From contig JABVCE010000039.1 of NCBI GenBank assembly GCA_014905635.1, forward strand, positions 124,001 through 188,000: a DNA stretch of 64,000 nt, read 5' to 3'. The notes beneath the pieces were generated by a model. That model had not been told where the DNA came from. It was given only the letters and a program-made list of their open reading frames with translations, and ran no database searches. Made by a program: the position numbers and the translations under genes. Below are positions 1 to 64,000 of the stretch, piece after piece; the stretch's first letter is position 1; the number at the start of each line of letters is the position of its first letter. Source of the DNA: Scenedesmus sp. PABB004. Lineage: Eukaryota.

Positions 1-947
1 CCTGCCCCCCCCCCACACACACACACTTGCACCTTGATGAGCTTGACCAGCGCCAGCGCGACCGGCGCGCGCGCGACGTCCTGCCCCTCCACCACGAGCT
101 GCCCCTGCAGCGCGGGGAGGACCTTGGCCATGAGCAGCGACCGCGCAGACGCCGCGACGTCGGCCGCCGCCGCCGCGGCCTCCGCGGCCTCCGCCGCCTC
201 CGCCGCCGCGGCGTCGGCGCCCGCCTCGTCGTCGTCGGTGCCGTCGCCCTCCTCCTCCTCGGCCTCGGCAGCCTCCGCCGCCGCGTCGCCGTCCGCCGCC
301 GGCGGCTGCTCGCCCGTCGCGCCCGCGAGGGCGGCGGCGGCCTCGGCCGCGGCAGCCGCGGCGACCGCCGCCGCGCGCGCGCGCGCCGCCGCCTGCGCGA
401 CGGGCGCCTGCCCGCCGCCGCCGCCGGCGGGCACTCCTGGGGCCGGCTCCAGGGGGAAGTGGAATGCGTCCAGCACGGCGCAGGTGGCGCGGATGACCTG
501 CTTGCGCGGGTGTGACGCCATGAGGCGCAACCAGCGCTGCAGCAGGCCCGCGTACTGCTCCCAGCCCAGGCGGCCTGCGAGCGCGCGCAGCGCGTCGATC
601 GCCGCGTCCGCGACCGCGCCCTCGCGGTCCGCGTCGCCCGCCTTGCGCCCGTGGCCGCCGCGCTGCGCCTCGGCCGCGGCCGCGCCCGCCGCGCTGCCGG
701 CGGCGGCGCCCTCAAACACAAACTGCTGCAGCAGCGGCGCGGCAATGTCGAGCAGCACGCGCACGCTCACGGCGTGGCCCGCCGGCGCAGCGTCGCCGCC
801 GGGCGCGCCCGGCTCCCCCGGCAGCGCGTCGCCGCGCGGCCGCTTGGCGCCGGCCGCGAGCTCGCCGTCCGCCGGTTCGCCGCCCGCCGCCTCGCCGCCC
901 GGCTGCTGCTGCGCGCCGTCGGCCAGCCTGCGCCGCTTGGGCGCGCC

Positions 948-997
<50 letters not shown>

Positions 998-3900
998 GCG
1001 CCGCGGGCGGGCCGCCGTCGTCGCCCGGCTGCGCGGCCACGAGGCGCGCGAGCAGCGTGAGCGCGCGGCCGCGGCGGTGGATCTGGAGGTGCGTGACGTT
1101 CAGGAAGAAGTCTTGCTCCGCGTCGCCGCTCGTGAGGGGGACCAGGTCCGGGAAGCGCCCGGGCAGGCGGCGCACGAGCTCGCGCAGCAGCGCCGCGTGC
1201 TCCTGCCGCACCGCGAGCGCCGCGGCGCGCAGCCCGGCCTTGGCTTGCGGATAGAGCACGCGCGGCAGCAGGCGCAGCGGGTCGTCCGGGCCCAGCGCCG
1301 CGAGGTAGCCGCCGTGCGCCGCGCCGGGCGGCGCGCCCGCGCCGGCGGCCTGCGCCGCGGCGTCGAGGCGCGCCATGGCCTCCGCGCAGCGCGCGAGCGC
1401 GCCCGCGGCCGCCTGGCGCAGCGCGAGGTCGCCGTCGTTGCGCAGGTCGGAGAAGGCCTGCAGCAGCAGCGGCAGCGCGCCGCGCCGGCTCAGCGCCGCC
1501 CAGGCGTCGGCGCTGAGCGCCGCGTAGGCGCCCAGGCGTGCGTCGTAATCAGGCTCGTCCAGCGCGCCCGCCGCCCAGGCGTTCAGACACGCAAGCAGCC
1601 CCGCGACGCGGCCGTAGCGCCCCGCCGCGCCGCCGCCGCCGCCGCCGCCGCCGTCAACGGCGCCGTCGATGAGGGCGGCGAGCGCGCGCAGCGCGGCGCC
1701 CGCGCCGCTGCGGGCGTCGCGGCCGGAGAGGCGGCCAAACAGCAGCGCCACGGTCTCCCAGTGCTGCAGCAGGCGCTCGGCCTCGCCCGCGCCGCGCGCG
1801 TCGGGCGCCTGCGCCGCGAGCGCGGACCACAGCGCCGACAGCGCGCCCAGCGCGCGCGCGACGCCGCGCTCGTCCAGCGCGGCGCGCTTGTTGCCGGAGC
1901 CGCCGCCGCCGCCGCCGCCCCTGTTGGGCGGCGCGAGCAGCGCGACGAGCGCGGCCGCGAGGTCCGACGCGGTCTCCGCGTCGGCGCAGTGCGCGCCGAG
2001 GGCCTCCATCAGCGCAAGCTGGCGCACCACGGACGGGCGCTTCGCGCCGCCGCCGCGCGCGCCCCGCCCCGGCGGACCCTGCGAGGCGGCGGCGGCAGCA
2101 GAGGTGCGCAGCGTGGGCGGGCGGCGCGCGGCGCGGTGCGGGCAAGCTGGGCAGCCGGGCAGGTGCAGTGCGGGCGCGTCGGGCCGCGCGCCAGCTCTCA
2201 CCCGGCCGCGCCCACGCCCGCCCGCCGACGCCGCCTCGGCGAGCGCCGCCTCGACGCTGACGCGCAGCGCGCCCAGCAGCTGCCGCGTCCACGGCAGCAG
2301 CACCGCGCCCAGCAGCGCGGCGGGCTCCAGCGCGAGGCAGCTCTCCACAATGCCCAGCGCCGCGCCGCGGCTGGCCTCGCTGCAGCCGCGCGCGCCGAGC
2401 ACGCCGATGCAGGCCGACAGCAGCTGCCCGCCCAGGCCCTCCGCCGCCCAGGCGGGCGTCGCGCCGCCGGGCGGCCACGCCGGCAGGGCCGCCGCGCCCT
2501 CGCCATCGCCGCCGCCGTCGACCTCCATCGCGGCGGCGCCGCCCGGCGCTGCCGCCTGGGTGCTGGGCAGGTTGCCGAGCACGCCCGCCAGCCCTGGCGC
2601 GGCCGCGAGGCTGCCGACCGCGGCCAGCAGCGCCGGCGGCGCGCTGCCGGCCGCCTCGGGGCCGAGGCGGGGCAGCAGCGGGCGCACGGCTCCGAAGAAG
2701 CGCGGCCACAGCGGGTTGAGGTCCAGCGCGGCAGGGAAGCGCTCCCACACCTGGCCCAGCAGGCGCAGGCACTGCGAGCGCAGCGCGCGGCCCTCCTCGC
2801 GCGCCTGCGTGGCGCCACCGCCGCCGCCGCCCTCGTGCGCCTCGCCGCCGCCGCCGGCGCCCGGCGCCTGCAGCGGCGCGCAGGCGAGCTCGAGCAGTGC
2901 CGCGGTGAGCGCGACGAGCGGCGGCAGCAGCGGCGCGAGGCGGTGGCCCAAGTGCGCCAGCAGGTCCTCAAATGCATTGAGGAAGCCCTGCCGCCGGCGC
3001 AGCGGCTGCGCCGCCAGGCGGCCCGGCTCCACCGCGGCCAGCCACCAGGCGAGCGGCGAGGCGAGCAGGTGGGCCGACCACCAGGGCGCCGGGATGAGCC
3101 GCGCGGCGGCCATCGCGGCGACCTCGGCCGCCTGCTCGCCGCCCTGCGTGCTGCCGCCGTCCTCGTCAGCGCCGCCGCCGCCGCCGGGCAGGGCGATCGC
3201 GGGGCCCAGGGGCATGAGCAGCAGCTCGAGCAGCGGCAGCAGCTCGTGCGACGACAGCGCCGCCAGCGCGTTGAGCACCGCCGCGCGCGCGCTCCCGGGC
3301 GCGCCGCGGCCGCCGAGGCGGCCGCTGCGCTTGGAGAGCTTGGGGTACAGCACCAGGGTCAGCAGCGGCACAAAGCCTGCGGGGCGGGGCGGCGACCAGA
3401 GGGGGCAGCGGCGGAGGGGCACGGCGGGTCGGCTGTGGCGCGTGCGCGCATGTGCACGCGGTGCCGCGTGCGCTCAGCAGGCACGAGCACGCAAGGGCGT
3501 AGGGGCGTCAGTCGACCATTGTGTTTTTTGCACCAGGGCGGTTGCCCTTCAGTGGTTTGAGTGAGTGTTGTGACATCACGCGCCGCTGCACGCGCTGCGC
3601 GCGGCGCACGCAGCCCGCCCGCGCCGCGCCGCGCGGCCCCGCGCCCCCCGCACCTGGCCGCGTGACCGCGTCGACGCGCCCCACATCCGCCGTGCCGCCC
3701 TGCTTCCCCTTGAGCTGGCTGCGCTGTGTCTGCGCCGCCGCGGCCGCCGCGTCGGGCTCCGCGCCCGCCGCGCCGCTGCCGGGGTCCAGCATCGGGGGCA
3801 GGTTGACCAGCCCGCCGCGCAGCTTGGTGTTGTCGGCGAGCTGCAGCAGCACCGCCAGCAGGTGGCCGGGCAGGCACGGAAGCTTGAACGAGCCCAGGCA

Positions 3901-6900
3901 GCGCAGCGCGGCCGCCTGCAGCCCCGGGTCGCTCGACAGCAGCTGCCGCGCCACCGCCTCGGCCAGCTCCGACGACCTGCGCCGGCGCGCGCCGCGCAGG
4001 TGGGGCGGCGAAGCAGCACGCGGGGGGGGGGGGGGGGGGGGTCGGTGGCAGGGGGCGTGTGCGCGGGGGTCGCGCGCATGCTTGCGGCGGCGCGCGCCGG
4101 CGGCGTGCTGTCCCGCCCTTCATTGACCCAGGCCACTCGCGGGCGCGTCAGTGCCGGGTAAGCAGGGGCGGTCCCGCTCTCGCGCGCCGCGCGGCTCGGG
4201 GCCGTGGGCGGGGCGCCGCCGGCGCACGGGCGGTGAGCGCCGGCGGGCCGCCCGGGCGCGCGGTGCATCGAGCCCCCCCCCCCCCCCCCCACGGCAGGCC
4301 CGCCCGCCACCACCGCCAGACGCACCTGCTGAGGCGCTTGGGGCTCTTGAGCGCGCCCAGCAGCGCCAGCCACTCCGCCATGACGCCCCGCCAGGCCTTG
4401 TGACTGAACCCCAGCGCGCCAAGGCCCTCGCGCGCGAGCGGGTCGACCAGGCCGCCGCCGCCGCCGCGGCCGCGCTTGCCACCACGCTGCGGCGCGCCGG
4501 GCGCCGCGCCCTCCGCACCCGCATGCTTGAGCTTGGCGCCCACTGCCGGCGCGGCGGCGTCGCCGCCCGCCGCCGTCTGGGCGTCGCCGCCGGCCGCGCC
4601 AGCGCCGCCAGCCTCCGTGCCGGGCTGCGCCGCAGCGTCGGGGCTGCCGCCCTCCTCGCCCTCCTCGCCGCCGTCGCCGTCCTCGTCCGCGGCGCCGCCC
4701 GCGTGCGTGACGGCGCCGGCAAACTCCAGCAGCAGCGGCACCCAGCCGTCCGCCAGGCGCTCCAGCACCGCCGGCGCCGCGCCCGCGGCCAGCCCGCGCA
4801 GGATGTGGGTGAGGCGGTTGGCGGCGTCCGTGCAGCTCGCGGACGCGGCCGCCGCGGCGCCGTAGCCCTGCGCACAGTGGCTGCTCCACGCGCGCCGCAG
4901 GTCAAAGCCGGCGCCCGGCGGCTCGGCGTCCGCGGCGCCCGCGTCGCCCGTGGCGCCGCCGCTGGCGCCGCCGAGGAACTGGCGCTGCGCCGCGGTGACA
5001 TGGCCCAGCACCAGCGGCCACGCCGCGTCCGCGTGCTGCGTGAGCGCCTGCCCCAGCGCTGCCGCCGCCGGCTGCCACAGGGGCGAGAAGCTGCGGCGTG
5101 GGCCGGGAGCGGGCGCGTGGGCGCGCGGGCGCGCGCCGCCAGGGCAGCGCGCGCGCGGCGCCCACGGGCGCCGTCGCCTCGCCGGCCAGGCGCGCGCCGC
5201 GCGGCTCACCGTATGTGCAGGGCGCCGAGCAGGCCCGCGACGAGGCCGGGCAGCAGCGCCGGCGGCAGGCGGCCATACTCCAGGTGGTTGGCCAGCCGCT
5301 CCAGCGCGACCGCCCAGCGCCGCCCCGCCTCGACGCTGCAGGGGCGCAGGTGCATGTCGCGCAGCGCCGGCAGCGCCTCGCAGGTGAGGCCCTCAAACGC
5401 AGCGCGCTCGGCGCCGCCGCCGACGCCGCTCGCCGGCGCCGCGCTGCTCGGGGCGTCGCCGCCGGTGCCGAGGTAGGCCGGCTGCTCGAAGCAGCACAGC
5501 AGCTGCAGCGCCGCGCCGCGCAGGCGCTGGCTGGGCGACAGCAGGCAGGGCAGGAGCGCCTGCACCGCGGGCGGCAGCGCCGCCGCGCCCAGCAGCGTCC
5601 GCGCCTCGGCGCCCGCCCCGCCGCAGGCGCCGGCGCCGGCCGCGCGCGCGGCCGGCGCCCCCAGCTGCCGCGCGTCGTCCAGCGCCGCGCGCAGCGCCGC
5701 CGCGAGCATGGCGGTGCCAGACACGGTGGCAAAGTCGCGCGCGCCCGCGTGCGCCGCCAGCCAGGCCAGCGCCTCGCGCGTGGCGCCCAGCAGCCGCGCC
5801 GGCGCGACGGCCGGCAGCAGCTGCGCCAGCATCGTCAGCGCCATGCCCCGCAGCTGCAGCAGGTCGGCCGCGTGGCTGCCAGGCGACGCGGCGGCGGCGC
5901 CGCAGCCGCCGCCGCCCTCGGCCGCCAGCCCCGCCTCGCACTCGCGCAGCACGCGGTCGGCGATGTCGGCGGAGTCGGCCGGCGCCGCACACGTGTGCGG
6001 CAGCAGCTGCAGCCCCGCCCAGCACCGCAGCAGCGCGCGCCGCGCGCCGCCGCCGTCGCCGCCGCCGTGGCTCCAGCCCGCCGCCAGGCGCTGCACCGCG
6101 CCCGCCAGCTCGACGCCGCCCGGCTGCGCCGTGAGCAGCAGCGGCAAGCCCGCGCCAACCGCGGCCCCCGGGCGCAGCAGCTCGCACGCGCGCACGAGCG
6201 CAGCCAGCGCCTCGTCCGCGCGGTCCGCGCTCGCGCCGTCCACGCCGCCGCCGCCGCCGCCGCCGCCGCCCGCCAGCACCAGACGCCCGAGCGCGCCGAG
6301 CAGCTGCGGCGCGAAGAGCTCCGCTGCCGCGGCCGTGCTGGGCGGCGCGAGCAGGCCGGCCGCGAGCGCGAGGAGCTCGCTGTCGGCGAGCGCGCCGGGC
6401 GCAAACAGCGGCGCCCAGGCCGGCGCGGCGGGCCGCAGCGCGGCCAGGCCCCTGCTCGCGCCGGCCTCCTTCACGTGGGCCAGCACCAGCCCCAGCACCA
6501 GCTGCGCCGTCGCGTGGCCCAGGCTCAGGCCCTCAAAGTCGGCCGCGCTGAACGCGTGCTCCTCGGCGCTGCCCTGGAGCACGTGCAGCGCGAGCAGCCC
6601 CGCCGGCGCGGCGGCGGCGGCGGCGCCGCCCCCCAGGCGCGGCAGCGCAGCCACCAGCTGCCCCGCCAGCGCCAGCAGCGGGGTGTAGTCGTCCACGCGC
6701 CCGCCGCGCCAGTAGTGCACGGACTGCGCCACCAGCGCCACGCACCGCGCCGCGCTCGCGGTGGCCTCGGCCGCCGCGTCGCCGGCGCCGGCGGCCGCGT
6801 CGCCCTCCGCCGCCCCGGCCGCCGACGCCGCCGCGGGCGCTGCCTTGCGGCCCTTGCCGCGCTTGCCGCCCGCGGGCGCCGGCGCAGCGCCAGCGCTCGC

Positions 6901-8631
6901 GGCCGACGCCGCGGCCTCTGCGACGGCCAGCCGGTGCGCGGTCGCGCCCAGCAGCGCCTCCCACAGCGCGCCGGCGCCGCCGCGCCGCGTGTGCTCGAGC
7001 ATGCGCTGCACGCACACCGCCGCCACCGCGGCGCAGCGCAGGCGCAGCTCCTCGCGGCTCAGGCCTGCGCGCAGGCGGGCGCGGCGGGCGCGGCGGGCGC
7101 GGCGGGCGCGGTGGGTGGGTCGCTCGCCGCGCATGCCGCGCGCGCCAAGCCCCCGCGCCGCGCACCTTTGGGCGCGTGGCGTGCCCGCTTTGCGGGCGGC
7201 GCGCCGCCCTGCTGCTCGCCGCCGTGCTGCTCGTCGCCCTGCTGCTCGCTGCCCCGGCCGGCAAAGTCTTCGGGCGCGAGCAGCTCCTCGTCCAGCAGCA
7301 CGCCCAGCAGCGCGCCCGCCCGGCTGTGCAGGCCGTGCTCCGGGCCCAGCACCGCCTCGGCGGCAAGCAGCCCCGCGCCGTGCGCGCGCGCCGCGCCCGG
7401 CCGCACCGCGTGCTCCGCGAGCAGCGCGCGCAGGCCGCCGCGCAGCGCCCGCGGCGCCGCGGCACGGAGCAGGAAGCCAAAGGTCTCGGCCGCGAGGCAG
7501 CGCACGTGGCGCTCGGCGTGGTAGCGGAGGCCTGCCGCGCGCGTCGGCGGCGCGTGCGGGCGGGCGCGGCGGGCGCCGGCGCGTGGGCTGGGGCGCGGCG
7601 CCGCCGTCCGCCGAGGGGGCGGGCCCGCGCCGTCGGCGCGCGGCGGCGCTGCCTCGCCGCGCGGCACGAGGCGCACCCGTGGTGTGCTTGAGCGTGAGCG
7701 GCAGCGCCGCGCTGAGCTGGCGCGCGAGCGCCTTGCAGATGCCCGCCGCGCAGTTGAACAGGCCCTCGAGCACGTCCGGCTCGCTGGCGCACGCGCCGCC
7801 GGACGGCGCGAGCAGCCAGGTGAAGCTGCGCCGAGCGCGGGCAGCGGCGGGCGGGCGGGCGGGCGGGGGCCGTCAGAGGCTGCGCGCGTCGCGCGGCGTT
7901 TGCGTCGCGCGGCGCGGCGGCTCACCGCTCCCACACGCCGGGCAGGTGTGGCAGCATCTCATCCTGCAGGTCCCGCGCCGCGGCCACGAGCAGCGCAAAG
8001 AGCGGCGGCAGGCTGTGCGCCGCCTCGGGACGCAGCGCGCCCAGCAGTGCGCCGAGCGCCTGCTGCTTGTGCAGCAGCAGCAGCGGCAGGCTCGCCGCCC
8101 AGGGGCGCAGCTGGCGCTCGACGGCGAGCCAGTGCGGCGCGACGTTGAGCTCGCGCCACCTGCGCGCGCGAGGCGGCGCGTGTGCGCGCGTGTGTGTGTG
8201 CGCGCGGGGCGCGGCGCACCGCTCGGTGCGCGCGCGGGCCGCCCTGCCGCCGCCGCGTTGCCGCCCAGCCGCCGCGGCGCCGCTGCGCAGCCGCGGCTCA
8301 CTCTGAGACGGCCTCCTGGAAGAAGCAGCTCGCGCCGTGCGCCGGCTCGCGCCGCACCTTGCCCACGCGGCGGTAGACATCCACGTCGACCTGGCGCGCA
8401 GCGGCGGCGGCGGCGGCGCGGGCGGGGCGGGGCGGGGCGGGTCGCGGCGCCGCCGCGAGCGAGCCGTCGGGCAGCGCGGCGCCTCGCCGCCGGCCGGCGC
8501 TACTGGCCGCTGCCGCCGGCCGCCCCGCGCACCTCATCGATGCGCTGGGCGATGGTCTTGAAGCGGTGCCGGTTGGGCGCGCGGGCCTTCGCGGGCGCCG
8601 CGGCGGCCTCGTCGCCGCTGCTGTCCGCCAT
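1..8631 (-). CDS. UTP20: U3 snoRNA-associated protein 20 (SSU processome HEAT/DRIM protein); multi-exon, 3' end runs off the window
   Basis: ATG at 8631. Spliced N-terminus MADSSGDE...RHRFKTIAQRIDE|VDVDVYRR...CFFQEAV|WRELNVAPHW...ASLPLLLLHKQQ...SLPPLFALLVAAARDLQDEMLPHLP matches the UTP20 N-terminus. DRIM-like segment LLSSDPGLQAAALRCLGSFK...LVLYPKLSKRSGRLGGRG..SARAAVLNALA at about 3950-3260. Confidence 0.9.
3504..3584 (-). ncRNA. Intronic box C/D snoRNA candidate, possibly double-guide
   Basis: AT-rich island in a UTP20 intron, sense to host. C box GUGAUGU (3579-3573), D' CUGA (3552-3549), D CUGA (3511-3508), terminal GGCG/CGCC stem, internal AGGGC-AACC-GCCCU hairpin. C' box not clearly recognisable. 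Confidence 0.75.
4106..4265 (-). ncRNA. Intronic box H/ACA snoRNA candidate, copy A (UTP20 intron)
   Basis: 167/168 identical to 10231-10398. 3' hairpin with bipartite pocket CUGCUU / CAAUGA and ACA box (4111-4109) 14 nt after the upper stem. 5' end approximate. Confidence 0.8.
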
Positions 8632-9232
8632 CGCGGCGCCGTGCGTCGACAGGGGGCCCCTCACGCTGACATGGGCCGGGGGCTGGGGGAAGGCGACGTG
8701 ACCCACCCGCAGGCGCCGCCAGGGGGCTCGCCGTCGCCGCCGGCCCGGGCGCGCTGCGCCGGCGGCTCGCGCGCGTCGCTGTCGGCTGGGACCGGCGGCG
8801 GAGCTGCCCGCGGCCGCGTCGCACGCGCGTTGTGGGCGTCGCGCGGAACGGCGCGGCGCGGCGGCGCGGGGCTGCCCAGGAGAGCTGGCGGGGCATGTTT
8901 TTGACATGCGGCACCTCGCTGCCTCGTCCTGCGCCGCCGCAGGCAGGCTGGGCGCGCTCTCGGCATACTCCGCTCTCCAGCGCCACCGAAACTTGGCTCG
9001 CCGCTGCGCGCACACGCTCGCTCGCGCCACACGCGGGCCCGCAGGCCGCGCCGACAGCTGCACGCGCTGCACGCACGCACGGCGGGCTGCTCTCCGGCCG
9101 CGCTCGCGGTCCAGATAGCGGGCGCGGCCTCGAGACCGGCGGCGCGCGGCCCGGCGGCGCGCCTGGCCGGCAGCAGCAGCAGCGGCAGCGGCAGCAGTGG
9201 CGGCGGCGAGCGGCGGCCGGCGCGGCGCGGCG

Positions 9233-10649
9233 ATGCTGGCGCTCGGCGCCACGCACGGCGGGGTGGCGCCTCGCTGCGGCTGTAGGAGGGGAGCGGCAGC
9301 GGCGCCCCTGCGTCCGCCGGCGGCGCCCCTGCCCGCGCGGCCGCGTGGCGACGCCTGCCCGGCGGCCGTGGTGCGGCCGCCGGCGCCGGTTGTGGCGGCG
9401 GCGGCGGCGCGGCGCCCGCGCGGCGCGCGCCCTGCGCCGCGCGGCGTGCGCGTGGCGGCGGCGCCCGACGCGCAGCCTCCTGGCGCGGGCGGCGCGACGG
9501 CGCGCGGCGGCGAGGCGGCGCGCGGCGGCGGCGAGGAGGAGTGGTGCGTGCTCAACTTTTACCACCTGGCCGACGTCGCCGACCCCGAGGAGGTGCGGCG
9601 GCGGCGGCGGCGGCGGCGGCGCGCGCGCGCCCAAGCCCGCTGGGGAGCAGGGCGCAGGCGCCCCGCCCGCGCGCGTGGCGCCCCGGGCGAGCCCGGCCCC
9701 CGCGCCGCGCCGCACGCCCCCCCCCCTCCCCCAGATGGTGTCGCGGCACCGCGCGTTCATCGAGTCCCGCGGCCTGACCAGCCTGTGCGGCCGCATCTAT
9801 ATCAGCGCCCAGGGCATCAACTGCCAGGGCGGCGGCACGGCGGCGCACGCGGCCGCGTACGTCGCGTGGGTGGGGTCGCTGCCAGAGTTCCGCGGCCTCT
9901 TCCACACGCTCTGGCCGGCCGAGGGCCCCGCGTTCCCCAAGCTCCGGCTCAAGGTCAAGCCCAACCTCATCAGCCTCGCCGGCGGCATGGCGGCGCTGCC
10001 GGTGACCGACCCCGCCGCCCGCGCGACGCCGCTGTCGCCGGCCGAGTGGCGCGAGAAGCTCGGCGAGGCGGTGGCGGTCAACGCAGACGTCGACGCGGGC
10101 CGGGCCGACCCGGTGCGCAGGGAGGGGCTGGGGAGATGGATATGGGGGCAGGGGGCAGGGGGAGCACGCGGCAGCCCAGGGCGCAGGCGGGCAGCGCACG
10201 CGCACGCGCACGCGCACGCGCACGCGAGCACACCGCGCGCCCGGGCGGCCCGCCGGCGCTCACCGCCCGTGCGCCGGCGGCGCCCCGCCCGCGGCCCCGA
10301 GCCGCGCGGCGCGCGAGAGCGGGACCGCCCCTGCTTACCCGGCACTGACGCGCCCGCGAGTGGCCTGGGTCAATGAAGGGCGGGACAGCACGCCGCCGCG
10401 CACTCACGCGCGGTCCCACGCGCGGCGCCCGCGCACCCGTCCCTCGCCGCCGACGCCCCGCGCGCCTCTGCCCGCGGCGCCCGCTGCCCTGCCAGTCCAA
10501 GCGCGTGGTGGTGATGGACCTGCGCAACGACTACGAGTGGGACGCCGGCCACTTTGCGCTCGCGCCGCGCCCCGACGAGGAGGTGTTTGCAGGTGCGGAG
10601 CGGCGAGGCGCGCAGCGGCGCTGGCCGGCAGCGCTGCTGCACGCGCCGG

Positions 10650-10683
<34 letters not shown>

Positions 10684-11964
10684 GACGTGCGCGCCCGCGC
10701 GCGTGCCCGCAGAGACGCCCGTCGGCGGCGGCGACGGCGAGGTGCCGTCGCCGCTGCGCGGGGCCGACCCGGAGAACACGGAGGTCCTGGTGCGACGCGC
10801 CGCCTGGCCTGGCCTGGCCCGCCGCCGCCCTGGCCGCGGCCTGGCCGCCGCCCTGGCCGCAGCCTCGGCCGGGGCCCTGGCCGCAGCCTCGGCCGCGCGT
10901 TGACCGCCCGCGACGCCGCGCGCCGCCGCGCGCGCGCCGCCAGATGTACTGCACCGGCGGCATCCGCTGCGACGTGTACAGCGCGCTGCTGCGGGCGCGC
11001 GGCTTCACCCGCCTCTACACCCTGCACGGCGGCGTGCAGCACTACCTGCGCGAGGCCGGCGGCGAGCACTGGGACGGCAGCCTCTTTGTATTTGATGGGC
11101 GCATGGCCATCAACCCCGCGCTGCCGCCCGGCGCGCACGCGGGTGTGCGGGGCCGCGGGGCCGCCGCGCCGGGCGCGCGCGGCGCCGCGGCGGTCGCGGG
11201 CGCGCGCCCGGCGGCGACGCCCCGGTCGGCGCGCGCAAACGCAGCCGCCGCCGCCTTGGCCGCGCCCGCCGCAGGCGACGGCCTCCCCGCCGCGGTGCCG
11301 TGCGCGCTGTGCGGCGGCGTGGCGGCGCTGCCGCACGTCAACTGCGCCAACATCGACTGCAACGAGCTCTTCATCGCCTGCGCGGCCTGCAAGACGCGCT
11401 TCCACGGCTGCTGCTGCGAGGCCTGCCAGTCGGCGCCGCGGCTGCTGCGGCCGATCAAGATCAACGGCGGCAACTGTGAGGGAGCCCCGGCGCGGCGCGT
11501 CGCGTGCCCGCAGCCGCGGACGCCCCGCCGCCCGCCGGCGCCCCGCCGCCCGGCGACGCCCTGCCGCCCGCCGCGCCGCCGCGCAGACGGTTCGTGGAAC
11601 CAGTACGCCGACGTGGCGGCCACGGCGCCCGTCATCGCGGCCGGCCGCACGCGTAAGGCCGCGCTCGCGGGCCCACGCCGCGCGCCGCACGGCCGCCGCC
11701 CGCCTGCCCCGCCGGCCCGCCCACGCGCGCGCGGCCTGCCGCGCTGCGCCGCCCGCAGACGAGGGCCGCGTGGCGCGCCGCGCGCGGCGCCGCGCGGCGA
11801 TGCGGGAAAAGCGGCAGGCGGCGCTCGAGGAGCGGCAGCAGCTGCGCGCCGCGGTCAAGAAGGCCGTGCGCGCGGCCGCCGCCGAGGCTGAGGCGGCGGC
11901 ACAGCAGCGGGAGGGAGAGCAGGAGCAGGAGCAGCGCGGCGCCGTTGTGGCGGGCGGGGCGTGA
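9233..11964 (+). CDS. Rhodanese-domain protein, TrhO/YceA (UPF0176) family, STR8-like; probable organelle transit peptide; multi-exon
   Basis: Motifs VLNFYHLADVADP, LCGRIYISAQGIN, AFPKLRLKVKPNLI, VVMDLRNDYEWDAGHF, MYCTGGIRCD, LYTLHGGVQHYL..WDGSLFVFDGR, and a Cys-rich NCANIDCNELFIACAAC..GCCCEAC tail. Confidence 0.9.
10231..10390 (+). ncRNA. Intronic box H/ACA snoRNA candidate, copy B (rhodanese gene intron)
   Basis: 5' hairpin 10234-10315, imperfect H box AGAGCG at 10316-10321, 3' hairpin 10325-10383 with pocket CUGCUU (10331-36) / CAAUGA (10371-76), ACA at 10385-87. Confidence 0.8.
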
Positions 11965-12216
11965 GCGCGCCGGCGCCGTCACGGCCCGGGCCACAGCGCT
12001 GAGACGCGCGGCGCGGCGGTGACGGCCCGCCTCTCTCCTGCGCACTACTACAGACCGCGATCAGCTGTGCACGCGCTCTCGCGGCGCAACAGCTGTGCGT
12101 GGCCCACCAATCTCCGACGCGCACGCCGCTGCTGCGCGCGCCGCTCGCCGCCGCTGGACCGCGCCCCTGTTCGCACCGCCCAGCGTGGGCTCTCCGACCG
12201 ATCGCACTCCGAGCTG

Positions 12217-13618
12217 ATGGAGCTCGCTGGCAGCAAAGCGCGCCGCTGGGCTGCCGCTGCCTGGCCCGCGCGCTCGGCCGCCGTCCCCCGAGCGAGCGGC
12301 CTGCTGCTGGCAGCCGGCCTGCTACTACTAGGGATTGCGCTCCTGCGTGGCCAGAGACCAGCAGAACCGCCCCCCTGGCCGGCGCCGGCGGCGGGGGCTG
12401 GCCGGCCCGCGCAGCTCCCGGCGGCGCGCGGCCCGCCGGCCTTCGGCCCGGGCGCGGCAACGTTCAAGATTCTGCACGTCTCGGACACGCAGGCCGGCGG
12501 CGCCGGCTGCGCAGCGCTCGACGCGGCCGGCGCGCGCGCGCTCGCCGAGCTGCTCGCGGCCGAGGTGGCCGACGGCGGCGTTGACCTGGTGGTCCATACG
12601 GGCGACGTGGTGCACGGCGACGACGTGTCGGGCACCGACACCGCCGCCTGGGCGACCTTCGCGCTCACGCCCCTGGCCGCGGCGGGCGTCCCGTTCGCGG
12701 TCACGCTGGGCAACCACGACGGCGTGCAGCGGCGCGCGCGCCGGCGCCGGGGCGCGGCCGAGGCGCAGGGCGGCGCCGGAGGCGCGCGCGCGTGTGCTGG
12801 CCGCGTGCGCCGCGCTGCCGGGCTGCCTCGTGCCGCCCGCCGCTGTCGCGGCCGCCGCGGCGGGCGGGGCGGCAAACTATGAGCTGCCCGTGCTCCTCAG
12901 CTCGCCGCACGGTGCCGCCAACCCAGAGCCAGAGCGGGTGGCGTTCCGCCTCGTCCTGCTGGACACGGGCGGCGGCAGCGCGCCGAAGGGCGTCCCCGAG
13001 AGCAGCCTGGACTGGCTCGAGAGCCTGGCGGAGCCGCGCGGCGCGAGCGCGAGCGGCGGCGGCGGCGCGGCCACGCCCCCGCCAGCGCTGCTCTTCCGTC
13101 ACCACCCCTCGGTGCAGCTGGCGGACGCGTGGCGCGGTCGCGACGCACACGACACGCGCTGCCCGTCACACGCAGGGAGCGTCGACGGGGAGCGGGTCCA
13201 ACCGGCGCCGGCCGCGGACGAGGCGCGCTACCTGGTGGCACTGCGCGCGCTGCGCGTCGTCGTGAGTGCGGTGGGGCACGACCATGCCAACGACCGCTGC
13301 TGCCGCGTGGGCGACGGCAGCGACGGCGGCGGCGGCGGGGCGGGGGGCCGGCAGGAGTGGGGCTGGCAGGAGTGCTACGCCAGACACGCCTCGTTCGGCC
13401 AGTACTGGCTCGGGGACGACGGCGCGACGCTGCGCTTCTGCACGAGCTGGCGCGTGTTGCCGCGCCGCGGCCCGCACGCCGTGCCGCGCGGCGTGCGCGT
13501 GTTCTCGCTCGGCCGCAACGGCAGCGTTGCCACGCACCTGCGCCTGGCCGCGCCGCGCGGCGGCGGCAGCGCCAAGGGCCCCGTCACCCTGCTGCACCCG
13601 GGCGGCGCCGACGGCTGA
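12217..13618 (+). CDS. Calcineurin-like metallophosphoesterase (DCR2 / PAP16-like) with N-terminal membrane anchor; frame change near 12730-12768
   Basis: Motifs in order: FKILHVSDTQ, DLVVHTGDVV, PFAVTLGNHD, then in another frame LVLLDTG, LLFRHHP, AVGHDHAND, PRGVRVF. Hydrophobic LLLAAGLLLLGIALL near the N-terminus. Confidence 0.8.
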
Positions 13619-13697
13619 GCCGCGGGGTATCGGGAGGCCAGCGTGCGCGCGCGACCAGTAACACTCGTTGCGCGCTCTCCCCCAGGGTGGGTGTCGG

Positions 13698-16600
13698 TCA
13701 GATCCAGGGCGCCCAGCCCTCGTACATTCGGCTCAGCCGGTCGACGCTCGTCGCGGCCGCCACGAGGCGCGCGACCTCCGCCGCCACGCCGCCCCCGCGC
13801 GGCCCGGCATCGCACACGCCGGCCGCCAGCCCCGCGTCGCTGCTGCTGCGCCGCGCGGCGTCGCCGTCTCCGGCAGGCGTGCCCGTGAGGCGCGCCATGC
13901 ACCGCGCCAGCGCCGCCTCGGCGAACGCGCGCCGCCGCGCCTCCGCGCGCGCGCGGCGCGCGCCGCCGGCACCGCCCGGGCCCGCGCCCGCGTCGGGCGC
14001 CGCGGGCGCGTGCTCGGCGGTGATTGCGTCTGCGACCGTCCCCGCCGCCGCGGCGAGGCCGTCCAGCTGGTGGCTCAGCTGCGTGAGCAGCACGTGCGCC
14101 TGGCCCAGCTCCGCCAGCTCCTGCCGCACGCCCTGCAGCGCGGGCGCCATGTGCACCAGCAGCAGGCGCAGCAGCGCTGCCTCCGCCGCCTCCGGCGCCT
14201 GCGCCGCCTGCCCGCCCGCGCCCGCCGCCGCCTCGCGGTGCAGGCGCAGCGCCTCCTGCAGCCCCGCCGCCGCGGCGGCGCCGACGTCGCGCAGGCGGCG
14301 CAGCACGGCGGCGCAGCGCGCGTGCAGCGCGGCCGTGTCGCGCGTCATCGGCGCGAGGTCCCGCGCCGCGCCTGCGCGCGCGACCAGGCCGGCCAGCGCG
14401 GACAGCGTGTCGCCGACGCCGCCCGTCACGAGAGCCAGCGCGGCCTCCGCGCCGCCCACCATCGGCGGCAGCACCGGCTCCAGCGCCTGCGCGCGCGCCA
14501 GCGCCGGCCGCGTCTTGCGCGCCAGCTCCGCCTCGGCGGCCGCCACATCGGCGCCCGCCTCCTCCAGCGCCGCCGCGGCCGCCGCGCCGGCCGCGCGGCA
14601 CGACGCGCCGCGCGCCTCGGCCGCCGCAGCGGCGGCCCGCGCGCTCGCCAGCGCGCTGGCCGTGGCGCTGAGCTGCGAGAGCAGCGAGGCGTTGCCCTGG
14701 AACGCCTCGACGCCGCCAGGCTCGCCTGCGCGCGGGGCGGCGGGCGGGCGCCGCAGGGCTCGCCCGGCGAGGCGGCGGCGGCCCGGCGCGGGCGGCGGCA
14801 CCTTGCAGAGAGCCCCCCCCCTCTCCATCAGCACACACACCTGGCGCCCAGAGCCGGCCGCGGCGGCTGAACTCCAGCTGCAGCGCCGCCTCGCTCAGCT
14901 GCGACACCCCCGCGGCCACGCCAGCCGCGGCGCGCGCCCACGCGTGGCAGCGGCCGCTCAGGCCCGTCAGCACCTGCGAGCGGCGCGCGGCGCGCGTCGG
15001 CTTGGGCGGCGACAGGCGCCCCTGACGCGGCGCAGGCGCGCGTGCTGCGGACGTGTTCGGGCTCCGGGCTCACCTTGAGGCACACGCCTGGGTCGCCCAG
15101 CACGGCGCTGTCGCGCCCCGGCGCCAGCGCGGCCACGCACTCGCGCGCCGCGACGACGGCGGCGCCCGACTCCGCCTGCCACGCCGCCGTGGCGTCCGCC
15201 AGCCCTGCAGCACCGTCCGCCACCTCCTGCCAGGCAGCCAGCAGCTCCGCTCGGCTGGGCACGGCGCCGACGCCGGCGTCGGCGCCGCCAGTGCCGGCGC
15301 CACCGGCCGGCCCCAGCAGCAGGTCTGGCAGGGGTGCGCAGGGCGTGCGTGCTGCGCCACCGTCTGGGTGGAGCGGCAGCTGCGCCGCCAGCCCTGTCGC
15401 CACGGCAAACCACTGCAGGGCCGCGCCCGGCACTAGTGCCGCAGCCGCGGTCGCCGCCGCCGAGACGGCCTCGCTGGCGCCGTCACCGCCGTCGCTGCCG
15501 GTCGCGGCCGCGGCCGCAAGGGCCGCCTCCGCCATCGGGCGCAGCAGGGCCGCCGCCTCGGCCGCCGCCCCGGCCGGCCCCTCCTCCTGGGCCAGCAGGT
15601 CGCCCCACGCCCACTCGAACGCCGCGAGGTGCCGCAGCCACGTGCGCTGCTGCCACTCGACGCTGGGCGCCGCCTGCTGCAGCCCCACGCGCGCCTGCGT
15701 GCACGACAGCTGGCGCGCCCTGGCGAGGCTCGCGACCAGCAGCTCCTCGCCCAGGGCCTGCGCCTCGGGGGCCGCGGCGGCCGCGCCGATCTCTGGCGCC
15801 CCGGGGCTGTCTTCCAAGCCCAAGCCCTCCAGCTCCTCCGCCAGCGCCCCGAGGCCGGCGCCATCCTCCAGGCACGCCCCCGCGCCCGGCAGGTCAGGGT
15901 CGAACGCGTCGAACGGCACCAGCGCCGGCAGGCCCTCCCCGGCGCCGCGCGCTCGCTCGCCGCCGTCCAGCCAGTCGGGGGCGGGCTCGTCGTCTGCCGA
16001 GCCGCTGCTGCCCAGACCGCCCAGCTCCTCCTCCTCCAAGGCCTCGCCGGCGCCGGCCAGGTCCGGGTCGAAGGCATCAAACGGCACCAGCTCTGCGCGC
16101 GCGCCGTCGCCGCCATCGTCATCGGGGCCCCCGAGGCCCTCCAGGCCCCCGAGGCCCTCCAGGCCCCCGAGGCCCTCCAGGCCCCCCGCCTGGGTGCTGC
16201 CACCGCTGCCACGCCGCACGTGCACAACGCTGCCGCCGCCGCCGCCGTGCTGGCGCTGCAGCGCGGCCGCCGCCTCGCGCGCGAGCGCGTCGAGGTGGCG
16301 CTGCAGCGCGCCCAGCTGCTGCTGCAGCGGCGGTAGCAGCGCGCCCGTCAGCGCCGGCAGCAGCGCCGCCTGCAGCTGCTGCAGCAGGCAGTGCGGCCGC
16401 GCCGCGTCGGGGCCTCCCGCAGCTGGCGCCGCCAGCTCGTGCAGCGCCTGCACCACAAACACGAGCGGTCGGAACTGCTCCAGGTCGAGCGGCAGCGCCG
16501 CCGCGCCGCGCAGCACGTCGGTGGCGCCGCCCGGGCCGCCGAGCTGGCGCTGCTCGCGGCGGGCGTGTGCCTGCAGGCAGCCACACTGCAGCAGCAGCAC

Positions 16601-19600
16601 GACCGGCCCGAGCCACGCGGCGTCCAGGTCTGGCGCGCCCCAGCGCGCACCGGCGGCGCCGCCCGCGCTGCCGAGCCCCGGCAGGCCGCCCCCGCCAGCT
16701 GCGCCCGCGAGCGCGTCCGCCACGTCGCAGCGGTGCATGAGAGCGCCGGACGCCACCGAGGCGGCTGCGGCCGCCAGCAGCTGCTGCAGCACCGCGGCGC
16801 CGCACTCGTCGACCGCCGCGGCGCTGCAGGCAGCCAGGTGCGCCAGCACCGCGCCGTCGGGGCCCGGCGGCGCGTCGGGAGCCTCGGCGCGGGCGTCCCG
16901 CCACGCCTCGGGGCCTAGGCTGCTCACGCCCAGCAGCGGGCAGAGGCAGGCCGCGAGGCTCTGTGCCACGCGCCGCTTGAGCTCCGCCCACTGCGACTGC
17001 AGCAGCTGCGCCGCGGCGGCGCAGTCGTCCGGCAGCGCCACGTCGCAGCCCTGCGGTGCCAGCGCCGCCTGCAGCGCGGCCGCCTGGGCACCGAGCGGCG
17101 CGTCGCCCGGGGGATCGCCGCTGCGCCGCCGGCGGCCGCCACGGCCGCCAGCGCCTGCATCTGGCCCTCGAGCGTCGCCGCCGCGGCGAGCTGCTGCTGC
17201 AGCTGCTGCCACGTCGCCGCCACCAGCAGCCCGCCGGCGCGCCACAGCTGAAGCTGGCTGACTGGCCCGGCCGGCAGCAGCACGGCGCCGCAGTGGTCAT
17301 CCGGCGCTGGCGACTCCGCCAGCGCCTCGCTGCCCCCGGCGCCGGCCGCCGCCGCCCACGCGGCCAGGGCCGGCACTGCCTCAAAGCGCAGCGCCGTCAC
17401 CAGCTGCTGCTGCAGCTGCAGCTGCGCCGTCGCGTCGGCCACCCAGGCGTGCTGCACGGCGCCGCCGCGACTCGCCGCCGCGCACAGCGCTGCCAGGCGC
17501 TGCTCCTCGTCCCCCGCGTCGCCCGGCAGCTCGTCCAGCGAGGCGGCCGCGTCGGGGAGCTCGTCGCTCAGCTGGGAGGCCGCCGGGTCCAGCAGCGGCG
17601 CCAGCCCCGCCGCCTGCATCTCCAGCAGCGCCGCCTGCAGCGCAGAGAGCCGCAGCTGCAGCGCGGCGGCGCCCGCCGCACGCTCGTCGACGCCCGCGCC
17701 GCGGCGCTGCAGCTCCGCCTGCTCGCGTGCGGCACGTGCGACCTCCTCGCACACGGCGCCCAGCGCCTGGCTCGCCGCGAGCTGCGCTGTGGCCGCCTGC
17801 CGCTCGCTGCCGCCGCCCAGCTGGTGGCCGAGCCGGCGCAGGGCGGGCGCGAGCCGGCCCGGCTCGCCGCCCCCGCCCTCCGCGTCTGCGTCTGCTGCCG
17901 AGCTGGTGGCGGCCGCGTGCTGCCGCTGGCACCCCTGGCAGACCGCCCAGGTGGCGGCCAGCGCCGCCCAGGCACCGCGCGCCGCGCCAGCCGGCGGCAG
18001 CTCCGGCGCGGCCGCGCCGGCCGCCGCCAGCTGCTGCAGCGTGGGGCCCGAGGCCGCCGCCGTCAGCGCGTGGCTCCAGGCCCAGTGGTGGCTGCCCCGG
18101 ACGTAGTCGGCTGCGGCGGTGCGCGGTGCGTGGCATGAGGCGCGGCAAAGGCGGCAGGGCGGCGGCGGCGATGCCCGAGCGGAGCGGCCCCTCTCACCGG
18201 GCAGCAGGTGGGCGAGCAGCGCGGCGTAGCTGCCCAGCGCCCAGCGCCCCAGGCCCGCCAGCCGCGCCTGCCGGCACAGCAGCGCCGCGCCCGCGGCGTC
18301 GGCGGCGGCGCAGCGCGCCAGCACGTCGCGCGGCAGCACGTCGCTGGCGCGCGACCCCTGCGACAGCACCGCGCCCAGCGCCTGCCCCAGGATGCCATGG
18401 CCGCCGGTGCCGCCGTCGCTGCCATGGCTGCCGGTGCCGCCGTCGTTGCCGCCGCCGGCATCATTGGGGGCGAGCAGCAGCAGCGCGCGGTCGCTCGCGG
18501 CGCCGTCCCACTCGCCGCGCGGCGCGAGCAGGCACGCAGCGGCTGCGCCGCCGCCGCCGCCCGCCGCGCCGCCGCCCGCCGCAGCGCGCAGGGCGGCGAG
18601 CGTCTGCTCGTGCCGGCCGAGCCAGTTGGCAGCCGACGCCAAGCAGCTGCCCGCCAGGCCGCAGAGGCGCCGGTAGTCTGACCCGAGCGCGCCGGCCTGC
18701 GCCGCCGCGGCGCCGCCCGCGGCCGCCGCGGCGACCTCGCCCGCCGCCGCCTCGGCGGCCGCCGCGCGCGCGGACGCGGTGCGCCGCGCCGCCGCGTCCG
18801 CGCCCGCCGCCAGGCGCGCCATGTAAGCGTGAGCCTCGCCGTAGGCCACCACGGCGGCCAGGCCGTCGCCGACGCTCGGCAGCGCGCCCGCCAGGCCCAC
18901 CAGCAGCGGGCCGCGCAGCTCCTCCATGCTGCGGCGCGGCGGCGGCGGCGGCGCGCTCAGGCGGCGCCGCGGGGTGCGGCGCGGCACCAGGCGGTGGCCG
19001 CGGGCGGCGCACCGCAAGGCGAAGAGCTTGAGGCTGACGCTCGTGTCCTGGTCCTTGCGCGCCGCGTGGACCTCGCGCTCCGCGCTCCAGTCGACCGCGG
19101 GGTCGGCGAGCAGCAGGCGCAGCAGCGCGCCGAGCGTGCCCGCCGCGCCGCGCAGCGCGCCGAGCACGGCCGCGGCGGACGCCGCGAAGGGCCCGTCGAG
19201 GCCGCCCGGGCCAAGCGCGGACGTCATCATGCCGGTCAGCCGGAAGGGCACGACCTCAGGCACGCCCAGGCCAGCGCCCTTGTCGAAGCAGACGCTGAAG
19301 TCGATGTGCACCAGCTCGCCGCTGCCCGGCTCCAGCAGCAGGTTGTCGAGGTGCCGGTCCCCCAGGCCCAGCAGCCAGCCAAGCACGCTGCCCGCGGCGG
19401 CCGAGGACGCGAAGCGGTGCCGCGCCACCCACCAGCCGCCCGGCGTCGCCGCCGCGGCGAGCAGCGCGCGCGCGAGCAGGGGACGCGGCGCGTCGCGCTG
19501 CAGCGACAGGAAGGTCGCGCGCAGCACGGCTGCGGGCGCGGCGGAGGGCGCGGGCGGGCAAGGCGCGGGCGAGCGAGGGGTGGGTGCGCGAGCGGCGCAG

Positions 19601-22600
19601 CGGTGAGCGCGCGCGGCGCGGCGCGGCGCCGCACCCGCCGGCCACGCGGAGCGCGGCGCGCCCACGGGCACGCCCGCCGCCTGCAGCGCGGGCAGCAGGC
19701 GCGCGTAAAAAGCCTCCGCGGGGCGGGCGGCCGCCACCATCAGCGGCAGCGCCGCCTCGCCGCCGGGCGCCGCCGGCGCCTGGCCGCCCTCGCCGCCCGC
19801 CTGGCCGCCGGCCGCGGCTGCGGCCGCGTCGCGCTTCGCGGCGGCCACCGCCTGGACGCGGTCTGCGGTCGCAGCCTGCCACGCGCGCACGAGGCCGAAG
19901 AGCGACGTCGTGCCGCGCACCCACTGCACCAGCCCCGCGCGCCGCCCAAACGGCGTCACGCTGTACGGCCGCACGCGCAGCGCGCCGCCGCCGCCGCCGC
20001 CGCCGCCGGCCGCGCAGGCGGCCAGCGCGCCGCCGGCGCCGCCGCCGCCGCCGGCCGCGTCGCCGCTGGGCGACGCGCGCAGCAGCGCGTTGGCGGCGCG
20101 CAGCGCCTGCATGACCCGCTCGTCGACGCGCAGGTCGTCGCGGCCCTTGAGCAGGAACGCGTGGCCGCTGCCGTCGCTGGCGAGCAGGCGCAGGCGCTTG
20201 GGCCGCGTCTTGGTCGGCAGCACCAGCACGCGGCGGTCAAACCCTGCGATGCACAGCCAGCCGCCGCCGCCGCCGGCCGCCGCGAGCGCGACGCGTCCGC
20301 CCGCCGCCGGGCCGCCGGCGCCCGCGAGCGCGGCGCGCAGCGGCAGTGGCGGCAGCGTCGCGGCCGTGGAGTCGTCCGCGGGCAGCGGGATGGCGCTGTC
20401 AGCCAGCAGGCCCGCCAGCAGCGGCGCGGCGCGCGAGAGGTCGAGCTCCCGCTGCGCGCGCAGCACGCCCGCCAGCTGCGCCTGCAGCGCCTTGAGCGGC
20501 GCCCAGGCGGCGGGCGAAGCCTTGGCCTTGGGCGCCTGCGCGGCGCGCGGCGGCCAGTCGTCGGCGCAGCGCGGGGCGGCCCGCGGCACCGGGCCCAGGC
20601 TCCCTGGCTGGCCAGCGCACCTCTGCGCCGTCGCCGCCCGCCGCATGCTCGGCGGCCGCCAGCAGCTCCGGCGGCGGCGCCGACAGCGCGCCGACGAGGC
20701 CCTGCAGCTGCGGCAGCACCTGCTGCCGAAACGCCTCGTCGTCGGGCGACGCCGGCGGCGCCGCGGTGGCGGCCGCGAGGTGGCGCGTGAGCGTGGCCAG
20801 CGCGGGGGCCATCACGGTGTGGTACCTGGGCGGCGGCGGCGGCGGCGGCGGCGGCGGTCGGCACGGGGCGGCGCTGCCGCGCGAGCGGCCGGCCGCTGCT
20901 GGCGCGGGCGCGCGCCCACCTGTTTGCGAGCAGCTCCGCGCGGCGCTGCCGGCTGAGCCCCTGGCCGTCCTGGCGCGCGGCGTCGGCCTGTGCGGCGGCG
21001 GCGGCGGTCAACAGGCGGCGGTCAGCGGGGCGCGTGCCCGGCGCCCCGCGTGCTCGGCGCCCCAGCTGCGCCGCGGCGCCCGACCTGCAGCGCCAGGAGC
21101 TTTCGGTTGACGTCCAGCGCCAGCTCGCCCAGCAGGCCCGCCCAGGCCTCGGTGGGCGTGACGGTCAGTGCCTCGAGCGCGGCCGCCATGGCCGTCGTGT
21201 CGGCCAGCAGCCGCGGCTGGCGCGCCTGCAGGCGGGCCACCACCGCCGACAGCTCCGCGGGCGGCTGCGGGCGGTTCGGGGCGCGCAGGCGGCGGGCGGG
21301 GCGGCGTGGGCGGCGGGCCGCCGAGGTTCGGCCCGCAGGCGGGCCAGCCGGCAGCGCCGCCCGACTGCGCCGGCGGGCACGGGCCCGCCCAGCTCCGCGC
21401 TGCGCGCGCACCTCCTGCCCCGCCTCCGCTGCGGCGCGCGCCTGCACCACGAGCGGGTACAGCACTGCGCGAGGGACGACCACGGCCAGGCCCTGCAGCA
21501 GGCCCTGCGCCAGCCCCCGCACCGCCGCGCTCGGCTGCTGCAGCAGGCCCAGCAGCTGCGGCGTGAGCACCTGCCACGCGGCCGCGGGGCAGCGCCCCAG
21601 CGCCGCGGCCAGCGGCGCCGCCAGCGCGTCGCCGTGCTGCACGATGGCGCCCAGCAGGCGGAGCAGCACGCCCAGGCCCTGCTCTGGCGAGTCCAGGGCC
21701 TTGGCGTTCACCGCAGCGGCCAGGTGCGCGCAGTCGGCCTCGGCCGCCGCCGCCAGCACGCGCTGGTGCAGCGCGGCCGCCGCCGTGCCCTCCTGCTGCT
21801 CCAGCTGGCACGCCAGGCCGTGCAGCAGGTCGCCGAACGCCCGCCACGCCGCCGGGCTGGCAGGCGCGGCGGCCGCGGCAGCAGCGCAGCACGCCGCCGC
21901 CGGCAGCGCGGCCGCGGCCAAGCCGGGCGCGGCGGCGGCGGCTGCGCCCCCGACCGCGGCTGCGTCTGACCCCTGTCGCTGCAGCTGCTTCAGGCTCGCG
22001 GCGTGCAGCTGCTGCCAGTCCACGACGCTGGCATCAGCATGCCCCTGCCCCGCGCGCACCAGCAGGTCCGCGAGCGAGAGGAAGGCCGCCGCAGCGGCTG
22101 CGCCGGCGCCCAGTGCGCCCTCCGCGCCGGCCCTGCCGCAGGCGCCGCCGCTGCTGTCGCCGCCGCCGCCTTCCAGCAGCGGCAGCTGCGCTGCCTGGCG
22201 CAGCAGCTCCACGTGGGCGGCGATCGCGCCGCCAACGTCGCCACCGACCGCGGGCTCGCCCAGGCGCAGCTTGCTGCAAGCCAGCCGCAGCCACATCACC
22301 TCCGCGCCGCCACCGCACGCCGCCCCCGCGCTGTGCAGCAGCCGCTGCACCGCGGCGGCGCAGCCGCCAACATGGGCGGCCAGCGCCGCCTCGCGCAGCA
22401 GCAGGTTGAGCGGCGGACGGCAGTGCGGGTGCGCGGCGCTGCCGGCGCGCAGCACCTGCGGGCGGCGCGCGGGCGCAGCGCCCGCGTGTGTGGGGGGCGC
22501 TCGCGGCAGGTTCCCTGCGCCTGCGCTGCCGCCGCTCCCACCCACCTCGATCAGGGGCGTCACGCACTGCAGGTCGCCCAGGCTGCTGGCGGCGAGGCGC

Positions 22601-25600
22601 CCGTCGTCCCTCAGGGCGCCCGCCCAGCAGCTGCCGCCAGCGTGCCGCGCCGCCGACAGGCTCGCCACCAGGTGCGCAAGCGCTGGCAGCGCTTGCTGCT
22701 CCACTGCGTCTGTCGCCGCGGCCGCTTGCAGCAGCTGCGAAGCAGCCAGCTGGAGCAGCAGGCCGCTGGGCGGCGCGCCGCCGGCGCCGCCAGCACCACC
22801 GCCGCCACTTGCTGCCAGCACTGCGAGCGGGCTGCTGGCGACCTGCTGCGCCTGCCGCTCCAGCTCCCCCAGCGCCGCCTCGAGCGCCTGCGAACTCTGA
22901 GCCTGACCCCGCTTCGCCCGGCACTGCTCGCCGCTGTCAGCCGCGTCTGAGCCCGAGCGCTGCAGCACAGCCAGCGCGTTCAGCAGCGCCTGTCCCGCAG
23001 CAGTCAGCCCCGGCACGCGGCAGTCGGCCGGGTCCAGCAGCTGGGGCGCCGCCGCGTGCTGGCCGGCCAGCGGCAGCGACCACCGTGTGAGCGCCTCGGC
23101 GCCCGCCGCGCCGCCTGCGGGCCAGCACTGCACGCCCGGCGGCGCCGCCTCCGCGGGCTGCTGCTCGCCGGCGAGTGCCGCCAGGCCGCGCCAGTCGCCG
23201 AGGGCGGCGTAGCAGGCGGCCATGTGCTCCAGCACCATGCCGCGCAGGCACGCACCGAGCGGCAGCCGCGCCGCCTCGCAGCCCAGCCAGGCGCGGTGCG
23301 CCGCGAGCGCCGCCTCGTAGCGCCCCGCCGCCTGCGCGGCCGCGCCGTGCAGCCAGGCCAGCAGCTGCTGCGTGCCGCCGGGCTCGCCGCTGGGCTCGCC
23401 CTCCCAGGCGGCCGCGTCCGCCTGGTCCAGGCTCAGGCTGAGGTCGAGCGCGTACAGCTGCGCCGCCGCGCGCCAGACCGGAAGGAACGCGCGGTGCGCC
23501 CACGCCTGCAGGCCCGCCAGCACGCCGGGCTCGCGCGCCGCGACCAGCGCGTCCGCGAGCAGCGCCAGCGCGCCCACCACCGCGGGCGCCAGGCGCAGCA
23601 GCGCGGCGTCGTAGGCCCGCCGCAGCGCGCGCGCCTGCTCCTGCACGGCGCCAGCCGCCGCCGCGCTGACGGCGGCGCCGCCGCCGTCCGCGGCCACCGG
23701 CGCCTTGCGCGCACCCCCGCCAGCTCCGGCTGCTGCTGCTGCTGCTGCTGCGGCTGGGGCGCCTGCTGCGCGTGCCTGCCCGCGAGCAGCTTGCCCTGCC
23801 TGCCCGGCTGCGCGCCGCCGCCGCCGCCGCCGCGGCCGCCCAGGCCTGTGATGGCGGCGGCAGCGGCGGCAGCGGCCGCAGCCGCCGAGGTCGCCGCTGG
23901 GGTGTCGCTGCCGGCGCCGCCGGCACGCTGCCGCGCGCGGTCCTGCTGCTTCTGCTTGGCCTGCTGCTGCGCCTGCTGCGCCTGCTGTGCCTGCTGCGCC
24001 TGCTGCGCCTGCTGTGCCTGCTGCGCCTGCTGCGCCTGCGCTGCGAGCGCCGCCTGCTGCGCCTGGTAGCGCGCGGTCAGCGCCTTGAGGCCGCCCGCAA
24101 GCTCCTGCAGCCGCGCGCTGCCCTGGTAAAAAGCGTGCGCCGCCGCGCCCGACGCCGCCGCGAGCGCAAGCAGCGCCTCGCGCGTGCGCGCGAGCCACTC
24201 CTCGCACACCTTGCGGTTGCCGGCGAAGAACGCCAGACCGCCGCGCCCCGCGCCCGGGCGCAGCGGGCTGCCCTCCGCTGCGGCGGTGACGTTGACCTCG
24301 AGCGCCAGCATGAAGTCCAGCAGGCACCCCGCACTCACCTCCCACTCCAGGCGCGCCGCCTCGGACGCGGCCAGCGCGGCCGCGGTCGGCGCGCCGCCGC
24401 CGCCGCCGGGCGCCGCGCCGCGGGCCGCCCGCGCCGGCGGCGCCTGCAGCAGCTGCTGCGGCGCCTGCAGCAGCTGCTGCGGCGCCGGCGGCGGCTGCCC
24501 GTCCTGCTGCGCCTCGCCCGCCGCAGCCGGCGCCGGCACGGCGGCCGCGAGCTGCGCCAGCAGCGCCTGCTGCCACGCGCGCTGCGTTGCCGCGGGCGAG
24601 CCGTCGGCGGCGAGCCTGTGCGTCATCGCCGCCAGGATGCGCTCGAGGCTGTTGAACGTCTGGCTGGGGTTGCCCAGGTGCGTGCGCAGCCGCGCGCTGA
24701 CGCAGTGCCGCGCCGCCTCCTGCGTGAGGAGCCAGGCCGTGGCCGCGGCGCTGTCCAGCGCCTCAAACGTCACCAGCGCCGAGCCGGCCTTGGCGCCGGC
24801 GCCGCCGGCCTTGTCACCAGGGCCGGCCGCGCCCGGCAGCAGCGCCGGCAGCGCCTGCGCGAGCGCGTTCAGCGCCTGCGACTGCGCGTGCCATGCAGCA
24901 AACGCGCCCTCCTCCTGCGCCTGCTGCTCGGCGGGCGGGCCCGCCTGCCGCCGCTGCAGCAGCGGCGGCGAGGCCCTGAACAGCTGCTCAAACAGCTGCG
25001 CCAGCTGCGCGGGCGCAAAGGCGCGCTGCTGCGGCTGCAGCGCCGCGCCCCGCAGCCAGGCCTCGCCGGCGCAGCCGTGGCGGTTCCCGTGGCCGGCCGC
25101 CGTGAGCAAAAAGAGCGGCAGCGCCAGCTGCGCGGTGTGCGCCTGCGCCGCCGCTGCCACCGAGGCGTCCAGGTCGCTGCAGCGCCCCGCCAACAGCTGC
25201 AGCAGCGGCGGCAGGCATCCAGCATCGACTGCATCGCCCGCCGCCGTGCCCGTCAGCCAAAGGCCCCGCGCCAGCGCCGCCGTGGCCTCCACCGCGGCGC
25301 CGCGCAGGCCTGGGTCCGACCCCGCGCCCGTCGCGCCGAGCACAGCCAGGGCTCGCTGCCAGGACGCACCCGCGACATCGCCTGCGTCGGTCCGTTGCTG
25401 CTGCTGCAGCAGCAGCTCCGGCAGCAGCGCCACCGCCGCGCAGCGTGTGGGCACAGCTACGCCGGGCGTCAGCGCCAGCAGCTCCGCGCACTCCAGCAGC
25501 TGCTGGCTCCCTCCGCTGCCGCACGCTGCGACCGCCCGCGCGACCGCCAGCACCTGCTCCGCCACGTCCGCGTCGCCCAGCAGCCCCGGAGCCACGCCTG

Positions 25601-28368
25601 CCTGGACCAGCGCGCGCGCGGCGGTGAGCACCGCAGCCGCAATGCGTGTGGCGCCTGCAGCCGCGACCGCCGCCACAACCTTGCCGCCGCCGGCCAGCAC
25701 CGCGGCGGGGCCGGCGGCGACCCGCTGCGGCTCCTGCTGCTGGGCTGGCGGTGGCTGGGCGCGTGCCCACGCCTCCAGCAGCACGAGGTCGAACAGCAGC
25801 GCCGACAGCAACGCTGCTCGCCCCAGATCCGCGTATAGCTGCTGCTCCGGTGACTGCTGCTCCTGCTCCTGCTCCTGGGCAGAGTCGCGTGCCAGGGCGG
25901 CTGACAGGTGCGCCAGCTCGTCCAGCACCGCAGCCAGCATGGCGGAGCCAATCGCTTCGCTCGGCGGCGTGCCGCCGGGCGCCGGCGGCCCCAGCAGCAC
26001 GGCGGCGGTGAAGAGCGCCGCGGCCGCCGCCTGAACATCCGGCAGCTGCAAGCACCTGCGGGTGAGGTCAGGGACAGCAGCACGAGCAGTCAGCATGCGC
26101 GGTGGCGGCGCGCCCCCGCGTCGTGGCTGCCCCCTGCCCCCTGCAGCGCGTGCCCGGCGCCGCGCCGCCGCAGCGCACCGCAGGTTGACCGTGGCCGCCA
26201 AGAGCCGCCCCGGCAGCGCCGAGGCCACGCCCTCCAGCCACGGCGGTGGCGGCTGCTGCAGCGTGAGGCCGGCCAGGCCCATCACGGTCCCGCTCAGCCG
26301 TTCCAGGAGCGCAGCGGCGTCTGCAGCGCCCAGCAGCGGCAGCTGCAGCGTGCGTGCCGTGGCGGCCCACACCCTCTCAAACCCGCAGCCGACGCCGCCG
26401 CCTCCGTGCGCCGCGGCGCCGGCTTCCGCGTCAGCCGACGCGCCCCACAGCCCCAGTCCAAGCCCCGCCAGCGCCGCCGCGGCCTCGCAGGCGTCGGGGT
26501 CGCGCTGCGCCGCGGCGCAGCTGCGCTCGTGCGCGGCCACTAAGAGCCCGCCTGCGTCGTCCAGCAGCGCGCGGCAGCCGGGGACAGCAGGCCCCGCCGC
26601 AGCGCACAGGATGGCCACCAGGCACGACAGCAGCACGAGAAACGTCTGCGACTGCTCCGCCGCCGCCTGCTGCTCCGCCTGCTGCTCGCCGTGCGCCGGC
26701 AGCGCGGGCGCCTGCTCGCGCGCGTCGGACGCGCCCTCCGCGTCTGCCGGCGGCGGCAGCAGCTGCCGCAGGTCGGCCAGCACCTTGGTCGCCACGTCCT
26801 GCACCAGCTCCGGCTCCTGCTGCCACGCGGGCCTGCATGCTGCCAGCACGCGCGTGATGAGGTGCCTGCCCGGTGGCGGCGCGGCGCGTCGGTGGGGCGG
26901 CGTGCGCCTGCTGCCCGCCCGCAAGGACTGTCGCCGGCCGCGCAGCGCCACGCGCCGAGCGCTGCTGCGCACCTGTCGCGCGCCTGCAGCCCCGGCTCCA
27001 GCGACCAGCCCAGCAGCAGGTCCACCAGGTCGCGCAGCACAGCGCCTGCGGCGCCCGCGGCGGCTCGGCTGCCCGCCTGCGTGCCGGCGCGCCCCGAGCC
27101 GGCACGGCCCCGTCCACGCACCGGTGATGGTGGCGGCGTCCACACGGATCGCCTCCAGCAGGAGCTCCAGCAGCGGCGCCAGGAGCGCCGGCGGCGTGGC
27201 CGCCGCTTCCAGGAGCGACTGCACCGCGCCCACCGCGGCCGCCGCGTGCTTCCGCAGCTGCGCTGCCGCGGCCGGCGGCACGGGCAGGCCGGCAGCGGGC
27301 GCCGCCGGCGCGGGCGCGGGGCCGGCGCCGAGCGGTGCGTCTCCGCCGCAGGCGGGCAGCTGCTGAAGCGCGTAGGTGAGTGCCCTGGCGATGAGGGTGC
27401 GCAACGCCAGCGGCGCGGGCCCGCCCGCCGGCAGCGCCACCTCGCCCGTGAGCAGGGGCAGCAGCCAGTCGAACAGCAGCCCGGGAGGGGGCGGCGGGGC
27501 ACCGGCGCGGGATGGCGCCGGCGCGGAGGGCGACGCCTCGTCGCCGCCCAGCGGCGGGGAGGTGGTGGTGGGTGGGGCGCCGCCGGCGGCGGCACCAGCG
27601 GCGACGGCGGCGGCCTGCGTCGCGGCCACGAGGCCGCCCAGCAGGCCCAGCAGCGGCGCGGCCGCGGCCAGCACCTGCGGGCTGGCATCCCAGAGGCAGC
27701 CGACCAGGAGCGGCCAGCTGGGCAGCAGGGCGTGAAGCAGCGCGGCCACGCTCACAGGCCTGCGCGCGGCGCGCGGGCGCGTCGGCGCCCGGCAGTGCAG
27801 GGCGGCGCGCGGCGGCGCGGCGGCGCGCGGCGGTGCGGGGCGCACGACGCCCGCGCCTCTGCGCGCAGCTGGATCACCTGGCGGCCTGGTGCGCAGCAAG
27901 CACGGCGTGCAGCTTGGACAGTGCGGCGGCGCGCGCCTCCGGCTGCGCGGTGGCGTCCAGCGCCACACCCAGCTCACGCTGCAGCGCGTGCGCCGCCGGC
28001 TGCGAGCCGCCGCCGCTGCCGCCGCTGCCGTTGCTGCCGCTGCCCCGCCCGCCGCTGCCCCGCCCGCCGCCGCCGCTGGCCCGCCCGCCGCCGCCGCCCC
28101 GCCCGCCGCGCGCCCGGAGCGCGGGCATGGCGGCGCGTGGTGGTTGGGAGGGGGATGAGGGGCGATCAGGTCACCATGGGATGCGGCCGCCGGCGATGGC
28201 GGCCTGCGCGGCGCGCGGGAGCGGCGGTCGGACAGCAGCAGCGGCGCCGCGCTGCTGCTGCCAACCGCCGCCGGCCCGCGGCAGCAACGCACCCGGCGCC
28301 GCCGTGGCGCGTCCGGCAGGGGCGTAGCGATCGAAAACGGCCCGCGCCGCCGCCGCCGCGCCCGGCAT
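13698..28368 (-). CDS. SMG1: Serine/threonine-protein kinase SMG1 (PIKK family, nonsense-mediated decay); multi-exon
   Basis: Kinase motifs VLPTKTRPKRL..FLLKGRDDLRVDERVMQ and GWLLGLGDRHLDNLLL..LVHIDFSVCFDKG..VPEVVPFRLT. Long insertion between kinase and FATC; FATC ends TSVDRLSRMYEGWAPWI*. Also EAARHCVSARLRTHLG and FFAGNRKVCEEWLAR. Start at 28368 is the best candidate, not certain. Confidence 0.93.
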
Positions 28369-28939
28369 CGCGCTGGGCGGGAGGTTTTGGCCGCGCTCGG
28401 CGCCAGCGGAGGCGTGCGCAGTCAGTCTCTGCGGTGCCAGTGGCTGCGTGTGTGTCCGGGCCGGGTGTGCGGGGGCGGGACGGGCGGGTGGCGAGGGCGC
28501 GCGCCGCCCGAAGGGCGGGGTTCCAGCGCGCGCCGCGCTCCGCGCCTGGAGCCTCCAGCCGCGTCCCCGCCCTCCCACACCACCGCCACCACACGCCCCT
28601 TCGCCTCTCCGGTGCCTCACCAGCGCGCCGCAGCCGCACGCCGCACCGCTGCGCCGCTGCTGCTGCGCGGCGGCAACTCGCCGTTTGCGCCGCCGCGCCG
28701 CCGTGGGAGCTGCTGCTCGCGCCGGGCGACTCGCCACAGTCTCAAGCGCGCGCACACGGCAGACGGGTGCGCCTCGTGCAGGCGGTGGCCAAGGCCGTCG
28801 GAGCTGGTGCGCGCGGCGGGGCGTGGCGCGCGGCGCGCCACCGGCCGCCCGTCCGTGCTCAGCGCCCGACCCCCCCCCCCCCACACACACACACACGCGC
28901 GGCGCAGCACCAGCGGCCACTATGACCAGGAAGTAGCAG

Positions 28940-29205
28940 GTCAACAAGCGGGCGTGCGGGGCCGGCCCGGATAGTTGCGTCCGTGCGACCCTCGGCTCAC
29001 CGCGCCCTGGGTCGAGCCGGCCCGTGCGCAAGGCCTTCCGCTTCCGCTTTAACAGCACTAAGCACGAGACGTCGGGCGGGCTTGTGTTCTGTGGCCGCGC
29101 GTGCCTCGAGGCATGGCGGGCGCAGAAGCAGCAGACGCGGCCCGGCGGCCCGGGACCGGGCGTGGCGCTGGCGCAGCAGCGCCAGCAGCAGCCGCAGCCG
29201 CAGCC

Positions 29206-29250
<45 letters not shown>

Positions 29251-29971
29251 CCAGCAGCCGCAGCAGCCGCAGCTTGCCGCCGGCCTGCGCGGCACGGCTT
29301 TCGCGTTCCTGCCGGCGCCAGCGCTGCTCTTTGTTTCCAGCACGTCGGCGGGGTCGTCGGCGGCGATGCTGGCGCCCGTGGCGGGGCAGCAGCTGCTGGC
29401 GGCGGCCCTGCGGCAGCAGGCAGCCGCGGGGCTGGCGTCGGAGGCCTCGGCCGAGCAGCCGGCGGCAGCGCAGGTGCAGCGGCCAGCAGCACCAGCAGGC
29501 GCGCGCGGTGGTGGCGCGGCTGCCGCCCTGGCCACGGCCGCCCACCAGAGCGGCCCGGCGACGCAGCCCCAGCCCGCGAGCTCGACGGCGGCCCAGGCCA
29601 GTGCACCTGCAGCGGCCGAGGCGGCAGCAGGCGCCGCCGGCCCGCAGGCTGCAGCCCGCGGCGACTGCCCGCTGCCGCCCGGCTACGCGCTGCCAGCGTA
29701 CGGCGGGCTGGAGGCGGCGGAGTCGGCGCTGTGGGGCCTCGTGGACATGGACTGCCTGGCCGCGCCGGCCGAGCAGCTGGAGCAGCTGGAGGCGGCCATG
29801 CAGGCCATGCGGGGGCCGGCCGGGCAGGGGACGGCCGCTGGTGACCCGGGCGGCCGGCTGGTGCACTTTGAGCTCAACTACCACAAGCTGCGCAACTGGG
29901 TGGCGCGCCGCAACACGCCGCACATCCAGCGGGTGCTGCGCGAGCTGCTGCAAGACGCGCTCGGCGGCTGA
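28940..29971 (+). CDS. Hypothetical protein (last or main exon): Cys4 TRASH/FCS-like finger, polyQ linker, helical C-terminal domain; 5' end unresolved
   Basis: Open frame after a candidate acceptor (tagcag|gtc): ACGAGPDSC...LVFCGRACLEAW, (CAG)n tract, and protein-like tail ESALWGLVDMDCL...HFELNYHKLRNWVARRNTPHIQRVLRELL. Confidence 0.5.
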
Positions 29972-30342
29972 CGGGGCTCAGGTACTGAACCCGCGGCGGG
30001 CGCTCGCGCGCGCGGCGCAGTTGCATGCGTTGCGCCGGCTGTGGGGGCGATTGTGGATGCGGGAGCTGTGTGACGAGGTTCCCGCAGGCGCCTCGCGCTC
30101 GCTTCCCGCGCCCTGGCCTCTCTGGGCCTGCGCGCTCACCGGAGCGGCCGGAGGGTGCCACCCGCAGGTGGCTGTCAAGGTGCGCGCGGCCGCCGTCTCC
30201 CGGCGCAGCAGGGGGCTGTGCTGACGCGCCGGTGCGCGTGCGCGCGGTCAGGCGGCGGCGGCGGCCGCGCGCCGACCCCCGTGACGCCAGCTGACCGGCC
30301 CGCTGTGCCGCGCGTCTCTCCTGACAAGCGGTGCGCCATCTC

Positions 30343-30980
30343 ATGGCCGATCGGCGGGGGGACCACAGGCGACGGGTGCGGGAGGACGAGCCAGGCGGCG
30401 AACCCCCGCCTCTGCCGCCCGCCCGGTAGCCGCCGCCCGCCCGCCCGCCTGCGCGCCGCGCAGCTCCAAGGAGGAGCGCCGGCGGGGTGGCCGGGCGGAG
30501 GTCGAGCGCCTCACAGCCGAGCTGCAGAGCAAGCTGGAGCTGCTCGAACAGACGCAGCAGCAGCACGCCGCCAGCAGACATGAGGTGAGGTGGGCAGTGG
30601 GCGCCCGCCTGGTGCTGCTGGGATGTGATGTGCCGCAAGGGCGCTCCCCTGCGGCCCTGCGCAGCCGCGCGGGCAGCGACGGCCCGCCGACCGCTGCTGC
30701 AGGATCAGCTTGCTGTTCACTCTGTGGCAGATTATGTGATGGACATCTGGAAGATGCGGGACACCGTCCTTAAGGGGCGCGGGACCAATGGGCGCGAGCC
30801 TGTGGTGTAACTATCTTTATCTTTATCTTTATCTTTGCTGCCGCCGACCGCCGCCGCTGCCGCCGCCGCCCGCAGCACGACCTGCTGGTCGGCTACTGCG
30901 ACGCGCTGCAGTGGGCCCTGGAGCACATGGCGGCTGGCCAGCAGCAGCAGAGCGACGACGGCGACGATGACACCAGCTCA
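30343..30980 (+). pseudogene. 3'-truncated copy 1 of the coiled-coil (bZIP/DOG1-like) cassette gene
   Basis: Encodes RRRGGRAEVERLTAELQSKLELLEQTQQQHAASRHE|HDLLVGYCDALQWALEHMAAGQQQQSDDGDDDTSS, near-identical to the genes at 43507-45031 and 61826-63351. Homology stops at 30980. Confidence 0.85.
30701..30836 (+). mobile_element. 5'-truncated non-LTR retrotransposon 3' end with (CTTTAT)n tail
   Basis: Low-GC insert absent from the paralogous introns. ORF end DQLAVHSVADYVMDIWKMRDTVLKGRGTNGREPVV* is followed directly by CTATCTTTATCTTTATCTTTATCTTT. Imperfect flanking repeat CCGCCGACCGCYGCYGC at 30684-30700 and 30841-30857. Confidence 0.75.
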
Positions 30981-33261
30981 ATTACCCTGTGCACGGGTCA
31001 TTGGGGGGCGCAACCTACACCCTACTCCGCGCCGCCAACACCGCCGCAACTCCGCCTCACCCGCGATGTTGCGCGCCCACCGCCACCGCCACCAGGCGCT
31101 GTTTCACGGGCGCTGCCGGCAGCGGGGGGAGGTGATCCCAGAGAATGCTGGGTCGCGGCGTGCCAGGCACGCCTTCGCCTACCCCCAAGCCAGGCAGCCA
31201 GCCCGCGCGAGCGCCGCGTTTCCGCTCCCGCAGCCGCAGCAACAGTGCGCGAACACGCGGGCCGGCCGCCGGCGGCGAGGCCGGCGGCCGTGCACTGCCG
31301 GGGGCTGCTCATCATCTGGGCATGGGCCTTGGCGAGGCCCCCCGAGTCAGCGCAGCGGTCCTGCACGTACTGGCTCCCCACGACGGCGGCAGCAGCGCTC
31401 GTCGGGGCCTGCGCGGCGGCGCGGGGCGCGGGGCAGGGCGGTGGGGATGGCGCCGCGCGGCGTCGTCGCGGCGCGGGCGCTTGGCGGGCTGCGCGCTCCC
31501 GCTCCCCGTGCCGCACCCAGCCTCGACCATGCCCCGGGCGCGGCTGCGGCGCGGTGCGTTGCCGGCCGCCCCCGCGCGGGCGTACGCCACGCGTGGCGCC
31601 AAGTCCTGCAGTCAACCCTGCGGCCGCCGGCGGGCGCGGGCGGGGGCGTCGCTCAGCGGGGGCGGGCCGAAGGCCCGCGACCGCCCACGCGGCGCGCGGG
31701 CTCGCTGACAGCCGCTGCGCGCCAGGGTCGCCGCTGGCGCACCGCGCATGCGCCCCCCCGCGCCCCGGCCGCGCGCGGGCCCGCCCGCGTCCGGCGCGCA
31801 CCTCCAGGCCTGCCCAGCATCTCGTCGATCCCCAGAGGACGATGAGAGCCCCGGCGGGCGGCCAGGCCGATCCGGGTGGGGAGGGGGGGGGGGGCGCGAA
31901 GCGTCGCTCTGGCGCGGCCTGCGGGGCGCGCCGACGGACGTGCGGGATGGCGGGCGTGAGTCCGGCGGGCGGCGCGGTGCGCGGCGGCCCTGGTCGATGA
32001 TGCTTCGCGAAGGGCGGGAAAGCGCCGCCCCCACCGCGGCGCGCCGCGCGTGGCGCCGCGCGCGCCGTCCCGACGTCGGGACGGCGCCCGCACACACCTG
32101 GCGGCCGGCTGGAAGAGCTTGCAGCGCCGGCGCCGTCCAGGCGCGGGTCTGGGCGCCCGCCGGGAGGCGGGCGCCCTCGCCGCGTCGCCTGGGGGGCGCG
32201 TGGGGTCGCCCAGCGGGCGGGGAGGCGTGCGGGCCGGGGAGAGAGAGAGAGGAGCGCAGAGCGACGGCGGATTTATTGGGCGAGAGAGCGAAAAATCGGC
32301 GAGGTCTGCGCTGAACCCCTGCCCTGGATATTTTTGCAGAAGGCTCCGGCTCGGCCCGCCCAGCCGCTGCAGAGCCTTCGGTGACCGCTGGCAAGCCGCT
32401 GAGGTGCGCCCCGGGCACGGGCGGGGAGGGCAGGGGGGCGCTTGGGGGGGAGGGCCTGCTCTAGCCCCCCGCGGCCGCCCGGGCGCCCAGCGGCTGCCAG
32501 ATTCCCCGTGCCGCCATGGTCGGTGTCATACCGCCATGATCACGCCCGCCCGCCGCCCGCCGGCGCCCGCAGGAGCGACGGCAGCGGTGAGCGTGGACCG
32601 GCCTTCCCCGCGCGCCCCGCTCGCCACACGCCCCGTCAGAGCCGCCTGGTCTGCGGGTCAGACGTAATCAAGCACTGGCAGCGGCGGCCGGGTGCGGCGG
32701 GCTTCCGTGCGGCTGGGGCAGGGGCGCGGCGGCGGTGGCGCCGCGCCGCCGTGCACCCGCGCACCCGCACGCGCCACGCCGCGCGTCCCGCAGGACCGAG
32801 CAGCACCCAGCGGCGCGCCCCCCGCGGCACGCGGCCGCGCGGGCACGATGCTGCTGCAGAGGTGCGGGCCGGGCACGGGCCTGCGTGGCAGTGGTCGGCG
32901 GCGGGCCGTTGCACGAGAGCGTCTCACGCCCCGTCCGCACCTGCCCGCAGCTCGATGCCCCGGCGCGTGCGCCTCAAGCCGGCGAGCTTGATTCAGTCGC
33001 GGGGCGGCGCGCTGCGCATCACCACCGGGCCGGCCCACCACCGCGACGCGCAGGCCGCTGGGCTGGCCTGGTACACCACCCGGCCGGCCGCCGGGGACCG
33101 CGGCGCGGCGGCCCTGGCAGACATGGGCCTCGTCGCGCACAGCCCGTCCGGCGAGCGCAACCGCTGCGCGCCGCGCGCGCTGGCGGTGGCGCCGCCCAGC
33201 GGGACGACGGCCAGCTGTGCGGCCAGCTGTGCGGCGGCGCTGTCCTACCTTATGACAACGC
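30979..33261. mobile_element. Unclassified 2.3-kb insertion bounded by the 12-bp direct repeat ATGACACCAGCT
   Basis: ATGACACCAGCT at 30967-30978 and 33262-33273. The intact paralog (copy 2) has it once. No TIR, tail, transposase or RT motif seen. Confidence 0.55.
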
Positions 33262-33277
33262 ATGACACCAGCTGTCG

Positions 33278-33369
33278 ACGAGCTCGGGCGGCCTCGGGCG
33301 AGCTGTCAAGGCTGACACCGAAGCTGGGAGGCTGCACGGCTGGGTGCGGCGCGGCAAACTTCGGGGAGG
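33278..33369 (+). repeat. Remnant of the cassette 3' flank containing the TGTCAA...TGACA palindrome
   Basis: gctcgggcg..ctcgggcgagctgtcaaggctgacaccgaa..ggaggctgcacggctgggtgcgg..cggcaaact matches about 63624-63710 (+) and 43160-43238 (-). Confidence 0.85.
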
Positions 33370-33570
33370 CCGCCGCAGCGCGGGCCGGTGTTACGGCGGG
33401 CGCGGCGGCGCACACTCAAATTCTTCACCTCGCTCCCCCGCCGCCGTCCGCGAGCTGGCGCGCCTCCCGTCACCGGCGGTCGTTGGCTTCGCCGCCGCAG
33501 GCAGCGGGTGCAGGCAGCAGGAAAAGCAGCCTTCTTCTCAGCCCGCGACCTCCTCCTCCCGTCGCCCGCC

Positions 33571-35844
33571 ATGGCGGAGGTCGTGGCGAAGCGCCTGGAG
33601 TTTGATCCGACCGAGACGCTGTCCGCCACGCGGCTGCAGGCGGAGGCGGCGCTGGCTGAGCTCTCCAAGTGCGGGGATGCGCGAACTCGCGCGCCCCGCC
33701 GCGCCGCGCGGGCGCGGCAGCTGCCCGCCGCTGCTCCAGGGACTCCCCTCGCCGCCGTCGTGGCGCCGCAGGACGGTGCAGGAGCTGGCGGGCGCGGCGC
33801 GGGGCAAGCAGGCGCAGATTGTGGAGCTGGGGAAGCAGAGCGCGGAGCAGGGCATCGGCGACAACGACCTCAAGCGCCTCAAGCGCCAGTTCGACTCTAA
33901 CAAGGCCACGTACGTCAACATCGACCAGAAAACGCGCTTCATGGCGGGTGCGCGCGCGGCGCCGCGCGCAACCGCCGCGCGCGCCGCACGCCCGCGCACG
34001 CCGCGCGACGCCGGCGCTGCCGCCGCAGGCCTGGCGGGGCTGGAGGTGGACATCCCCGCCTGGGAGGCGGCGCGGGACCAGCACGAGGCGGCGCTCAAGG
34101 CGGAGGCGGAGGCGCTGCGCGGCCTCAAGGCCAGCAACGAGGCCGCCCGCAGCAGGGCGGCGGGCCTGGGCGCGCACGTCGCGCAGCAGTACGCGCTCGT
34201 GGACGCCGCCACCGCTGCGACGACGGCGCAGCTCGACGCGACTGCGGCGGTGCTCGCGCAGCCGCCGCGGCCGCGGCCGGCGGCGGAGGGCGCCGCGTCG
34301 CTCGGCCCCGGGCCGGACGAGGTGCGCGGCGCGACGCGCAAGCCGCGGCAGCCCGCGGCCGCGCCAGCGGCCGTGCCGTCAACCGCGGCGGCCGACGCGC
34401 GCGCCGTCGCAGGCCGAGACGCAGCAGCAGGTCGAGCGCGTGACGGCGCTGGTGCGCGACGCGGAGCGGTCCATCGCGGCGGCGGAGGTGGGCGGCGCCC
34501 GCGCCCGGCGGCGCCGCCAGGCGTGGCGGCCGCAGCGCGCAGCACACGCCCCCGGCCGCCGCCGCAGGCCGAGCGCGCCGAGCTGGAGGCGGCCAACGCG
34601 GCCAAGGCGCAGCAGCTGGCGGCGCTGCGCGCAGAGGTGGAGCGCATGGAGCTGGTCGCCTCGGACCGCATGCGCGCCGCCGACGAGGGCACACACGCCC
34701 GCGACCGCGCCGCCTGGTGCGCGCCGCGCGCCTGCCGCTGCTGCCAGGCCGCCGTGCTCGCCGGCCCACGCGCTCGCCCGCCCGCTCGCCGTCCCCGCGT
34801 GCTGCAGGTGCGAGGCGCTGCTGGGCTTCGTGTCGGGGCTGAGCGGCGTGAGCCTCGTGGCCGCCAGCGCGGAGCAGCTCGTGCTGGGCATCCGCCTGGC
34901 GCTGCCCACCAGCCGCGGCGACGACGCGGGTGGGTGGCGTGGCCCGGCCAGGGGCGCGGCGGCGCAGCTCGCTCGCAGCGGGCCGCGCACGGCGTGCGCG
35001 CCCACCTGCCGCCACCGCCCGCGCGCCCGCCCGCGCGCCCGCCCGCGCGCCCGCCCGCGCGCCCGCCCGCGCGCGCGCCCCTCTCGCCCGGCAGCCATGC
35101 GTGAGGTGTCGCACGAGCTGTCGCTGCAGCTGCTGCCGCGCGACGGCGGCGCGCCGCTGCTCGCTGGCGGGCGGCTGACCCCGGCGGTGGCGAACGCCAA
35201 GGCGCTGCTGGAGCGCGCGGCAAACGGCAGCGAGGCAGACCTGCCGGGCCTGGTGCGCTGCTGCGGGGGCGGCTGTGGGCGGCCGGCAGCAGCAGCGGCA
35301 GCAGCCGAGCCTGGCCGCCGGCTGAGCGGGGGCGCTGAGACGCCGCCCGCGCGCGCCGCACGCGCAGGTCGCTGAGGTGCGTGCCCGCCTGCTGGCGTAC
35401 TGGCAGCGCCAGGTGCTCGTCGAGGCGGCGGCGGAGGTCTTCCCGCCCAGCAGCAGCAGCCGCGGGCCGCCGCACGTGCGTGCGGTGCTGCCCAGCCAGG
35501 TGCGCCGGGGCGCCGCGCTCCACAGGCGGCGGGGGCTGCTGCGCCGCAGGCGCGACCTCGCCGCGCGCGCCGCCACCGCTGGCGTCAGCCCCGCCGCCCG
35601 CGGCGCCCGCGCCGCCCCGCAGACCGAGGCCGAGGTGCTGGTGCCCTGGGGCTGGCCCTGCGGCGGGCAGCGCCTGCAGCTGGTGGAGCTGTCCTGCCCC
35701 GCGCTCGCTCCCGAGGCGGCCGCGGCGCTGCAGGCGGCGATCAACGCCGACGCCGGCCTCGCCGCCGGCGCCGACCTGGCGGGCCTGCTGCGGCACGTCG
35801 CGGCCGCAGTCGAGGCGCGCCTTGCTGACGCCGACGCAGCCTGA
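33571..35844 (+). CDS. Probable outer-kinetochore protein of the Zwint-1/Sos7/Kre28 family; multi-exon
   Basis: LKRLKRQFDSNKATYVNIDQKTRFMAGL...HEAALKAEAEALRGLKASNEAARSRAAGLGAHVAQQYALV resembles my recollection of the Sos7 domain pattern. Followed by coiled coil and RWD-like segments (HELSLQLLP..GGRLTP; EAEVLVPWGWP..LQLVEL). Confidence 0.6.
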
Positions 35845-35974
35845 GGCGGCGCGGCGCGGGGGTGGCGCGCGATCCGACTCCCCCAAGTGGGGTCTGACCA
35901 CTTGACGCCCTGACGGCGCGCACTGACGGGTGCGGACGCTCCGACGGCGCAGCACCGCCCACAACCGCGTCACA

Positions 35975-35979
35975 TGTAA
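35975..35979 (+). promoter_or_regulatory. Chlorophyte polyadenylation signal TGTAA
   Basis: TGTAA about 130 nt after the stop of the Zwint-like gene, in otherwise AT-poor sequence. Confidence 0.6.
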
Positions 35980-36128
35980 CATCGTTGCTCTGGCCCGGGA
36001 GTGAGCTGCCGGGGTCGCCGCGCGCGCTGCGAGTCTCGCGCGTCCCGCTGGTTTCAACCGAAAGGCCAGCGCCGCCAGCAGCGTGCGCTCTGTCGCGCCG
36101 AGCTGAAACCGAGCTGTTCGTTGCGAGA

Positions 36129-37989
36129 ATGCGGCCCCCGATGATCGTCGGCGCGCTGCTTGGCGCCCTGCTCGCCGCGGGCGGCGCGGCGGCGGTTGGC
36201 GGCGGCCAGGTGGGCCGCCCCGGCGCTGCGTCGCGCGGCGTGCCACGCACGCGCGCCGTGCTGACGCCCAGCTCTTGGCGCACCTCAGGCGCAGCAGCAG
36301 AGCATCAAAGCTCCGGCGGCAGCGGCGGGCGGCACCAGCGGCGAGCTGCTGCAGCGCGCGAAGCTGGCGGCGGCGGAGCGGCTGGTGGCCTGGCTGCGCG
36401 GCAACCACGCAGAGGTGCGGTCCCGGGAGGCTGGCGGGTCCGCCGCGCGAGCGAGAGCGCGCGCGCTCGACGGGCGCCCGCCGCGCGCGGCGCGCAGGTG
36501 CACGTCGAGCCGCGCGACGCAGGGCCGGGCGCCGGGCTGGCCCTCTATGCGACGCGCGACGTGCCGCGCGGCGGCGTGCTGCTGTCGCTGCCCACGGACC
36601 TGGGCTTCTCGCGCACCGTCGCGGGCGGCGCGATGGTGCGGCGGCGGCGGCCTGGCGCGTGCAGCCGCACACACGGGGCGCGCGGCGCGCGCGGCTGTCG
36701 CGGCTCGTTCAAAACGCTGCGCACGTCCGTGTCTGCAGGACTTCCTGCTCGACTACGTGCTCGACTGGGCCGACCCCGCCAGCCCGCGCGCGGCGATGTG
36801 GGCCACCGCGCCGCGGCCGTGCGAGCTGCGGCACCTGCTCAACTTCCCGCAGCCCTACCTGCCCCTGCTGCAGCACCCGCAGCTGGTGCGCCGCGGCCGG
36901 CCCGGCGGCCCGGCGGCCCGGCGCGGCGCTGCGCCGGTGCTGACCGCGCGCGCGCGCGGCCGCCGGCCTGCCCGCCTGCCGGCGGGCGCCGCAGGAGGAG
37001 TGGATCGGGCGCGGGCTGCACGCTGACGTGGCGCTCTTCACGCGCCTGCACGCGGACGCGCTCGCGGCGGCGCGGCTCACGTACGACGACGTGGTGCACG
37101 CGCTCGGCCTGGTGCGCGCCCGGCAGGATGGGCACGGTGGAAGGGGGGGGGGTCGCTCGCGCCGCGTGCGCGTGCCCGGGCGCGGGCGCCGCCCCAGCGC
37201 GGTGGCGCCGCCGCGTGCCGCAGATCGGCACGCGCACGTTCAACCGCCCCCGCGGCGGCGGCCTGGCCACGCACTACGCGCTGCCGCTGCTGGACCTGGC
37301 CAACCACGACAACGCCTGCCCGCACGGCGCGTCGTTCGGGCCGTGCGCGGCCGACGGCGCGCGCGAGTGCGTGACGCTGACCGCTGGCGCGCCCGTGCCC
37401 GCCGGCGGCGAGGTGTGCTTCCACTACGGCCACCTCCTGCCCGACCGGGCGCTGCTCGAGTATGGCTTCCTCACGCCGCCGCCCGGCGCGGCGGCGGGCG
37501 CGGGGGCGGACAGCGCCGCGTGCGGCGGCGGCGGCGCGTGCGCGGCGGCGGCGGCGGCGGCGGCGCGGCGCCCGAGCTCTGCGGCATCGACCGCCACGAC
37601 GCCGACCCCGACGCCGCGCCGCTCGCCAAGCTCGAGGCACCGCCGGAGCCGTTTGTCGGTGCGCGCGCGAGCGCGCCGCGCGCGCCGCGGCTGCCGGCCG
37701 CCGCGCGCGCCGCGCGGCGCGCCGGGCCGAGCCGGCGCCCGCCCGCCGCGGCGCAGGGCGCACGCCCGAGGACGTGCTGGCGCGCATCGCGGCGCTGCAG
37801 GCGCTCGGCGCGGCGCTCGCGGATGGCGACGGCGACGCGGCAGAGGTGGCGGCGCGCGGGCCCGCGCCCGGCGACGAGGGCGGCGCGTTCCTGGCGCAGC
37901 TGCTCGCCTGGCGCGCACAGCGCAAGGCCGCGGTCGCGGCCGAGGCCGCGCGCCTGCGCGCGCAGCTGGCGGCCTGGCCGCAGCCGTGA
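36129..37989 (+). CDS. SET-domain protein (Rubisco-LSMT/SETD3-like) with predicted signal peptide; multi-exon
   Basis: LVAWLRGN, GLALYATRDVPRGGVLLSLP, ALGL|IGTRTF, ALPLLDLANHD, VPAGGEVCFHYG..DRALLEYGF. N-terminus MRPPMIVGALLGALLAAGGAAA. Confidence 0.85.
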
Positions 37990-38568
37990 GCGCGCGCACG
38001 CGAGTAAGGCGGCGGCCGTGATCGCCGGCGCGCCGCCGCAGCTCGGCGGACAGCAGGTGCCCGTGCTGGCGATGCGGCGCGCGCGCGTCGCGCCGCGCAG
38101 AAGCGCAGACCGCGGGCGGTGCAGCCGTGCACCCCACCCTGGGCCCGGCTCTGATGCAGAAGCTCCCCAACCGCCCAACGGCGCGCACGCCGCCGCGCGC
38201 CCGCAGTGCCTCGACAGCGCAGCAGCAGCAGCTCTGCGCCGCTCGCTGCCCAGACCTCCCCGGGCGCGACAGCTGGTCCTCCACGGCATCTGAAATCCGT
38301 GTGCGTGTCCCGTGCGATCTGTGGGAGCGCGGGGCAGCTGGCGATTGCAGTCCCATCTCCCAGGGCGGGCTTGAGGGCTCCGCGCGGTCTGAGCGGCGGG
38401 GTCGGCGTGGAGAGCCTATCAGCCGGGTGCGCCAGCGCTTGCAGTCGAGGCGCGGCCGCCCGGGCGGCCCTGCAGCCGCTCGCGCGCCGCCGCCGCCGCC
38501 GCTGTTGCGCCGTCGCCGGCGCTCGCCGACGCCTGCGCGCCGCCGCAGGCGGCGGGGCGGGGGCGCCC

Positions 38569-40637
38569 ATGTCGAAGGCGGCGCTGAAGCACCGCTGGCT
38601 GGCGGAGTTTGAGCAGCAGAGCAAGAGCGAGCCGCCCGCGGACGGAGCGCAGACGGCGCAGCAGCAGACGGAGCAGCAGCCGCAGCCGCAGCCGCAGCCA
38701 CAGCAGCCGCAGCCGCAGCAGCAGCAGCAGCCTGCCGGCGGCAAGCCAGCGCCCAGCCCGGCAGCGCAGCAGCCGCGCGCAGCGGACCCGCCGCACCCGC
38801 CCGGCGCCGCGCCGCCGGGCGGCCCGCAGCAGCAGGGCGGCGCCAAGCCCGCCAGCGGCGCGCCCTCGCCGGCGGCCGCGGCGCACCGTGGCCCCAGCGC
38901 GGGCGGCCTGCACCACGGCGGCGCGGCCGCCCTGCACCGCACCAAGAGCGGGCCGCCTGGGGGCGGCATGGCGGGGCTGCTGGACACGGCCATCACGCTG
39001 TCAGCCACGCCCCTGGCGCGGCCGCCCGCCGCCGCGTCGCCGAGCGCCGCCAAGGGTGAGCGGGCCGGGCGGGGCCGCCGGCGCGGCGCGCGGCCGGCGC
39101 GCGCCGACGCGCCTCCCCCGCCACCGCCACGCAGCGAGCCGCGTCAAGCCCGAGCCGCAGCCGCGGCTGCCGGGCGGCGACAAGGCGCCCACCGACGCGC
39201 GGGACGAGGCGCCGCGGCCGGCCGTCAAGGTGCGGCAGCTCGCGCGCCTGCGGGGCTCGGCGGCTGCGCGCCCAGCGGCGCCGCCGCCTCCTGACCGCGC
39301 CGCCGCGTGCCGCGCGCCCCGCGCCAGGCCGAGCCGGGCAAGGAGCCGGGCAAGGAGCCGGGCGCCAAGCCCGCCGGGGACCGCAAGCCGGCCACGGGCG
39401 CGTCCGGCGACAGGCGCAGCAAGCCGCAGCAGCCGCAGGCGCAGCGGCCGCCGGGGCAGGGCGCCGGCGCCGCCAAGCCCGCGCCGGCGGGGGGCGGCGG
39501 CGTGAAGCGCAAGGCCGCCGACGGCGGCGGCGCGCGCGCGGGCGACGAGCAGCTGCCGGCCAAGAAGAAGCCGCAGGGTGGGTCGCGGGGGTGGGGGCGG
39601 GGGAGGGGGTGGCTGCGCGCGCCGCGCTGCCGCTGCTGCTGCCGCTGCCGCGCAGCGCGCTGCCGCCCATGCCGCGGCACGCCGGCGCCGCAGCAGCCGC
39701 CGGCAAGGAGGACGACTCGGACGAAGGCGCGCTCGTGGTGCGGCGCAAGGCTCCGCCGGGCAAGGCGCTGGGCGCCGGCAGGGCCGCTGGCGGCGAGCAG
39801 CAGGGCGCCGGCAAGGGCGCCAAGGTGCGGGGGGCGCGCCAGGCGGCTGCGCGCTGCTGCGTCGCGGGGCGGCGGGCGCCGCCGCCGCGCGCGCCCGCCG
39901 ACGCGGCCCGCGCGCCGCTGCGCTGCTCGCGCCGCCCGCAGCGGCCCGAGCAGGGCCCTGCCAACGGCGCGGCGCCGGGGGCAAGGCCAAGGCGGCGGCG
40001 GGGCGCGGCCCCGGCGGCGAGGCAGCGCCCAAGCAGCAGAGCCGGCTCGCCAAGCAGAGCAGCAGCAACGTCGCGGCCGCGGTGCGCGCGCTGGCGGCCG
40101 CTGAGCAGGCGGACGGCGAGCCCGGCGGCAAGGCCAAGCCCAGGCAGCAGCCCGCCGCCAGCGACGACGGCGAGCGGCAGCGCGGCGCGCCGCACCACGG
40201 CGAGGCGGGCGACGCCGGCGCGGCCGCCCCGCCCGGAGGCGGCGCGGGGCCCGGGGCGGCCGAGGTGTTTGTCGAGCCGCCGGGCGGCGGGCGGTGGGCG
40301 AGCACGCGCCTCGAGCTCGGCAAGGTGCGTGCCCGCGCCGCCGCCGGGGCCGCCGCTGCAGTCGCGCGCGGTGGCGCGTGCGCCGCCCCTGACCTGCGCC
40401 GCCCGCCCGCCCGTCCCGCGCCGCGCCGCCGCCGCTGCGCAGCTGCGGGGCTACGAGGGCCTGCTGCTGCGCCTGGCGCGCGAGTTCCCGGGCCTGCTGC
40501 CGGAGCGGGCGCTGCTCGGCGCGCGCGTGGCCTACCTCGACGCCGCCGGCGACTGGCTGCTCGCGGGCGACATGCGCTACCGCGCGTTCGCGGGCGCGGC
40601 GCGCAAGGTGCTCGTGTGCGTGCCGGACGCGGGCTGA
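38569..40637 (+). CDS. Low-complexity protein with C-terminal Aux/IAA-ARF-type PB1 domain; multi-exon
   Basis: C-terminus AEVFVEPPGGGRWASTRLELGK|LRGYEGLLLRLAREF...VAYLDAAGDWLLAGDMRYRAFAGAARKVLV matches the domain III/IV pattern (YEDKDGDWMLVGDVPW). NLS-like GVKRKA and PAKKKP. An upstream exon is possible. Confidence 0.75.
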
Positions 40638-40976
40638 CGCACGGCGCCGGCCGCGCCGCGCGCCACGGCGGCCCGGAGCGGCGCGCGGCGGCGGCGGTGG
40701 CCAAGCGCGCGGCGGCGGCCATCGCAGCGCGCCTGCGCCTGCACGTACGCGTCCACGAGGCGACGCCGGGCAACGACGCAGCGGTTGGTTTTGCGCCCGC
40801 CCGCTCGCCTGCCCAGAATTCGCGTCGCCCAGGCCCGGAGCGGCCCCCGCGCCCCCTCCACACGCGCCGATTGCACACGACCCGACCCGCCGCCCTCCGG
40901 CGCAGCCCGCGCAGGGCGCTGCTGCTGCCCGGCGATCCGCGGCCGCTGCGTCGCGCCTCCGCTCCCGCGCGCCGCC

Positions 40977-42745
40977 ATGCAGACGCTGACGGGCCGCCAG
41001 CTCGCGCGCGGCGCGCGCGTCGGCGCCAGCGCCAGGGGGCGCCTTGCCGCGCCCGCGCTGGCGCGCCGCGCGCCCGCACGCCGGCGCGGCGCGGTCGTGG
41101 TGGAGGCCAACCTCTTCGCGCGCGCGGTGCGCGTGATCCAGAGCTACGCCAACCAGCTGGGTGCGCGGGCGGGGCTTCGCCGCGGGCGATGCGCGCCGCA
41201 CCGGGCCCGCCCGGCGCGCCCGCCCCCTCTCCGCCCGCGCCATCGCGCCGGGGCCGCCGGCGGGGCCCGGGCGCGCCGGCGCGAGGCAATTGGCCGCGCC
41301 GGCGGCGCGCGGCGCGGCGCGGGCAACGCCGCTGCAACGTCCCGCGCGCCGCGCGCCCCGCAGTGTCGGCGGCGGAGGACCCCGAGAAGCTGCTGGACCA
41401 GGTGGTCAACGAGATGCAGGAGGACCTCATCAAGATGCGCCAGGCGTCCGCGCAGGCGCGGCGCTGCGCGCATGCATGCGCGCCCGCCGCCTCGCGCGGC
41501 TGCGGCGGCAGCTGAAGGGCCCCGCGGACGGACGTGCGCGTGCGCGCGCACAGGTGCTGGCGTCCCAGAAGCAGATGGAGGCCAAGTTCAAGCAGGCCCA
41601 GGCCACGTCGGTGCGCGCGCGCGGCGCGGCGGCGGCCGCGCGCCGCCACGGGCGCCCGCGGCCGCCGCGCCGCGCGCGCCGCGTCGGCGGCCCAGCGCGT
41701 CGCCCGCCGCCGCGCGCAGGACGACTGGCTGAAGCGCGCCGAGCTGGCGGTGTCCAAGGGCGAGGACGAGCTGGCGCGCGAGGCGCTCAAGCGCAGGAAG
41801 GCCTACGCGGTGCGGCGCGGCGCGCGCAGCGCCCGCGGCACGCGCGGCGCCCGCCGCGCGGCACGCGCGCGCCCACCCCCCCCCCCCCCCCCCCGCCGCC
41901 CGTGCGCGCGCGCAGGAGCAAGCGGACAGCATGCGCACGCAGCTGGAGGCGCAGCAGAAGGCGGTGGACCAGCTCATCGCCAACACGCGGTGCGGCGGCG
42001 GCACCACACCGCCCCGCGCCGCGCCGCGGCGCCGCGCCCAGCGCGGCCCGGCCCAGCGCGCCGCGCCCGCCCGCCCGCCCGCCCGCCCGCCCACCCACCC
42101 ACCCGCCCGCCCGCGCGCCGCCGCGCAGCGTGCTCGAGGGCAAGCTCGCCGAGGCGCGGAGCAAGAAGGACACGCTCAAGGCGCGCGCGGCGAGCGCCAA
42201 GACGAGCAAGCAGGTTCAGGAGATGATGGGCAGCCTCAACACGAGCAACGCGGTCGTGGCATTTGACAAGATGGAGGAGAAGGTGCGCGTGGGTGGGGGG
42301 GGGGTGTGGGTGTGGGTGGGTGGGTGTGGGTGGTGGGCGGGTGGGGTGGTCGGGTGGGCGGGTGTGGCCGGCGGGCGGGCGGGTAGGTGGGTGTGGGAGG
42401 AGGGGGCGGGGGCAAGTGGCGGGGGAGGGCCGCGGGGCGCGGGCGCGGGCGCGGGGGCGCACCACACACACAGCGCCGCCGCGCCGCCGCGTGCGGCCGC
42501 AGGTGATCGCGATGGAGGCGGAGAGCGACGCGGTGGGCATGCTCGTCGCGGGCGACGGCCTGGAGACCAAGTTTGCGGCGCTCGAGGGCGGCACGGTGGA
42601 GGACGAGCTCGCCGCGCTGAAGCAGGGCATGCTGGGCGCGGGCAAGGGCGCGGGCGCGCCCGTCGCGGCGCTGCCGGAGGGCCGCCCCCTGGCCGACGCG
42701 ATCGACATGGAGCTGGAGGAGCTGCGCAGGAAGGCGCGCGAGTGA
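40977..42745 (+). CDS. VIPP1: Vesicle-inducing protein in plastids 1 (IM30/PspA family); 7 exons
   Basis: Transit peptide, then [95 protein letters not shown] and the C-terminal helix [14 protein letters not shown]. Confidence 0.96.
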
Positions 42746-42949
42746 GCGAGGCCCGGGCGCGGCCTCGCGCTGCGGCCGACCGAGGGGCGGGCATGGCCGC
42801 CCGGGGCGCGCAGGAGGGGAGAGGGGCGGCGGCGAGCCGCGCCGCGGCGCGCAGCAGCCCGTGGGCGCGCGGCGGACGGTGATTCGTGGCTTTTGCCACG
42901 GCCGCCGGGCGTGTGCAGCGGCGCGCGAGCGAGAGAGCAAGGCGCCAGT

Positions 42950-45362
42950 GTGCCGGCCCAGAGAGGTCAGGGCGCGGGCAGCGAGAGCGCAAGGCACCTG
43001 CGGGAACCTCGTCACAGGAATCACCCCCGATCGCCGGCTGCCAGCAGCACCGCCTGCGCTGCACGACAGCATCGCGCGCGCGCCGGCGATGCCACCCCTG
43101 AGTGGCTGGTGCGAGTCCACCCGCATGCCCCCGCACCGTTGGCCTCGCTCCCTGGCAGCCTGCCCCCAGTTTGCCGTGCCGCATCCAGCCGTGCAGCCTC
43201 CACGTTCAGTGTCAACTTGACAGCCCGCCCGAGCTCGTTGGGCTGTGACGTGCCTGCTGCCTTGAGGCACGATAAACAGTTGAGCATGCGCTGTGGACGC
43301 GTGAGGTGCAGCCACAGCTGCAGCCACAATCGCCCCCACGCCTAGTTCTGATTTGAAGGATCGCCCCCCCCCCGCCCCTGCCGGGGGCGGTCGTTCATTA
43401 AGCTCTCAGCAGGGCGCTGAGGGTAAAACACAGATGCAGGACAAACTACAAAGCGGGCCGCTGCCAGCGGCGTGCCTTGAGCCCCTGTGCGCACGCCGGC
43501 GCCAGCTCACAGCGCGCCCTCGCGCACCAACGCGACCACCGCCTGCGCCATCACATTCGCATTGGGCGTGAATGGGCTGCTGTGGACGGCTACTCGCGCC
43601 AGCTGGCGCCATGTGAACGTGCCGAAAAAGGTGAGGCCATGCATACCGCGCAGCAGCGCGCCCTTTCTCGACAGGATCACAAGGCGGTCGAGCTTGGCGC
43701 TGTCCGACGTCGTGCGCTCCAGGTGCTGCAGCATGCTGCTGCGCGCGCCGTCGTGGCCGCCGGCTGCCAGCTGCGTCTGCAGCTCGCGCACCTGCAGGCG
43801 GCGGCAGCGCGCGAGGATGAGAGGCGGCGCGCTCACAGCGGGCAGAGCCGCCCGCCCGCTGGCGGCGCACCTGCTCCAGCAGCGGCGCGTGCAGGCGGTT
43901 GAACGCAGCCAGGCCGGCCAGCATGTCGGCGACCTGGTCGCGGCTCAGGCGCACGCCCAGCACCACCGCCTTGTAGCGCGCGAGGTCGTGCTCTGTGGCC
44001 TGCTCGCCCGTCACGCGGTTGGTGAGGCAGAGCTCGGGCACGAGCTCGTTGCGCTTGGAGAGTGTTGCGCTCATCAACAGGTACATGGCCCTGCAAAGCG
44101 CGGCCTTGAGGCGGCTCAGTGGCGCCAGCTCGCCGCTGCACGGGCCGTCCAGCAGCACCAGGCTCACTGACAGCTCTCGCACGACCTGCGGCGCAGCAGC
44201 GGCGGCCGCCGTCGGGCACACGGCGACGCGGCTGCACGTGCCGGCGCACAGCACCCGGCCACGCCCGATGGCAGCCACACACCTCATCCATGGCGGCGCA
44301 CGCGTCCTCCAGGGTCAGCGTGTCGATGTTGGGGTGACGCGGCTGCACCAGCAACCACCGCCACCAGCGAAACGGGTCGTGCCGCGGCGCAACGCGGTCG
44401 TCTGCCGCCGCGCCCGGCTCGTACTCGCTGCCGGGCGCGCACGCGGCGTCGCCGGGTGCACAGGCGCTGTCACGCCCTGCCGGCGTCCCTGGCGGCGCCG
44501 CGCTGTACGGCAGCCGCACCAGCTGCTCCAGCAGCGCCACCTCGTCTTCGCTGGGCGCAGACCGACCGCTGCTGCCGCTGGTGCCGCTGCGCACGGGGTC
44601 GGCGCACGGCTCTGAGCTGGTGTCATCGTCGCCGTCGTCGCTCTGCTGCTGCTGGCCCGCCGCCATGTGCTCCAGGATCCACTGCAGCGCGTCGCAGTAG
44701 CCGACCAGCAGGTCGTGCTGCGGGCGGCGGCGGCAGCAGCGGCGGCAGCGGCAGCGGTCGTCTGCCGCGCGCTCGCCGGGCCGCCGGCGCCCGCTGCGCA
44801 GGGCCGCAGGGGAGCGCCCTCGCGGCACAGCGCGGCCCAGCAGCACCAGGCGGGCGCCCACTGCCCGCGCACCTCATGTCTGCTGGCGGCGTGGTGCTGC
44901 TGCGCCTGTTCGAGCAGCTCCAGCTTGCTGTGCAGCTCGGCTGTGAGGCGCTCGACCTCCGCCCGGCCACCCCGTCGACGGTCTGCCTTGGAGCTGCCGT
45001 AGGATCCAATCTTGACGCGCCGGCGCGGCATGCTTCCGCAGGAAGCAGCCCGGCCTCCCACGCCCTGCAGCACGGCGGGTGCGGCCCTAGCGACGCGCCA
45101 GACGCTGCATGGCGGTCGAACGAGTGACTGGCGGGCGGGCGGGCGTCAGCAGGCGGGCGGCAGAGGCGCGGGTTCGCCGCCCGGGGCTCGTCCACCGGCG
45201 CCCGTCGCCTGTGGTCCACGCGCCGATCGCCCAGCGGCACGTGCCGGCGCACGGCTTGGCAGGACAGACGCGCGGCACAGCGCGCCGGTCAGCCGGCGTC
45301 ACCGGGGTCGGCGCGCGGCCGCCGCCTGACCGCACGCACGCGCCGCCGCTGTCACAGCCCTG
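42950..45362 (-). repeat. Cassette copy 2: gene plus conserved 5' and 3' flanks
   Basis: Flanks and introns align by eye with 61421-63915 (+) and with 30041-30980 and 33278-33369 (+). Boundaries approximate. Confidence 0.85.
43507..45031 (-). CDS. Coiled-coil protein, bZIP-like zipper plus DOG1/TGA-like helical domain (copy 2, intact, 4 exons)
   Basis: MPRRRVKIGSYGSSKADRRRGGRAEVERLTAELHSKLELLEQ...|HDLLVGYCDALQW...|VVRELSVSLVLLD...LGVRLSRDQVADMLAG|...GTFTWRQLARVAVHSSPFTP...EGAL*, GT-AG introns. The gene is clear; the family label is tentative. Confidence 0.8.
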
Positions 45363-45412
45363 GGCCTCCCAGTTTCTCGGCCGGCGCGCGGAGCTCTCTG
45401 GCACGGTCACAG

Positions 45413-47692
45413 TCACCCGCCGCTCCCAGCGGCCCCAGGCCCCGTCACTGCCGCCGCTGCCGCTCCGCACGCGGAGGGCGCGGCGGGCGCGGCGCGCGCG
45501 TGCGGCGGCAGCCCCGCGGCGCCCCGGTCCGCGGCGCGGCCATTCAGCTTGGCAAACAGCAGCCGCAGCACGCGCTCGCGGTCGGGCCAACCCAGCTGCC
45601 GGATGTCCACTGGCCCAGCGCCCTCCTCAGACAACCGCCTGTGGCCGCCAGCTACGCCGGCGTTTGCCACGGCTGCTGCTGCTGCTGCTGCGCTGCCGCC
45701 GCTGCCGCCGCCGTCGTCGTCGCCGTCGCAGCTGGCCGGTGCTGGCACGCTGCCGGACGCGCACGGCTCCTCCTGATGCTCCTGTCTTGGCTCCGCATGC
45801 TGTGGCTGCTGCTTCAGCTGCTCCTCCTCCCGGCCCTGCTGCGGCTCCCGCGGCGGCGCCCCTGCCGCACGCTCCAGCTCAATTGCCAGCCGCACCTGCA
45901 CCGCCGCGCCGCGACACGCGATGGTGGTGGCGGCAGCCGCGCGCTCCAGTGCTCCCTGCGCATCAGCACAGCTGCCACGCACGCGAGCACCACGCCCCCC
46001 CCCCCAAGCTGCGCTGCCGGGCCGGCCCACCTGGTGAAGGCTCGACAGCAGAAATGTCTCCACCTCGGTGCGCTGCAGCAGCGCCTCCTGGCCCAGCCGC
46101 CGCAGCCGCGCCAGCTCGCGGCCTTTGAGCCGCAGCAGGCGCCGCAGCGCGTGCACCTCGCCCGCCGCCGCCGTGACCTGCCCCTGCGCGCGCGCCACCA
46201 CCGCGGCCCGCTCCTGCGCAAAGTCGGCCAGCAGCTGCGCCAGGCTCGCCTCGAGCGCCGCCGCCCTGGCCTGCGCCTCCTTCAGCGCCGCCGCCTGCTG
46301 CCCCGCGCGCGCCGCCCAGCCCGCCTCCAGCTCCTGCTTCAGTGCCAGCTCGCGCGCCACGCGGCCGCGGTCTGCGGCCAGCAGCTTGAGCTCTCCCTGC
46401 AGCGCATCCGATTCCTGCGCGCCGCCAGCAGCCGCGAAGGAGGGGGGGGGGCAAGGGGGGCTCGGCCTGCGCTCGGCCGGCGGCGCTGCCGCCCGCGCGG
46501 GCGGTGCGTCGGCGGCGCCGCGCCACATGCGGCCCGCCCCGCCGCACCGTGATGTGGAGGCGCAGCTCCTCCGCCAGGCGCCGGTTGGCGGCGAGGATGC
46601 GCTTCACGCCCGCGTCCAGGCGCTCCTCCAGCTCCGCCTCCTGCGAGCGCTTCAGCTCCTCCAGCTTCTGCGCGCGCACGTGGGCACGCTCGCGTGCCGA
46701 CGGCGGCGGCGGCCCGACGCTGCCCGCGCGCCGGCGCGCCGCCCGGGCGCGCCACGCGGCAGCGTGCCGACCTGCTCATACTCCCTGCGCGTCGCGCTGT
46801 GCGCGGCCGCGTGGTGGCGCTCCAGCTCGGCGCCCTGTGCGTCCATCGCGCCGCGCAGGACGGCACACTCCTCGCGCAGCGCGCTCAGCGCGGCGTCGCT
46901 CTCGGCCTGCGCGCGCGCAGCGCACACAGCGCTCGGCGGCCCCGTCGCGGGCAACGCGCAGGACCGCCGTCAGCGCTGTGGCGCCGGTGCCGCCCCTCGC
47001 CCCCACAGCGCGGCGCGCCTTGTGCTGCCTGAAGTCCGCCAGCGCGTCGAGCTCGGCCTGCAGCGCCTCCACGCGCGCGCCCAGCTCGCCCGCGACCGCC
47101 TCGCGCTCGGCGACAAGCGCCGCCTCGCGCGCGGCCGCCTGCTCCTCCAGCGCCGCGACGTGGGCGTCCCTGTCGGCGCTCAGCTGCAGCGGCCGGCGCC
47201 GGCGGCGTCACCGCCAGTCGGCTGCAGCGCGGCGGCTCCCGGCTTGCTGCGCGGCGCCACGTGAGCACCTGCTCCAGCTGGTCGCCGAGCTCTGCGATGC
47301 GCCCGTTCTTGCGCAGCACCTCGGCCCGGAAGTGCTCCGCCGCCGCGTAGCCCTCGCGGTTGGAGTCCTCCAACTGCTGCAGCAGCGCCCTGGGGTGCGG
47401 GGCTAGTGTGGGCGCGGCGCGGCGCGGCGCGCGGCTCGAGCGCCCGCCGCCGAACGCGCGCGCGCGCGCACCGGTTCTCCGCAGCGAGCGCGCCGCACGC
47501 GTCGCGCGTGTTGACAAGCGCCTTCTTGGTCCGCTGGTTCCTGCGCCGCCGTGGGGCAGCGTGAGCGCCGGCTCGGGCCGCGCGAGGCAGCGCGCTGCTC
47601 GCCGTCCCCCGGCCGCACTCGCTGAGAATCACGAACTGCGTGGCCATCACGTCCACGGTGCTGCATCCAGGAGGCGCTTCGGCGTCCGCCAT
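45413..47692 (-). CDS. BBOF1: Basal body-orientation factor 1 (CCDC176) coiled-coil protein; multi-exon
   Basis: LDAGVKRILAANRRLAEELRLH, LRRLLRLKGRELARLRRLGQEALLQRTEVETFLLSSLHQV, VDIRQLGWPDRERVLRLLFAKLNG. Confidence 0.88.
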
Positions 47693-47889
47693 GGCCGGGC
47701 GAGGCCGCAGCCGCGGGGCGGGAGTCGCGCGTTGACCGCTGCGCCGGCGGCGTCGCGTGTGCTCAGGCTGTCTGTCGCGGAGCTAACAGGCGCCCTGTCC
47801 GCGCGGTGGCACGGCGCTGTGGACTTGGCGGATCTCACAGGTTTCAAAACCGCCGCGCCTCCACGGCGCCGCTGCCGCCACGCTGCGCC

Positions 47890-50800
47890 TCACAGCGCCA
47901 CCCGCCACGGCTGCTCCTCCTCGGCGGCCGCAAAGTACTCGTCGAGCGTGGCCGGGTAGACGCGCCCCGCGTCTCCCAGCCCCAGCGCGGCGGCGTCGGC
48001 GATCGCCGCGACCGCCGCGGCGAGGCCCGCCTCGTCGTCTGCGCCGTCGCCCAGCAGGCCCTCGCCAGGCGCCTCTGCGCCCAGGCGCAAGAGAGCTCGC
48101 AGGTGGCTGCTGCCGGCGCCCCTGTACGCGCCCCTGCGGCGCGCGCGCCGCGCGGCGCGTGGGCGCCGCGGTCGGGCGCGCGCTCGCGTCCGCGCTGGCC
48201 CGCCGGGGCGCGTGCCCCTCCCCCCCATCTCTCCCGCGCACCGCGCGACGCAGTGGCGCAGCAGCTGGCGCCAGCTCTCGTCGGCTGCGAGCACGCGCGG
48301 GCTGCCGACCACCACCAGCAGCGCCTTGGCGCGTGTGATCGCGACATTGAAGCTGCGCCGGCAGCGGCGGCGCACAGTGGATCAATGCACAGCACGGCGC
48401 GGCTCGGCACGGGCGGCGCCGGCGGCGGCCCGCGCCCACGCCGCGCACCGCTTGGGGTTGCGCCAGAAGCCGACGTCGGCGGCGCCCACGGGCGGCAGGG
48501 CCCAGCCGCCGCTGCCGGGGTCGCCGCCGCCGCCGCCGCCGCGCGCGCGGACGTCCGGCAGCGGCGGCGGCAGGCTCTCTGGCTTGCTGAGCGTCGTTGA
48601 GATGAACATGATGCGCTCCTCCTGGCCCTGCGTCCACGCCGCAAGCGAGCGCGGTGAGCCCCACCCGGGGGCGCGCCAGCACGTGCCCCCCCCCCAAAAA
48701 AAAAACCACCCCCGGGCGGGCGCCGCCGCGGCGCGCGCGCCTGATAGTCGTCCACCGTCCCCACACGCACCGCGCCCAGCCCGCGCTGGCGCAGCAGGCC
48801 GCGGATCTTCTGGACCTGCGCAGACGGCCAAGACGGCGCTGGTGGAGGCGCGCGGCCGCCGCGGGCCCCCTCGCAAGCGCCGCGGGGCCGCGCGGCGCGG
48901 CGCGGCGCGGCTCAAAGCCCGCCGCCAGCTCGCCTGGCGGCGATACGTGGCGATGACGCCGACGTCGTTCACGCTCACAGCGGCACGGGCCGGCCCGCCG
49001 GCGGCGCCCCGCCGAGCGGGCGTGCCCAGCAGGCTGCACAGCAGCTCCGCCAGCACCAGCACCTCCTGGGGGTTGTAATAGCTGGGCGCGTCCCCGTCCT
49101 GCAAGCGGTGCGCGCGCGTGAGGCAGCGGCGCGCGGCGGCCGGGCCGGGGAGCAGTGCGCCCGCGCGCGGTGCCGCTGGGGCAGCCGCCTGGCGGCCCAC
49201 CTGGGCCTGCTGGCCATTGACGCCCACAAAGAGCATCGAGCTGGGCGCCAGGTCGGCCAGGTCGTCCCCGCCGCCGCCGTCGTCCGCCTCGCGCGCGCCG
49301 CCCGGCGCGAGCTCCGCCCACGGCGGCGCGGCCACGGCGGCCTCGAGCGCGCACGCTCGCAGCGAGCCGCCGTAAAACAGGCGCGACGGGAGGTCGAGCA
49401 GCCGGGCGTGGCTCCTGAGGCGCGCCGGCGGCGGCAAGCGAGGCGGCGGCGCGGTTGGTACGAGCGCCCTGCGCCGTGCCGCGCCGTGCCGCGCCTCGCG
49501 ACGCGCGCGCGCCGCGCCTGTAGTTGTCGACCAGCTGCGTGAAGCACAGCGACACCGGCACAGGCGGCGCGGCGCCGGGCGCAGGCGTGAGCGGCTGCGG
49601 CGCGAGCCCGCCGCGCGGCTCGCCGTCCGCGCCGTCGTCGGCGGCGGCGGCGGCGAGCTGCGGGCAGTTGGCGCGCCAGAGGCCGATCCACTCCTCCAGG
49701 AGGCTGCTGCCCAGGCCCGCGGCGGCGGCGGTGCCGCTGCGAATGACGGGGCCAAGCTGCCGCGGGTCTCCGGCCAGCACCACGGGTGCCGCCGGCCCCG
49801 CGAGGCCGAGCGGCAGCAGCAGCTCTGGCGCGAGCGCCTGCCCCGCCTCGTCGACAACGACTAGGTCAAAGCTGCAGGGCCCCGCGCCGCCGCCGCGGCC
49901 GCCGGCGCCGCCGGGGCGGGCCTCGCGGCCGCGCCGCCGGGCGCGGCGATGGTCAGCGCGGCGGAGCGGCGCGCCGGCTGCGGGAGCAGCAGCCCGGCGG
50001 TGATGGTGGAGCACACCACAACGTCCCTGCCACGCCGCGGCGGGCGGGGCGCGGCGTCGTGCGGCGGCGCGCGCAGCGCCCGCACAGCCAGCGCGCAACG
50101 CGTGCGCGCCGCCCCCAGCGCGCAGCGCGAGCGCCGTGCCGCGCCGCGCCGCACCGCTGGCAGGCTGCTGCGAGCCCCTCGTCGTGGGCAAAGCACCCGG
50201 TGCGTGGGCAAACCACGCAGTACGGCAGTACCTCTGCCTTCGCCTGCGAGGGAGCAAACCAGGCGGCAGGGCGGCACACGGGCGTCGCGCGCCGTGCAGG
50301 GGGCCGGGGCAGCCGCGCCGCGCGCCGCCCCGCCGCGCGCCCCGCGCCCCGCCGCCGCAGGCGCTGCCGCTCGACCTGGTTGACGGGGCGGCGCCAGTCG
50401 TTCAAGCGCAGCATGTCAGCCGCGCCCACGCCCGCCGCCGCGAGCGCGGCGCAGAGCAGGTCGGCGGCGTAGTTGGCAGGCGCGCAGCACAGCACGCGCG
50501 CGCCCGGGTGCACGCGCCTGCGGCGGCGGGCGCGGGCGAGGGGGCGCGGCGGCGCGCGGCGCGGCGCGCTCGTCGGGGCGTGCGTGGCGCGCCGCAGCGA
50601 GCGCGGCGCCCGCCCCCGCCGTGCCGCGCGCCGTGCGGCGCGCACCCACCTGAACTGCAGAACCAGCTCGCACACAGTCGCCGACTTCCCGGTCCCCGGC
50701 GGGCCGTGCAACACCAGCGGCGCGGCGATGCCACCGCCGCAGAGGGCCGCCGCGACTGCCAGGCGCTGCGCCGCGTTGAGCGGGACGCTGCCGCACATGG

Positions 50801-53800
50801 CCAGGCCCGCCGCGAGCGCCACGACCTGCGCACGGGGGGAGTTGGGCGGGCGGCGCTGGCGCGCGTGCGCCGCCCCACGCGCGCGCGCGCGCGCGCGCGG
50901 GCGGACGCACGCGCCACGCACCTCCCGCTGCTTGTCAGGTGGCGCGACGCCGCCAGCCGCCACCAGCGCCCGGGTCGCCGGGCCGGGCGGCAGCAGCACG
51001 CGCGAGCTGGCCGCCGCGAGGGCGATCGCTGCGTGCATGCGGCCGAGGGCGGTGCGGTCGAGCGCAAAGCTGGCGTGCACGAGCATCGACCGCGCCGCCG
51101 CGGGCGCCTTGCCCCACGCGCCGGGGCGGCCGCGGGCGGCGTCGTGGTCGTTGAGGAGGCCGAGCAGCGCCCAGAAGTCATCCGGCATGGCCAGCAGGCA
51201 GCGCGAGCCGTCTACCGCCGCCACCAGGCCCGCCGCCTCCACCTCCAGCGCGCACTGCGACGACGCCGATAGCGGGCCCAGCAGCGCGAGCCCGTCGGCC
51301 CCCTGCGGCCCGCCGCGCCCGCCGCCGCGGAGCTGCGCCGCGAGGGCGTGGCGCGCGGCCGGCGTGATCTTGGAGGCGAGGCGCAGAAACACGACATCCC
51401 CTGCGAGCGTAGGCGAGTGCGTGGGCGGGCGGGCGGGCGGGCCGATGCTGTGGGAGCGCTGCGCGGGCGCTCGCTGGTGCGAGCCCCGCGCCGTGCCGCG
51501 CCGCGCCCACCAGTGACCAAGGCCGGGCGCTGCTCCGGGAGCCCCGGCACGCTGATGACGGCGAGGCGGGGCAGCCGCACGCCGAGGCCGCTCAGCAGCG
51601 GCCCCCGGTATGTGAGCAGCTGCGGCGGCCGGGGGCGGGGGCTGAGGCGGCGGCGCGCGCGAGAGGTGCGGGCGCCGGCGCCGGGCGGCGGCCGGCGCGG
51701 AGCGCGGCCCCCCACCTGCGCGTCGCCGTGCGCGGGCCGGGCGAGCTCGCTCGGTGGCACGATCGCGTAGCGCCGCGACGCGGCGCCTCCCGGAAAGACC
51801 GCCACGGCCAGGCGGGTGTTGTAGACGGCGTACGAGGCGACCGCCCGCTCACAGGCGCGCTCCTCCAGCACCAGCAGGCGCTGCCACGACGCGAGCGCGG
51901 GCGGCCCGCCCACCGGCAGCGGCGGCAGCTGCCCGGCAGCGGCGGCCGGCGCGCGGGGCGACGTGTGTGTGTGTGTGTGTGTGGGGGGGGCAGTGCGGCG
52001 CGATGCGATGCGGCCCGCCGCGCCCGGCCCGCGCACCTGCACGCCCGGCGTGTGCGCCCCGCGGCCGCTGGCCAGCATCGCCCCGTACCGCCAGACAGCG
52101 CCCACCGCCGCAGCTTCGTAGCTCGGCGCCTGCCCCAGCTGCACCGCCCCTCCGGCAAATTCGAGGCCGTTGAACGCCCGCCACTGCTCAGCGGCGGCGG
52201 CGCCGGCGGCGCCGGCGACGGGGTCTTGGCCCTGCGCGCGCGCGGGGCGCGGCAGCCGCCGCGCCGCAGCCGCAGCCGCCGCGGCGCGGGCAGGCGCGCG
52301 CGGGCGCCGCGCACCCGGGCGAACGCCACGGGCCAGGTGAGGTCCTGCGGCGCGGCGAGGAACAGAAACCCGGCGCCGGCGTCGCTCGGCGGCGTGGCGA
52401 AGAGCGCGCGCAGCGCGGCGCTGATGAAGGGCTTTGCCTCGGCGCGCAGCACGCTGGCGAGGTCGGCGGCGCTGCCGACTAGGCCGCCCGCGACAGGCAG
52501 GCCCCCGACCGCGACCCGCCAGCCGGGCGGCTGCGTGGCGTGCGCGGGCGTCGCGCGCGCCGCGGCAGCGGGTTCCGCCGCGCCGCACGGCGACTGCGCA
52601 AGCGCCGTGACGAGGCACAGCTGGCTGAACACACCCAGCTCGCGCTGGCTGCGCGGCTGGCTGCTGGTCGTGCGCAGGCGCAGGCAGATGGTGTAGCTTG
52701 CGCCCGGCTGCAGCTGCACCGCCGGCAGGTCGCCGGCAGGCTGCTGGCGCAGGCTGCTGAGCGGCAGCGTTACGTCCGGCAGCGAGCCGCCCTGCTCCGG
52801 CGCCGCGCTCAGCGAGACCCACTCGCACTCGGGTGCCTGCGCGCGGCGCCGCGCGGGCGTCGGCGCGGCGCGGCGTGGCGTGCTGGGGCCGGCGCCCTGC
52901 CGCCCCGCCGCCCCGCCGCCGCAGCCCCGCTTCTGCGCCGCACCAGGCAGACGTTGACGAGCAGGACCGTGTGGCCGCTGTGGTTGGTCACGGCCAGCCG
53001 CCGCTCCACCGACGCGTGCCCGGCGCGCGCGCTCTCGCCCTCCCCACCGCCCTCCCCAACCACCACGACCTGGTGGCTGCCGAAGTCGACGCCGCCGGCG
53101 GGCGTCAGCGCTAGCAGGCCGCCGCAGTCGCTGGAGAGGTGGTGCGCGTGCGCCGCCAGGCGCCGCAGCGCGCCAACGACCGCGTCCTCCACGCCGCCGG
53201 CCGCGGCCCAAGCCTCCACTGCTGGCGCGTCCCAGCCAGCTGTTGCTGTCGGGCGGTTGACCGGCTGCTCTGCGGCCGCGCAGGCAAGCCTGGCCGTGCG
53301 GCCAGCGCCCCGCGCCGGCGGCGCGGGGTTCGGCGCGCTGCTGCCCGCCGCCGGCGCCGCGCTCAGCAGCCGCGTGAGCTTGGGCGCCACGCCCCACACG
53401 TCCAGCAGCTCCGCCGTGAGCTCCTCCGCCGACGGCCCCGGCGGCGAGGCCGCCCCGCCGCCGGGGGGCGGCAGGCCGCCGTCGACGAGGCTGCCGCCCA
53501 GGCGCGGCAAATTCAAGCCGGCCAGCCAGCACGCCTGCAGCTCCTGCTGCACCTGCCGCGCCACCGCCAGGTACCGCGCGTCAGGCAGCACGTGCGCCGC
53601 CGCCTGCAGCAGGCCCCCGCCCACGCGCGTCCTGCGGGGCAGCGCCAGCGAGGAGGGCTCGGCGCGGGCGTGCAGCCCACAGGCGGCGGCGCGGCGCGGC
53701 CGAGCCGCGCCGCAGCGCGCGCCGCTCACGGTCGGCCCAGCCGCGCCACCAGCGCCTCGCCCGCGTCGTCGCCCGCCGGCGCATCCTGCTCCGCGACCAG

Positions 53801-54116
53801 CAGCGCCTTGGCAGCAGCGAGGCGCAGGGCCCCGCCTTCAGGCCAGTCCGCCGTGAGCTGGGCCATGCGCGACAGCACGACCCCGCCGCCGCCGAGGCAG
53901 CTGCTGCCTCGGCGCGGCGCACCGCGGCGGCGGCGGCCGCGGTCGGGGCGGCGGCGCCGGCGGCGCCCTCGGCCAGTCAAGCCCGTCCGGCACGAACACC
54001 CACCGTCCGCGCACTGGCGCCCGCGGCGTCTGCTGCGCCTGCTGCTGCTGCTGCGGCGCCTGCTGCGCGTGCGGGCGCGGGCTGCAGCCTGGCAGCGATT
54101 CCGGCAGGCCGTCCAT
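47890..54116 (-). CDS. SDE3: SF1 RNA helicase, MOV10/Armitage/SDE3 family; multi-exon
   Basis: [128 protein letters not shown]. Start is 54116 or 53866. Confidence 0.9.
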
Positions 54117-54552
54117 GGCGTCGTTCTCAGACCTTGTGCGAGCGCCGGCCAGCAGCGGGCGCTGCATCAGCTCGCGCGGGCGCTGGGCGGCGGCGCTGCA
54201 TCAGCTCGCCGCGCGGGCGCCGCCGCGCCGCCGCCGAGCGAGGCTAGTCGCCGCGCAGCCATGCCCATCGCGCGAGCGAACAGTTCCGCTGGCTGCCGGG
54301 CACGGCGGGACCGTTCGCTACGCAGGTGTTGTCACAGGCTCGGGGGTTCTGCGCGCCGCGGCCGCGGCGGCGCGTCTTCGAGCCCCGCCTGCGGCTCGCC
54401 ACGCTGTGACTGCTCAGGGCGGGAGGAGCCAGGAAGGCGGTTCTCGGCTGCACGGCGGCCGCGGGTTGCACGCGCAGCCGGGCCCGCGCGCGCGCCCCGC
54501 GCCGCGCCGCCGTCCGCTCGGCGGCGCCCCCCGGTGCACACGCCGCCTAGGC

Positions 54553-56442
54553 CTACTCCGCCGCGCCGCGGCCCGGCGCCGCCTCCGTCTCCGCCGGCTC
54601 CTCGCCGTCTTCGCTCGGGGCCACCACGTCGGCATCGCCGTCGTCGCTGTCCGCGTCCGTGGCAGCCAGGCTGCTGTCGCCGCCCTGCGACTCGCCCTCG
54701 CTGCCGCCGGGCTGCGCCTCCTGCTCGCCGCCGCCGTGCGCGTCGCCGTCGCCCGGCTGCTGCGGCGCCGCGCCCGGGCTGCCCTCCGCCGCCGCCGCCG
54801 CCGCGGCCTCCTGCTCCAGCCGCACCGCCTCCTGCGCGGCCGTCGCGGCCTCCTGCATCTTGCGCCGCAGCGTCATCAGGAAGGGCGCCAGCTGCACGCG
54901 GACGGGGGGCGGGCGGGCGCGGGCGCGCGGGCGCGGCGGGTCGGCGGCGCCGCCCGCGTGCGACGCTGGCGCGGCGCGGACGCGGCAGCGCTTGCGCTCC
55001 CCCCTGCGGCGGCGCGGACCTGGTCCCGGTGCAGCACCGCGGTCGCGCGGTCAAACGACTCGCGCGCCGCGTCGGGCGCGATGCCCTCCTCCGCGAGCGC
55101 CTCGGCAATGACGCCGCCAAAGATGTTGTACTGCGGCAGCGCAGCACGCACAGCACGCACAGCACGCACAGCACGCACAGCAAGCAGCACACGTCAGCGG
55201 CGGCCCGGCGAGGCCGGCAGCGCGTGGCGCGTGCCCAGCGCGGCCGGCGGCGCGGGGGGCGGGCGCGCGCGCGCACCTGCGCCTTGCCCGGCAGCAGGCT
55301 CGCGCGCAGGCCGACGACGAGGCAGTTGCCGTGGCGGTCCTCCGGCCCCACCGCCAGGATGGGGTAGTTGGGCGCCGGCCGCGCGTACGGCACGGCGAGC
55401 CGCGCGACCTGGCGGGCGGCGCGGCGCGGTGTGGGCGGGGCGCGGCGCGGCATGACACGGCGCAGGCAGTGGGGCGGCCGTCGGCCTCGCTCGCGAGGCG
55501 GAGGCGCCGCGATGGGCGCGTCGCCGCGGGCGCCGCACCTTTGTCGCGTCGCGCACAAACTGCGCGAGGCGCAGCAGCGTCAGCGGGTGCCGGAACTCCC
55601 GCGAGTTGGGCGTGTGCGTGCTGAAGAGCAGCAGCTCCTGCGGGGGGCGGGCGGGCCGGGCGCGGGCGGGGCTCGGCGCGCGGGCGGGCGGGGCTGGGCG
55701 CGGCGGCGACGCAGGCCCCAGGGGGGGGGGGCCTGCGGCCTGGGGGCCAGCCCCCAGCCTGGCGGGCGCTGCTGTGGAGGGGGGCGGGGATCGGTCGGTC
55801 GGGGGCGCACCTGGTAGTGCGCCGAGGCGTTGGTGGTGAGCTTGCGGTCGGTGGTCAGCACGCCGCCGTCCCTGGCGCGCGCGCGGGCAGCGGTGGGCCG
55901 CCGCGGCGCCCGCGCGCCCAGCCCAGCCCGGCCGCGCCGCGCAGCCCTGCCGCGCGCCGCAGCCCCGTCGCAGCCCGGCCGGGTGCCGCGCGGCGCGCGT
56001 GCCGCGGCGTGTGCTCACTGAATGATTGCCTGCATCACCACCTTGGCCATGGCCACGCCCGCCTGCAGCATGTCCCAGCCCTTCACCGTCGACGGGTCCA
56101 CCGCCTCCGCCGCGGCCCTGCGCCGCGCCAGCGCGCGCCGGCGGTCAGCGCGTGCGGCGAGCGGCCGGGCGCGCCGCCGCCGCGCCGCGCGGGCAGGGGT
56201 TGAGGCCCTAACGCCGCACCAGAAGCCCGCGCTCGCGCCCGCGTCGCCGTCGACGGCGCGATACTCGCTGAGCAGCGCGGTCGCGGCGTGCACGACGTCG
56301 CTGGCCTGCGTGGTCTTGCGGTTGTGCCGCATGCTGAAGCCGTGGCACGCGAGCTCGCCGAACGAGAGCCGCGTCGTCTTCAGCGCCGCCTCAAGCTGCT
56401 CGTCAAACGCGCGCCGCTCCTCGCCGCGCAGGCTCTCTGCGG

Positions 56443-56473
<31 letters not shown>

Positions 56474-58374
56474 GGCGGCGCCCGCTCGGCGGCGCGCGCT
56501 GCCAGGGGGGCGCCGGCGAGCCGCGCCGCCGCCCCGCCGTGCTGGCCCCCGCTGCCGCGCCGCGCCGCCGCACCGAAGCCGTTCTTGGCCGCCTCTGTCG
56601 AGATGCCCATGCGCGCGAGCAGCAGCGCGACCGCGTCCTGCCCGCCGCCGCGCCACGTCTGCATGCGCGCCGCGACGTAGGGGCTGTACAGGAAGGCGTC
56701 AAACAGCGTCCAGTGGCGGTACAGCGTCAGCCTGGGGCAGCGCACACGCACACGCGCACGCGCGCAGGTAGACACACGCAGACACGCAGCAGCGCCGCCG
56801 TGGCGGGCGAGAGCAGCGGCGGGTCAGCAGCGGCAAACGAAAGCAGCGCCGGCGGGGGGCGGCGGGCGGCGCCAGCTGGCGGCGCGGCTGGCGGCGCGGC
56901 GCACTTGTAGTCGGTGCAGGGCAGCACGACGGCGGTGCTCTGCGGCGGCAGCTTGCCGGGCGCCTGGCCGCGGTGGCGGCGGTTGCACTCGAGCGCGACC
57001 ACGCGCGCGGCGAGGTCCTTGTACCAGGCCTGGTAGTGCTGGTTGCTGAGGCGCTGGTGGATCCACTGGTCCGTCAGGCCCACGCACATGGGCCTGGCGC
57101 GGCGCGGCGGCGCGCGGCACGGGCCTGGGCGCGCGCCCGGCGCGGCGCCGCCGCCGCCCGCGTGCCCGCCGCCCGCGCCGTCGCCCGCCCGCCCGCGCAG
57201 CCGCTGCCCCCCCCCCCCCCCCCCCCCCCCCCGCGCACCAGAGCAGCGTGTTGTCCAGCCGCCCGCACAGGCACTCGACGAGCGGCTGCAGCACCAGCGG
57301 GCTGGGCTTGCCGTAGCTGCTGCCCATCTCCTTGTAGGCGGCCACCGCCGCCTGCCGCGCCTTGACCTCGCGCACCCGGTCCCTGCGCGCGGGCAGGCGG
57401 GGCCGGGCCGGTCGGCGCGCTGGCGGCGACGGGCCGGCGGCGCGCCGCCCGCCACACACCCCGCCCGGCGCGCCCGCACCTCCAGTGCCGCCGGCTGACG
57501 GCGCCCTGGTCGGCGCGCCGCGCCTGCTTGGCGGGCGAGTCGGAGCCCCCCCCTCCTCTTCCTCCTCCTCCTCGGCGCGCGCCAGCTCCTGCAGCGTCAC
57601 GACCTCTGCGCACCGCCGGCGCGGCGCGCGCGCCGCGTGAGGGAGCGCGGCGCGCCCGCGCCGCGCCGCCGGCGCGGCGCGGCGCCGGCCGGGCGGCGGC
57701 CCTGGCGCGGGCCGCACCCGCGTCGGTGAGGTCGTCGATCGCGTCCGCCGGCGGCACCTCGGCCGCGGGCAGCGGGTCGTCGTGGGCGAGGACGAGCACG
57801 TTCTCGAGGTCGTCACCGTTGTTGTAGCGCGGGTCGACTGGGCGGTGGCTGTCGACGACGACGAAGCGCACGTTCAGCGCGCTCGGCGGGACCATGCCGC
57901 GCACCCACTGCCCCGCGCCGCAGTTGACCAGCAGCACCGTGCGCAGCTCCTGCGCCGCGGGCGGGCACGCGTCGGCGCCGTGCGCAGCCGGCGCGCGCGC
58001 CGCCGCGACGCGCGGCGCGCGGGCCGCACCACCGAGTCGGCGAGCAGGCTGCCGATGGTGTCGCGCAGCTGCGCCACGTTCTCGACCGGCAGCAGCGCAT
58101 AGTTCACGCTGCGCGCCTTGAGCGCGACCTGCGGCGCGGCGCGGGCGCGGGCGCGGGTGCGGAGAGGTCGGCGGCGCACGGCCGCGGCGCGGCGAGCAGC
58201 CGCGGCCACGCCCGCGCGGCGGCGGCGCCGGCGCACCGCGAGCAGCTTGAGCGAGCACACGGTCTCGACCTCCTGCGTCGAGAAGAGGATGGCCAGGCCG
58301 CGCTCCTGGCTCTCCTGGCGCTCCTCGAGGATGATGTTCCACACCTCACTCCAGCCCTCCGGCGGCAGGATCAT
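54553..58374 (-). CDS. CDC45: Cell division control protein 45 (CMG helicase subunit); multi-exon
   Basis: EVETVCSLKLL, VLLVNCGA, FVVVDSHRP, acidic insert, SSYGKPS..LLW..CVGLTDQW, LTLYRHWTLFDAFLYSPYVAARMQTW..LLARMGI, ASDVVHAATALL, FRHPLTLLRLAQF, ARESFDRATAVL. Confidence 0.95.
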
Positions 58375-59185
58375 GCTGCTGCTGCCACCCGAGGGCGCCG
58401 GCGCGCCGCACCGCCGCTCAGTGCTGCGCCGCCGGTCGCTGGTCGGGCCGCTGCGCCGGGGTCATGCCGCCCGCGCCGCGCCCGCGACGGTGGGCCGCCG
58501 CTGCATGCGCCTAGTGGTGTTGCGCCACTGCCTGCAGGGCCGCTGCCCGGCCGGCGCGCGCCGCGCGCTCCCGGCGCCGCGCCCGCTGCCGTCGACGCCG
58601 CCGCCGCCGCCGGTGGGGCGCCTGGCCGCTCGCGGCGCTGGCCGGATCGGGTGCGGGGGCCTCGGCCCGGGAGAGGCGCCTGTGGGCGCGCGCGCGCGTC
58701 TCGGGAGCCGGAAAATTTGAGTGCTGGGCTGCAGCTGGCGGTTGCTGCCGGTCGCCGATCCGCGGCCGCAGCGCGCGAGGCTTGGCGATGCGCTGGCTCC
58801 TGGGCGCCCGCCACCGCCGCCGGGGCGGCCTGCTGCCCCGCTGGGCGCCGGGGCGTTGTGGCGCCGGGCGCTGGGGCCGCGGGGGCTGCTGGGGCGGGCG
58901 CTACGGTCGTGTCGTGAGCTGGTAGGCGACGCGGGGTGGCCCGCTGGAGCCTTGCGAGCGTGGGCGGGCGCGACAGACGAATCGAAGATGTTCAAGCCTC
59001 GCCCGGGTTCTGGCTGGGCTCAGGCTGAGCGCGCACACGGATGGAGTCGTGATCATCATCATACGCTACGCTCGACCCGGTTGACGCTTGCTGCCGCGCC
59101 CGCCCCTCGCTGCTGCCGCCCCGCTGCTGCCGCCCGCGCCAGCGCCAGCCCGCACGCCACCGGCCACCAGCTCCGCGCCACCGCC

Positions 59186-59377
59186 ATGGCGGCCTCCCTG
59201 CGCGCCCTGACGAGCGGGGGCGCCCAGATCCACGGCGCGGCCCGCCAGCCCTGCCCGCCAAGCAGCAGTGGCCGCCTGGTGCGGGCCAATTGCGGCCCTG
59301 GGGCGCCGGGGGTCAGCGCAGGGGGCTGCGGCACGCGCCGCGGCACCAGCGCGCGCGCCGCCGCCCGCCGACGCGCT

Positions 59378-59408
<31 letters not shown>

Positions 59409-59892
59409 CCGCCGCGCGCCGTAGGCGCCCGCGCGCGCTGCGCAGCCGCAGCGCCGCGCCGCCGCCGCCGCGCCGGCGCCGCGGCGCCGCCGCTGTGCCG
59501 CGCTGCGGGACGAGGAGGCGGAGCTGGAGCGCATGGCGCGCGAGGCGGGGCAGCCGGACGTGTGGGACAGCGCGCTCGTCGGCAACGCGCTCGTGGTGCA
59601 CAGGCCCCGCCCAGCAGCAGCAGCGCAGCGCCCCGCGCCCGCCGCGCCGCGCGAGCGGGGCGCGCCGCACGCGCGCTGCGCACGCCGCCGCCGCGCCCAC
59701 CCGCCCGCCCGCCCGCCCGCCCGCGGCGCGCCGTCGCCCGCGCCGCCGCCGCCGCGCCCACAGGTCGCGCTCGTGGCGGGCGTGGTCGCGGCGGCGCTCT
59801 TCATCGGCCGCCTGGGCGAGCCGATGGTGGAGAACACGATCCGCTCCTTCCCCACGCCCGCAGAGTACGCCGCGTACGAGGAGTCGCGCTAG
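59186..59892 (+). CDS. Small predicted plastid-targeted single-pass membrane protein (3 exons), unknown function
   Basis: gccATGG start; transit-peptide-like MAASLRALTSGG...RRRRCAA; then LRDEEAELERMAREAGQPDVWDSALVGNALV|VALVAGVVAAALFIGRLGEPMVENTIRSFPTPAEYAAYEESR*. Confidence 0.7.
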
Positions 59893-61420
59893 CCTAGAGG
59901 CGCGCCGGGCGCCGCTGCGCGGGCGCGTGGGCCAGGGCACGGGCGGGGAGGCGCTGGCGCCGGCAGGGCACCGGCAGGGCGTGGTCGCGCAGGATGTGGG
60001 GGCGCGGGGGCAGCGAGCGAGAGCGAGAGCGGCGGCAGCCGTGGAACGCACGGTGGCTCGTTACAAACTGAACGCCACAATCTGAACGCCACAATCGACG
60101 ACCACGAACGAAACGCCGCAGCATCAGCGCACCGCGGCGGCGCCGCCCTTGTCCAGGGCGCGCGCGCGCCGGCCGCCCGAGCCGGTCACCACCACCACTA
60201 CCCGCCGGCCGCAGCAGCCCGCGCACACAAGGCGCGCGCCTGCCGGCCCGAATGCGAGGCTTGTGTGCGTTCTCTCGCGTCAATGCCGCCGACGTGCGGC
60301 ACACAACAGAGAGAGACGTGCGTGTGTGCGGCCGGTTCTGGGCGTCCCGCCCGCCCCTTGGACGCGACATCAACAAACGCGGCACGCGACCTCAACAAAC
60401 GCGGCACGCGACCGCGTCCCACGCGCGGCCCGACCCCTCGCACCGACTCCTGGCACAGTTCCGTCGCACGCCAGCCCTCGTGCCCGGCGCGCAGCGGCGC
60501 GCACACGCACGCAGCGTGCGCCAATTCATAACGGTTCAAGTCTGTAGGCGCGCCGACCCGGCCACGCACGCACGGCGCTCATTCAGCGCCGGGGCCGCGG
60601 CCGGCCGAGCGACGTGCGCCCGAGTCAAATCCAGCCCGTGGCGGGCACACCCGACAGCGCTGCGGAGCTCTCGGTCACGGCCGCGCTGCGGCGTGATTTC
60701 ATTCCGTGCTGCGCTGCAGCGGCAGCACGTGTGTACAGAGCCCTTCAATCCAGGGCTCGCTGGTGGTAGCGGGGAGGAGGTACGTCGACGACGTGCGGGG
60801 CGGTGGCGCTGACGCAGCGGCGGCCACGCGCTGTCGGTGGTGCCACGTCGGCCCCCCGCCGGCTCATAGCGAGAGCAGGCTGCTCACGATCGGCACGGGC
60901 AGGCGAACCCAGCCCTGCGCAGACAGCAGCGCGACTGTGGTCGCCACAAGGGACGCGACCACGTCCAGCGCCGCCGGCCAGCCAGCGCCGCCGGCGACCA
61001 CGTCCAGCGCGGCCGGCCAGACGCGCGCGACTTGGTCCTGCTGGCCCATGCCGGCAGCGCCCGACGGCGCGGGACGCTGCGCGGGGAGGGAGCGCCGAGG
61101 ATGTGGCTGTCGCGTGCCGGCGGTGCGGGCGGGCTGCTCGGGGGCGTCGCTGCGTCGGTCCGTGGGCGTGAGGTCGGGTCGGCGATGAGGGACTGTAAGC
61201 GGCGGCGGGCGAGCGGCACGCCCTTTGTCGGCGCCGCCGTCGCTTTTGTGGCGGCCCCAAACCGCGCGGTCTCTCAACCCGCGCTCCAGCGCCCGCTTCA
61301 ACCTGCAGAGCGGCGTTTGCATGCACGCCGCCACGTGGCGGCGCCCGGCCTGGCGCGAGGAGCAACGCGCTGCCCCGGCGGTCGCCCCACGCGCCGCGTG
61401 CGCAGACAGTCAGCCCCCCT

Positions 61421-63915
61421 GTGCCGCACGTGGAGGCGGCTGTGCAGGTGCGCCGACCCGCTCCCGGCGCAGCAGGGGGCTGTGCAGGCAGCGGCGCTGC
61501 GCGGGCGCGCGGCCGGGCGGCGGCCGCGCGCCGCGACTTCGGTGACGCCGGCTGACCGGCGCGCACGGCGCGGATCGCCCGACCGCCGCCCGCCAGAATA
61601 CCTCTCTGGCCGATCGGTGGGCGGACCGACGGCGGGGGGAGGGTGAACCCCGGCCGGGCGCGGCGGGGGCGAACCCGCGAGGCTCTCGCCGCCCGTGTGG
61701 CGCGCCGTCGACGCCCGCCCGCCCGCCAGTCACTCGTTCGACCGCCATGCAGCGTCTGGCGCGTCGCTAGGGCCGCACCCGCCGTGCTGCAGGGCGTGGG
61801 AGGCCGGGCTGCTTCCTGCGGAAGCATGCCGCGCCGGCGCGTCAAGATTGGATCCTACGGCAGCTCCAAGGCAGACCGTCGACGGGGTGGCCGGGCGGAG
61901 GTCGAGCGCCTCACAGCCGAGCTGCACAGCAAGCTGGAGCTGCTCGAACAGGCGCAGCAGCAGCACGCCGCCAGCAGACATGAGGTGCGCGGGCAGTGGG
62001 CGCCCGCCTGGTGCTGCTGGGCCGCGCTGTGCCGCGAGGGCGCTCCCCTGCGGCCCTGCGCAGCGGGCGCCGGCGGCCCGGCGCGCGCGCCGCCAGACGG
62101 CGACCGCTGCTGCTGCCGCCGCTGCTGCTCGCAGCACCACCTGCTGGTCGGCTACTGCGACGCGCTGCAGTGGACGCTGGAGCACATGGCGGCGGGCCAG
62201 CAGCAGCAGCAGAGCGACGATGACGATGCCAGTTCAGAGCCGTGCGTCGACCGCGCGCGCAGCAGCACCAGCCGCAGCGGCAGCAGCGGTCGGGCGGCGC
62301 CCAGCGAGTGCCAGGTGGCGCTGCTGGAGCAGCTGGTGCGGCTGCCGTACAGCGCGGCGCCGCCAGGGGCGCTGGCAGGGCACGGCAGCGCCTGCGCGCC
62401 CGGCGGCGCCGCGTGCGCGCCCGGCAGCGAATACGAGCCGGGCGCGGCGGCAGACGACCGCGTCGCGCCGCGGCACGACCCGTTTTGCTGGTGGCGGTGG
62501 TTGCTGGTGCAGCCGCCTTTTCCAAACATCGACACGCTGACCCTGGAGGGCGCGTGCGCCGCCATGGATGAGGTGCGTGGCTGCCGTGGGGCGTGGCCGG
62601 GCGCCGGGTGCCGGCAAGCGCCGCAGCCGCGTCGCCGTGTGCCCGACGGCGGCCGCCGCCGCTGCGTCGCAGGTCGTGCAAGAGCTGGCCCTGAGCCTGG
62701 TGCTGCTGGACGGGCCGTGCAGCGGCGAGCTGGCGCCACTGAGCCGCCTCAAGGCCGCGCTTTGCAGGGCCATGTACCTGTTGATGAGCGCAACACTCTC
62801 CAAGCGCAACGAGCTCTTGACTGAGCTCTGCCTCACCAACCGCGCGACGGGCGAGCAGGCCACAGAGCACGACCTCGCGCGCTACAAGGCGGTGGTGCTG
62901 GGCGTGCGCCTGAGCCGCGACCAGGTCGCCGACATGCTGGCCGGCCTGGCTGCGTTCAACCGCCTGCACGCGCCGCTGCTGGAGCAGGTGCGCCGCCAGC
63001 GGGCGGGCGGCTCTGCCCGCTGTGAGCGCGCCGCCTCTCATCCTCGCGCGCTGCCGCCGCCTGCAGGTGCGCGAGCTGCAGACGCAGCTGGCAGCCGGCG
63101 GCCACGACGGCGCGCGCAGCAGCATGCTGCAGCACCTGGAGCGCACGACGGCGGAGAGCGCCAAGCTCGACCGCCTGGCACTTCTGTCGAGCAAGTGCGG
63201 GCTGCTGCGCGGCATGCTTGGCGTCACCTTGTACGGCGCGCTCACGTGGCGCCAGCTGGCGCGAGTAGCGGTGCTCAGCAGCCCATTCACACCTGCGGCG
63301 CCCGTGCTGGCGCAGGCGGTGGCCGCGTTGGCGCGCGAGGGCGCGCTGTGAGCTGGCGCCGGCGTGCGCACGGGGGCTCAGGTCGCACCGCTGGCAGCGG
63401 CGCAATTTGTTGTCCTGCATCTGTGTTCTCTGTCGCCACCCTGCTGAGAGCTCAACGAACGACCGCACGCGTGTCCGGCAGCGCAGGAGGGGGGGGGCTC
63501 TTCAGTTCAAACAGGGGTGGGGTGGAGTGGGGTGATTCATTCATTGTGGCTGCGCCTCACAGCTTGGGATTATAACGCGCGCGCACGTGCCTCAAGGCAG
63601 CAGGCACGTCTCACAGCCCAACGGGCTCGGGCGGGCTCGGGCGAGCTGTCAAGGTTGACACCGAACGTGGAGGCTGCACGGCTGGGTGCGGAACGGCAAA
63701 CTGGGGGCAGGTCGCCCGAGAGCGCGGTGCGGGGGCACGCGGGTGGACTCGCACAGCACTGATCAGGTGGCAGTGCCACCGGCATCGCCGGCGCGTGCGC
63801 GGTGCTGTCGTGTGACGCTGGCCGCGGCCGCCGGCAGCTGGCGATGGGGGAGGGGCAGTTTTGCATGCATGTGATGGCGCGGGCAGGTGTGTGACGAGGT
63901 TGCCCGAGGTGCCGA
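61421..63915 (+). repeat. Cassette copy 3: gene plus conserved flanks, inverted relative to copy 2
   Basis: 5' flank matches about 30156-30420; 3' flank matches about 42990-43500 (reverse complement). Boundaries approximate. Confidence 0.85.
61826..63351 (+). CDS. Coiled-coil protein, bZIP-like zipper plus DOG1/TGA-like helical domain (copy 3, intact, 4 exons)
   Basis: Same exon structure as copy 2; ends GALTWRQLARVAVLSSPFTPAAPVLAQAVAALAREGAL*. Confidence 0.8.
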
Positions 63916-64000
63916 GGCACGCGGCGAGCTCGCGGCGTTGCCGGCGCAGCCCAGCCGCCCGGCGGCAGTGCACACACGTGGAGAGCCGCGGTCGGCGTTC

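Follow-up and report, generated by a model that had tools for sequence, protein, structure and literature searches.

We wanted to understand why two neighbouring genes of Scenedesmus sp. PABB004 carry almost the same short sequence in their introns, what this sequence is, and how it came to be present twice. The window analysed, that is, the whole stretch of DNA, comprises 64,000 nt with 79.4% GC and zero N. A repeat search of this window gave two inverted arms, 4098-4265 and 10231-10398, of 168 nt each, 99% complementary and separated by a spacer of 5965 nt. When the two copies were compared directly, 167 of the 168 positions matched, the sole mismatch being a G at 10291 facing an A at 4205 as read on the minus strand (element position 61, inside the 5' hairpin described below). 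No third copy or fragment was found in the 64-kb window by blastn with 10100-10560 as the query, the remaining matches being short, GC-rich and of low complexity, and JGI metagenome contigs contained no match (0) to a 22-nt segment taken from the 3' hairpin. The window also holds an unrelated inverted duplication of about 2.4 kb and 87% identity (61477-63850 versus 43024-45360), with related fragments of 130-240 nt at 30460-30980, which could represent a gene family or else a mobile element. The two copies of the 168-nt unit and the introns that hold them are as follows.

10231 to 10398, plus strand: copy 1 of the 168-nt unit, 83.9% GC, in an intron of the TrhO/rhodanese gene (repeat search and direct comparison).
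4098 to 4265, minus strand: copy 2 of the unit, in an intron of UTP20 (repeat search and direct comparison).
10113 to 10495, plus strand: host intron of copy 1 in the TrhO/UPF0176 rhodanese gene, GT..AG, 383 nt (P0003 reads across the junction).
3977 to 4325 (read 4325-3977), minus strand: host intron of copy 2 in UTP20, GT..AG (GTGCGT...CAG), 349 nt (flanking exons collinear with homologues).

The host genes were recognized by their domains and homologues. Pfam placed UTP20_N on the minus strand, in the frame 3-3473, and UPF0176_N together with Rhodanese_C on the plus strand, the latter two being domains of TrhO-type tRNA uridine hydroxylases. The source-annotated protein P0003 spans the junction of intron 10113-10495 (...DAGRADP/SKRVVVMD..., the slash marking the junction), homologues concur, and the only 100%-identical database protein for this gene carries the source's name 'STR8 [Scenedesmus sp. 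PABB004]'. Among the relatives recovered with a TrhO exon as the query are Tetradesmus obliquus, at 75% identity, and Scenedesmus sp. NREL 46B-D3, at 70%. On the other strand, UTP20 exons running from 8393 down to 30 align collinearly with four green-algal UTP20 proteins, with the intron 4325-3977 between them. A homologue search with a 66-aa UTP20 exon gave no match, and the P0002 search did not return the UTP20 gene's own product because it covered proteins up to 3000 aa only. The putative starts lie at 8631 (minus strand) for UTP20 and 9233 (plus strand) for TrhO, with about 600 bp between the genes, which are therefore head-to-head. The 168-nt unit is duplicated and lies in an intron of each host, in the sense orientation. 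The first-pass annotation had claimed as much, and these parts of its description were recovered: the 167/168 identity by the repeat search and the direct comparison with its one mismatch at 10291/4205, the intronic sense placement by the GT..AG introns, the P0003 junction and the collinearity of the UTP20 exons, and the head-to-head arrangement by the two putative starts. Besides, the source model P0003 (897 aa) fuses the TrhO/rhodanese part with a downstream Metallophos (calcineurin-like phosphoesterase) region at 11965-12882 on the plus strand; since homologues of the TrhO part have only 399-530 aa, this model may join two genes.

We read the 168-nt unit as a box H/ACA guide snoRNA present in two near-identical intron-encoded copies, one in UTP20 and the other in the divergent TrhO-type rhodanese gene, a reading to which we give a probability of roughly 0.78. 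The parts of the unit on which it is built are listed here for copy 1, with the ACA box of copy 2 at the end.

10234 to 10315, plus strand: predicted 5' hairpin domain, element positions 4-85, with an 8-bp lower stem, a long GC stem and a small side hairpin (fold).
10316 to 10321, plus strand: hinge with the H-box-like AGAGCG (fold and sequence reading).
10325 to 10383, plus strand: predicted 3' hairpin, with a lower stem at 10325-10330/10378-10383 and an upper stem plus apex at 10337-10370 (fold).
10331 to 10336, plus strand: predicted 5' guide strand of the pocket, CUGCUU, pairing with rRNA AAGCAG (rRNA scan and fold).
10371 to 10377, plus strand: predicted 3' guide strand of the pocket, CAAUGAA, 6 of its 7 bases pairing with rRNA UCAUUG (rRNA scan and fold).
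10385 to 10387, plus strand: ACA box, 14 nt past the upper stem, with a predicted mature 3' end near 10390 (fold).
4109 to 4111, minus strand: ACA box of copy 2, whose guide strands are at 4165-4160 and 4125-4119 (sequence).

When the 3' hairpin (59 nt, element positions 95-153) was folded alone, we observed a 6-bp lower stem, a pocket of 6 nt plus 7 nt and an upper stem, the open-pocket model reaching -26.7 kcal/mol versus -27.0 for the minimum free energy structure, that is, 0.3 kcal/mol apart. From the upper stem to the ACA, the 7-nt guide strand, the 6-bp stem and 1 nt make 14 nt, within the 14-16 nt of a canonical pocket. The ACA, a box that in H/ACA RNAs directly follows the 3' hairpin and stands 3 nt from the mature 3' end, occupies element positions 155-157, 1 nt beyond the lower stem, and the duplicated unit extends 11 nt past it, so that identity between the copies does end where the first-pass annotation had put it. 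The 13 bases of the pocket have 38% GC inside an element of 83.9% GC, A or T being found at 8 of 13 pocket positions versus 19 of 155 elsewhere in the element (Fisher p = 1.2e-4, in a post hoc test). The consensus of the H box is ANANNA. In the hinge, AGAGCGGGA, the best candidate is AGAGCG, which departs from this consensus by a G at the sixth position and retains two of the three fixed A. The 5' domain is predicted to form a three-way junction and contains no canonical guide pocket at the 14-16 nt spacing; the 5' hairpin of the unit appears to be structural only. Taken whole, the 168-mer folds no better than its shuffles (z = -0.95, with 33 of 200 shuffles as stable). When 10215-10415 (201 nt) was submitted to Rfam, no family, SNORA1 included, matched at E <= 10, and the longer stretch 3500-11000 (7.5 kb) gave no snoRNA at this cutoff either. 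The apical loop of the 5' hairpin (10260-10269, element positions 31-40) carries CACCGCCCGU, a same-sense 10-nt identity with the SSU rRNA matches of two fetched rDNA loci, at a place that we take to be near the 3' end of SSU rRNA, by the decoding site. As this identity to the 18S 3' region has a blast E of 7.4, it is probably due to chance, and we dropped it as a meaningful match.

The target of the pocket was looked for in public eukaryotic rDNA fetched with two standard primers, ITS4 and LR11, which means in the rRNA of other organisms. The ITS4 set, made of genome contigs, contained SSU, 5.8S and, of LSU, no more than the first 2.3 kb and the last 0.4 kb, the LSU region of about 2270-2970 being absent from it, and no pocket target was found in this set. 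The LR11 set contained 105 eukaryotic LSU loci from metagenome contigs, viral contigs having given 0. In these loci, one recurrent site was found, 5'-(A)UCAUUG-U-G-AAGCAG-3', in LSU helix 91, to which the pocket is complementary at 12 of 13 positions, as 6+6 Watson-Crick base pairs flanking an unpaired U-G. Exactly this string (ATCATTG-TG-AAGCAG) is present in 11 of the 37 loci containing helix 91. It was also the only site to reach 12 pairs under definition A, the pocket definition fixed beforehand; under definition B, in which an A-U pair is included, no recurrent site was detected in the LR11 loci, and the hypothetical 5' pocket gave no recurrent rRNA target, only 8 singleton matches. Against a 9.4-kb rDNA reference, 12 matches were reached by 2 of 2000 shuffled guides and by 3 of 2000 random guides. 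Because three pocket definitions were scanned in all, the permutation figure has to be multiplied by about 3, which gives about 0.004 as a fair estimate. A U at the target position is not universal: among the 37 loci, 14 carry U, 18 carry C and 5 carry A or G there. The position pairs across a covarying stem.

To place this uridine in published numbering, we counted from it to two anchors in the fetched rRNA. The third base of the A-loop U-G-U comes 29 nt after the target U, and the first C of GACCGUCG comes 65 nt after it. The A-loop bases are Arabidopsis U2911/G2912/U2913 and the first C of GACCGUCG is C2949 (Streit and Schleiff 2021, Supplementary Table 2, PMC8351944). From both anchors, U2913 and C2949, the target is therefore U2884 of Arabidopsis 25S rRNA. 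In the same table, U2884 is one of 64 pseudouridine entries for Arabidopsis 25S, and its row gives a predicted pseudouridine with snoR142 as the guide, mapping by Sun et al. 2019, human U4441 as the equivalent and '-' for yeast (PMC8351944). Judged by sequence, then, we show the complementarity of the predicted 3' hairpin, its statistics and its correspondence to a published pseudouridine site. In the mechanism that we propose, each copy would be released from its spliced host intron and then be assembled into an H/ACA particle, the proteins of such particles being Cbf5/dyskerin, Nop10, Nhp2 and Gar1, in which the 3' pocket CUGCUU / CAAUGAA would bind LSU helix 91 as 5'-UCAUUG-[U]G-AAGCAG-3'. 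The bracketed U would thereby be positioned for conversion to pseudouridine, at the residue equivalent to Arabidopsis 25S psi2884 (second pocket of snoR142) and human 28S psi4441 (ACA1). Here we infer that the unit is expressed and processed, that the modification itself takes place and that this alga's rRNA has a U at the target site.

When the sequence was scanned for islands of low GC, 3479-3597 stood out. This island lies in the next UTP20 intron, directly downstream of the one bearing the H/ACA unit, and contains a box C/D snoRNA candidate.

3504 to 3584, minus strand: box C/D snoRNA candidate (low-GC scan, boxes).
3579 to 3573, minus strand: C box of the candidate, GUGAUGU.
3552 to 3549, minus strand: D' box of the candidate, CUGA.
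3511 to 3508, minus strand: D box of the candidate, CUGA.

The candidate has a 4-bp terminal stem, and its top Rfam match, SNORD35, is below threshold (E = 0.67, 14.6 bits versus a gathering score of 36). The 12 nt that precede box D form 9 Watson-Crick pairs, 1 G-U pair and 2 mismatches with the conserved LSU sequence UAGACCGUCGUG, the fifth base of this guide facing the C that corresponds to Arabidopsis Cm2949 (U35), yeast Cm2959 and human Cm4506. The D' guide yielded no target. The D guide also matches helix 91 over 9 bp, which would predict methylation at Arabidopsis U2878; as no 2'-O-methyl site is listed at 2876-2881, this second reading of the guide was dropped. UTP20 thus appears to carry two guides whose sites are neighbours in LSU domain V. 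The candidate in the adjacent intron speaks for UTP20 as the typical snoRNA host that the first-pass annotation had seen in it, and the broader claim of a duplicated intronic H/ACA snoRNA draws support from the geometry of the 3' hairpin, from the rRNA complementarity at a known pseudouridine site and from this neighbouring candidate.

How does the unit compare with known guides? According to Chen and Wu 2009 (PMC2685112), Arabidopsis snoR142 is 154 nt long and guides psi26 of U6 by its first pocket and psi2884 of 25S by its second. Like snoR142, the unit would act on this uridine from its 3' hairpin, and its predicted size of about 157-160 nt is similar. With the same uridine addressed from the same hairpin, the unit therefore has the same predicted job as snoR142. 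The two differ in that the first pocket of snoR142 serves U6 whereas the 5' hairpin here has no pocket, and in that snoR142 is intergenic and clustered whereas the unit is intronic (PMC2685112). They are likened here by target and hairpin. Human ACA1 (SNORA1) guides psi4441 of 28S, the site equivalent to the target here (PMC8351944 and PMC2685112). Since Rfam gave no match at E <= 10, the unit is related to SNORA1 by target only and not by demonstrated family membership. For this comparison, we take SNORA1 to be Rfam RF00408; ACA1 is intron-encoded, like most vertebrate snoRNAs. Another comparison is with the snoRTs of mammals, which are snoRNA-sized copies in introns of other genes, often in the sense orientation, and which bear poly(A) tails and target-site duplications from L1-type insertion. 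Like them, the unit is snoRNA-sized, intronic and sense; unlike them, it has neither a poly(A) tail nor a target-site duplication. Closer to Scenedesmus, PMC7671301 describes green-algal and plant snoRNAs as mostly multigene families born by duplication, and the title of Chen et al. 2008, cited there, places Chlamydomonas snoRNAs in intronic clusters. Compared with these multi-copy genes, we find one unit per intron in two divergent hosts, inverted and nearly identical, and no tandem intron cluster.

Part of these observations would also fit a functionless intron piece that was copied once to a nearby break, by templated insertion or by a template switch in repair, and that owes its H/ACA-like shape and its rRNA match to chance. 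In favour of such a piece are the fold of the whole element, which is not significant, the lack of an Rfam match and the imperfect H box; besides, a sequence of 84% GC is easily drawn into stems, and a single ACA near one end is not rare. We nevertheless leave it only a small chance: no more than 2 of 2000 shuffled guides reach the 6+6 bp match, the matched site is among the 64 listed pseudouridine sites of Arabidopsis 25S, the pocket is the AT-rich part of the element, the ends of the duplicated unit are within a few bases of the predicted RNA ends, and the adjacent intron carries another snoRNA-like unit. The placement of both copies, sense and intronic, also bears on whether the unit could be a short MITE- or SINE-like mobile element with many genomic copies, two of which would lie in the window by chance. 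Other repeated DNA is indeed present in the window; however, the 64 kb hold no third copy or fragment, neither copy shows terminal inverted repeats, a target-site duplication or an A-rich tail, and the 22-nt piece had no match in JGI metagenome contigs, which makes this origin very improbable.

Still less probable is an assembly artefact in which one real locus would have been doubled by a mis-join or a polishing error, since each copy has a well-formed intron to itself and flanks that differ from those of the other copy, the exons on either side are collinear with homologues, the copies differ by one base, and the repeat is internal to the contig and not at its end. The reading of the unit as a duplicated H/ACA guide snoRNA is the one that we retain.

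How the duplicated guide came to be in two introns was approached through the flanks of the copies. It had been claimed that the rest of the two introns was unrelated. This holds for the upstream flanks, for which 313 of 500 shuffles score as well as the real pair, but not fully for the downstream flanks, which show a weak, nearly collinear similarity over 58 nt (42 of 58 positions, 72% identity). On the +1 diagonal, 53 of 80 positions agree, versus 27-40 of 77-80 on neighbouring diagonals. This similarity is significant versus dinucleotide shuffles (7/500) and unselected windows (4/1036 and 2/1292), and marginal versus composition-matched C-rich windows, of which 7 of 169 and 5 of 250 score as high. 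At neither copy could a poly(A) tail, a target-site duplication or a terminal inverted repeat be seen, and inspection of both copies agrees with the first-pass annotation on the lack of the first two. The flanks consist of G/C homopolymer, GCGCAC repeat or unique GC-rich sequence. Simple repeats of the GCGCAC type lie on both sides of the TrhO copy, at 10194-10226 and 10397-10424, and this copy looks as if it sits within a simple-repeat tract. A (GCGCAC)5.5 microsatellite is found just 5' of this copy and a related 12-nt repeat, CGCGCACCCACG, in 2.3 copies, begins at its downstream edge. The UTP20 copy is bracketed, on the gene strand, by complementary homopolymers, G18 upstream (4273-4290) and C20 downstream (4022-4041). 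Only two further runs of G or C in the 64 kb have a length of 18 or more. The two homopolymers could pair as a long external stem in the pre-mRNA, or they could be left over from the segment's arrival.

There are hints that UTP20 was the donor, namely its second snoRNA candidate and the simple repeats bracketing the TrhO copy. A recent copy, by DNA or by RNA and most likely from UTP20 to the TrhO intron, is the origin that we tentatively favour, at just short of even odds. If the similarity of the downstream flanks is real, it points to an older and longer DNA-level duplication, and the near-identity of the core then needs gene conversion or very strong constraint or selection; such an older, longer duplication, in which gene conversion between the inverted copies, 6 kb from each other, maintains the identity of the functional core, is plausible as well, at somewhat less than an even chance. 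What remains of the probability goes to other origins. In a more specific form, the pair would result either from RNA-templated or template-switch repair, copying only the (pre-)snoRNA into the neighbour's intron 6 kb away with none of the hallmarks of a retroelement, or from gene conversion that still goes on between the inverted intronic copies and affects only the functional RNA. We regard this form as unlikely. If it were true, by either process, two doses of one guide RNA would depend on a single bidirectional promoter region of about 600 bp.

Altogether, the unit is predicted to guide a pseudouridine known in plant and human LSU rRNA, which makes it a real but ordinary kind of gene. The guide RNA biology itself is expected, the unit belonging to a known kind, the H/ACA guide snoRNAs, and only the way in which it was copied might be out of the ordinary. 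A full-text search found no paper that combines Scenedesmus with snoRNA and pseudouridylation. The analysis adds a well-supported H/ACA guide RNA, and probably also a C/D one, to this green-algal lineage, and it suggests that the helix-91 pseudouridine of Arabidopsis and human is guided in chlorophytes too. For the annotation of extremely GC-rich genomes, it means that covariance models fail here and that small AT-richer islands in introns mark guide elements. Finally, the near-identical pair in head-to-head hosts offers a natural case for how snoRNA genes move between introns or stay identical.
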